Shown here one piece after another: positions 1-64,000 of a DNA stretch of 64,000 nucleotides. A model generated the notes under the pieces. It saw nothing but the letters and a program-made list of their open reading frames with translations. It made no database searches and was not told the DNA's origin. A program made the position numbers and the translations under genes. The stretch is from the NCBI RefSeq assembly GCF_963676685.1, contig NC_092355.1, forward strand, positions 24,552,001 through 24,616,000. Reading direction: 5' to 3'. Numbering within the stretch: the stretch's first letter is position 1; the number at the start of each line of letters is the position of its first letter. Source of the stretch: Mytilus edulis. Its lineage: Eukaryota.

Positions 1-14864: not shown

Positions 14865-15160
14865 TGAAATGACCTTAAATAGTTATCAAAAGTACCAAGA
14901 TTATAATTTAGTACGCCAGACGCGCGTTTCGTCTACATAAGACTTATCAGTGACGCTCAAAATATTTATAAAGCCAAACAAGTACAAAGTTGAAGAGCAT
15001 TGAGGATCTAAAATTCCCCCAAAAAATATGCCAATTACGGCTAAGGTAAGCTATGCCTGGGATAAGAAAATCCTTAGTTTTACGAAAAAATCAAAGTTTT
15101 GTAAAGAGGAAATTTATAAAAATGACCACATTATTGATATTCATGTCAACACCGAAGTGT
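14865..15160 (-). mobile_element. Hammerhead-containing retrozyme-like repeat with a mutated core
   Basis: Minus strand gcgtcaCTGATAAgtcttatgtagacGAAAcgcgcgTCtggcgt at 14913-14956; homologous to 52755-53010. Confidence 0.7.
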
Positions 15161-16226
15161 ATATATACATTCTAACTTTATAAATCCATTTGCTTACTGA
15201 TGTATTATTATTTCTTAATAAGATTATGGGACCTGGAAGTACTGTATATTAAAACGAAACATTTAAACTAATATCAAAGTTGTCCTTTTATTGGATAAGT
15301 ACTTAATATCATTAATAGATTGGTGAAATATTTTCTTGGTGGATAATATTCCAGAGGATAGTAGTTTGCTTTACACATTTACTATAATAAGAAACAATTC
15401 CCTCATAGAGCATCACATATATTTGAAAAGTAAAAAAATATGAATAGCCTTGTTACAAACAACGATGCATTTATATAAGATTCATCATTTACAATATTGC
15501 TCCAAAAAATGTCAATACCAATATCAAGTAAGAGTCTTTCAACAATATTCCCATGAGCATCGATAATGATGTTAAAATAACTAACCATTTTTGTAATTGT
15601 GTTAAATTAAATCGCCGAAGGTGTTTATTAAAGTCTTGAGAAATACCAAGTTTATTTGAACTGAAGTATTATATGTACTGTTAATATCATTCCATTATTG
15701 ATAAAAAATGTTATAAAGATGTGCGTTGTGTATTTGAATAATCATTCTCATGCAACATATAGTTTATAGTTTCCGCTTTATTTTTAACGTTATAAATACA
15801 CCACTTTTGATATATGCCAGTTTTGACATTTAAACTGAGGTTGAAGAAAAGTGATATGCGAAAACATTTACTGGTTTCGTAATAAAAACACTAATATTTA
15901 GACATGGACAGTAGATTGTCTGTTTATGTAGTTCATAAGTGTTTCTCGTTTCTCGTTTTTATATTTATATTAGATCGTTGGTATTCCTGTTTGATTGATT
16001 TTACAATAGTAATTTTGGGGGCCCTTTATAGCTTGCTGTTCGATGTGATCCCAGGCTCCATGTTGAAGGTCGTACCTTGACATACAATGGTTTACTTTTA
16101 TAGATTGTAACTTGGAGGGAGAGTTGGCACTCATACCACATCTTTCTATATTATATTGAGTTACAGATCAATGATCAATGACAACAAATAAACCGTTTAA
16201 TTAAAAAATAAAATGTTACTACTCAC

Positions 16227-16238
16227 TGTTGCAAGTCC
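16227..16238 (-). other. Candidate 12-nt micro-exon
   Basis: aatatcag|GGACTTGCAACA|gtgagt. Confidence 0.4.
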
Positions 16239-16375
16239 CTGATATTATAAAAACAGTTAATACGCTAATTATGTCATTTTGATATAACAACAGTATCGAT
16301 GCAGGTGGTATTGGAGTCTAGCAAGAACTTGTACACAATTTGCCAAAACGTAGTATATGTATTGATAAGTTCAAA

Positions 16376-16565
16376 AAAATTATAAAAATGATAGGTTACA
16401 GGAAAATTATAAAAATGATAGGTCACAGGAAAATTATAAAAATGATAGGTTACAGGAAAATTATAAAAATGATAGGTCACAGGAAAATTTTATAAATGAT
16501 AGGTCACAGGAAAATTATAAAAATGATGGGTCACAGGAAAATTACAAAAATGATAGGTCACAGGA
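16376..16565. repeat. 27-bp minisatellite, about 7 copies
   Basis: Unit aggaaaattataaaaatgataggtcac. Confidence 0.9.
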
Positions 16566-17288
16566 CATTTTCTCAAACAACAGGTGGTGACAAAATGGCA
16601 CATTTTGTTTCGATTATACAGAGAAAAAAATCATGTGATAGGAAGCTAAGCTAACTCATAGAATTGTAAAATAAAATACGAGAAATAGCTCTTCGCAAAT
16701 GCTTTGAGAAAATCATGAGACAAGATAGGGTCACTGTGCAGGTATTTTTTTGTTGGCTAACATATACAACATTAACCAAAACCGTGCGCCCAAGACTTCC
16801 GATTTTGTTGCAATTTTCGCTTAAATTCACAAACTAGGGAATTCAAATATGCAATACCAATATTACAAGATTTGACCGAATCGTTCAGCAAAGTCATACC
16901 GAATTTTATATCGTCAATTGATCTTTCTTCAGTTTTTTTCCAAATTGGACTTTCAAACGACTTTAGCAAATACACATGTTTTGGTACTTATAAATTCAGT
17001 CGATTACCAATGGGTTTAAAAACTGCTCCAAATACATTTCAAATGCTTATGGATAAGGTCTTGCACGGATTGAAATTTAAATCTTGTCTCTGCTATTTGG
17101 ACGACGTCTTGATTTTTTCCTACAAATTCGAAAAACATTAATCCGATGTGAAGGAAGGATTTCAACGATTCCGTGCGGCAGGATTAAAATTAGGACCAAA
17201 AAAAGTGTTCATTGGCAGCATCATCTTGTGTTTTTCTTGGACATCTTATTTCGATAGACGGGATCCGCCCGCCACCCGACCGTGTAAA

Positions 17289-17573
17289 AAGTACGATCAC
17301 AAAAATACTGAACTTAGAGGAAAATCAATTCGGAAAGTCCATAATCACATGGCAAAATCAAACAACAAAACGAATCAAAAACGAATGGACAAAAACTGTC
17401 ATATTCCTGACTTGGTACAGGCATTTTCAAATGTAGAAAATGGTGGATTATACCAGGTTTTATAGCGCTAACCCTCTCACTTTGATGACAGTCTCATCAA
17501 ATTCCGTTATATTTACATTGATGCGGATAAACAGACACAATAAATAAAATAGTCAAAATATGGGTACATCAGG
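17289..17573 (-). mobile_element. Short 3'-tail copy of a Penelope-like element inserted in the gypsy RT
   Basis: Interrupts PPPDRV|KAISDYP; GTAAA duplicated at 17284-17288 and 17574-17578; homologous to 19523-19815 and ~44030-44290. Confidence 0.8.
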
Positions 17574-19522
17574 GTAAAGGCGATTTCAGATTACCCACGA
17601 CCAAAGAATATCAAGAAATTAAGACGATTGTAGGGTTCATTTAACTTGTTCAGAAAATTCATACCGAACTATAGTGCACTTGTTTTTTCCATTAACTCGA
17701 CTTTTGAAAAAAGAACAGATATTCACATGGCGGAGTGTACAGGAAACAGCATTTAACGATTTGAAACATAAATTGGTGAATTCCGACATACTTAGTTTTC
17801 TAAAGTTCGATCTGACTTTTCGCTTAAGTGTAGATACATCAGCACGAGGTATTGGATATATGTTATATCAGCTTGACCCAGATGACGAAACACAAAAACC
17901 ACGTATTATTAGGTTTGACTCTAAATCGTTGAGTCAATGGCAACAGTCTTACGGTCCAACAAAATTAGAACTTCTAGGAATGGTCGTTAGCATACTTGAG
18001 TGTATGGATTATTTGCGTTGGAATTCTTTTATAGCCGAATGTGACCACCAAGCATTGAAACCTTTGTACTAAAACAATTTAAAGGGACAATTTATTCTCG
18101 TTTGAAATCGTATACAAAAAGAAAGACGACATGCAAGTTCCCGATGCCTTATTTAGATGCGAAAATAGCAAAGCGGAAGTTGTAGAGAGCCCTGCTGAAG
18201 ATGACCCATTTTTTACGTTCGTCGAAGACGTTTGCGGTAAACTGAAATACCAAATGGTCCAAATTTTTCCGAACTGATTGCTTCAAAAGTTACCGATGTA
18301 CAAGCAGTCCATTTAACTGACGATGCATACGACGCAGATACATTGATAAGTGACCCGTATGATGCCGATACAGATGAAATTGACGATAATATCAGAAAAA
18401 ATAATCAGTGAGAAAAATGTCGACACAGCGTCGAACAATGTACAAGTCAGATACCGGAATCGTTGACAAAACTTGAACAACATCTGTTTTTGAAAATACA
18501 TCAATTTCTACCAAAAAATTAAAACAAATGCAACGTCAGGATATCACATTGACAACAAATATAGACTATCTCGAAAATGACACTTTACCCGAATCTCAAA
18601 AGGAGGCTAGGCGAGTTCTTTTAAAATCATCTGATGACGCCTTGATTGACAAAGTACTATTTCATTCTCGAATCGCTAAAGCTAAAAGAAACAAAATGAT
18701 GGAGCATTATCAGATTGTTATACCCGAGGCGTTAATTAATATTGTGCTTAAAGTTGTTCATGATTCACTCCTTGTCGGACATTGCGGGATTACAATACTT
18801 TGGACAGGGCAAAAGAACACTTTTTCTTTCCAAGAATGGGGAAAATCATTCCAGACTATGTTCAATCATGTCACCTTTGCCAAATACGCAAGGTTTCAAA
18901 TAAGAAAACAAAACAGGAAATATTGTCTTTTCCAACGCCGGCCGAACAATTTCAAGTGTTGCAGATGGCCCTATGTGGCCCTTGTCCAGTTTCTGTTAAT
19001 GGAAATACATATGTGTTTACAACGGTTAATATGTTCACTTAACTATTATTTGCATACCCTTTGCGAAATAAGAAGCCATAACCGTATGTGAGGCAATTTA
19101 CAGGATGTTTACTACTTATGGAGTTTGCCAAACTTTAATATCGAATCGCGGTAGTGAATTTATCAATAGGTGTACAGCCGAATTATGTAAATTGCTTGAA
19201 GTAACACAGGAGTTCACGCCAGCATTTGCCCATCATTGCTTAGGAGCGAGTGAACGCCAACATCCAACGTTAGCAGAACTTTTAACAACTCATGTTCTAA
19301 AAGGAAAATCATGTGAAAACGAACTACATTCCTTTACATTTTCAATGATCTCGTCTGTAAACAACAGCATTGATTTTTCTCCATTTGAAATACTCTATGG
19401 GAAACAACCAAATTTTCCGCTCATTCAATATAATAGCGCATCTTTCAAAGACATATTCGTAGATATGCGTACGTATTTTCAGGAACTCACATGTAAATTA
19501 AATACAACATGAAATAGTATCC

Positions 19523-20683
19523 AAAAAGTAAAATCACAAAAATACTGAACTCAGAGGAAAATCAATTTGGAAAGTCCATAATCACATGGCAAAATCAAAT
19601 AACAAAACGCATCAAAAACGAATGGACAAGAACTGTCATATTCCTGACTTGGTACAGGCATTTTCAAATGTAGAAAATGGTGGATTGAACCTGGTTTTAT
19701 AGCTAGCTAAACCTCTCACTTGTATGACAGTCGCATCAAATTCCATCATATAGTCACCGATGCGTGAACAAAACAAACAGACATAATAGGTAAAAATGTC
19801 AAAAATAGGGGTACAGCAGTCAACATTGTGTTATCATCTTAATCACTATAAAAACAACAAATGTAACGAAGAAGCACAAAAAGGCATACATCAAATTAAC
19901 ATCCTCATTTTGATTATATTATACGATTATATTTGTCTATGTAAAATGCACCCATCAAGGAAGGAGGGTATGGGTACTGGTGTAAAATTGCGCGTTTGAA
20001 ATTCGCACAGGTAGACATGAAATAATTTTGTCGTTCAAAGTATGTCGGGATGCATAAATACAGTCACGCAAAATAGATATAACAAACACTGACTTAGCAG
20101 TTAAAGTAATAATAATAAATAAAATAATAGTGTGGTTTAAAGTATGACGTGATACATAAGTACAGAGTCACGTAAAATGTATATCACAAAAAAAGTTGGT
20201 TAACAGTAAAAGTAATATTAATGAATAAAATAATTTTGTCATTCAAAGTATGACAAGATACATATGTACAGAGTCACATCATAAAATAATGTTGTCATTC
20301 AAAGCATGACAAGATACTTAGGTACAGAGTCACATCATAAAATAATTTTGTCGTTCAAAGTATGATGGGATACATAAGCACAGAGTTACGTCAAAAGGAT
20401 ATCTCAAAAAACAGACAACAGTAAAAGTAATAATAATAAAGACAAATAAAAGAATAATATAACACGTAATTAAGATGATAAACAACGTCAGTACGCAAAA
20501 TCTATACTTCAAGACCATCGTGTATTATTTGTGAAGTTGATACGGAATATTTATCAACAAGTTCTGGGTACCTTCCGATGAACTTTTTTAGAAAAAGGAC
20601 GAGACGTTCTTTGACATACCCCTGGTTCATCAACTTTCTGCTCAGACACTGGTGACGTTTTACAAAGTCTGAGTAGGAGCTGC
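19523..20683 (-). mobile_element. 5'-truncated Penelope-like element nested in the gypsy integrase
   Basis: Minus strand 20500-20683 encodes SSYSDFVKRHQCLSRKLMNQG...KKFIGRYPELVDKY (PLE RT C-terminus, frameshifted), then a ~1-kb tail with internal repeats. Confidence 0.8.
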
Positions 20684-22617
20684 TATCGCATCCGGCTTAC
20701 AAATGGAGGTAAAGGAGAATTTGAAAACTAATAACTTAAAATTATCAATTGGTGACTTTGTTTATTAACAACGTGAACCTATTGGTGTAGGAAGAAAATT
20801 TCAACCAATTTTTGATGGTCCGTATGTAGTTATTAACATTCCGAGTTCACATCTTATCAAACTCCGCGACCCAACAAGGAAAAGAAAGCTGTCCGACCCC
20901 GTACACATAAACAGACTGAAATTAGCGAATATCCGAGTACCTGACCCTGCGCATTGTTCAGCGCCTTTTATGTTGAGAGTACCGAGGAAAATGAAACTCT
21001 CAGTTCTGATAAGAACGACGATATTGAAAAACAACCGCCCGATACTATTGACAGTTAGCCTCATGTTAGGAGGTCTACAAGAAAAGTTAACAAACCAATG
21101 CGTTTCAGAGACGAAAACTTTGTAACTTCTAATGACATTGAAAGTTCAACGGATGCCAAATCCGAAAAGGTAAAACGAATTTTGTCAAAGAAAAAAGAAC
21201 GGAAATCAATCATTCCTATATTCAGTGCAATCAGTCGGTGAACCCTCACAAAATGCGCAATGGAGAACATTATCGCAACTATCACAAAAAGCGCAAGATT
21301 TGTAAATTTCAAGACCGCCGCCGCTAGTGAAATAATTTTATTTATTTCCCATATATTATATCTACATTATGTATGTGATATATATAGTATCTTGGTAATA
21401 ACTGTGTCGCCAATTACTTGGAATATTCCGAATTTTAATTTTCAACAATGTCGTTAAAGTTCAATGATTAGTGTATATATGTATAGTCAATGTGCGTGGT
21501 ATTTCCTTGGATGGTTTTGTTTCTTTAATTTGGATTTGAAGGGTTTGGTGATAACTATATCGCCAATAACCACTGATTTTTTTTAAATACGTATTCGAAT
21601 TAGAATTAAAGATCAGTAAATTGCGAATATTGTCATACCAGAATGGCCCATGTGTGTTATTCTGCAAAGTTTGAAATAAAGTTAATAGTGTTTCATAAAA
21701 CGGATTTGGTGAAAACTGTTTCGCCAACGAAAATTTTCGAATGGTGTACTTGTGATTAGGATGGGAAATTTACAGTTTATTTACAGATTATGACTTAAAT
21801 AACATTTAATGAACATTTGTTTTTTTACGTTGTGTAACTAATGATACATTTGTTTTATGATTGTGTGTTTTTATGATTGTGCGTCTGCTACCCATTTCAT
21901 TTATGCACGTTTTATTAGTACATGCAATTGTGTATTTTTATCTCTATGAGTAGGAACGAGTCAGAAAGTGGTGTATGAGAAGAAATGATTTGCTTAGAAC
22001 GAAAACCTTTCATTTTTAATGATGTCGTATGTGTGTAGACAGGCGAACGAGGAGTATATGTTCTCCACTGAGAATCGTAATATTTATTATTCAACCGATG
22101 GAATATTTAAATACTGTATCTCTATCACACTATACTTTATATTTGGTGCATTATTTGCAATATTTTTAATTGACCCTATATGATAGGTACACATGAATTT
22201 TTGGGTGCAGTGGCGAATTTTTGAGAAAGTTTTAGGAGAGAGAAAAATGTTTGTTGTTTTGAAATTGCATAATTATATGACTATATTTTCGTTAATTATT
22301 ACAATGTTGAATTCCGTCTGTGAAACCAACAACCATTTAGAAATTTCAATAATTTCTTTCTTTCGGGGCGGGGATGTTATATATTTTCGTTATAAATAAT
22401 GGTTGCAAGTTCACAGTCTGGTATCTTTATCATTCCGGAATCGGAAAGAGTTATTCCGTATACGGACTGATATTAACTCTCTCTTTTTCTTGTCGATGAG
22501 GGTAGAAGTCGTTATTTTTATTTGAGTGCAAAATGTTACAACAAAAACTATCTTATTCGTAATTATACGTGTCCTTAATATACAAAAGTCCCCCAAGGAT
22601 ACATAATATGGTGGGAT

Positions 22618-24560
22618 GTTAAAAGTACGAAACTACGTCACATGTACCACAGAAACACAAAAAAGTAGCACGTACAAAGCACACCAGCAAAAATAAAAGA
22701 TGTTACAAACAACACATTAATATAAAATAATCAAGAGACCTATGTTAAGTGACAAGATATATTGTGTTGCTTATGAGACATATATTGCTTTTGCAAACAG
22801 AACAAGGACCCTTAAATATAACCTATGCATTTATACTCAATAAGTTGACATATCATGACAGAAACACTTTACCAATTTCAGGAGTCAGGAGATATCCGCG
22901 TCCTTACATTCAAAGATTAATTACAGCGATATCAGTTTATATTTTCAGATTTTTGCGAGAACATAACAGCCAGTGTCATAATGTTATGAATCAACGTTAT
23001 ATATCTACACCCTTGCGAAGGGATATACGTTTTCTTCATTTGTGCAATCTCAATGATTCTATTTGTATACGTAATCTTAAGAGTGGTTAGTTTAGTGACT
23101 CTAAATACAAGATAAATGTAGAAGATATGTCATACAGAACAATATATAGACATGTTTATACCAATTTAACCCCGTTACAGTATGTGATACCTCTATCACA
23201 GTATGTCTACGGCTGTACTTTGTTTTACATGTTTGAATAACTCTCAGTAGTATTTGTCTAGTTCAAAAGGCGTCTACGTTGAAACAGGTAACAGGGAAAA
23301 CTGAGCTAAATTACATTGAGGACAATAGTTTGTGTAACACACAAACCTGAATGAGAAACCAGTACGTTATAGAAAAGAAGATACATTTGAAAAAGGGAAA
23401 GGGATAGCCTTGCTACGTACAACAATTGAAATGATATCCGTTTCTATCATTTAGAATATTTCATCGAATGTTTTAATTCCAATGTCTATGGTAAATCGGA
23501 TTTTTTTCAATAAAATAACCATGAGCATCGATATTGATATTTACACATTTTGAAAATCGAGACAGATAAAGTTATTTGATAGCAATGTATTATTGACGGA
23601 AGTATCCTATCATGCTAATGTTGATTTCATTTATAAAAGTATGAAACAAATACGTTATGTATTTCAATAATTGTCAATACGGCCAATTATTATTCACAGT
23701 ATCAGATTCAAATAATCATTTTTAATACACCATTATCTCTATGTTTAGATTTTTGGGTTTTGTTCACATGTAGATCGTAAAATATCAGCTGCAAGCCACA
23801 ATGTGAACCTGTTTGACATGTGAGTGCATCGAATGGCTAAAATGTTTTACATTGTATCAAGTGGCTTATATTTTACGATATCAATGTGTATAAAACCCGA
23901 TTATGAGTTTATCTTTCTATTACTAGTCTCTCGACATATTTACAATTGACAAAAGCAAAGCCTAGTACCGTTCCCTCACACATTGTGACGTCGCTGGTAA
24001 CTTCTCATCAGACATTGTGATGTCGATTATAATGCCCGCTCTCGTCACAAAGACAGGATACGAGCATTTCGTTAGCGACTGAGTAAGATTATATAAGCTA
24101 AGAGGAGGAAGATAAATCTCAGTATTTGCATTTTAACTAAGGGTTATGGTACGTAATTTGCGAGAACAATTACTGTTTTGTAATAAGAAAAAAGACTCAG
24201 TTAGACATATCTCGACTGTATTTAGTTGAGTTACAGACCCGCAATGATCTACAATTAATCTTATAATTACATAATTACTTACTGTTCCAATTCCCTGAAA
24301 TCATGAAACAAATATTACTCTATTAATTATGTTAATTTGAAATATGAATATTATTCGTTACTTAGATTTACATGTTGGCATATTATGTACAACATTTTGA
24401 TCCCTGAACGTTGATACTGAAATGATACAAAAATGATGCAAACAAAAGAGAGATGAACTTAGATAATCGTTATGTATGGTATGACCACTTAGATTTTGCG
24501 TTAAATATAATCACAAAATTAGGCATATTGTATTCCGGGGTAGCAAGAGCTGTTAATATG
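22618..24560. repeat. Older diverged paralogous segment of 5437-6720 plus 8965-9555
   Basis: Collinear similarity, e.g. aaaagtacgaaactacgtca...; the second half matches the module at ~9 kb. Confidence 0.85.
24283..24294 (-). other. Candidate 12-nt micro-exon
   Basis: gatttcag|GGAATTGGAACA|gtaagt. Confidence 0.45.
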
Positions 24561-25560
24561 GACGTAATTCTGCGAACCCAAATTTACTTTTTTATGTTTC
24601 CTTTTGTAGATTTAGAAAAAAATAACTACAGAGGGTTACAAATCTCCCTGTTTATAATTTTTGTTTAAAGTCTGTAAGCCTATTATCAACTTACAAACCT
24701 GGAAAACAACTTCCCACATGAAAATTATCAACTATACTGACATAAACAGCATTGAAAATGTAAACTGTGCAGACCATCGCACTTCGCCTAACGCATTTCG
24801 GTGTAGCTATCAACAAGAATTAGTCACAATGCCACCATCGCAACGTCAAGTCATCGCACCTCAGCGTGACCACCGCTTTTCGAAGGACCATAACGGTTCA
24901 GAGTCCTACATATATAAATATTCATTTTCCACCGTGATACACATATCCCGATATGTCTCCGGCTGTACTTTATTTACATGTAAGAATCGCATCACTTTCA
25001 TTAGAAACTGTCTAGTATAACAGAAAATGTACTCTGACGTTATAACAGGAAGCAGAAGAAACTTAGCAAAGTTGCAGTAGGGATCCGGACAGTGATTTAG
25101 TTTGTACATTTGTTAAATTAGAAGCAATTGCTCTATATAGCAGCAACTACGTTTGGAAAGGAAGGGAAAGATCAAACGTCGTTACGAACAACAATGGAAA
25201 TAATATCTTTTTTCATCGTTTACACTTATACGTCGATTGTTTCAATACCAATACCAATCGTATTCTTATCTCTGTTATTAAAAAAACTTGAGCATCAACA
25301 TTGATATTCAGACATTTCAACGTTTTCAATGATGATAGAAATGATTTATCGATAGACAACTTTAGATAATCGCAATATGGTATAAATATTGAGAATGTAT
25401 GTTCAACATAAAAATAAAATTATGCATATTCAACGAGATATAAATATTCCTAGTATCCCGATATGTGGTACCCTTATCACGGTATGATTTTTGTTGTACC
25501 ATATTTTCATGTAAGATTCGCGACACTCTTATTAGCATATTAAACTTAATAGCTACTTAC

Positions 25561-25578
25561 TTTATATCTCTCTGATTC
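25561..25578 (-). other. Candidate 18-nt micro-exon
   Basis: gacttcag|GAATCAGAGAGATATAAA|gtaagt. Confidence 0.4.
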
Positions 25579-27786
25579 CTGAAGTCATAAACAAAATATT
25601 GCATGATTTATAATTCGTATCACGATATACCATACTTCATATGTACAATTTGATGACAAATAAACAGATAAAAGGATAAACGAAGTTAATTATTAATATG
25701 GTTGACATGATAGACCTTTCATCTTTGTCCTATAATATACAGTAAATTCCTTTCGTCTGCATTACTGATTTCCTGTGTATTTTCAAATAAACAATAAGGA
25801 TCAACAAGAAGTTACTTTCGTAGCCATAACGTATTGGGAAATGTTGCAGCACATCCTGTTTTAATTGTCAACTGCATCATGCTGATTTTAAAGAAATATT
25901 ACATACTTGATTGATCACATATATGCGGTATGGATGACAATGCGACATCTATTTCGAGGGACCAATTCAGGTAGATGTATGCAAATATAGGTCACTAATA
26001 ACGCTCGTTTGCAAACGTTGACAAATTTGATACCTATTAAAAAACTCCCTACTCCAGATTGCCAAGCTTTACCATTTTTGTTTACCTTATTTGGTTGCAC
26101 AAACATTTAATGACTTCTAGAACAACATTAAACTTTTATATTTGAAAAGTCCAAACATTGAGTCATATTAATCATTCTATCAATTTTTAGAGTAAGGTAT
26201 ACAATACTGTTATGACAATTGTCTTTAGAGTTTATTCAGCCCTGTTCAGTAGCAGTTCACACAGTGGTAAGTGTAGACAGGTAACTACATTGCGGAACAA
26301 TTTATGGCAATCACAACACATCTCTATATTTTAAATCGATTAAACAGATTTAAATTTACAGTAGTCGAATGGTATGACCAATGCTGGAAGCTGGAAACAC
26401 TGCAGTGGATATATCGTTAAATTAAATGAAAGACTATACATGACTTTATTCAGTCTGTAATTCAATTTCAAAATTGCTGTTTCAGATCAAAATCTGTTTA
26501 CTAATGCATGGGACTTAAAAGATATTGCTCATATCGCCTTAAATCTGAGCAAACTCAGGTCAAGGTCTGGCACTCAAAAGTTAGAAAACCAAAATAGTAT
26601 TTCGCTACAACATGTACAAACGTCCCCGATATGACAGAATGTTTGAAACCGAGAAGATCAGCGGACTGTTTTGTGTACTATCTATTACATTTTATATACT
26701 CAATATTTTATAAATAATTATAAATTATATAAGCTAAGTACAAGCAGGTTAGCACAGATGGATTTTTTTACTAATTCAAATTTGATTTGTAATCATTTTT
26801 ATTTGTGAGAGAAATGACATTAAGTGTTCACTAGAGATACTTCGTCACGATAACTTTTGTTTTCTGTCTTTTACATACTAAAGGATAATTCATGTTTTCA
26901 TATTTAAAAAGAAGCAAATGACTTCTACTAATTAAACATTGACAACAGGGATTTTCAATACAATAACACATTTTATTTATTTGTTGTAAATAATAAGAAT
27001 TAGGTATGTATAACTCTTAAATGCGAAAAAACTTATTTACATTTTTTAGAGAAAATAACGTGTCACAGACGTTTATGTACAAAAAACATTCCGGAAAACT
27101 AGAGTTTAAAAATAGCATGTATCAGTAGATAGGTAGAAGTAATATACTATAAAGCAAAGTTGCAAACACAGTGGTATTTCTTTTTATTAAATGTGTCATC
27201 TTTTTAAGTCATAAGTTCTCTGTCGTAATCTGCTACTCACTATATATATGATAATCAATAAAAGTAAAGTCATTGTCACCATTATTATCTACATGCCTAA
27301 TAATTTAAAATAAATAGGACTAATTTTGTAATTCTCTTCCTAAAGTATGTATTTTTTCCCAGAGATATCTGAAGATTAATTACAGCAGTTATGAAAATTA
27401 TCAAGCACAAATATACATACGAACGGTTAGGTTTTTTTCCTAAAGGTATTTGATAAACACTTATTTTGCTCTACAATTATCATTATTATATATAATTCTA
27501 TGATTTATTTTTACAGACGCTTTTGCGAGTTAGTTGACTGTTTTGAATGTATGTGTCACAATGTCAAAAGAAACATGGTACCAAACAAAGTGTTTGCAGT
27601 TGACAACACAATGATCATGATTATGTACAGTTTTGCCGGAAAGTAAACATCAGTACGTTGATGGTTTTTGTAACGAAAGAAGATGAGTTATACGAGAATA
27701 TGCAGAATCAGACCTTTTCGCGTCGTTATATGTTGTCAAATTGGTTTCAAACAAAACAAAACATTATTAATGAGTTAATGATACAC

Positions 27787-28995
27787 TTACGTTAATTGTT
27801 CACTAAAATCCCACGGCTTTACTAAATCATCTGATTTGTGATTTTTTTTATGCTCAAAGCACCGGTATTCTTCAGTTAATAAATCGTCAATTGTGTTTCG
27901 TTGGATTGAAAAATCTCCATCGTAACATGTGAATGTTTTTATATAAGATATATGTAGGCTATAGCGGTTTTGTAGTGTTTCAACGACTCGAAATAGTTCT
28001 GATCCCAAATTTCCGTAAGTTTTTTTTGACATTCGTGAATGCCATACTTGAAGAGCTATTGTATTATGTCCTTTACATACTACAAGTTGTTCACAACGAG
28101 ACAAATCCAAATCAAATACACCAACCTGGCGATATAATGCATTTCGTTTGCTTCGACATTCTTTATCGATTATATAACTTACATTATACTTTTTGACGTA
28201 CCAGGCAATAATATGGTTGAAAAAGGCGGGAGGAAGAAATTTAAATTCTAAACATAACCAACTGGTTTTGTTAATTGATTGACTTCCATCCGAAAAGTGC
28301 TTCTGAACTTCAGAGAAAGAGCATGCCTTTATCATACATGGCATGTATAATGTTGTTGAATCTTTTAAGTTCACAATAATATCAAATCGTTTCATTACTT
28401 CGATTAAATGTGCTTTGTTGTTTTCAAATTTCAAATTAGGTTCTTTCCGGAACAGACTAGATATAAGCGAATCTGTTAATTGTCCGGTGTCTTTCAATTG
28501 TTGCCAATCATCTGAAACTTCTATAACATTATCAATTTTATCACTAACAAGACATCGAAAGGCCTTTATCAACCATTTCGGGTTCAGAATAACATGATCA
28601 GCTAAGTTTTCTTCATCAAAGTAAATAACTGTTCCATTGTCGTTACAGTATTTCAAACATCGTTTGACTTCATTTTCTTCGCTAATACCAATATCGTCAT
28701 GTTTTGCAATTTTTAGCAATGTTTTAGTAGATGAAATTGGTACATTGTTGTCTCTCAGCTTTAATAAAACTTGTTGAAATAATAGCCATTTTAAGGGACA
28801 GATTTTGCCCCAATCTTCCATTTCCATAGCTTGACGATAAATTTCTTTTCGAATCTCTTCAAACACAATGTCAGCATCTTCAGTATTAGAAATAAAATAA
28901 ATGTTTCTCAAATGTTTTTTCTTCTCCTGGTCTTTCAGAACTTGTCCTAAATTGTCTTTAAATTGTCTTTGTCGTTTTTTTCGCTCTGAAGGTTC
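27787..28995 (-). CDS. ROCO terminal exon: end of Roc and COR domain
   Basis: ttgaag|GAA acceptor; YFISN (G5), WGKICPLKWLLFQ, CLKYCNDNGTVIYF, VILNPKWLIKAFRCLV, MKRFDII, YMPCM are typical COR motifs; 403 codons to TAA. Confidence 0.92.
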   Translation of the reverse strand, partial: EPSERKKRQRQFKDNLGQVLKDQEKKKHLRNIYFISNTEDADIVFEEIRKEIYRQAMEMEDWGKICPLKWLLFQQVLLKLRDNNVPISSTKTLLKIAKHDDIGISEENEVKRCLKYCNDNGTVIYFDEENLADHVILNPKWLIKAFRCLVSDKIDNVIEVSDDWQQLKDTGQLTDSLISSLFRKEPNLKFENNKAHLIEVMKRFDIIVNLKDSTTLYMPCMIKACSFSEVQKHFSDGSQSINKTSWLCLEFKFLPPAFFNHIIAWYVKKYNVSYIIDKECRSKRNALYRQVGVFDLDLSRCEQLVVCKGHNTIALQVWHSRMSKKTYGNLGSELFRVVETLQNRYSLHISYIKTFTCYDGDFSIQRNTIDDLLTEEYRCFEHKKNHKSDDLVKPWDFSEQLT

Positions 28996-31900
28996 CTTCA
29001 ACACATTAAAAGAAATAACTGTTTCAACAAAGGGACACACAGATGGACAAAGAACATTAGTGAAAATAAAAAAAACAATGAAGGCCGTAGATTGACATAT
29101 AATGGTGTACCTTTTTTTAAAATTGTTATTTGGATGGAAAGTTGTTTCATTGGCACCCACACCACATCTTCCTATATCTAATGACACAAAAAAATAAGGC
29201 ATAATTGGGAGTAACAAACATACCGTTTGTAGGTAACCATTTCGAAGTAAAAAAATGAAATACAACGACTTCACCACTGGTGCCACTTCCACTCTTACTG
29301 ATTTTTTTATCGTTTTATGTTGTTTATAAAAGTATCTGTCTAATTTCAAATTATAGATTCTTATTTGTCCTTGTAGCGTTTTACTAGTTAAGGAGACTCG
29401 CGGGTATAAGATTTTCAGAAAAAAAATAAACTTTAATCTTTCATTACAAATTTCATTAATTACCTTTAGTAGTTGTTACTTTATCATATGGTACAAACAT
29501 CACTCCAAAAAATCAATTTGTGTGACTTTCAAAATATAGATATCATTGAAAAAACTCTAAATTATCTCCCTTTGGTGCAAAAATGCCATTTTTTGGCATT
29601 CAAATTGAAATATCTTTTTTAACTCATCGGTGACCAAATTTCTTTTTTGTTGTTTTCGAATAAGTTGTACATAAACTTAATAATTGTATAATAAAAGCGA
29701 TTTCTGTAATTTTGTTCTTTTTTTATTTCGATATTACCGCTTTTTCTCTTATTAGTTCAACAGAAAAAAAGGACATAAACATAAATGTATGCTTCTTTCG
29801 AAGGAAGATTGTGAGCGTAAATGAACGGTGACGTCAATTTTGTATTTCATTTTTCTATTAAGTATAAGATAAAGTTCATTTATAGAAAAATATAGAGATA
29901 TCCTATATTAATTTTTTTTTAAATAATTTAGACCCGCGAGCCCCCTTAAGTTGGAAAATAATATTGTTTATAGGAATAAACATGTGTACCTTAAAACGAT
30001 CTTCGTTTGTACATACAACAATGATTGGAGGGTCTAGTCTGCCTTTCTTTGTAGTCGACCAGTAGCAGTGAATGGCGTCAAACCAGAAACAGACATACTC
30101 TATCAATTATTTGAAAGTATAAAATGGTCAATATGAATAACACAATAAATTTACTTTAGGAACCATAAAAATGTGTGTTCAACATATTTGAAGTACATAC
30201 TTCGCAACACATGTACAACATGTCATTAACAAACCTGACAACCTAAAGCAGGATTATTCCAAACAATATCTTGAGAACAAATTTGGTTTATATGTTCATC
30301 TAAAACACAAGTCGCCGAAAAAATTACCTGAAAAAACTATGTAATATCTTTTGTGTATACATATGACATCCAAACAAATTCAATGCTCTCTTTTTCCTGC
30401 CATGAATTTAGTTTTAACTATGTTTGATATTTAACAATATAACACAACGGTAGGTTTCACAAATAGCAATGTCTATCTGACTGTTACAAATATGTGTTAC
30501 TTTATTCAGAGGGGAAAAGGTTTCAAAACTCATGTTGGTACAATATATCACGGTAGCTTAACTATTACAAGTACCAAATGTATGATAGAGGTTTTGCTAT
30601 GAGGTTTTCGCACTGTGCATACTTATTCTATCAGAACAATTAATTTGTAGTTGTAGATTTCTTTCTGTCCCGTCATCATGGAAGAATTTAGAAGCATAAC
30701 ATCTTGACGAATAAATTTTTATGTCAGTTTTTCAATTGTAGAACTTACCTGCCGAGCCTTCAAAATCTAGCCCTTGGTTTTCAACAGTGCTGAACTCTAA
30801 ACTGTCTGTGACAAGCAAATACACTGCGCATTTTGACAGGAAGACTTGGTGTGTAGCATAAAAATCTTTCTGGCCAGCAAAATCCCACAACCAGCAAAAC
30901 GCTAACATTTCATTCTGTTCCCCTGTCGTAGATTTAAGATATGATTTCATAAGTGTAGAAGTCATTTCGTTTATATGTTCATCGTTAACAGGGTCCGACA
31001 CATTTTCATTTAAGTAGTTGTTAACTGTGTGACCATTCGCCTTTTCTGATTTGACATTGTCTTTTTGGATTTGATTTAAATCAATCTCCACTGCTTCATG
31101 ATTGTCTTTTTTGTCGGGTATATCTGAATGAATATCAGGTATTCTGGAACCTATCAATAAGGTGTCATCACTTTCATTTCTAACGCTGGAAGTATCGTCT
31201 TTTAAGGTATCTTTGTATTCACTATTACTTGCACTTGTAGAAAGTCGTTTGTCTGATGCACGTCTTGATTCATCTGTTTTGGAACTTGAAGGTTCTTGAT
31301 GAATAACAGTTTCGGCTGTGGCGTTCAGGAGCTTATCTTTATACACTTGATGTATCAATCTAGTTAGATCGTCGTCTGTCTCTGTTAGCATATAAAAAAT
31401 GAGATAAATAAACAGATAACCAACAGGTTAATATACTTTATTTTGTTGACACGAAGAAGATATCCAATGCATATATTTGCTGTTTGGTTAATATTGATGT
31501 TTAGATTATATTCCGTTGTTTTTGTATAATTTGATTTTTGTTGTAACCCGTTTTCTGATTGGCGGAAGTTGTTTTGTTATCAGCTCATACACAAAAATTT
31601 GTTATGTGAACGTGACATCATTAACGTTTTTTTTCATGATTTACTGTTTTAAAATGGAATTGAAATCAAGTATCACTGATGCAGGGGCTACGTTAAATAT
31701 GAATATATGAACTAAGTACATGTATACCTCCCATAAGAATGGTGCTTGTTTAAATGTCCCTCATATTGACAAAATTCAGGTAGCAAGACAAACAGACTTA
31801 GTTGAGATCTTTTAGCTATATAAACATACATAACACACATACGACACAACTGATTCGGAGATGCAAAACTTTACGAAAAATCTGATACAGACAGTTTGGA

Positions 31901-34900
31901 AGACGTCAACAAAAATAGTGTAGTAATAAGTACATACAGAAAGTAAAACATAATTACAAATGCGCTTTCTATAAAAAGTTTAAATTGAGTAACATATAAA
32001 GTAACGGGTGTAATGCAATCACCCGCATCGATTGCGAGATCCATACAACAAAAAGGAACTAAACATGTGTTCTATAAGTATTAACCGACTGTTAACTTTC
32101 ACTTGAAACCATCATTTCTAAGTATATATTAAATAGTGTGATAATTACAGCTGTGACCATGGTGATTAAAAACTTTTCAGTTTTAAATGTATACTATTTT
32201 CAACATGGTCAAGTATGTTTTGTTAAGGCCTAATTTGCTGGTTGTACATTTACACAGTCTATCCGAAAAATTTTGTTAAAAATTTTGCTCAAATCGGTGC
32301 TAGAGGTAATTCTTAACTTACAGTAATGTGAAAGTGTGGGTTTTTTCTTCTTGTAAGACTCACTGTGACTTTGAACTCATGTACTCGTTTAGTGTCAAAG
32401 TGGGATACCCCGTTTCTTTTGTTTATATAATCTTTAATATTACAAAGGCAAACCCAGAGAAAACTGTACAGTAGGTAAACATGATAAACACCAGGACCAA
32501 GAAAATATAGCTTAAGACAGTCCTTTAACATCTATGACTTTACACATTGTTTGTATATAATTCAATGACTTCTTGTACATGTGGTTACTAGAAGCTCTTG
32601 TATATCATATCAGTTGATGAACCTATGCTCCTTGCACGAGGGATTGCACGAGGGACATTTGGTTATTAGTGTTCAACTCAAAACAATTGATAATTTGAAA
32701 ATAAGAAATTTCTAGTTTGTAGTAGAGATTATGGTACTGAGATGACGGATATGGTCAAATTGGATAATTATGACTGAAAAGATGCAGAGTAAGCAGCATA
32801 TTTTGAATCTTCGTCTTACCTTCGGGAAGGTATTATTGGAATTATTCAGACAAAATCGTTTTTTTATCCATATAATTAATATATCAGTATGTGAGATTAA
32901 ATTATCCAGCTTTGTTGATCTTTTGTTTATAAATGAGTCTGATAGAATTTCTTCCCATATCAAAATTAGAAAAGGTCTGCAACGCGAGGCAACGAATTTC
33001 AATGGTTTATCGACAGTTTGCTGGAAAATTCTCCAACCAAAATCAACGAATATTTTGCATGTTATATCTACGAGAAACTATATCATTTAAATCACGTGTT
33101 TGTTGGTAGAGACAAGTTTTGTAAGGTATCTCTTCAGATAGGATTTTTCAATCGTTTATAGTGGTGTAAAAGGTATTCACGTCAGTGGTAACCGTGGAGT
33201 TTTTCAGAGAATGAAAAAGATACAAAATTATCAAGAGTTTCATTTCAGTTCTTAAAAATCAACATGTAGTTGATGTCATTGTGCGAGTTAATAGTATCAG
33301 AGTTTTATCTAATAATGTATCAATGCATTCATTCTTACAGGCTTTAGATGTACTATGCCATGGAAAATTCCGAAAGAACAGGTGTCATGTCAAGGTCATA
33401 CAGATGACATTTGAACTTTATATGAAGAGATACGACCAAAACATGAAAAAGAAACCGACTGCAATTAAACCCTATTTTATTGCTGATTAACCGAAGGTTA
33501 TTTTCTAAGTAGAATATGTAATATGAATTATACTCATTACGAGTTAAGTTTGTTATAATTCTCTAGTTGGATATAACCTAGAGATAGATATAGAGGCCAA
33601 TTTCATGAATGTCTTCAATTAGAAACTATCAAATATGCATTAGTCAGCACTGTATTATAAAATTGTCATACATAAACCAATCATACACAGCATACGATAG
33701 TATGTTGTTCGGATTCAACATTTTAAATAGTAGCTTTATTTTAAAATAAATGAAATCATCACAATTTAAATGTCGTTTACTAAAAGCACATCTTAACACA
33801 ATAATTTCTTTTAATTTCCAACGTGATTGCAAAATTTTACACTTAACCGACTTTTTATGACTTAGTCACTGGATCATTTTAAAAGAAGGTGAAAATCCAA
33901 ATTAGATTAACAGCACCCCGATCAACTGAAAACACAAGAAAATATGCAACAGTCGTCAAAACACAAAAACAAACCTACCGATTTGAAAACTAATAAATGA
34001 TATCATAAATTTTAAAGTATAACATATCACGATTTTTTAACGGCCTCAGGACATATAAATGACGAAATTATTCCTTATAAGGACATTATTGACATTAAAA
34101 TTTGTCTTGTATCATATAATTGTGGCGTCATAAGAAGCATAGAGTACCGAAGTCCTTACATCTTTCTTAAAGAAAAAGCCTTCGATAAACCGAACGCTCG
34201 CCAAAGTGTTCAATCCCGCCAAATGTTTACCCTGCTTGTCAGAAGCTTATATTCCAGTTCGTGTCGTTGGGTGCTGTTTTGATTTTTATTGTTTTGGTTT
34301 GAATTGAAGCACATTTTTGCATGTCGTCTCTTTTAATAGCTGTCTATGCGGTATCTATATTCTGATTGATGAAAACTTTACGATGAAAAATAACAGCTTA
34401 CTTTGTTTCATTCATACTGTGTTGGATTGCTGTTTTTATGACAGCTAAACATGTACCCTATCTCTTTGTGTATACCGAGTGGTAATATGAAAATGAAGTG
34501 GATGAACCATTAATGTCAAAGATCATAATAGAAAAATAAAATTACATAATTGAACGGTTTAGACAGGTGATAAGACAAACATTTTAATAAAAAAAAAACA
34601 TTATCGAGTGTTAGATGTATTAAACAAAAACTTAACAGAACACTTAAAACCAATTTTAAAAAGAAATTGTGTGACTAGTCCTGTGAAAAGTCTCATGAAG
34701 ATATTAAAAATATTGGATATAATTAGTTTGTTTTATATATCTTTAAAATTTAGAATGGAAATGGGGAATGTGCCAAAGAGACAACAATCCGACCATAGAA
34801 AAAAAAAACACAGCAGAAGGTCACCAACAGGTCTTCAATGTAGCTTTGTTTGCATTAAACGTGAATTCATTCCCTTAAGTTCTTCTAATGCTGGCCTAGA

Positions 34901-37900
34901 ATTGATTCCTTGTACTCGAATTTGAACCGTTTTTAAAAGTAGGTTTCATTCGCTCTGCAAGCGTCTAAATATACGTGAAGAGGAGAACAAACACGACTTA
35001 ACATATTTTAAAGTGATGCGAGAATGAAACGCAATATCGAAAACAAATATTCATCTGACAATCCTTTTCATGCTTTAAATCGAATGATTAAAACTTAAAA
35101 CTGAACAAACAAATACCGTCTTACCATTACATGGGCTCCATTTCCCATCAGCGATATTTATATTGCATTTCTCAACTTCAATACCGTCTGTACTCTGTGT
35201 AGAAGTGACATCTTCCTTGTTGTGCCACAGTAATCTTTTCATTAAACTGGTTTTTCCTACTCCGTTTTTTCCAATAAAAACAAGTCTTGCAAAATGAAGT
35301 TTTCCACATTCACCTTTTAGGAAAAGTTCGTGTATAAACTTTTGTGTTTCATCATCTAATTGAAAAAAGACAAAAAAACAAATACATTTTCTATTAGTTC
35401 AAAAAATGTACATTTTGTTTTTTGCAATTTGGCGCTGTTCGGTTCATATCATACATGTCCTCTAGACATTATATTGTCAGGATTTGTTTTCTTGACTTTC
35501 ATTTTTGCTTTATATATACTTGTTATTTTTGGTGGGGTTTTTTGTTAACATATTAGTTGGAGTTTTTTTGTTGTTTTATTTGTAATTAAGATTATAACAC
35601 AATTTTGACTTTTTCACATATTTTCTGCTTGTTTAGTTGACACATTCTTTTAAATATAATAGAATTTTACGCGACTGTCATTCAAATGAGATATTCAACT
35701 AGCTATAAAAAAACAGGTTTAATTCTCCATTTTCTACACAACGAAATGCCTGTAAAAGTCAGGAATATGACATTTGTTTTACATTCGTTAAGTATATTTG
35801 AACCTTTTATTTCTGTCATTTGATAAGGGATTGCCCATTTTGAATTTCACTTGGAGTAATTTTGCTGTTTAGTCTAATGATAGTGATTTACTTCATTGTA
35901 TATTCTAACAAAATAAATATTCATTAACACTTTAACATACCTGTCGTTTTATTTCCATTTATTTGCGTTGATATGTCTTCTGCAACTATATATAGAGATA
36001 TCTGCTCAGTAACGGTATGTTAGATAACGTGTCTCAAAACATATTTTGTCTAACAAATGATTATACAAATAAGTAGATGTGGTATACTTGTCATTCAACC
36101 AAAGTTCAACTCAAATTGATGCAAGCAGCCATAAGCCGTACTACCTTTAATAATCACAGAACACCATACCGTATTTCATCTATAAAAAGCCCCAACATAA
36201 ATAACGCTATACAATTCAATTGAAAATAATAGCTTAATTGATAACAATGCATTCTACCTAAAACAAATAGGACAGATATGAACTAACGCCAACCATAGAA
36301 CTGTATGCTCCTGACTTTGGTCAGAAACATAGACAATGTGGCGATGTTAAACATATTTGAAGGCGCAAATCCTTCCTCTAAACTGCGATTGTAATTTAAC
36401 GGCAAATTATAAGAACAAAAATGCTCATTGAATAGATATAGGAAGATGTGGTGTGAGTGCCAATGAGACAACTCTCCATACAAATAACAATTTAAAAAGT
36501 AAACCATTATAGGTTAAAGTACGGCCTTCAACACGGAGCCTTGGCTCACACAAGCTATAAAGGGCCCCAAAATTACTAGTGTAAAACCATTCAAACGGGA
36601 AAACCAACGGTTTGTTTACATACCTGTCGTTTTATTTTCATTAGTTTGTATGGACACGTCATCTGCAATTACATATATGATTGATGTATTATCTCATAAC
36701 ATATTTTGTTCTGCAAATTAATTTTTGTTAGAAGATAAAGATTATTTAAAATAAATATAGTAATATTGACGAAATTCCTTATCAAAGATATTTTGAATCA
36801 AACAGTACTTACCGTTTGACTAATTGGATCGTTTAACTTTTATTCGAGTTAGCATTACCAAAATGGATGCCCAACATTTGAATTTGATCTAAACTGTGTA
36901 TTATGTATTGTGTACTGCTGCGCTGGTAAAGTCCTGCTATTGTTCTAATAAAATTGTCAAAGAATCTCATATGAGGATTTATATATACATGTATATATGA
37001 AAAAAAAAGTACGCGTTTTTCTTATAATGTTTCTAAGTCTAATGCTTTTAATGAACTTCGTCTTATATTCTAAACAATGAAGAATCGGAGATATTTTACT
37101 TACCTTTCGTTTCATTTCCATCAGTTTTTCTGGATTTTTCACCTGTAACTATATATAGAGATATGGTAAACATGTGGATCAATGCAAACATTATCTAACA
37201 GATAAGTTTGATCTAGAAGACAGATTAGTTAAAAACAAACTCATTTATAATAGGTGGTGGACCAAAGTCGGAATAATAAAAAAAATCGTCAAAAATACTA
37301 CACGGCTATATCATACATCATTCGAAAATATGTGTACTTTGCAATTAGTTTGAGGGACAAAGATCAGGATCAAGGACAGAAATATTATTGATTGATTGTT
37401 GGTTGCTTTACGCCGCATTAGCACAAAAAAGCTATATCGCGGCGAGAAAGAAATATGACAGTTGTTGTCCATTCGTTTGATGTGTTTTATCATTTGATTT
37501 CGCCATTTGATTAGTGACTTTTGAATTTTGAGTTCAGTATTTTTGTGATTTCACTTTTTTCATTGGCATGAAAGAGACGTCTCGTTGCATAATAAATAAC
37601 GTACTGCATCTTTATACTGATATAGACATCGGCATCGTTGTGTTTTGCATAAAAATAATTATAAAAATAAATCTTGAAAAAATTAGTGTAGCTACTATTA
37701 CCAAACACTTACGTTTTACTCCGTTTTACATTGAAGATTATGTGAACATTGTAAATATTGGTTTGAGATACAGGATACCTTCTTGTGAATTTTTGGTTAT
37801 AAAGTGCAGTTTATATCCTAATTTGATAAAGATTATATACTATCATGTACTAATTCATGTTATTTGCTAATATTCAGGATACATTGCCTCATGACAATTA

Positions 37901-40900
37901 TAATGTGGCTTGAGAAATTTATCAAATCCCTTTAACTGAACCTGTCTTTACTTCATATATTGTTCATATTTGTTTTCTTTTGTTTAGAAATTAGTCATGA
38001 TGATACACGGAATATCATATTTACTGAATTGACACAAACAGGAAATATGTGCTCTCTACAAATAGATAAACTTTTTATTATGGATACAAATTTCATTCTC
38101 CAGGTTATTGTGTGCGTGTAAAAAGTGTTTGAAGAATCAAATGAATGCTATATCTGCCTATTTGACCCATTTTTCTTCTTTTCTTCTTTAAGTTAGGTGT
38201 CTTCGTAATACTAGTAGAAAAGCGGAGCTTACCAAAGTCGCCATCCGTAAACAACATTTTCACAGCAAAGACAAAACAAACTGAAAAATGGGAACAGTTC
38301 AATTTATCATTAGATTGTATTGCTCCTGCTCGTAATTTTATATAAGTTCATTGTTCATTCAAAGTAATGACTCCTAACAATATGAATTATGTTTAACGAC
38401 AAAATTATTAAATCCAGTTTGCGAAAACAAAATAAGTGATTATAGAAGAATACTATATAACATGTAACTTCTTTACTCGTTCTAGATATGTTACAAATGT
38501 ACGAAAATTCTGTCTTAAATCAAATCTGATATTCAAAACAAAAACACATTTTAACAAAATATTTGACTCTCTTCGTTTTGATAAAAGATTCTTTTCTTTT
38601 TAATAATCAAATATTATTTTATTATTATATTTATTTCAAGATCATTCAGCTTACTTAGAGTATTATTACCAGTAAAATATGTGTATTGGAACACATCTAC
38701 TCAATGATTCTTAATTATATAACAAAGAAAAGGCTTCAGCAAGCTACATCAATCAGGCCTTTTTAGCTTTAAAGGTACTGTGGATTCATTTATTTTCGTG
38801 GGTACCAATTTTTGTTGTTTGAAGAAAACTTGCATATTCTTGGATATTTAATTTCGTGGTTTTTGACAAAGTCTGCCTACATTCCTTAAGAAAATTTCTA
38901 ATTCGTTGAACATTTAAATTCGTGGTTCTCCTGTATCCACGAAATCCACGAAAATTGGTATCCAACGAATATTAAGGAATTCACAGTATTGAATGTATTG
39001 TAGTCGATTCGTATGATGTTTTTTTTTAAATTACCTAGCGTGTATAATTTGTTAGAATACTTTTCCATAAGCAGCTTTGTCTTTGTTGAAGGCCAAACTG
39101 TTTCCATACTTTATTTTATCCTCGGAAAATTTTGGTGAATAGATGTTTCAATGGCACACCTCCTTATTTCTAAAATCAGTTTTTGTGTGTGTTATATATA
39201 TATATATATATCACAATCATTTAAAAAATATAATGAAAATTTTGCTAGTTTTCGCAGTATACTGTATACTTACCAACTATACTAGCAATGATGATATATG
39301 TAACGTGATGAGCATAGGATTTGCCTAAAATGATAATTTAAACATGTCATTTTTTTAAAATAAAATTCAATCTCTATAGACTTTAAGTGCCATGCAAAAT
39401 GTTTTTGTACTACGTCGAGAATAAGGCAGTTGTTTTCAATTCGTTTGATGTGTTTTGTTTGAACTTTTGAATTTGCTGTTTGTATTGGTTTTATTAAATG
39501 AAGAATGGCGTCTGAACGTCATAATCAAACGTTGAATATGAAAAAAGAAAATAAAACTCAAGGTTAATGCAGTTTTTTTATGCCGTGTAAGACGTAAATT
39601 ATTTGATACCAAACATGTTTAGAAAGTGCCCAATTGATAGGAACTGAAAGGTGTGAAAAGTATTTCATTCTGATCCCTTTTCAAAGAGTCTAACCGTCAT
39701 TAATATTTCAGTGACTTTGTCAAATGCAAAAGACAATTGGAAAACAAAGCATACTAGAATATACTTATCGGGGCCTATTATAGCTGACTATGCGATATGG
39801 GCTTTGCTCATTGTTGAAGGCCGTACGGTGACCTATAGTTGTTAATGTCTGCGTCTTTTCGGTCTTTTGTAATAGTTGTCTCATTGGCAATCATACCACA
39901 TCTTCTTTTTTATATTTACTTTAAGTTTTATTTGTTTGTTTTACTTGTGATGAAGATTATAACACAATATCGACTGCAGTATCCGTATATTACACTTGTT
40001 AACCTATTAAATCTGTTTGTTTTGGTCACAAATAGTTGTCCATATTATTAAATTTGATGCGACAGTTATACAAGTGAGAGGTTTAGCTTTAAAAACAGGT
40101 TTAACTCCCCATTTCTACATAAGAAAATGCATATACCAAGTCAGGAATATGAATATGCGCTGTTGATTCTGTCAGTGTATTAGGAAATTTCCTTTTTGAA
40201 TTTTCCTATTTTTTTGGTGATTTTAGTTTTGACAAGTTTTTTCAAAATAATTTTATTCTTAAATGCTCACTTTTTATTTTGCTTTCAATTAAATGAGCTG
40301 TATAATCATATGTGCTATATGGTCTGAAAAAGAGACATGTTTGTACTTCTAAACATTTACTCAATTGCATATATGAAAAAAAAATCAACAATTCAATTAT
40401 CATTGTAAATTGTCTTCATGCTTTACTCACATTTAATGATATTTTTATATTTCATTATACCACACTTATATGTATTTACCGCATATTTCTAAAAGTGTTT
40501 TTTTGTTTCCGCTGTAACGATTTAACATGATTAAGGTTATATACAGAAAAAAGGGTCTATATTACTGATTTTGGTAACAGTTTATATTCTTAAAGGAAAG
40601 AGTATTAAATCTACAAAAATGTGTTCAATATGTTTAAAATCCCCATTTTCAATTCCATAGATTTTCTTGTTAAATAAATGTTTATATTATATATTCCCAG
40701 CTTTAAAACCAATTTCAGCCGACTGTATTTGCTTTCTTAACAGTTTTCACCTATTGTAAATATTAAAAAAAAAAACATAGAACAATATCCGATCAGAACT
40801 ACAAATAAAACATCATAACTAAATACATGAATATTGGATGTACAAATTCCGAGACACTTCTAATTTCAATGGAAATTCACACTCAGCAAAAAATATTAGA

Positions 40901-43900
40901 CGACGTTGATGGTACACTACAGTCTAAGACGCGGTAAAAATGTCGTGAGTGTTAGGAAAAAGAAACATATATATATATAGATTAATAATCAGAAAATAGC
41001 CAGAAGCCACCAATGGGTCTTCAACATAGCGCAAAAATCTCGCATTCTGAAACGGGCTTCAACTAACCCTTAAAACAATAATGTTTATAACACTTTAGTG
41101 AATTAAGACATCAAACTCAACTCCGAAACATATAAATAAAACAAAAATAAAGCTAAATTCTAATATGACTTGCTTCTTTCGCTTTGTAAACAACACCGTG
41201 ATAAAATTCTCGATATATCTTTACTCAGCACAGCCTCAGAGATAAACATAATAATGGGTGTTACAAGATACCTCCCACGGAAATCCACATGAATTGGAAG
41301 CACTTTGCAAACGTTTTCCCGATTTTATTGGATAAAAAATTGCAAAAAAAGAGATTTTTTAAATTTTTTATTCGGATGCATCTTCAAAGAATTAGTGCAC
41401 AAGAGCTCGGAAAATCAACAAATTCAATATAAAGTAAATTTAGGTCAAAGTCTATTAATGTTTTTGCGCATTTAAGTCATTTCAAAACAGGACGTCCTAC
41501 TCTGTACAAATGAAAACAGTGGTGTTGAAGGTTTTCCTTGACGTGAATCAACGAAATTCGTAGAACACTGTATTAAAATGGAGTTTTGAGGTACTTTTTT
41601 TTCTATTCTATTGCATTTTTAGAATATTTACTTATTTCTGCAAATCAAAATGGCAGCTTCCTAGTTACGAAATGTCAAAATTTGGCTTTGACTGTAGCTT
41701 ACAAGAAAAATGTGTAATTAAAATTGGCAAATGTTGGGTTTGAGAATTAAAAGAATTATACAGATTTTTTCAAGCGTCTGTTCACAATATAATCTATGCA
41801 AGTTTCATATGTATTAGAATGTTTGGGCTTTATTTAATAAGGAGTAAAAGATAACAGCCACATACACGGCATATCCTCTCTCGCTTCAGTATTTAAATGA
41901 CCGTATTTGTCCTATTATAATCGCTATTATAAGTGGAAGCCGTTGAATTTACACATGACCTTGTTAGTGATATTTGTTAATTCTTTTCCTCGCTAACGCT
42001 CGTGATAAAAATATCACGGCCAAGACCATGTGTAAATTTTCTAACAAATATATGGCTTCCATGAATTGTTTCTTAAACATACAATACTAACAAAGACAAG
42101 AGTCTTTGAACAGGCACAAACATGCAGCCGGATAAACATGCTTTGTGAGATCACAACCCTCACCTCATAACTCTATCCATTTTTTTTTGGTATATTATGA
42201 GGCGAAGTGTTTTACTTATGAACCTATTTTATGATAAACTGTTATCACAGACATACGACTCTTTTTTTGTTATTTCGATAATGCAAATGTTGAAAATAAA
42301 ATAGCAACAGTTCAACATTTAAGTTTTGCAAATATTCAGGATCATTGAACCATGAATGAAGGTATCAATTGAAATGTGATGTGCCAATGTTAATACAACT
42401 GCATACCAAATACCATTGAATTATCATAAGAAGTTCCCTTTAAACAAACCTAAACACAAACTAATACATGTTAACTAAGCAATATTTCGAAGTCAATTAA
42501 CCATATATGAGCGGGCGGGCTCAAATATTCTCCATGGTAATAAGATATGCTAAATATATTACAACTGCATACCAAAAATCATTGGCATACCAGTAGTGTC
42601 TCCCCGTGTCATAAACCTCCCTAATCAAAAACTCATACATGAAAAACTTAGCAGAAGTTTTAAAGTTAAAAGACCATGACTGTGGGGGCGATGCAAAATA
42701 ATCTCCATGAAAATGAAATAAATCAATGCTAATACAACTGCATGCCAATTATCGTTAACCTATCACTAATGGTTCCCCATAAACTGATCTAATCACAAAC
42801 CAATACATGAAAATCAAGCAAAAATTTCAAAGTCAATAGACCTTGACTGAAGAGGCAGGCCAAATAATCTCCATGGAAATGAGATATGCCAACACTTATA
42901 CATCTGCATACCAATTATCATTAACTTGTATTAGTTGTTCCCCACAAACTAACCTTATCACAAACTAATACATGATAATTAAGCAAAAGTTTCAAAGTCA
43001 ATAGAGCATAACTAAGGGAGTGGACCAAATAATCTCCATGGTAATGAGATGTGCCAAATATATTACAACTGCATACCAAATATCTCTGACTTACCCCTAG
43101 TGGTTTACCATAAACTAGACATAATCGGAAACCAATACATTGTTGACGCCGTAGCCATCGCCGGAATCAACATACCTATGTCTCGCTTTTTGACTCCGTC
43201 AAGCGAGACAAAAATCAGACGGTTGGTTACTTTTAGTACGAAATTTGCTTTACAACCTGACATCTCATTTGGCTTTGTTATTTTGTACGAAAATGCAAAT
43301 GTTGTTTGCAAAGTGAGAATTTACAGACACTAAATGATTGTGCAAGTTTTAATTGTTTTAAATGCAATATCATATTTTTTTTATAATATTTTTCATAAGA
43401 GTGGTAAATTTCCTTTTAAAGTAAAAATATATTGATTAAGTCACATTTTGAATAAGTCACATTTTGTGTTTCAAATTCTGAAAACTTATAATATTCTACT
43501 GACAAAGTAATATACTATGCAAGAATCATACAATAAGACAAACAGTTAATATATGTGCATTAACAAAATACATAAACACAAACCAAAAGACTGATTGATG
43601 CGAGCAAATAATCAGGTGTAGCTACATGTATTAACCATCTTTTGATATTTTCCTTTCGTTCGAAGTGATATTAAAAATATGAAGCAAATACATGTACATT
43701 TGTTAAAATCTTTAAAAACAGATCTAAACCAATTTCATATCTTAGAGGATAGAAATTCAAGCAAAGATCTAACTTACCTGTCAGACAGTATTTCCTGGCA
43801 TGTTGAATTCGCCATTATCTCCCCGTCAGTGACGCATTGATAATCTAGGAAGATAAATCTATTTATTTAAATTTAATAAAACTCATCATATATATCTATA

Positions 43901-46628
43901 TCTACATATACCCGAAATTCCGAAGGATTTCGCCATAAAAGGTTATGTAACCTATGAAACCTTATAGTAGTTTATGTCATGATTGGTTCTAGGTTTACAT
44001 TAAAAGTTAAATCCCAAATAAACTGACTTCTGAGTAAAATTCAAAACGTAAAGCCCCTAATCGAATGGCTAAATCAATTGATAAAACACATCAAACAGAT
44101 GGACAATAGCTGTCATATTTCTGACTTGGTACAGACATTTTCAAGTATACAAAATGGTGAATTGAACCTGGTTTTATAGCGCTAGACCTCTCACTTGTAT
44201 TGCATTCGCATCACACTTTATCATATTTACAAGGATGCGTGAACAAAACAGACATAATCGGTAAAATTGTCAAAATAGGGATACCGCAGTCATCACTGCA
44301 TTATAACCTCAATTAGAACAAAAACAGACAAATTTAGAAAGGGGACAACATTTTTCAGAATTAAAATTTCGTGGTATTTGCTTCTCTTCGACGTTGATGG
44401 TCGGTTATTGATCGATATGTATAATTGTGCCTTGACAATTAATGAAACAAATATAGGCAACTTGTATCGGCTGTCTTATTGCTGAAATTATTAAAATAAT
44501 AGCTTTTACATGTTTTATATTCCTTGACAACAGAAGATTTAAAACAAATAAAATAAACCAACAATAAGCTATTAGCAATAATCTTTTCTATTTGTTTGAG
44601 TTAGAAGTTTTATATAAAGGTAACATATCTAAGAAAACAACGCAATGTACATACTTTGGTTTTTTGATAACTGTATGTATCGACATCTTATTTCTTTAAT
44701 AAAAACTCACCTGCAGACAGTTTTGTACACGGAACTCTAAAACATGAACAATCTTCCTCAGATGGGTTACAGACACATCTGTTCTTTGGTTTTGCAACAA
44801 ACGCATACTGCTTTGTGTAGTCACAGCGACAAGTAACATCGTTGCTAGAAGAATCATTCCTGAATACTACCTGTCCCTCGTCAGAACACTTTGATTTACT
44901 AAAGATACATTCACTATTCCCATGGGTGGTGAACACTATAGGTTGGTATCTTCCGGCATTACATTCTGCTAGATTAAACAACGGTTGGAACACAAGCTTG
45001 CTTCCTTTAAATGAAAAACGAACTTGAAATATTATAGTATACGTACAGTCGACGATTCTTGTTTATTTGTTAGGTTTTTTATATTCATTGAAACAACATA
45101 AGCTATATATTGTAGTTCGTACTTACAAGAGCAGTACAACGGGTGCCACATGTTGATCAGCAGTCTCGAATTTTGGCGAGGTTTATGTTGATCATGATTA
45201 GTCTAGAACATGGAGATGGTAATTTAAAACTTGATTCAGATATTTTAACATGCTATGTATAGATTACACTTAGATTATACTGTACTATTGTCTATGTATA
45301 TGACAATATTTTATGTATATGATGTTAAACGAGCCTAAAAAACCTTATGAAAATTCTAACATACACATGTACAACTCAGGTATCTTTGATGAAATTATCT
45401 CATCTTCATGATAATCCGTTGTAGACTATTCGATACATTGCCAAAAATATTGTTTAATTTCAGAAGACACCTGACCCATAATCACTTCAGCATCAAGTGA
45501 ATAAATTCTAGTATCAGTTTTACCTATGCTACTTTGATCTGAACCTGAACAATTTTCCATATATTTCTGTTCCAGTATGTTGTCTAAACATACATATTTG
45601 TCCTCCGAATAACATGAAACGTTTGCTTTCAATCTCCATTCTGCTTTTGCTGGACATTTTAAGTCATATCCGATTGCCGGGCCATTAATCTGAAAGAGAT
45701 AATAATGAACTATTTCCTTTATTTCAAACTTTGTTGGCAATATTTGGTTTTCTTTAATATGTCATTATTCAAGTTGTCTTCTTTAACAGGTTTTTTAGTC
45801 AGAATATATCACTGACAAATTAAAGTAACATATACACACTCATTAAGGAAATGATCTTCTTTTATGATGTAATTGAGTATTTAGTTTAGACTTGCGCAGT
45901 GGTATAAAAAGTCAACTGGTGACACTGGAGATCACGGCTCGTTAAAGATCAAAGTTTGCATTTAGTTATGATTTGACTATACATTTAAAATATGTTCTAT
46001 TTGTAAATTGTATTAATTGATGGTAGATAATCAGATATGTCCGAATGAACAGTATTGTGTATTGGCTGTACTGTTACGGTACTGTATCGGCCTACACGAA
46101 CTCGGATGTATTTGAACAAAGGTATTCAATATAAAAAAAGATCCACTTTTACTAAGGTGTTTATATATGTTATGTATCCATTATACTTGTTGCATTTATT
46201 TTTACTAGCGATGACTATTACATGATACTAATTTCAGACTTGTAAAACAATATATCTAATCAAGTATACTAGTGAGAACATTATACGGTAAAAGGGCAAC
46301 TGTTACCTGATATATACATACTGTAAAGAAATTTATTTCAGCGGATACTTTATTTCGCGTGATACCAAGTCTACTCCATTTCGCTGCTTTAAAAATTGGC
46401 GATTATCTTATTTACATGATGTGGATTAATTAAATTTACTCATTCGCGACGATTTATATGTGCCTTATTTTTCTACTCGCGATAGTGGCGAAAATAAATC
46501 GCTCGCGAAAATAAGTTGGTCTACAGTATATTTTGACTATGCATTTAGAGAAAGGGGTAAAACAGTTTACCTGTGAAAATTCTTATCACATAAATGTCTA
46601 TATTTACCAGCATTAGGAGAAAAATCAT
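27787..46628 (-). CDS. Multi-exon ROCO-family (Roc-COR) GTPase with N-terminal signal peptide and Cys-rich ectodomain; putative single-pass receptor
   Basis: Phase-compatible GT-AG exons: 46628-46608, 45689-45524, 45004-44711, 43844-43778; then uncertain 40511-40480, 39324-39274, 37817-37779; then 37142-37104, 36662-36624, 35979-35941, 35355-35125, 31381-30749, 30099-29990, 28995-27787. The Roc-COR part is secure; its linkage to the ectodomain is inferred. Confidence 0.7.
29392..29945. mobile_element. TTAA-specific MITE (Kolobok-like) in a ROCO intron
   Basis: TIRs GGAGACTCGCGGGT / ACCCGCGAGCCCCC, flanked by TTAA on both sides (29388-29391, 29946-29949). Confidence 0.8.
29990..30099 (-). CDS. 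ROCO exon (Roc G4 region)
   Basis: EYVCFWFDAIHCY...DPPIIVVCTNED; phase 1 to 0. Confidence 0.9.
30749..31381 (-). CDS. ROCO exon (low-complexity insert plus Roc switch II)
   Basis: LWDFAGQKDFYATHQVFLSKCAVYLLV; phase 1 to 1. Confidence 0.92.
35125..35355 (-). CDS. ROCO exon (Roc P-loop and switch I); absent from the ORF track
   Basis: caattag|..ARLVFIGKNGVGKTSLMKRLL...STDGIEVEKC...W..|gtaaga; 231 nt, phase 1 to 1. Confidence 0.92.
35941..35979 (-). CDS. 39-nt linker micro-exon 3 of the ROCO gene
   Basis: ttgcag|..DISTQINGNKTT..|gtatgt. Confidence 0.75.
36433..36612. mobile_element. Interspersed repeat fragment (probable retroelement 3' tail)
   Basis: gaagatgtggtgtgagtgccaatgagacaactctcca; inverted homologues at ~15925-16150, 29090-29180 and 39770-39910. 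Confidence 0.6.
36624..36662 (-). CDS. 39-nt linker micro-exon 2 of the ROCO gene
   Basis: ttgcag|..DVSIQTNENKTT..|gtatgt. Confidence 0.75.
37104..37142 (-). CDS. 39-nt linker micro-exon 1 of the ROCO gene
   Basis: ttacag|..EKSRKTDGNETK..|gtaagt. Confidence 0.75.
38778..38986. mobile_element. MITE with TA target site
   Basis: TA|CTGTGGATTCATTTATTTTCGTGGGTACCAATTTT...AAAATTGGTATCCAACGAATATTAAGGAATTCACAG|TA inverted termini. Confidence 0.8.
39274..39324 (-). CDS. Candidate hydrophobic (partial transmembrane) exon of the ROCO gene
   Basis: cattttag|..KSYAHHVTYIIIASIV..|gtaagt; only the phase-1 frame is open. Confidence 0.5.
42330..43213 (+). mobile_element. HINE/pearl-like element with internal ~170-bp tandem repeats
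   Basis: 4-5 diverged units containing caactgcataccaaa; terminal hairpin tgtctcgcttt...aagcgagaca followed by an A-run. Confidence 0.65.
43778..43844 (-). CDS. ROCO gene ectodomain exon 4
   Basis: ttcctag|DYQCVTDGEIMANSTCQEILSD|gtaagt; phase 1 to 2. Confidence 0.8.
44711..45004 (-). CDS. Cys-rich ectodomain exon 3 (10 Cys)
   Basis: GSKLVFQP...ECNAGRYQP...ECIFSKSKCSDEGQ...DVTCRCDY...CVCNPSEEDCSCFRVPC; 294 nt, phase 1 to 1. Confidence 0.88.
45524..45689 (-). CDS. Cys-rich ectodomain exon 2 (4 Cys)
   Basis: tttcag|INGPAIGYDLKCPAKAEWRLKANVSC...YVCL...ENC..|gtaaaa; phase 0 to 1. Confidence 0.85.
46321..46526. mobile_element. MITE with TA target site
   Basis: TA|CTGTAAAGAAATTTATTTCAGCG...CGCGAAAATAAGTTGGTCTACAG|TA imperfect TIRs. 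Confidence 0.7.
46608..46628 (-). CDS. Probable first coding exon (signal peptide MIFLLML)
   Basis: aaaATG ATT TTT CTC CTA ATG CTG|gtaaat; phase 0 joins exon 2 to give MIFLLMLINGPAIG-YDLKC. Confidence 0.65.
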
Positions 46629-48860
46629 TTTGCCGCATCACTTATCAATAAAGTACTTTACTATTTTTCTGTGAGATCTGAACATCCAACTACAAAACAA
46701 TATATACATTGATATGTTATTTATAAAGTCTCACACTATCCGCTCAACTGGACAGTTCATATTTTACATCAGAATGCGGTAATATATTATAACACCTAAA
46801 TAAAGGCAAGAGTAGTATACCGCTGTTTGAAAGTCATAAATTGATTGACAGAAAACAAATCCGGATCACAAACTCACGTGTTTTAAAGTTTCGAATTGTA
46901 CATGTTCTATTATTCAGTTTAAAAAAGTATATGTTTAATTCTCAAGAAAAACCTGTTAAGAAATTTCTTCCAAAAATCCAACCCTTAATTTAATAAATAC
47001 ATTACCACAATGTGACAAATGTTTACGCGTTTTAGAAATATCGTATTGCAAAGAAAAAAAACCCATCTATTAACATTTTCAATTCACATAAATAGTGTAA
47101 ACATAATAAGCGCATCAAGAGTTATAACTGAAATCTATATTTATGAGTTTTAAAATAAAAAAGAACACCAAAAGCTTGATTGATCTATGATTAGTGTGCC
47201 AATTTACCACGACCAATCACTTTCAATGAATCAAATAAAAACTATAGATATATTTCCGCTAATGATCTATCGAAGATACATGTATTTGTCTCGAATATCT
47301 AAGGAAATAGAACATGTGCTTCGTAAAAAAAATCTGTTTATTTACTTTGAATATAAAACGAGCGTCCCATGTCAAGGTTGTGTTTAAACATTTAAATGTC
47401 CCTTATATAGTACGTTCAGGTATTTCCATTTATTGATTTCTTTTAAAATACATTTAACCCCATTCTACCTGTAAATTTAAAACCAAATGTTTTCATGTAT
47501 ACTTTAAAAATCTATTTCACAAATTTCTTTCAGATTATTTTAGTTTGAAAGATCCAAATTGAGGTTAACGTAATATAAGGTCTTTTGTAGCTGAATATCC
47601 GCACCGCATTCTTTATAAACAATGCAATGTATGTTTTTTTAAATTGAAAATAAAACACAGAGTTGTGTATTACTGAACCTTACTGCTAGTTTACCAAACC
47701 AGTCCAGAAATCATAACAACTGTCGTTTTGTTATATTCATTGGTATTGTTGAATTGTGTCATAATAACGCTCATACTTCTATTTTGAGTATATAAATTGC
47801 TTTGCAAAAACGAAAGTGCAATACAACTGTAAGACACGTTATTGGCATAGAACTACATGAACTACTTACAATCAGATTTTGCCAGTAGCGTACTTTTTCA
47901 TGATTCTTTAATGCTCTTTTGGTTCAATTCATGATTTTTGTACAATTACAGTCATTGATGTATGCGTATGGTAACTTCCGTTTATGTCACATAACTACAT
48001 AAGTTATCTCCCTTTGTATGTTCATTAGGATTGTATTGTGCCAGATGAGTTAACACATTCCTGTAATTAGCATGATTAACTACTATTTATTTTTATAGTA
48101 AAAGTGTTAGTGCAAAATGTCAAAAAAATAAAGATGCCTTTTAATAAATTAAAAGATAAATTATCGTAGTATGTTGTGCTAATTTTATTTCCGTGATAAT
48201 TTCCACACCTAAATATGTTGATGATTCATTTCATATGAAGTTGGCTTGATTGTGTATGTGTCATTGTTGTTTTCCCAGTAAGGATATAAAGAAATTTAAA
48301 CATTGTCTAAAAGCGAAATCTAACTGTCACCGCACTGTAAAGTTAAGACGGCCCCTATCAATGGTTGGAGTGGGATGGTTTACTAAATGATTCGAATAAA
48401 CTGTGTTAAATTGATCACCATAAAATCCGACCCGGACTTTGTTTTTGTGTGCAGATTTGTTTCATTTTAATCAGTAGTAGTTAATTCGTTATCCTACTGC
48501 ATTGCCTGATGTAATGAATCGTTATAACTCTAAACATGACAAGAAACCTTACACCAAATGTATTTATATCACGTCATACATAACGAAAGAATGAAATTAA
48601 ACTGCCGAAATTCTTAACTCACTTATGGAAAGAATATAATTGCTTTGGTCTTATCTCTTACCTTTTATTACTCATGTTAATTATTCCTCGTCCATGTAAT
48701 CTACTGTGTCCCAAATTTGTCACATATTATTAAAGATGTGTTAAGTGTACTTGTCACAACATCTTATCAAACATTCTCCTTGTTTTAACATCGTCACAAA
48801 ATACCTTTTCCACAGGCCATACCATGAAAGATTGTGTGGACATCATTATTGTGTGCGTAT

Positions 48861-49175
48861 AAAAGAGGGACGAAAGATACCAAAGGGACCGTCAAACTCA
48901 TAAATCGAAAATAAACTGACAACGCCATGGCTAAAAATGAAAAAGACAAACAGACAAACAATAGTACACATAACACAACATAGAAAACTAAAGAAAAAAC
49001 AACACGAACCCAACTAAAAACTAGGGGTGATCTCAGGTGCTCCGGAAGGGTAAGCAGATCCTGCTCCACATGTGGCACCCGTCGTGTTTCTTATGTGATA
49101 ACAAATCCGGTGAATAGTATAATTCGGTAGGTCACATTCATGAAAGGGAAGGGGATTGTAGTTTCGACGTAAGTA
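48861..49175 (-). mobile_element. Penelope-like element 3' tail
   Basis: Inverted homologue of 9850-10068 (gagcacctgagatcacccctagtttt). Confidence 0.7.
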
Positions 49176-49554
49176 ACGTAAAGTAGTCTGGTGAAATTCG
49201 CTGATGGCGTTATAAATTAAAAGAAACTTGTATTTTTGATCATTTTGCACAACCACTTGGTCATGTAACTGCTGGTGATAGATTTATCCATGAGGCTTTC
49301 TCCAGTACAGTAATTTTAAAACACTTGTATTTTGAAAAGGAATTATCAAATATATATTTCTTTTATGTACATAAACTGTTTATGAAGTGATGAATTTTTC
49401 GAAACCTTTAATTTTTTCACCCATAGCATTACTCATGTGACATAACTTTTTGTAATTGTTTAATTGGAATTTTTTATTTGACCTGAAAACTACTTTGATG
49501 ATAGCGTTACAGGTGAGTTTTTCGAAAACATATAGCGCGTCTATCGTACCAACT

Positions 49555-50165
49555 AACTATAGGCTATCAAGAGCCTGTGTTGCTCACCTGATTCTACTTG
49601 GGATTTTGAAATAATTTTGAAAAATGGAAAAATAACAGATACTTATAATGATGTTCGAGGCCAAATTTGGTTTAATATTGCTATGTTTGCATTCATTCCA
49701 TTCAGTGGTTCTTTAAAAGAAAACATTTGTAGGTATTTTCTAAGGGTCCTATATTAAATTAATTTTACTCGCTGGCGACCATCTTGGATCATGGATCGGC
49801 TACAAAGTAACAACACTTGGTCAGCATCTCATAAATAAAATTCATGTCATGTTTGGCTTCATTCCGTTCAGTAGTTCTCTAAAAGAAGACATTTGTATGT
49901 ATTTCCCATTGGATCCCATGTTAAACTCAGTCCCCGCTAGCTGCCATCTTAGATAATGGATCAACTACAAAGTAACAACACTTGGTCAGCATCTCATTAG
50001 GAACATTCATGCTATGTTTGGTTTCATTCCATTCAGTGATTCTCTAGAAGAAGTTCAAAATGTGAAAAGTTAACGACGACGACGGACGACGACGACGGAC
50101 GACAGAGGACGGACGCCAAGTGATGAGAAAAGCTTACTTTGCCCTTCGGGCCAGGTGAGCTAAAA
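49555..50165 (+). mobile_element. Complete HINE/pearl-like element
   Basis: Subterminal inverted repeat gctcacctg ... caggtgagc, internal ~170-bp tandem repeats, (GAC/GGAC) microsatellite, terminal palindrome gcccttcgggc. Confidence 0.75.
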
Positions 50166-50776
50166 AGCTTGGGTCATTTTAAAAGTTTTTATATATACTC
50201 GTTTAATAGATTATATTCACTTCCGTTTTTTGCTATTTCATCGTTACTTTTTTTTTCGATTTCGAGTTTGAATATCTTATTGGTATTTTTTCTTCTTTCC
50301 TTCAACCATGACATTAAAATACTTGTTGTTTTTATCTGACGTTGAGTCTTAAACCAAATGTGTTTACTAACATTATGTGATTAGAACTATTCAATTATCA
50401 TGCATGTCATACCTAAGTTCTCATTTTCCACATAAAATGTTTTAATATTTTTCAAATTGCTAGCGTTAAACTAATTACAATAAAACAATAAATTTCACCC
50501 ATGCCCCCCATGGAACTATTTGACCGACAGCAGCTACAGGCCACAGGGTTGGAGTATTTTAGAAATACCGCAGAAGTTATGACGTAGCGTTTGATCTATT
50601 ATTGTTTATAAGCTTGATTAAAGGACGTATTTTAAACATTTAGAACACATATGAAGTAAATTAAAAGATAAACAGTATGGTTGATTTTTTGCTTTTTATT
50701 TAATGATAGTTTATTTAGCCAAACATTTAGATTGTTATCTCTTCTGGTATAATAAAACACTCACAGACTCGATAAG

Positions 50777-50915
50777 TATTGTTAAAGATACAAGTATAAT
50801 AGTGAAATAAATATCGAAATTAAAGGGTTCCAAAATTAGACGCTAATTATTGTTAAAGATACAAGTATAATAGTGAGATAAATATCGAAATAAAAGGGTT
50901 CCAAAATTAGACGCT
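50777..50915. repeat. Tandem duplication with 71-bp period, 2 copies
   Basis: tattgttaaagatacaagtataatagtga...caaaattagacgct occurs twice. Confidence 0.9.
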
Positions 50916-51199
50916 TTTGTCGCATCAACACCTAAGTGAACCATCTGTTTGTGTAAAGTTTACCAACCACGTCAAGGTCGCAGACCGTCTGGCGGGTTAT
51001 TTTATATATATATATATATTTAGATTTCTTCCTGTATTAGACAATTTTAGAGTACATAAAAGGGGTTTGTGGTTATTTAAATAAATAAAAATGTTGAAAA
51101 AATAAACACACAAAGCGACATTTCATCTTGTAATTCATTTACACTGAAACAAAATTCAAATTCATATTTTAAAATTGAAATGAAATCTGAAGAGCTTTC

Positions 51200-52330
51200 T
51201 ATTCTTCGTAATCGTCAAGGCCCTGTTGACTTGCCAATGTATAAGAATACATCTTGTTTCCTTGGAAATGACATTGTTCAGTGCAACCAAGAATGTGTTC
51301 AACACAAACCCATTCTCTACCACGAATCTGTTTTTCTTTGAAAGAACAAATTAAATCCTAAATTTAGTCCAGTGAATAGAACTGGGGTCGTGTTGGAACT
51401 TTTTTTACAACCGTAGTTATCGGGTTGGCGGCTTTGCTTGATCTGATGTCATATATATGTGTGTTAGTATGCTGACTCTTTTGACAATTGGAAGGCGTAA
51501 CAGGAGAGCTGTCTTTTCTAGTTGCAAGTCTACCACGTAACTTGTACAAATCGTGATGCGTGACTTATTTTTTGCTTTTTTGGTTTTAAAAATTAGCAAC
51601 ACAGATAAAGGTCTAAATATCTTAGTATCTTAGTTGTGATAGAGACGCCACTTATGCAGATGAGGAATTCAGCAGCTTTAACACAGACTTTCCCAATTCC
51701 AACGATATTTGGTGTAGTCTCCTATGCCATGAGAGCATGAGCTGCTGATAGAATTCAGATACATGTCCCATAACCTAACCATAGGGGAGACAGCACATTT
51801 ACAGCTTCATTCCTGAAATGTTTTCATTAAAGGCGCTAGATGCATATTAACAGAAGGGGCTATATCCTGATTCCCTGAGGACATATTATCATAAAATGTA
51901 TCATAGCACATAAGAAGTGCGTCCGAAATAATATCTGGTATGTTTATTAGAGGATCTGTGAAACAAAACCATACAAAATATTGATACTCATAGCGACAAC
52001 ATCACCTCAGATGTAAGAGTAAGAGCTCTAACAGCTGTGTTGAATTGTTTTCCGGAAAGCATTAGTTCTATGGTACATGCTACGTAAACTCTAAAATCTA
52101 AAGTAGATCTGCCAGACCCCAGAGTTTCAATAGACGCAATACAGTATGCTACGGTGTGGGACCCTCCAAAACGAATGATATGACTCTGGAATTCAAAAGG
52201 TTTAGACCATTTGATCTGCTGTGTAATGGCATATAACTGTTGGTCAAAGGTGTGAACTGAAAACTGCTGGCCGGCTTTCATACACATATCAACACACCTT
52301 TGCATGGTAGTATATAAAGAAGCTGTATCG
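51200..52330 (-). pseudogene. Decayed fragments of an invertebrate transposon-associated protein family
   Basis: TFDQQLYAITQQIKW...RFGGSH (51988-52305); AAHALMA*ETTPNIVGIGK (~51690-51750), resembling the HALTGCD..GxGK motif; remnant C-terminal Cys cluster ~51250-51330. Confidence 0.6.
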
Positions 52331-52923
52331 CTTGGTTTGGAGTTTTTCTCCTTTTTTATCTCTTCGAACGTTTTGCGGAATTAACGTAAAATCTACCATC
52401 GTGGTAGCCACAATTTTTTCCGTTCCTTTGTTAATTATCATGACATTTTTAAAACCTACTTAACAAACGAACAGATGTTACGAGAGAAATAATCAAAGTG
52501 ATGGAAATCACTCAAGGAGCGATTGGAAGAGTATCATTTTTAGGTATGGTGTGGACAAAAAGAACATTAATATGATCAATAAAGGACTATTGCTGACAAT
52601 TACATAAACTGCAGATTTGTATGAGGAAAAACCCTTTTCCAGCAGGTAAAATAAGCTTTATGTGAATCAAATTGAATGATAGGCGGTCACTTAATCTGCA
52701 CAACAATATCATTGAATTGCAGTTTATTACTTAACAAAATAATGTTCCCTGTTAACTATAAATTAACTGTAAACAAAACTTTGAATTTTGGAAAAAAAAA
52801 GACTTTTCTACCTCAGGAATAGATTACCTTAGATCTATTTGGCAATGCTTTTATGAATTTTTGGTACTCAATGCTCTTCAACTTCGTACTTTATTTTGAT
52901 TAAACATTTATTTTTTGATTCGA

Positions 52924-52967
52924 GTGTCACTGATGAGTCTTTTGCAGACGAAACGCACGTCTGGCGT
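52924..52967 (+). ncRNA. Minimal type I hammerhead ribozyme in a retrozyme-like repeat (~52755-53010)
   Basis: gtgtca CTGATGA gtct-tttgc-agac GAAA cg-ca-cg TC tggcgt: intact core, stem I GTGTCA/TGGCGT, stem II GTCT/AGAC, very short stem III. Confidence 0.8.
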
Positions 52968-54651
52968 AAATATAAAATTCTAATTCTGGTATCTATGATG
53001 AGTTTATTTACATGTTTCACATTGTACATTTTACCTTTAGAAACAAAACAAAATTGCTCATTATAGATTCTTCCATTGAAATAAAGTTTATCAATTATCC
53101 TTAAAGCTTGTATTAGACACCATACCAAACGATAGACTTGAAGCTAAGAACTTTATTGTGTCAAAATAATATTCTTGAAATGTTGTCTTGGGACATTTTG
53201 CATTAGTTGAAACATGTATGCTTTGTTTCTCCTCTGAGAATTGCTTACTGATTTTTAACAAGATGAAAGTTGTAGGGTGTATTTCAATCAATTTATAATT
53301 TAAATATTGTTCAGCAAAGGGCAATAAAAATATACATTTCAACATTAACAAATTAAAAAAAAAACCAGATTTTATTGAAATGAAGATTCCTTTTTGATTT
53401 CAAATATAAATATACACTTCTTCTATTTATTAAAATGACTAAAACAGACATTTGATGGGACATAAACTAAATAAAATTCAGTTTGTTCTAATTAAGATTG
53501 TTTTCTTTTTTTCACTGATAAAAAATAAGTGAACTAATCTAAATCATGTAAATGGTTGACTAAATACAGATGATTATTGTAGATTTATCAAGTAAATTAT
53601 TGGCCTTACTTTTATCTATTTAAATCAGATATCAGATTTAATTTTGTATTTATTTTTAATTTTTTGGGGAGTGGGGAAGATCTGATTATTTATCATTTAT
53701 CTTTCAGACACAATTTACAGAATTAATTATGTAGTGTAGATCAATAGGGATAGGAAATTAATCTATCATCTCTCTATATATATCAAACATTTAATATATA
53801 AATTTGTGGTCAAATATGCATGTATTGAGATGTATATTGAAAAGGTCAGTAGAATTATGTAAGACTGTGGTTGATTAGTTCATATAATTATGTGGTCAAT
53901 ATAATTGGCATTTAAGGAAGTGGGGTATTGTTAGTAAGTCCCCACTTTGTATCTGATTGTTTAGTGTTCATGGCAGTTGTCAATTATGCTAGTATTGTAT
54001 CATTTCTTAACCATCTAATCAGAATGTTAAAAAAAAATGCACATCAACACATACTTGAATAAACTGCTCCAAAAAAAAATTCCCAAATTTTTCAGTTTTT
54101 ATGTGCCTATGTGCACAGACATGGGAATTATAGGGAACTATATTTCAGTGTGTATACATATCATAGATGTAGAAGCTAACCTGTGCTAATTGCTAGGGAG
54201 GCTGGTGCCTTAAAAAAGATTTAAAACTAGTTATAATCCTTCTAAAAACGGCTATTACGTAATAGAGATTACTTCTCGATGTTTATTAGAGCTGGTGTAA
54301 ATTAATTTTTCAGATGTTTTATGTCGGTTTTGTGAAGTCAGTTTTTCACCTTTTTTGTCTATGATATAGATTTCGTTGATCTCCATCTTTCTAAAATCTA
54401 ATTTAATGACCCGTTGGCATATTCATATTGTAATACGTATACTCGTCTATCGTTCTGATATATTAATTGATCATGCAATTTTGACAGACACTAAATGAAG
54501 ACCTATAAGAAAAGCATACATCGATAACTTGTATTACAGGGGTTCTTTATTATCATGTTAACCACAAAGTGGATCATTGAAATGAATGCAAAAGCATATT
54601 CTCCGGCTTTATTTATTCTATTTATTGCACAAAAGTGTTATCAATTTTTGC

Positions 54652-57600
54652 TTATCTCTTCTGAAACCACTTTCTTTCAACTACTCTGCAGCTTTCCCTT
54701 ATCTGAAATAAAATGATAATCAAATTGATATTATATCTGTAGTTTCTTGAATTTATAATGTTAAGGTTATAATCGAAACAATGCAAGTATATATTTTACA
54801 AATTGTTCTATGTACAATGTTTGCATAATAACGTTTGCATAATATAATCAACAAAAACATTTCATTGAATAAAAACCATTTAACTGTTAATTTATATTTA
54901 CCTCTGATGTCTATTTTTGCCGAAGTTACCCGAACGCACAATTAACGAAATCAACATAGAATCAAGGAGTATGTGGAAAATAAGTGAGCTGACAGACGAC
55001 GTTGTAGATCGTTGTTTGATTTTTGTATATATTTCTTCCATGTGTTTGTATATATCAAATCAACGTTGTAATTAGTTTTAAAAAGTGTTGTTGCATTATT
55101 GTTTGTCTTTGAAATAAAATTGAGAATGGAAATGGGGAATGTGTCAAAGAGACAACAACCCGACCAAATAAAAAACAACAGCAGAGGGTCACCAACAGGT
55201 CTTCAATGTAGCGAGAAATTCCCGCACCCGGAGGCGTCCTTCAGCTGGCCCCTAAACAAATATATACTAGTCCAGTGATAATGACCGCCATACTAATTTC
55301 CAAATTGTACACAAGAAACTAAAATTAAAATAATACAAGACTAACAAAGGCCAGAGGCTCCTGACTTGGGACAGGCGCAAAAATGCGGCGGGGTTAAACA
55401 TGTTTGTGAGATCTCAACCCTCCCCCTATACCTCTAACCAATGTAGAAAAGTAAACGCATAACAATACGCACATTTAAATTCAGTTCAAGAGAAGTCCGA
55501 GTCTGATGTCAGAAGATGTAACCAAAGAAAATAAACAAAATGACAATAATACATAAATAACAACAGACTACTAGCAGTTAACTGACATGCCAGCTCCAGA
55601 CTTCAATTAAACTGACTGAAAGATTATGATTTCATCATATGAACATCAGGCACAATCCTTCCCGTTAGGGGTTTAGTATCATACCATCATAACATATATG
55701 AGAAGAACATAATCCGTGTCATGCCAACAACTGTTTTTAGAATAAATGTGTTTAGTTCCGATGCAAAGACATTATCAGTGACTCAATGTTAACGCCAAGA
55801 TATGCAATCTTTAATGACTTGACAACAGTATCGTAATTATATTCCTTCTTAATAAGTCTATTCAAAGGTTTTGTAAGTTTCTGAGGTGAATACTGACACC
55901 TTTGTGCTTTGTAAAGAATATTTCCATAAAAAATTGGATGTGAAAACCTGAACGTATTAGAAGTCTGCATGTAGAGCTATATTTACGAATGATGTCTTTA
56001 TACCGATGATAAAATTTAGTAAATGTTTTGACTAGTTTGTGATATCGAAAACCCTGGTGTAATAATTTTTCAGTAATACATAAATTTCTCTCGTTAAAAT
56101 CTAAAACATTGTTACATACACGAGCGAATCGTACAAGTTGAGATATATAAACACCGTAAGATGGTGACAAGGGAACGTCACCATCTAAAAACGGATAATT
56201 AACGATAGGAAATGAAAAGTCATCCCTTTTATCATAAATTTTAGTATTCAGCTTTCCATTAGTGATATAGATATCAAGATCGAGAAAAGGGCAGTGGTCA
56301 TTGTTAGTATTAGCTTTATTTAAAGTAAGTTCAACAGGATAAATTTCATTAATATACATACTGAAGTCGTCATTATTGAGAGCCAAAATATCATCCAAAT
56401 ATCTAAAAGTATTATTAAATTTGTTTATCAGATGTTGTTTCGATGGGTCTTTGCTTATTTTTGTCATAAATTGTAACTCATAACAATACAAAAACAGGTC
56501 CGCAATAAGTGGTGCACAGTTAGTCCCCATTGGAATTCCGATAATCTGGCGATATACGGAATCAACAAAGCGAACAAAAATGTTATCTAGTAAAAATTCA
56601 AGGGCATATATAGTATCAAAGCATGTCCAATAAACTTAGTTTTTTTGTTTATTGCTACTAAAAAATGACCTAAAAGAGTTTGAACATATATATTCACATT
56701 CTGATTTTTTGAATGCCCATTTAATTAGGTGTGTGAATTTTTTCTTAATGAGAATGTGAGGCAATGTGGTATACAGGGTAGAAATATCTAAACTTTGAAC
56801 AGATTCAAAATCACCAATATAAGCATGCAATTTATCAAGTACTTCCAACGAGTTCTTGACACTCCAAAAGTAATTTATTCCACTATTTTCGAAGGCCATA
56901 TTTGAACAATTTATTATCAGGTTTTTAATTGTACCAAGTGTGCTGGTAAGAAATATAGACAATTTAGTAGTTGAACAATGGCTTGAAGACGAAATAAATC
57001 TATATTTGTAAGGGGTTTTGTGTAGCTTCGGAAGCCAATACATAGTTGGGACTTTCATTGTATTTGGCTCTGCTTGTAAAGCGGTGGCTAAAAGTTTATG
57101 TTTGTTACAGATTTCGTTTTCTGAAAATGGAGTAAGTTGGAATGTTGGTGAATTGGTGATTTCCTTTTTCAGAACCTCAATGTAAAATTTACGTCAAACA
57201 ATAATAATATTATTAGCAGCTTTATCGGCCGGGACAAAAACAAATTCCTTGGCTAGTTTATGTTTGATTCGAGAAGTAGGTTTATTGTGGTTATTGTTTA
57301 TAGTAAAATGTTCTTTAAAATGTTGAATACTTATATCAACTATCTTCATTACTGAATTAAAAAAAGAGTCCAAAGATTTTTTGTCAGCTTTTTCCCGTTT
57401 TATCCATTTCATACAGTAAGTATGGAGTGAGTCGTGGATGATATTACGACACTCATTCCAATTAATAATTGACGGGGGACGATATGTAGGTCCTTTACTG
57501 AGGAATGATTTTAACTTTCGGTCTTGAACGATGTTAAGATCTCCTGTTATAACATGGGAAATGGGTCCATAAATATATTCGGAATTACTGCAATTACATG

Positions 57601-60600
57601 AAGTAGGTGTATTTTCACTGATATTAACATCTTTACACAATTGACTACAATTTAACACAAATTTCCGGGTAGATTTCTTGTAAATATAACAAATAAGAGG
57701 TAGCTCAGTATTGTCAAAATATCCAGAAATTTGTTCTTTAACAGAATGGTCGTTAAATATACCGGCAATATTTACAAAATCAAAGCCTTTATTGACATAC
57801 TTAATTTTAATAAAATGTTTTTTATGATCTTCAGGGCGATTAATTTTGGGAAATAATTTAGAATAACAATATGCCATAATAATTTGAACAATTTCATACT
57901 TAGGACTGCTATATGAAATTGTGTTGCAATCCTCCAAAATTTTATTTAACTTATTAACCAGTAACGAACAGAGTTTTGTTAACAGATAATGTCTGCCGTT
58001 GTTTTTTGAAATAGAAATTAGGTCCGAAATATTGGTATGATTGGCCCGAAATTTTCTTTGATTGCGATTTGTTCTACGACCGTGAGAACGTTTTTTACGA
58101 ACAGTTTTAGAAACTATATCCAAAATGTTAACGGAATTGGTTCTAGATATATTACCAATTCCCATGATATTATCATTTAGACCGAGAGGGTAAACTGTCT
58201 GTAATTTTTTAATCCAATTTAATTCAATTATTTTCCGTGATCGTACAAACTTTGAATGCGATTCACCAGGCTGCTTATTTACTACTTCTAAAGGTTGAAC
58301 TGCTAAATATTTAAAAGGATGGTTGTGCTTCTTAAGGTGTTGGTAAATGATACTTTTGAATTTATTGGGTCTTTTAAAACGATACAGATGTTCTTGGGTG
58401 CGTTTAGATAAATATCGTCCAGTTTCTCCTACGTACTGAATACCACACCCCGGTTTGTTTCATGTGAGTAAATAAATAATACTGTTTGTTTTTCAAGTTA
58501 TATCAGTTTCAAAATTTAAGGAAAATGTGCGACCATTAAACGTGGACCTTACCGTATTGTTGGTGGAAAGACGGGGACATGTAAGTCATTTTTTGGCATG
58601 ACACTCATCGATAGAAGGGTAACCACGATTTTTATTGTTAAAAATGTTAGCGATGGTAGTATTTTTAGATAACCGATTTTGAAGATTGAGACGTGTAGAT
58701 ACCCTTTTAACAAGTTTAGTATTGAGTAATTTTCCATTTCTAAGCTTCATAACTGTTTTGTTAGTGAATTATATAATAAAGGAGCAAAGATTGGCGTCCA
58801 GAATATGAACCAGCATACAATAATTTAAGTTATATAATTACCCGAAAAAGATAGGGTATATCAGGGTAGGACTGATCTATTAACACTGTATTACTTCCAC
58901 GTTTGTTCATGTTTGATAATTTGTTCTTTCGTTCCAGGTTTCCGGCGCACTTACGCTGTTCAGTAGTCGAATTAGTTAGAAGAGCTCACGAGGTAAAAGT
59001 TAACGTGTACAGAAAAGCTATCTGAAAATTAGAGTACGGGAAGACAATAGCAGTACTTTTTTTAAAGATTTAGATGAGATAATGGATTTCAATTTCAAAT
59101 GATACCTGTGAACACGGTTTTAGTAGTTTGACTGTGGTGTATACCTTTACATCATGTAAGAAGTTTGATTTGTTTCGTTTGTGTGGAGTTTTCTTTAGCA
59201 AGTTTACTGTTATTAAATCCGTTCAAAGTTGAATCAATTGCTTAAAATTGAAAGTGTGAGCGCAAATCTAAATTGACAGATTGGCTAACTGCTGGTGTTT
59301 AACAACACTTTCAATTATGATGATTATGGATGTATTTTTAACATCCGGCGGGGCATTTAATATACAGACCACATTCAGGACAACAACGTGATATTTGATA
59401 TTAAATCGTATCATACTTCGTAATAGACCGAGATGCTGAGCTAGATTATAGCATGCTAGTTTATAAGGAAACAGTCCGTAGAAAGAACCCTACACGGACA
59501 TTGTATTTTGACTCCGAATTGAACATTTTTTTTTGTCTTTTTCATTCATGTTGCGGGCTTAGTAAAGGAGCAGTAAATTTTACAGTCGTTTGATTGACCC
59601 GGCGAGTTTAGGACACGGGACCTCATGCACCTAAGGCGACCACGCAACTACAATACCATGGTACCATATGTTGATCAGGAACTACCCTTTTATAGCATCG
59701 TTGTTCGCCCAAGGTTAAAGGTTTGATTCGTGTTGCTCAGTCTGTTGTTGTTTATGAAATGTTTTGTTATTGTTGACTGTATTTTTCTCGTTTTAATTTT
59801 CAGCAACGCTAATACTTGTTGTTTGTTTGTTTTCTTATACTTATATTTTTTATCGGTCCTTAGATATTTTTTCTCAATTTTTCGGTAATCCAGAATTAAA
59901 TTTAATTTTGGGTTTTGCATGTAATTATACACATGCGAGCAAATAAATAACAGATGGTACATCTGGGAAGTTCAGTTGTAAAGTCGAAGCAAAGCATATA
60001 GCCTATCTAACATGTTTCGTGATAGAGTGTTAGTAGGAACTTTTATTGTCATGTTGTTCATATTTACATTATCATATTAACGTAAGGGATTGGATTGGGT
60101 TTACAACATAGAGAATAATTGATCAAATGTACAAGAAATCGCTAGGACAAAATCATTAAAAAAGAGAAAAATTTAAAAAAAGAATAGAGTGAATCAAATT
60201 ATAAAGAATGGATAAATGCCGTGTTAAAATATAAAGAATAGAGAAAAATTAAGTGCAAAAATATAAATAATGAAATAAGGAAATATTAGTAAAACAAATA
60301 TAAATGCATAACAAATTGAGAAAAGACACCCAAAAGATTAAAAATACAAGAATGAAAGACAACCAATCCAGACTCTCTAACATACCCTAGTGATACAACG
60401 GTTGTGTATTTCAGAACTTAATAAAGGCAATGGTAGTATATACCGCTATTCAAAACTCGTAAATCTATGGACAAACAACAAAATCGGGGTAACAAACCAA
60501 AACTGCGGGAAACGCATTAAATATAAGAGAACAACGACACAACATTAAAATGTAACACACACAGCAACAGACTAAGCATTAGACAAAATCCTATGAGAAT

Positions 60601-63483
60601 AACAAATATAACATCAAAACCAAATACATGAATTTGGGATAGACAAGTATGTCTTATAGTCAGGCAATGGTAGTATATACCGCTGTTCAATATGCATACA
60701 ATAGTTTTTTATCTATCTTTAAATCTTATTAATCCACCAAGATGATACAAATTAAGGTAAAATAATAAAATCTAGAAGAATCGCATGATCTCCAAAAGGA
60801 GCGACACCGGATGCTTAGACGGGATTATAGTTTCCTGTTATTATCGCGTCAGCTGTATCATGCATTTACATTTTCGGTCAAAACATGAGCTTTAACATTA
60901 TAATCGAAACTTACAGCCTTATCAAAGCAGTACTTCAATCCTCTCTGTGTAAGTGCACTTGTTTCACAATATGGCATTCTGTGATCACTGGCAAAAGTCT
61001 CTGCCTCCGCTTTAGTTATACATGTGTCTTTACTTGAATCTCTTAAATCTGAAATATGCTCAAAATGAATGCAATCCATGTCATTTTAATTCGTTAATCT
61101 GACTCTATTATAACCCTAAATCTCTAAAATAACCAGGCTAGAAGGGGAAAACAGGAAAAAAAACTGCGGTTCAAGAAAAGCAACATAGAATATGTTAAAA
61201 AAAAGAAAAGATAGTCAATAATGATCAGACTAAAAACAAACCACATAAGTGGATAGAAATCTAACGATTGGACAACATGAAGTTAAGAAACTGGTCTGAA
61301 CACATGTGCTGTTTTAGGCTAAGATGAAATAATGCTGACTCATATTGACGGAGCTGCGTGAGGCTGAGATGATGTTATACTGACTCATTTTGAAGGTGTT
61401 GTTTAAGGCTGAGATAATGTAATGCTGACTCATATTGACGGAGCTGCGTGAGGCTGAGATGATGTAAAACTGACTCATTTTGAAGGTGCTGTTTAAGGCT
61501 GAGATGATGTAATTCTGACTCATTTTGAAGGTGCTGTTTAAGGCTGAGATGATGTAATTCTGACTCATTTTGAAGGTGCTGTTTGAGGCTAAGGTGATGT
61601 AATGCTGACTCATTTTGACGGTCGTCTCGTTTGAGGCTAAGATAAAGAAATGCTGACTAATTTAGACGGTGATGTTTGCGGCTAAGATGATGCAATGCAA
61701 ACTCATTTTGACGGTGCTGTTTGAGGCTAAGATGATGTAATACTGTCTCATTTTGACGGTGCCGTTTTAAGCTTAGATGATGTAATGCTGACTCATTTTG
61801 ACGGTGCTATTTTAGGCTAAGATGATGTAATGCTGACTCATTTTGACGGTGCTGTTTGAGACTAAAATGATGTATTGCTGACTCATTATGACGGTGCTGC
61901 TTAAGGCTAAGATGATGTAATGCTTACTTATTTTGACAGTGCTGTTTTAGGCTAAGATGAAATAATGCTGACTCATATTGACGGAGCTGCGTGAGGCTGA
62001 GATGATGTAATACTGACTCATTTTGAAGGTGCTGTTTGAGGCTGAGATGATGCAATTCTGACTCATTTTGAATGTGCTGTTTGACGGGGAGATGGTGTAA
62101 TGCTGACTCATTTTGACGGTGTCGTTTGAGGCTAAGATGAAGAAAGGCTGACTAATTTAGACGGTGATGTTTGCGGCTAAGATGATGTAAAACTGACTCA
62201 TTTTGACAGTGCTGTTTGAGGCTAACATGATGTAATGCTGACTCATTTTGACGGTGCTGTTTTAAGCTTAGATGATGTAATGCTGACTCATTTTGACGGT
62301 GCTATTTTAGGCTAAGATGATGTAATGCTGACTCATTTTGACGGTGCTGTTTGAGACTAAAATGATGTATTGCTGACTCATTATGACGGTGCTGCTTAAG
62401 GCTAAGATGATGTAATGCTTACTTATTTTGACAGTGCTGTTTTAGGCTAAGATGAAATAATGCTGACTCATATTGACGGAGCTGCGTGAGGCTGAGATGA
62501 TGTAATACTGACTCATTTTGAAGGTGCTGTTTGAGGCTGAGATGATGCAATTCTGACTCATTTTGAATGTGCTGTTTGACGGGGAGATGGTGTAATGCTG
62601 ACTCATTTTGACGGTGTCGTTTGAGGCTAAGATGAAGAAAGGCTGACTAATTTAGACGGTGATGTTTGCGGCTAAGATGATGTAAAACTGACTCATTTTG
62701 ACAGTGCTGTTTGAGGCTAACATGATGTAATGCTGACTCATTTTGACGGTGCTGTTTGAGGCTAAGATGATGTATTACTGACTCATTTTGACGGTGCTAT
62801 TTGAGGCTTAGATGATTTAATGGTGACTCATTTTGACGGTGCTGTTTTTGGTTAAGATGATGTATTGCTGACTCATTTTGACGGTGCTGATTTAGGCTAA
62901 GATGATGTAATGCTGACTCATTTTGACGGTGCTGTTTTAGGCTAAGATGATGTAATGCTGACTCATTTTGACGGTGCTGTTTGAGGCGAAGATGATGTAA
63001 TGCTGACTCGTTTTGGCGGTGCTGTTTAAGGCTTAGATGATGTATTGCTGACTCATTTTGACGGAATTGAGCAGGTATTAATCAATGGAACACACGAGAC
63101 ATCTATTTGCAAAGTATTGGTATAGTATAGAATCTGAGTTTTTTATCATCATTTTAATTGAACTACGAGTATATGTCATTCGTAAACAAATACTGGTGCC
63201 AATCACTCGTTGTGAATCTGAGGTCCGTACGAATTCCTTAATTAAAAGAAAAAGCATAAACTCTTTTACATTTAATATTGCCGGTAGAATAGAGGTGTTC
63301 TGATAAATTATTACCTGTTTTACAACCAACTAACACTTTAGCTACATTTGGTAGATGGTGCTTTATTTCCAGTATCCATTTTTTTTCTATATTTTCCAAG
63401 GATGATCTGTCGTTGATAGAGAAACACAGTAGCACGACATCTGTCTGTGGATACGACAAAGGTCTTAATCTATCATAATCCTC
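54652..63483 (-). CDS. Rho/Rac-family small GTPase, 3' exons (N-terminus lies beyond the window)
   Basis: Exon 63483-63315 [22 protein letters not shown]...[12 protein letters not shown]...LVGCKT; exon 61048-60915 DLR...[19 protein letters not shown]; tentative last exon 54702-54652 [16 protein letters not shown] followed by AATAAA. Confidence 0.85.
55635..55701 (-). promoter_or_regulatory. SECIS element (type II) in the Naiad 3' UTR
   Basis: tcatatatgtt ATGAT ggtatgatact AAA ccc-ctaac-ggg a aggattgtgcc TGAT gttcatatga: AUGA/UGA core, 11-bp helix II, apical AAA plus ministem, helix I TCATAT/ATATGA. Confidence 0.85.
55752..58750 (-). pseudogene. Naiad EN-RT polyprotein (~1000 codons), putative selenoprotein with 4 Sec codons; this copy has one TAA (56636-56638) and one frameshift (~55950)
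   Basis: One frame runs from ATG 58750 (MKLRNGK) through ORFs 57194-58165, 56636-57058 and 55862-56530; TGA at codons 55, 86, 97 and 519. Confidence 0.88.
61306..63064. repeat. 45-bp satellite, ~39 copies, with ~495-bp (11-mer) higher-order repeat; intronic in the Rho gene
   Basis: Unit gtgctgtttgaggctaagatgatgtaatgctgactcattttgacg; variant units recur 495 bp apart (e.g. ggggagatgg at ~62086 and ~62581). Confidence 0.97.
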
Positions 63484-63538
63484 CTGCAATGTAAAACGAC
63501 AAAGGTCTTAATCTATCATAATCCTCCTGCAATGTAAA
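63453..63538. repeat. 43-bp tandem duplication spanning the Rho exon acceptor site
   Basis: acgacaaaggtcttaatctatcataatcctcctgcaatgtaaa occurs twice. Confidence 0.95.
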
Positions 63539-64000
63539 ACCTATAAGCTTCTAAACCTCTTATTTTTTTCCTGAAATGTTAAACCAATATAAAGGTCTTA
63601 AATGTGCATTATCTACGAGACATAAATACAATTAGAATACTATTTTGTTTTTGTTCAATCATAAATGAAAGTGTCAAAGTGAAATGATAATTCGCTTTTA
63701 TCAGCAAGTTTATTTAAATTTTGTCAAAATAAGCTAAGAAACATTGCCGTTGAATTATTCACTTGTCAGTGAATAATTCGACCTCACTGAATCCGTATTT
63801 ATGTGACCTTCAATTTAACCCCTTATCTAGAGATGGGTTACGCATCAAATATGCGTGTTCAGCTAATAAAACAAAGAAAGGCCAACATTGAAAGTGAAAC
63901 AAGGGTAAACCATTTGATTGACTGATTCGATCCACAAAAACTCATTCCTATCCAGGAAAAAACGATCATTAGCATATATTTTTACCTATGATATGAAATC

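What the first reader, a model, noticed from the sequence alone, without database searches (positions are those of the whole stretch)
27787..46628. Receptor-type ROCO: signal peptide and 16-Cys ectodomain apparently spliced to a Roc-COR GTPase with no LRR or kinase
Seen in sequence: four phase-compatible 5' exons encode a signal-like peptide and a Cys-rich region (C..EGQ.......D..CRC spacing, loosely TNFR-like). A hydrophobic exon, small linker exons and an intact Roc (GKNGVGKTS, STDGIEV, WDFAGQ) plus COR follow on the same strand. I found no separate start exon for the Roc half. Established knowledge: the characterised animal ROCOs (LRRK1/2, DAPK1, MFHAS1) are cytosolic and Roc-COR modules signal through dimerisation. 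Inference: this may be a cell-surface receptor whose ligand-driven clustering directly switches a GTPase, plausibly in bivalve innate immunity. I do not know of a functional description of this architecture.
Basis: partly seen in the sequence, partly recalled or inferred. Interest (0 to 1): 0.85.

Follow-up and report, generated by a model that had tools for sequence, protein, structure and literature searches.

The report
Membrane-anchored Roc-COR GTPase receptor of mussels
This mussel gene really does join a signal peptide, a cysteine-rich outer domain and one membrane helix to a bare Roc-COR GTPase, is transcribed, and belongs to a family of at least 29 such genes that nobody has studied.

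Summary
On the minus strand of 27787-46628 I find one 14-exon gene. Every intron is GT..AG, all phases fit, and the frame is open for 1003 codons.

The product reads, in order:
- a 14-residue signal-like leader;
- an ectodomain of about 170 residues with 16 Cys and four N-x-S/T sequons;
- one hydrophobic helix, split over two small exons;
- three tandem mini-exons;
- a Roc domain with intact G1-G4 motifs and an insert of about 150-175 residues between the switches;
- COR-A/COR-B, then the stop.

There is no LRR, kinase, death or TIR domain.

Evidence for one transcript:
- Contigs of four RNA-like runs carry the joints X|Y and Y|Roc.
- Those contigs cover the small exons and leave the unique intron bins empty.
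- The RefSeq model of the Mytilus galloprovincialis counterpart is collinear exon for exon.
- For 29 of the 45 best COR exons in this Mytilus edulis genome, the Cys-rich exon lies 11-52 kb upstream on the same strand.
- 62 database models from five Mytilus species show the same fusion.

Not established: the TNFR likeness of the ectodomain, the topology, and any ligand-driven switching or immune role. No paper on this architecture was found. The scan noted a similar "receptor Roco" elsewhere in this genome (s1-838794).

The parts
46608..46628 (-). Exon 1: ATG plus the first 7 residues (MIFLLML) of the signal-like leader. Phase-0 GT donor at 46607-46606.
   Evidence: Read. It matches the N-termini MIFILIL / MIFLLIL of P0153, P0162 and P0157.
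45524..45689 (-). Exon 2: the end of the leader (..NGPAIG|YDLKCP, small residues at -3 and -1) and the first 4-Cys part of the ectodomain, with one N-x-S sequon.
   Evidence: AG/GT and phase 0 to 1. Conserved as protein in paralogs D, E, G and H. dN/dS is 0.17-0.33.
44711..45004 (-). Exon 3: the 10-Cys core module of the ectodomain (97 whole codons).
   Evidence: At least 150 copies in this genome, all open. All 10 Cys are invariant or nearly invariant in 31 copies. dN/dS is 0.18-0.42. No Pfam, PDB or fold match.
43778..43844 (-). Exon 4: the last 2-Cys piece of the ectodomain (DYQCVTDGEIMANSTCQEILSD), phase 1 to 2.
   Evidence: Read. Conserved in paralogs D and E. Present in P0153.
40271..40323 (-). 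Exon 5: the extracellular stalk just outside the membrane (RPYSTYDYTAHLIESKIKS), phase 2 to 1.
   Evidence: Read. The RNA-contig bin 40260-40459 is covered in X1, X2 and X6, while the next bin is empty. Present in P0153.
39274..39324 (-). Exon 6: first half of the membrane helix (..HHVTYIIIASIV), phase 1 to 1.
   Evidence: Read. Conserved in paralog D. RNA depth is present in its bin. Kyte-Doolittle 19-residue peak of 2.61 at residues 211-229, the only peak in the protein.
38233..38280 (-). Exon 7: second half of the membrane helix and its cytosolic end (VCFVFAVKMLFTDGDF), phase 1 to 1.
   Evidence: Read. RNA depth is present in its bins. Its homologue is in P0153.
37104..37148 (-). Mini-exon W (VTGEKSRKTDGNETK): first of three tandem, phase 1-1 exons just inside the membrane.
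   Evidence: Read. The depth in bin 37060-37259 matches the depth of the joints in X1, X2 and X6. Its homologue is in P0153.
36624..36662 (-). Mini-exon X (DDVSIQTNENKTT), phase 1-1.
   Evidence: Joint 36624|35985 occurs in four runs. A shorter side of 39 letters in X2 and X6 equals the exon's length. Identical in P0153.
35941..35985 (-). Mini-exon Y (VAEDISTQINGNKTT), phase 1-1.
   Evidence: Joints 36624|35985 and 35941|35355, GT..AG on the minus strand, in all four runs.
35125..35355 (-). Roc exon 1: P-loop GKNGVGKTS (G1), switch I STDGIEV (G2) and strand beta-2.
   Evidence: Contigs begin or end exactly at 35355 and 35125. Nearest solved sequences are LRRK2 Roc domains. dN/dS is 0.04-0.31.
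30749..31381 (-). Roc exon 2: an acidic, Ser-rich insert of about 150-175 residues between the switches, then strand beta-3 with WDFAGQ (G3).
   Evidence: Pfam Roc E 9e-9. PDB hits to M. barkeri Roco2, LRRK2 and C. tepidum Roco. In LRRK2 the two matched stretches lie about 8 residues apart. dN/dS of the insert is 0.4-0.7, of the G3 part 0.05-0.11.
29990..30099 (-). Roc exon 3: the G4 motif TNED (T-x-x-D, as THLD in LRRK2, from my own knowledge).
   Evidence: Conserved in all paralogs as TNED / TNKD / TCKD. 100% identical in P0001 and P0153.
27787..28995 (-). Last exon: the end of Roc, COR-A and COR-B, and the stop codon 27789-27787. Nothing follows COR.
   Evidence: Pfam COR-A E 2.7e-15. PDB hits to C. 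tepidum Roco and M. barkeri RocCOR. At least 112 related exons in the genome. 0.75-0.92 of its words are held by 14 RNA-like runs.

Best explanation
Shown: the region is one transcribed 14-exon gene of Mytilus edulis. It encodes a 1003-residue protein made of:
- a short cleavable-looking leader;
- a disulfide-rich ectodomain of about 170 residues with no recognisable relative;
- a single membrane helix;
- about 45 residues from three duplicated mini-exons;
- a Roc GTPase with intact nucleotide-binding motifs and a long, loosely constrained insert between the switches;
- COR-A/COR-B.

It belongs to a Mytilus expansion of at least 29 loci in this genome.

Inferred: it is a type I membrane protein with the Cys-rich part outside the cell and Roc-COR in the cytosol. 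As in other ROCO proteins, the COR domains pair. The ectodomain sets the pairing and thereby the GTP cycle. The output is GTP-dependent recruitment of partners that are still unknown, because the protein has no effector domain of its own. A role in recognising non-self is plausible but untested. It rests on the family's size and on ectodomain and Roc-COR halves whose similarities disagree.
For: - Frame and splice sites: 13 GT..AG introns, all phases fit, no internal stop, a single hydropathy peak, 16 Cys and 4 sequons before it.
- Transcripts: joints 36624|35985 and 35941|35355 in four runs from four studies. The bins holding exons e5, e6, e7 and W are covered, while bins 37660-38059, 39060-39259 and 40460-40659 are empty. 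Contigs stop at the donor 35125 and run on for about 430-515 letters elsewhere.
- No separate start: no in-frame ATG lies between the stop at 36696-36694 and the P-loop.
- Collinear model: P0153 (M. galloprovincialis LOC143055281, 1001 aa) matches every exon, at 88% identity end to end with 2 gaps.
- Linkage: 29 of the 45 best COR exons have the Cys-rich exon 11-52 kb upstream on the same strand. About 0.1 would be expected by chance.
- Database models: 62 models from five Mytilus species hold both halves, 42 of them with a hydrophobic helix in between.
- A 2577-nt assembled contig encodes ectodomain, helix and COR-B in one 524-aa frame (P0039).
- Both halves are under purifying selection.
- Roc and COR are recognised by Pfam and by solved ROCO structures.
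Against: - The joints e1 to e7 of this very gene were not seen directly. One read-laying run of 6 kb was allowed, and it covered 35060-41050.
- No protein model of the window's own gene appeared among the database hits, although paralogs on the same chromosome have models.
- One run (X10) shows only a contig that continues 41 nt past the acceptor of exon X, through an in-frame TGA, and it has no depth on W, e7 or e5.
- This copy's helix has a Lys inside it (..FAVKMLF), and the usual basic residue after the helix is replaced by acidic ones.
- Some paralogs carry I-set Ig domains after the helix, which is odd for a cytosolic segment.
- The mini-exons after the helix carry N-x-T sequons.
- Topology, GTP binding and dimerisation were not measured. 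The homodimer prediction gave no verdict.
Confidence: 0.7

Rival explanations
1. There are two genes. A small secreted or membrane Cys-rich protein ends after the helix, and a separate cytosolic Roc-COR gene starts in the 5 kb before the Roc exon. The fusion exists only in gene models.
For: - The X10 contig runs on past the acceptor of exon X into sequence with an in-frame stop, and shows no depth on the upstream small exons.
- Short models with only the ectodomain exist (P0256, 161 aa; P0257).
- An unspliced read-in before mini-exon W would offer in-frame Met codons.
Against: - In X1, X2 and X6 the small exons have depth matching the Roc joints, and exon X is exactly 39 nt.
- There is no in-frame ATG between the stop at 36696-36694 and the P-loop.
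- Linkage is kept in 29 loci, down to about 33% COR identity.
- The two halves have roughly similar dS towards each paralog, though it differs about twofold towards D.
- RefSeq models in four species join them.
Confidence: 0.07
2. The gene is real, but the Cys-rich part is not an extracellular ligand-binding domain. Either the protein is a tail- or signal-anchored protein of an internal membrane, or the Cys clusters bind metal in the cytosol. In that case the Roc-COR is regulated from inside the cell, as in other ROCOs.
For: - The leader is short, has no basic residue, and was judged by eye only.
- C-x-C pairs occur in the ectodomain.
- I-set Ig domains follow the helix in some paralogs.
- N-x-T sequons sit in the mini-exons after the helix.
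- The ectodomain fold is unresolved.
Against: - The leader ends in a conserved A/T-x-G | Y-D-[LI]-K-C-P site in dozens of models.
- The 16 Cys come without partner His residues, with four sequons, and lie before a single helix.
- All weak fold matches are small extracellular disulfide modules: CCP, TNFR and EGF.
- An internal-membrane location would still leave Roc-COR in the cytosol.
Confidence: 0.15
3. This particular copy is a decaying member of the family: transcribed, but no longer a working receptor.
For: - Exon 7 differs from the allele-like model P0155 at 7 of its last 9 codons, and this puts a Lys in the helix.
- About 2.8 kb in intron 4 is absent from paralogs B and C, and it holds a 165-bp tandem array.
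- No database protein model for this locus appeared.
Against: - All 14 exons are open with intact splice sites.
- dN/dS is well below 1 in every exon.
- Contigs match the window without other letters (X10 record 11).
- The Roc motifs are intact.
Confidence: 0.08

Closest known systems
Animal ROCO proteins (LRRK1/2, DAPK1, MFHAS1)
   Same: A Roc G-domain is followed directly by COR. The nearest solved sequences for both Roc exons are LRRK2 Roc domains. G4 is of the T-x-x-D type.
   Different: These proteins are cytosolic and carry LRR, ankyrin, kinase or death domains. This protein has none of those. It has a leader, an ectodomain and a membrane helix instead, and an insert of about 150-175 residues between the switches.
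Prokaryotic minimal Roco proteins (Chlorobium tepidum Roco, Methanosarcina barkeri Roco2)
   Same: Roc-COR is the core with no kinase. Their COR and RocCOR chains are the solved hits of the COR exon and of the G3 segment. They are the basis for the model of nucleotide-dependent dimerisation (from my own knowledge).
   Different: They are soluble and have N-terminal LRRs. They have no secretory leader, no membrane helix and no Cys-rich module.
Roc-COR joined to putative TLRs and MyD88-like proteins in Aplysia californica (PMC9334734, in silico)
   Same: A mollusc, receptor or adaptor architectures with Roc-COR attached, and a proposed 'GTPase signalling cascade' in immunity.
   Different: Those proteins keep LRR and TIR (or death) domains, so Roc-COR is an add-on to a known signalling module. 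Here Roc-COR is the only cytosolic module and the ectodomain is an orphan.
Receptor-like TRADD-N proteins of Crassostrea virginica (Kaur et al. 2021, PMC8195603)
   Same: A bivalve lineage-specific expansion of proteins with a Cys-rich extracellular domain, one membrane helix and a variable intracellular immune-type module.
   Different: Their intracellular part is DED plus TRADD-N plus death, STAND, HEPN, AIG and other domains. Roc-COR is not among the domains listed in the passage read. Whether the two Cys-rich domains are related was not tested.
Single-pass receptors switched by pairing (receptor kinases, receptor guanylyl cyclases, TNFR superfamily): resemblance in working only
   Same: Leader, ectodomain, one helix, and a cytosolic module whose activity depends on pairing.
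   Different: The cytosolic module is a GTPase with its own dimerisation domain, not a kinase, cyclase or death domain. Membership of the TNFR family is not supported.

Membership tests
ROCO (Roc-COR) proteins | A Ras-like Roc G-domain with G1-G4 motifs | tested here: met
   GKNGVGKTS, STDGIEV, WDFAGQ and TNED were read. Pfam Roc E 9e-9, above its cut-off. LRRK2 and Roco hits in the PDB.
ROCO (Roc-COR) proteins | A COR domain directly C-terminal of Roc in the same polypeptide | tested here: met
   Pfam COR-A E 2.7e-15, 56.9 bits against a cut-off of 35.3. PDB hits to C. tepidum and M. barkeri COR. Phases fit and the collinear P0153 joins the exons.
ROCO (Roc-COR) proteins | GTP binding and hydrolysis, and COR-mediated dimerisation | not testable with these tools
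   The homodimer prediction of the COR exon gave no verdict. These properties need biochemistry.
LRRK / DAPK / MFHAS1 subfamilies | LRR, ankyrin, kinase or death domains beside Roc-COR | tested here: not met
   Pfam on the larger exons and on P0153 finds only Roc, Ras-like and COR-A. The frame stops right after COR.
TNF receptor superfamily (ectodomain) | TNFR-type cysteine-rich repeats (Pfam TNFR_c6) | tested here: not met
   No Pfam hit at E <= 1. The profile of 31 copies finds no TNFR in PDB sequences. TNFR members recur only among non-significant fold hits, E >= 1.8 and Z <= 3.1, on a poor model. The Atlas lead scores 0.78 only.
Type I single-pass membrane receptor | An N-terminal cleavable signal peptide | tested here: inconclusive
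   MIFLLMLINGPAIG|YDLKCP has a hydrophobic core and small residues at -3 and -1, conserved in family models. No signal-peptide predictor was on hand.
Type I single-pass membrane receptor | One membrane-spanning helix between the ecto- and endodomains | tested here: met
   A single Kyte-Doolittle peak of 2.61 at residues 211-229. Peaks of 2.5-3.5 lie at the same place in 42 family models. This is hydropathy only, not a topology predictor.
Bivalve Cys-rich ectodomain / TM / DED / TRADD-N receptors | DED and TRADD-N domains after the helix | tested here: not met
   Only about 45 residues (mini-exons W, X, Y) lie between the helix and Roc. P0153 gives no such Pfam hit.

The most novel reading that the evidence does not exclude
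Mussels have a class of single-pass cell-surface receptors, not so far described in the papers I could search, in which a Roc-COR GTPase is itself the device that signals across the membrane. On this reading, ligand-controlled pairing of the ectodomains sets the pairing of COR and so the GTP cycle. The family has grown to dozens of genes whose ectodomain and GTPase halves are re-assorted between tandem copies, giving a repertoire for recognising microbes or foreign cells.
Probability: 0.35. Interest if true: 0.8.

Novelty: new variant of a known kind. Interest (0 to 1): 0.6.

Why it matters
ROCO proteins, LRRK2 above all, are studied as cytosolic proteins. How membrane recruitment and dimerisation control them is still debated.

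This family offers a natural minimal Roc-COR that is permanently tethered to a membrane behind an extracellular domain. If the topology holds, it would be a simple system for asking whether imposed pairing at a membrane is enough to drive the Roc GTP cycle.

For mussel biology it adds a large receptor-like family to the list of expanded gene families. It is annotated only as 'uncharacterized' so far, and there are signs that ectodomains and signalling halves are exchanged between tandem copies.

Tried and rejected
- The hydrophobic stretch 40818-40750 (SYDVLFVVLIGYCSMFFFLIFTI) has AG/GT sites and phase 2 to 1, and I first took it for the membrane exon. I rejected it because its bin has next to no RNA depth (0, 0.41, 0 and 0 in the four runs), it is absent from P0153, and it could only take the place of exon 5.
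- The donor at 46572 for exon 1 was rejected. It is phase 1, while the conserved acceptor of exon 2 is phase 0.
- AlphaFold on exon 3 with 31 copies gave pLDDT 39. On the 161-aa ectodomain-only protein P0256 with 48 family rows it gave pLDDT 48, with only residues 99-154 above 60. Foldseek and VIA-align then gave nothing significant.
- Neither Atlas search named a relative.
- The homodimer prediction of the COR exon gave no verdict, with score 0.00. It is evidence neither for nor against pairing.
- A search with exon 3 alone returned only single-exon fragments, so it gave no splice evidence and no species outside Mytilus.
- I tried to fetch the DNA downstream of Cys-rich exons in the clusters on C8, C11 and C12 that lack a nearby COR hit.
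- Rfam found nothing in 27000-47500.
- Six paper searches found no study of membrane-anchored ROCOs.

Full report
**What is there**

The gene lies on the minus strand. I located exons in four steps:
- listing open stretches;
- comparing the region with paralogous loci of the same genome at the DNA and protein level;
- reading the splice sites;
- checking against transcript contigs and against the closest database model.

| Exon | Coordinates |
|---|---|
| e1 | 46628-46608 |
| e2 | 45689-45524 |
| e3 | 45004-44711 |
| e4 | 43844-43778 |
| e5 | 40323-40271 |
| e6 | 39324-39274 |
| e7 | 38280-38233 |
| W | 37148-37104 |
| X | 36662-36624 |
| Y | 35985-35941 |
| Roc 1 | 35355-35125 |
| Roc 2 | 31381-30749 |
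| Roc 3 | 30099-29990 |
| last | 28995-27787 |

All 13 introns are GT..AG and all phases fit. The frame is open for 1003 codons from ATG to stop.

**A note on method**

Every database, family, structure and fold search was made exon by exon, by reference, or with proteins that a tool had returned. I built the joined model only inside the sandbox. There I used it to check frame, hydropathy and Cys counts, and to compare it locally with proteins fetched earlier (four, ten).

The only N run of the window (3277-3773) lies outside the finding and was not touched. The single read-laying run stayed under 6,000 letters.

**The product**

- Leader. It reads MIFLLMLINGPAIG|YDLKCP: a hydrophobic core followed by small residues at -3 and -1. 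Dozens of family models share the pattern ..TATG|YD[LI]KCP.
- Ectodomain. Exons e2 to e4 hold 4 + 10 + 2 = 16 Cys and four N-x-S/T sequons. The 10 Cys of exon 3 are invariant or nearly so in 31 genomic copies.
- Membrane helix. The only strong hydropathy peak (2.61 over 19 residues, at 211-229) is IIIASIVVCFVFAVKMLFT. It is split between e6 and e7.
- Mini-exons. W, X and Y are tandem duplicates of 45, 39 and 45 nt, all phase 1-1. Each encodes an acidic Ser/Thr-rich motif ending in N-x-T.
- Roc. It has G1 GKNGVGKTS, G2 STDGIEV, G3 WDFAGQ and G4 TNED.
- Insert. Between the strand after switch I and the strand leading into G3 lies an acidic, Ser-rich stretch of about 150-175 residues. In LRRK2 the same two stretches are about 8 residues apart.
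- COR. COR-A is recognised by Pfam (E 2.7e-15). The COR exon also hits the solved C. tepidum and M. barkeri Roco chains. The frame stops right after COR.
- Other domains. No LRR, kinase, death or TIR domain was found in the exons or in the collinear 1001-aa counterpart.

**Is it one transcript?**

Fourteen runs whose contig totals (32-99 million letters) fit transcriptomes hold 0.75-0.92 of the words of the COR exon. I laid four of them, from four studies, on 35060-41050.

- All four carry the joints 36624|35985 and 35941|35355. Both are GT..AG on the minus strand.
- In X2 and X6 the shorter side of the first joint is 39 letters, exactly exon X.
- Contigs stop at the donor 35125 and continue for about 430-515 letters that are not in the intron.
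- The bins holding e5, e6, e7 and W have depth in X1, X2 and X6. For W that depth agrees with the depth of the joints.
- Bins 37660-38059, 39060-39259 and 40460-40659 are empty.

A DNA run would not show this pattern, so I take these runs as RNA, although the record only guesses so.

Between the in-frame stop at 36696-36694 and the P-loop there is no in-frame ATG. A Roc half starting there therefore could not include its P-loop.

The joints among e1-e7 of this very gene were not seen directly. They rest on phases, on the depth pattern and on homologous models.

**Related sequences**

The assembly is Mytilus edulis. Its contig C6 has the length of the contig that carries XP_071179589.

*Linkage in this genome*
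- The Cys-rich exon 3 has at least 150 open copies in the genome. The COR exon has at least 112.
- For 29 of the 45 best COR exons, a copy of exon 3 lies 11-52 kb upstream on the same strand, down to about 33% COR identity.
- With 150 exons in 1.37 Gb, about 0.1 such pairs would be expected by chance.

*Database models*
- The best database relatives are all from Mytilus: M. edulis, M. galloprovincialis, M. trossulus, M. californianus and M. coruscus.
- P0153 (M. galloprovincialis LOC143055281, 1001 aa) contains every exon of my model in order, including e1, the split helix and W, X and Y. It aligns end to end at 88% identity with 2 gaps.
- Of the 255 proteins collected up to that point, 64 hold exon 3. 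Of those, 62 also hold Roc, and 42 have a hydrophobic helix in between.
- P0001, an older M. edulis model, joins exon 3 straight to the Roc exon. That keeps the frame because the skipped exons together preserve phase 1. It shows how easily the helix is lost from gene models.
- P0039 is a 524-aa frame on a 2577-nt assembled contig. It has the ectodomain, the helix and the C-terminal part of COR, but no Roc. RefSeq P0226 has the same architecture.

**Selection and modularity**

Against five paralogs, dN/dS runs as follows:

| Part | dN/dS |
|---|---|
| exon 2 | 0.17-0.33 |
| exon 3 | 0.18-0.42 |
| Roc core exons | 0.04-0.31 |
| COR | 0.23-0.32 |
| insert between the switches | 0.4-0.7 |

Both halves are therefore coding sequence under constraint. 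The ectodomain as a whole is not under positive selection.

The similarities of the two halves disagree.
- The window, P0155, P0001 and P0153 share 92-100% identity in Roc and COR, but only 71-88% in the ectodomain.
- The ectodomain of P0153 is closest to P0161, P0162 and P0159 (85-87%), whose COR is 75-79% identical to its own.
- P0159 and P0161 share a 98% identical ectodomain but only 75% identical COR.

This points to exchange between tandem copies. The window and two paralogs lie within 200 kb on C12. Mis-joined gene models in tandem arrays could produce part of the same signal.

**The ectodomain**

Nothing names it.
- Pfam is blank at E <= 1.
- A profile of 31 copies finds no relative among PDB sequences.
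- The Atlas gives only unnamed mollusc clusters, plus a TNFR lead at 0.78.
- The two AlphaFold models are poor.
- Fold searches reach only E 0.8 and Z 3.4. The weak rows are all small extracellular disulfide modules: CCP, TNFR and EGF.

I therefore call it an orphan disulfide-rich module. The TNFR likeness is unproven.

**How it most likely works**

Shown: the architecture, transcription, constraint and family structure.

Inferred:
- Type I topology.
- Pairing through COR and coupling of pairing to the GTP cycle, as in the prokaryotic Roco proteins that are its closest solved relatives. This rests on established knowledge of C. tepidum Roco and of G proteins activated by dimerisation, not on a test made here.
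- Control of that pairing by the ectodomain.
- Output by recruitment of unknown partners, since there is no effector domain.

Paralogs add I-set Ig, fibronectin-III, beta-propeller or B-box domains. The window's gene is therefore the minimal form.

Points that do not fit neatly:
- the Lys inside this copy's helix;
- the Ig domains after the helix in some paralogs;
- the N-x-T sequons in the mini-exons;
- the X10 contig that reads through an in-frame stop.

**Comparison and novelty**

It is a member of the ROCO family by both defining domains. It is not a member of the LRRK, DAPK or MFHAS1 subfamilies, nor of the TNFR family.

Two papers come near.
- An in-silico survey of Aplysia notes Roc-COR attached to putative TLRs and MyD88-like proteins (PMC9334734).
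- Kaur et al. describe oyster receptors with a Cys-rich ectodomain, one helix and DED/TRADD-N modules (PMC8195603).

Neither describes a receptor whose only cytosolic module is Roc-COR. Six further searches found none. The held library lacks most subscription journals.

The sequences themselves are public, as 'uncharacterized' or 'COR domain-containing' proteins. I rate the finding a new variant of a known kind.

Other first-stage notes on this genome describe related genes: a 'receptor Roco' with an NHL propeller, a ROCO with death domains, and a Roc split by a long insert. I did not test those.

Noticed in passing
window 40750-40818 (minus strand): An exon-like hydrophobic stretch (SYDVLFVVLIGYCSMFFFLIFTI) has AG and GT sites and a phase that fits after exon 4. 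It is partly conserved in paralogs B, C and H. Its bin has next to no RNA-contig depth, and it is absent from the counterpart's RefSeq model. It is a trap for ab initio reading, or a rarely used alternative exon.
   Followed up: partly
window 36663-36703 (minus strand): In run X10 (another organism label) the only contig across Y and X continues 41 nt upstream of exon X's acceptor without a mismatch. It passes an in-frame TGA at 36696-36694, and the upstream small exons have no depth in that run. This could be a retained or extended exon giving a truncated product, or an alternative start.
   Followed up: partly
window 42371-43140: A tandem array of a 165-bp unit (4.6 copies, 71% matches) lies inside about 2.8 kb of intron 4 (43703-40891) that paralogs B and C lack.
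   Followed up: partly
window 36260-36659, 37260-37659, 38660-39059, 39660-40259: These intron stretches have RNA-contig depths in the hundreds to thousands in all four runs. They show many loose ends and joints between them (for example 37487 to 40188). They are presumably copies of highly transcribed dispersed repeats.
   Followed up: no
P0039 (assembled contig of 2577 nt) and P0226 (M. galloprovincialis LOC143074544): A paralog type has leader, ectodomain, membrane helix and only the C-terminal part of COR, with no Roc domain. It could pair with full-length members.
   Followed up: partly
P0159 against P0161; P0153 against the window's gene: The ectodomain and Roc-COR halves have incongruent similarity. 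One pair is 98% identical in the ectodomain and 75% in COR. Another is 77% in the ectodomain and 92% in COR. This suggests exchange between tandem copies, unless gene models are mis-joined.
   Followed up: partly
P0157, P0166, P0169, P0029, P0088: Some family members carry one to four I-set immunoglobulin domains between the membrane helix and Roc, on the presumed cytosolic side.
   Followed up: no
G000 C8:49.6-50.9 Mb, C8:58.2-59.5 Mb, C8:1.1-2.5 Mb, C11:18.0-18.5 Mb, C12:73.5-76.6 Mb: These are large tandem clusters of the Cys-rich exon with no COR exon scored 10-55 kb downstream. The module may be joined to other intracellular domains there.
   Followed up: no
window 27787-46628: No database protein of the window's own gene appeared among the relatives of P0001, although paralogs on the same chromosome have RefSeq models. 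The closest M. edulis models (P0155, P0001) come from an older assembly and lack exons.
   Followed up: no

Follow-up and report, generated by a model that had tools for sequence, protein, structure and literature searches.

A Naiad Penelope-like retrotransposon family of Mytilus edulis that probably recodes UGA as selenocysteine

To our knowledge, no mobile elements other than selenoprotein-coding transposons are known to depend on the recoding of stop codons for their replication. Those described belong to the Naiads, Penelope-like retrotransposons (PLEs) in which a GIY-YIG endonuclease at the N-terminus precedes a reverse transcriptase (RT) at the C-terminus (Craig et al. 2021, PMC8557442). 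The basis for proposing Sec-coding transposons in 2021 was a set of four consensus sequences, two from clams (Naiad_Scon of Sinonovacula constricta and Naiad_Mmer of Mercenaria mercenaria) and two from spiders (Naiad_Sdum and Naiad_Smim). An earlier note on the present locus correctly cited this paper for Sec-coding Naiads of clams and spiders. In three of these four families the SECIS lies 1-21 nt after the stop, and the authors considered Sec to have arisen independently in spiders and in clams. A mussel Naiad was also reported in that paper, but no Sec was reported for it.

Structure of the window copy and its family

We analyzed a 64 kb stretch of Mytilus edulis DNA (the window). What it holds is very probably a dead and 5'-truncated copy from a Naiad family of very young age and high copy number. 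The family itself is, we are confident, a real Sec-coding Naiad Penelope-like element with a new combination of predicted Sec sites. The features of the window copy are as follows.

55113-58837, minus strand: window copy of the Naiad element, bounded by BLAST against 29 other copies, upstream alignment and tandem spacing
55752-58750, minus strand: single EN-RT ORF (1002 codons plus a TAA end in uninterrupted copies)
58586-58588, minus strand: TGA 1, codon 55, second Cys of a C-x4-C-xx-C knuckle (motif 58603-58577); from copies and homologues
58493-58495, minus strand: TGA 2, codon 86, first Cys of the endonuclease CCHH motif; from copies and homologues, position named in PMC8557442
58460-58462, minus strand: TGA 3, codon 97, Cys just before the GIY-YIG core (58480-58424); from copies and homologues
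58046-58096, minus strand: KR-rich stretch of the Naiad linker, from translation
57590-57598, minus strand: CxC motif (C385-N-C387), with both Cys codons in the window copy
57482-57496, minus strand: GxKF/Y motif, KGPKY in 28/30 copies and KGPTY in the window copy
57259-57260, minus strand: site of a private in-frame 9-nt deletion (after 57259), from copy alignment
57194-57196, minus strand: TGA 4, Cys eight residues after the DKA motif (57226-57194); from copies and homologues
56210-56794, minus strand: RT core, from motifs and RVT_1 in 20/30 homologues
56794-56756, minus strand: RT motif SLDISTLY, from translation
56536-56492, minus strand: further RT-core motif between SLDISTLY and RYLDDIL, from translation
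56404-56384, minus strand: RT motif RYLDDIL, from translation
56290-56270, minus strand: RT motif PFLDLDI, from translation
56236-56210, minus strand: RT motif YDKRDDFSF, from translation
56636-56638, minus strand: private nonsense codon TAA (TAT in 29/29 other copies)
55945-55946, minus strand: site of a private frame-shifting 1-nt deletion (absent from 29/29 other copies)
55752-55754, minus strand: ORF-ending TAA of uninterrupted copies, from copy comparison
55636-55700, minus strand: predicted SECIS, form 2 fold (Rfam SECIS_1 32.3 bits, E 0.0018)
55113-55635, minus strand: remaining 3' UTR to the 3' end of the element (...CTCAATTTTAT), from copy comparison

Translation of window positions 55752-58750 gives one minus-strand frame from ATG 58750, in which the four TGAs described in the earlier note occur at their positions and in the contexts that it quoted. 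TAA 56638-56636 is the sole non-TGA stop before the frame is lost near 55946. That note had taken the TAA and a frameshift at ~55950 as signs of an inactive copy, and both lesions turn out to be private to this copy, whose EN-RT ORF they break. The window copy also lacks ~230 nt at its 5' end relative to full-length copies (~3.96 kb), and the K-to-T change in its GxKF/Y motif is private.

The assignment to Naiad Penelope-like elements proved correct. The permuted domain order is present, with the GIY-YIG core at codons 91-110 and the RT motifs at ~codons 650-790. A CX2-5CxxC motif (C50-x4-U55-xx-C58) lies upstream of GIY-YIG, the CCHH motif can be judged from the conserved Cys columns at 86, 97, and 102, and the diagnostic linker is complete, with its KR-rich stretch, CxC, and GxKF/Y. 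A Pfam search of the window-copy protein matched neither a GIY-YIG nor an RT domain, and the domain identity therefore rests on these motifs and on homologues, which carry PF01541 and, in 20/30 cases, PF00078.

The family comprises thousands of young copies with graded 5' ends. Upstream partial copies adjoin full-length copies in a pseudo-LTR/partial-tandem structure, although the window copy has no such partner, and head-to-tail arrays elsewhere in the genome have a spacing of 4031 nt (~4.03 kb). Naiads are further characterized by the lack of a canonical hammerhead ribozyme, a preference for inserting at (TA)n microsatellites, and an insertion-in-fingers domain (IFD) in the RT (Craig et al. 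2021). Searches for hammerhead and other ribozymes returned nothing, with cut-offs of E <= 1 for two full-length loci and E <= 10 for the window copy. Adjacent TA repeats flank only two or three of 30 copies, a raw count that carries no background rate.

TGA codons, cysteine positions and the SECIS hairpin

The four TGAs are fixed among the genomic copies sampled, which are the best-scoring ones of the genome. Among the 29 other copies, sites 1-4 read TGA in 17/17, 18/18, 19/19, and 29/29 covering copies, and never TGC, TGT, or TGG; the fourth is codon 519 in the window copy and codon 522 in intact copies. A second sample of 30 loci that hold the 5' end (five shared with the first sample, and one other the window copy) reads TGA without exception at the three 5' sites (30/30 each). 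All 132 scored N-terminal matches contain the three TGAs (with an additional TGA in one match and an additional TAG in another), and all 74 C-terminal matches contain one (two in a single case) and no other stop; 39 of the 74 keep a 905-codon open frame, a length that matches the interval between TGA 3 and the terminal TAA. In 5 of 12 other ORF-covering copies, the four TGAs are the only stops. The 12 copy-specific stop gains (6 TAA, 5 TAG, and 1 TGA) each occur in a single copy, and none falls at a Cys codon.

The earlier note had also claimed that every TGA occupies a Cys position, and homologues do carry Cys at the four aligned sites (23/25, 29/30, 31/32, and 43/44). In the homologues, conserved Cys occupies just nine columns of the 1002-codon ORF, and four of these hold the TGAs. 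The chance that four random codons would all land on the nine columns is ~3e-9, or ~0.005 if the four are drawn solely from the ORF's 29 Cys or TGA codons, which bears out the expectation that random decay would not give this pattern. Among public ORFs, 52 stop exactly before site 522 and others have W at the sites.

The 64 kb window yields a single SECIS match, a hairpin that starts 51 nt after the TAA stop. This hairpin combines an AUGA/GA core with an unpaired AAA and the 3-bp mini-stem of form 2, and its core motifs are unchanged in 30 copies. The Rfam score lies below the family gathering score of 35, whereas our own model (R1) gives the window-copy hairpin 73.2 bits. The Rfam model detects a SECIS in 9/15 TGA loci versus 0/16 Cys-only loci, and R1 does so in 22/30 TGA-bearing versus 0/23 Cys-only relatives (p = 1.4e-8), a comparison in which several metagenome loci are near-duplicates. 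In the 22 relatives, the hairpin lies at or just past the stop codon and AUGA, AAA, and GA are invariant. Compensatory changes occur in 12/18 of its pairs, and 92% of alignment cells are paired versus 34-47% when partners are slid, although pairing in the R1 training rows is partly by construction because R1 was trained on hits that the Rfam SECIS model had chosen. The other 8 of the 30 TGA-bearing relatives with 3' sequence have no R1 SECIS at E <= 1e-3, and SECIS-like hairpins were found by hand in two of them.

It is very improbable that the UGAs are instead read through without Sec, by a near-cognate Cys- or Trp-tRNA or a suppressor tRNA, and that the SECIS-like hairpin is irrelevant or otherwise used. 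Near-cognate UGA decoding is an established process, and both the sub-threshold Rfam score and the TGA-bearing relatives that lack a detectable SECIS are compatible with it. However, such readthrough leaves the confinement of a covarying SECIS to TGA-bearing relatives unaccounted for, and the placement of every TGA on a Cys column is the signature of Cys/Sec exchange. Four or five low-efficiency events would also yield almost no full-length protein, yet there are thousands of young copies.

Selection, relatives and proposed Sec decoding

Purifying selection acts across the ORF on both sides of the TGAs, including after the last one. Nonsynonymous and synonymous changes number 228:103 among singleton variants versus 16:26 among shared variants (Fisher p = 2e-4), and downstream of TGA 4 the corresponding counts are 100:48 and 6:13 (p = 0.004).

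Marine-metagenome relatives with 42-99% protein identity have open frames with TGA at matching Cys sites, one to five per element. Their frames of ~600 to 1000 aligned codons contain no TAA or TAG, and their TGAs fall at sites 55, 86, 97, 385, and 522, which across relatives are either TGA or TGT/TGC. The fifth of these, 385, is the first Cys of the CxC motif and is TGA in many relatives; it may be a fifth Sec site, one that is absent from the description in the 2021 paper (PMC8557442).

These results also bear on a still less probable reading, in which the family is non-autonomous, with a dead master whose TGAs arose as nonsense mutations and which depends on a Cys-coding Naiad resident in this genome for its copying in trans. 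Retrotransposons commonly have non-autonomous derivatives, and a first look at the genome found 46370 candidates for PLE-like RTs. This reading is opposed by the purifying selection on shared variants, which extends past the last TGA, by the lack of any fixed stop besides the TGAs, and by the retention of the same TGA positions in otherwise open relatives at 42-63% identity. In addition, the nearest relatives with Cys at 522 (P0210 type) match the genome no better than the Mytilus family (76%). The least probable reading, that the UGAs are true terminators for expression control and that the endonuclease-linker and RT parts are made separately by termination and reinitiation, could draw on the separate ORFs of ~326-424 and ~435-480 residues predicted by gene callers and on an ATG <=27 codons after TGA 4, but it leaves the constant TGA identity of the stops, their placement on conserved Cys, and the accompanying SECIS unexplained, and TGAs 1-3 would interrupt the zinc-knuckle and GIY-YIG motifs and leave between them pieces of 30 and 10 residues that would be non-functional alone.

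Recoding of UGA as Sec is the reading that we prefer. The locus and its host show four features of a eukaryotic selenoprotein gene: UGA on Cys (4/4), a SECIS in the 3' UTR, downstream constraint, and host tRNA-Sec, of which the genome has five genes (77-80 bits versus a cut-off of 47). The earlier note had proposed this recoding, and the proposal gains support from the fixed TGAs, the SECIS, selection, the TGA sites of relatives down to ~42% identity, and the occurrence of the SECIS only with TGA. From these sequence features we infer that Sec is inserted at the UGAs. SECIS-binding protein 2 would bind the hairpin 51 nt past the TAA stop and recruit the Sec-specific elongation factor with Sec-tRNA, which would decode each of the four UGAs as selenocysteine. 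Termination at any UGA would give a product without RT, and full-length EN-RT would be made only if all four recodings succeed, because each UGA must be decoded as Sec. Sec presumably confers some benefit, and one may speculate that it links mobility to selenium supply.

The Mytilus family may be one branch tip within a large and old clade of marine-invertebrate Naiads that code for Sec, a clade of single origin in which conserved zinc-finger-like cysteines were changed stepwise to Sec after gain of a SECIS, with occasional Cys reversions, a possibility to which we give an even chance. The patterns observed in relatives over sites 55, 86, 97, 385, and 522 may then form a nested series from CCCCU through CCUCU and CUUCU to either UUUCU or CUUUU, and finally UUUUU. 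If stepwise conversion within such a clade is true, thousands of functional SECIS hairpins would have been dispersed through mussel genomes as a by-product, and 5'-truncated copies could donate a SECIS to host 3' UTRs.

Comparison with described systems

The Mytilus family was compared with clam and spider Naiads by published description (PMC8557442) rather than by sequence. Like the Mytilus family, the clam Naiads have a single ORF with GIY-YIG, CxC linker, and RT in that order and a SECIS shortly after the stop (UAA or UAG), and they are abundant in bivalves. Three UGA positions are also shared: the first Cys of the CCHH motif, the Cys that precedes GIY-YIG, and the Cys located eight residues past DKA. 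The clam knuckle has no UGA, whereas the Mytilus family has one at the second Cys of CX2-5CxxC; the fourth UGA of Naiad_Scon is instead in RT6(D). The predicted SECIS of Mytilus is form 2 and lies 51 nt after the stop, in contrast to the type I described in PMC8557442. The 5-residue knuckle insert of the mussel Naiads in that paper is absent from the family studied here.

The spider Naiads resemble the Mytilus family in having UGA in the CX2-5CxxC knuckle, before GIY-YIG, and after DKA, in carrying a SECIS, and in their three or four Sec codons per element. In spiders the recoded knuckle position is the first Cys, or the first and second, whereas in Mytilus it is the second only, and the first CCHH position is Cys in spiders but UGA in Mytilus.

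Sec Naiads appear to have a new host lineage in mussels, whose Naiads were believed to be Cys-coding. To the earlier descriptions, the present analysis adds population-type evidence for selection on the ORF across its UGAs and, through the DNA of relatives, a covarying SECIS restricted to UGA-bearing elements. Two questions become testable: why Sec replaces zinc-finger-like Cys in a nuclease and a polymerase, and whether the SECIS copies, dispersed in their thousands, give rise to new selenoproteins of the host or place a load on the Sec machinery. Annotation pipelines fragment Sec-coding elements of this kind and label them dead.

Cys-coding Naiads (for example, metagenome loci L085-L095 and L113-L119; proteins P0003 and P0201-P0207) share the domain order and motifs of the Mytilus family at 31-44% identity and have Cys at all nine conserved columns, but they have no in-frame TGA and no SECIS (R1 0/23). 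Outside mobile elements, bivalve selenoprotein P acquires multiple Sec residues by processive UGA recoding (Baclaocos et al. 2019, cited in PMC8557442). It comes from the same type of host and shows that bivalve ribosomes can decode many UGAs per mRNA, although it is a host selenium-transport protein whose Sec residues lie outside any endonuclease or RT.

The interrupted reading frame and its cysteine columns

The Naiad copy lies on the minus strand, and its long single frame starts at ATG 58750. Translation from 58750 to 55752 shows that the earlier note gave the coordinates and contexts of the in-frame stops exactly. The frame of this copy breaks near 55946, and a mechanical ORF list cuts the element into pieces of 54, 323, 140 and 222 residues.

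Features of the Naiad copy (window positions; TGA codons numbered as in intact copies)
58837 to 55113, minus strand: the element, as delimited by BLAST against 29 fetched copies
58588-58586, minus strand: TGA 1, codon 55, context ECHAKK-*-LTC
58495-58493, minus strand: TGA 2, codon 86, context DIT-*-KT
58462-58460, minus strand: TGA 3, codon 97, from the translation
57196-57194, minus strand: TGA 4, codon 522, from the translation
56638-56636, minus strand: lone TAA within the frame, from the translation
55700-55636, minus strand: SECIS_1, 51 nt past the terminal TAA (Rfam, 32.3 bits against a gathering score of 35, E 0.0018)

No significant family was returned by Pfam or NCBIfam with the ORF pieces as queries, and solved structures, searched by sequence and by profile with the reverse transcriptase (RT) piece, gave nothing significant. 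Homologues were instead collected from 1.84 billion representative proteins, using the RT piece of a natural uninterrupted copy as the query, and 45 of at least 800 residues were aligned with the ORF read through and X placed at its stops. All four TGAs fall on Cys positions, as had been claimed: the homologues have Cys in 23/25, 29/30, 31/32 and 43/44 cases at sites 55, 86, 97 and 522. Only nine of the 1002 columns are conserved for Cys (50, 55, 58, 86, 97, 102, 385, 387 and 522). The chance that four random codons would all fall on such columns is about 3e-9, or about 0.005 if they are drawn only from the 29 Cys or TGA codons of the ORF.

Several other features occur in the window. A 45-nt unit is repeated in tandem at 61216-62500 (at least 26 copies, 70-100% alike). 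Long Roc-COR (ROCO) ORFs at 27787-29349 and 30732-31391, both on the minus strand, match proteins of Mytilus galloprovincialis and M. edulis at 91-93% identity, which identifies the host as a Mytilus of the edulis complex. Three plus-strand ORFs within 17674-19512 resemble pieces of an LTR retroelement (RT/RNase H and integrase).

The genomic family: decay and selection

A DNA search of the mussel's own genome (1.37 Gb, 14 large contigs) gave 4068 first-look candidates, and the best 40, which were scored, show 97-98% identity and graded 5' ends. The 3' end that bears the SECIS gave 212 candidates, an unreliable copy number because very common words are skipped in the search. Other copies reach about 230 nt further upstream than the window copy, which is therefore 5'-truncated. 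Several have a partial copy adjoining them at the 5' end, a pseudo-LTR structure that is typical of Penelope-like elements, and head-to-tail arrays with 4031-nt spacing occur elsewhere in the genome. The other copies have a mean identity of 98.9%, and private substitutions amount to 0.97% in the window copy versus 0.1-0.8% in the remaining ones. Rfam found no ribozyme in two full-length copies, a (TA)n target preference is not evident in 30 flanks, and a scan of viral contigs found no relatives of the element. The homologue P0001 and the families of P0197 and P0210 are absent from this genome, where their best matches are to the window-copy family (55-56% and 76%).

A Hammerhead_1 match (52924-52967, plus strand; 27.6 bits against a gathering score of 34, E 0.014) lies 2.1 kb beyond the Naiad 3' end on the opposite strand, and may belong to a canonical Penelope-like element (PLE) or a retrozyme. 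The NCBI M. edulis gene model P0221, annotated as sulfotransferase 1A1-like, includes 55 residues that match the endonuclease part of the element at 84% identity, probably a transposon fragment taken up as an exon in the annotation.

Copies were compared site by site, with the natural uninterrupted copy as the frame reference. The earlier note had proposed to check whether the TGAs are fixed in the family and the TAA and frameshift confined to a single copy, and the comparison bears out both. TGA 1 to 4 are kept in 17/17, 18/18, 19/19 and 29/29 of the copies that cover them. The TAA is TAT in 29/29 other copies, the 1-nt deletion that shifts the frame is absent from 29/29, and an in-frame 9-nt deletion is also private to the window copy. 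In a second sample of 30 loci with a 5' end (five shared with the first sample, one of them the window copy), each of the three 5' sites is TGA in 30/30. A protein-level genome search recovered three TGAs in all 132 scored N-terminal matches, with one extra TGA and one extra TAG, and one TGA in all 74 C-terminal matches (two in one of them) with no other stops. In 39 of these 74 the open frame is 905 codons, as long as the interval between TGA 3 and the terminal TAA. Five of the 12 other copies that contain the start codon have no stops besides the four TGAs, and they end at a TAA equivalent to 55754-55752 to give 1002 codons. The 12 copy-specific stop gains (six TAA, five TAG and one TGA) each occur in a single copy and none is at a Cys codon, so the pattern of decay differs from that of the four TGAs.

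Variable sites in an alignment of 30 copies were divided into those with a private and those with a shared minor allele. Variants of the first kind mostly represent decay after insertion, and those of the second arose in replicating lineages. The ratio of nonsynonymous to synonymous changes is 228:103 for private variants, which include all 12 stop gains, versus 16:26 for shared variants, which include none (Fisher p = 2e-4). The same contrast is found between TGA 3 and TGA 4 (117:46 versus 8:10, p = 0.03) and downstream of TGA 4 (100:48 versus 6:13, p = 0.004). The part of the ORF whose translation needs four decoded UGAs was therefore under purifying selection while the family expanded.

SECIS hairpins, tRNA-Sec and relatives of the element

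The 64 kb window has no SECIS match besides the hairpin at 55700-55636, which is found again in other copies of the element. This hairpin folds as a form 2 SECIS, with helix I, an AUGA/GA core, a 10-bp helix II, an unpaired AAA and a 3-bp mini-stem. The AUGA, AAA and GA motifs are invariant in 30/30 copies, four of which have single substitutions elsewhere in the hairpin. The host genome has five tRNA-Sec genes that score 77-80 bits against a cut-off of 47 (C7:74815896-75374462 and C1:49149863); four of these fall in 560 kb of a single chromosome. Separately, about 40 units with roughly 895-nt spacing form an array at C10:14.40-14.44 Mb, which scores 45.9 bits, just below the tRNA-Sec cut-off of 47; six further units are on C945.

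In eukaryotes, SECISBP2 bound to a 3'-UTR hairpin brings eEFSec with Sec-tRNA to the UGA. From this established scheme we infer that the four UGAs of the element are decoded as Sec. SECISBP2 on the 3'-UTR hairpin of the element would deliver eEFSec and Sec-tRNA to each UGA, and four successes would yield the 1002-residue EN-RT. If decoding failed at UGA 1-3, the product would be a peptide of 54-96 residues; if it failed at UGA 4, a 521-residue endonuclease-linker without the RT. Speculatively, Sec might bring a catalytic, metal-binding or regulatory benefit, or might couple transposition to the supply of selenium. The original reading of this sequence as a Sec-coding Naiad is borne out by the fixed TGAs, their Cys sites, selection, the SECIS and the host tRNA-Sec; the element is a real feature that was interpreted correctly.

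Public predicted ORFs hint that the TGA sites are conserved. Among those with 40-99% identity, 52 stop exactly one residue short of site 522, and eight break off immediately ahead of site 385, where the CxC motif has its first Cys. Where ORFs were called under a code in which TGA is Trp, W appears at sites 55, 86, 97, 385 and 522. A metagenome scan supplied DNA for 80 relatives. Among these are frames (about 600 to 1000 aligned codons) that lack TAA and TAG and have TGA exactly at these sites.

Site patterns among metagenome relatives (sites 55, 86, 97, 385 and 522; U, TGA; C, TGT or TGC)
UUUCU: three loci of the window-copy family, 94-99% identity
UUUUU: four loci, 47-63% identity
CUUUU: six loci
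CUUCU: two loci; the clam pattern of Craig et al.
CCUCU: one locus
CCCCU: one locus
CCCCC: sixteen loci, 31-40% identity

Loci L064, L065, L071 and L079 each contain five TGAs in frame, and the fifth stands where the CxC motif of the linker has its first Cys. In two relatives that are closer (80% and 59%), site 385 is TGA and site 522 is Cys. In one relative, L100 (80% identity), the DKA+8 codon is TGT and the CxC codon TGA, and a SECIS lies 51 nt past the stop; together with proteins P0209, P0210 and P0223, L100 is among the closest non-identical relatives, which have Cys at the DKA+8 site. Its pattern suggests that Sec reverted to Cys at one site inside a Sec clade. In-frame TGAs also occur off the conserved Cys columns in otherwise open frames of L070 and L108 (query position 922), L069 (819) and L087 (312), and could be further Sec sites or recent nonsense mutations.

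The Rfam SECIS model matches 9/15 TGA-bearing loci versus 0/16 Cys-only loci. In a MAFFT alignment of seven of these hairpins, ATGA, AAA and GA are invariant and 12/18 pairs have compensatory changes; 92% of the hairpin cells are paired versus 34-47% with the partners slid, and 0/500 shuffles match the observed score. Our model R1, built from those seven hairpins and so trained on Rfam-selected matches, finds a coding-strand SECIS in 22 of the 30 TGA-bearing loci that retain 3' sequence versus 0/23 Cys-only loci (p = 1.4e-8, with some loci near-duplicates). These matches are mostly at the stop codon or about 50 nt past it, and two of the eight misses have SECIS-like hairpins that can be seen by hand.

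In an unrooted tree built from 279 columns and 89 rows of the linker region, with site 522 left out, a branch supported at 99% (SH-aLRT) has all 39 rows with a stop or W at 522 to one side; the Sec and Cys classes were drawn from searches with different biases. In a weakly resolved tree of a shorter region with few columns, four Cys-at-522 forms fall inside the stop-at-522 group, which implies at least four state changes. One old origin with later switches between Sec and Cys would fit these trees, which omit the clam and spider sequences.

Comparison with known Sec-coding Naiads

Naiads were defined by Craig et al. 2021 (PMC8557442), who described a pair of Sec-coding families from clams and another pair from spiders, all with 3-4 UGAs and a SECIS. 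In the clam families UGA takes the place of three cysteines: the first of CCHH, the one preceding GIY-YIG and the one eight residues past DKA. Judged by that published description rather than by sequence, the Mytilus family shares all three clam sites, but it has an extra UGA at the second Cys of the CX2-5CxxC knuckle. Spider families recode the first, or the first and second, knuckle Cys, whereas the Mytilus family recodes the second. A Mytilus Naiad listed in the same paper carries a knuckle insert of 5 residues, which the family described here lacks, and the paper reports no Sec in mussels. Within the library searched, no publication describing Sec-coding Naiads from Mytilus was found, and the CxC-site UGA of the metagenome relatives is absent from PMC8557442. 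The mussel element adds a new combination of Sec sites to the kind of element described in 2021.
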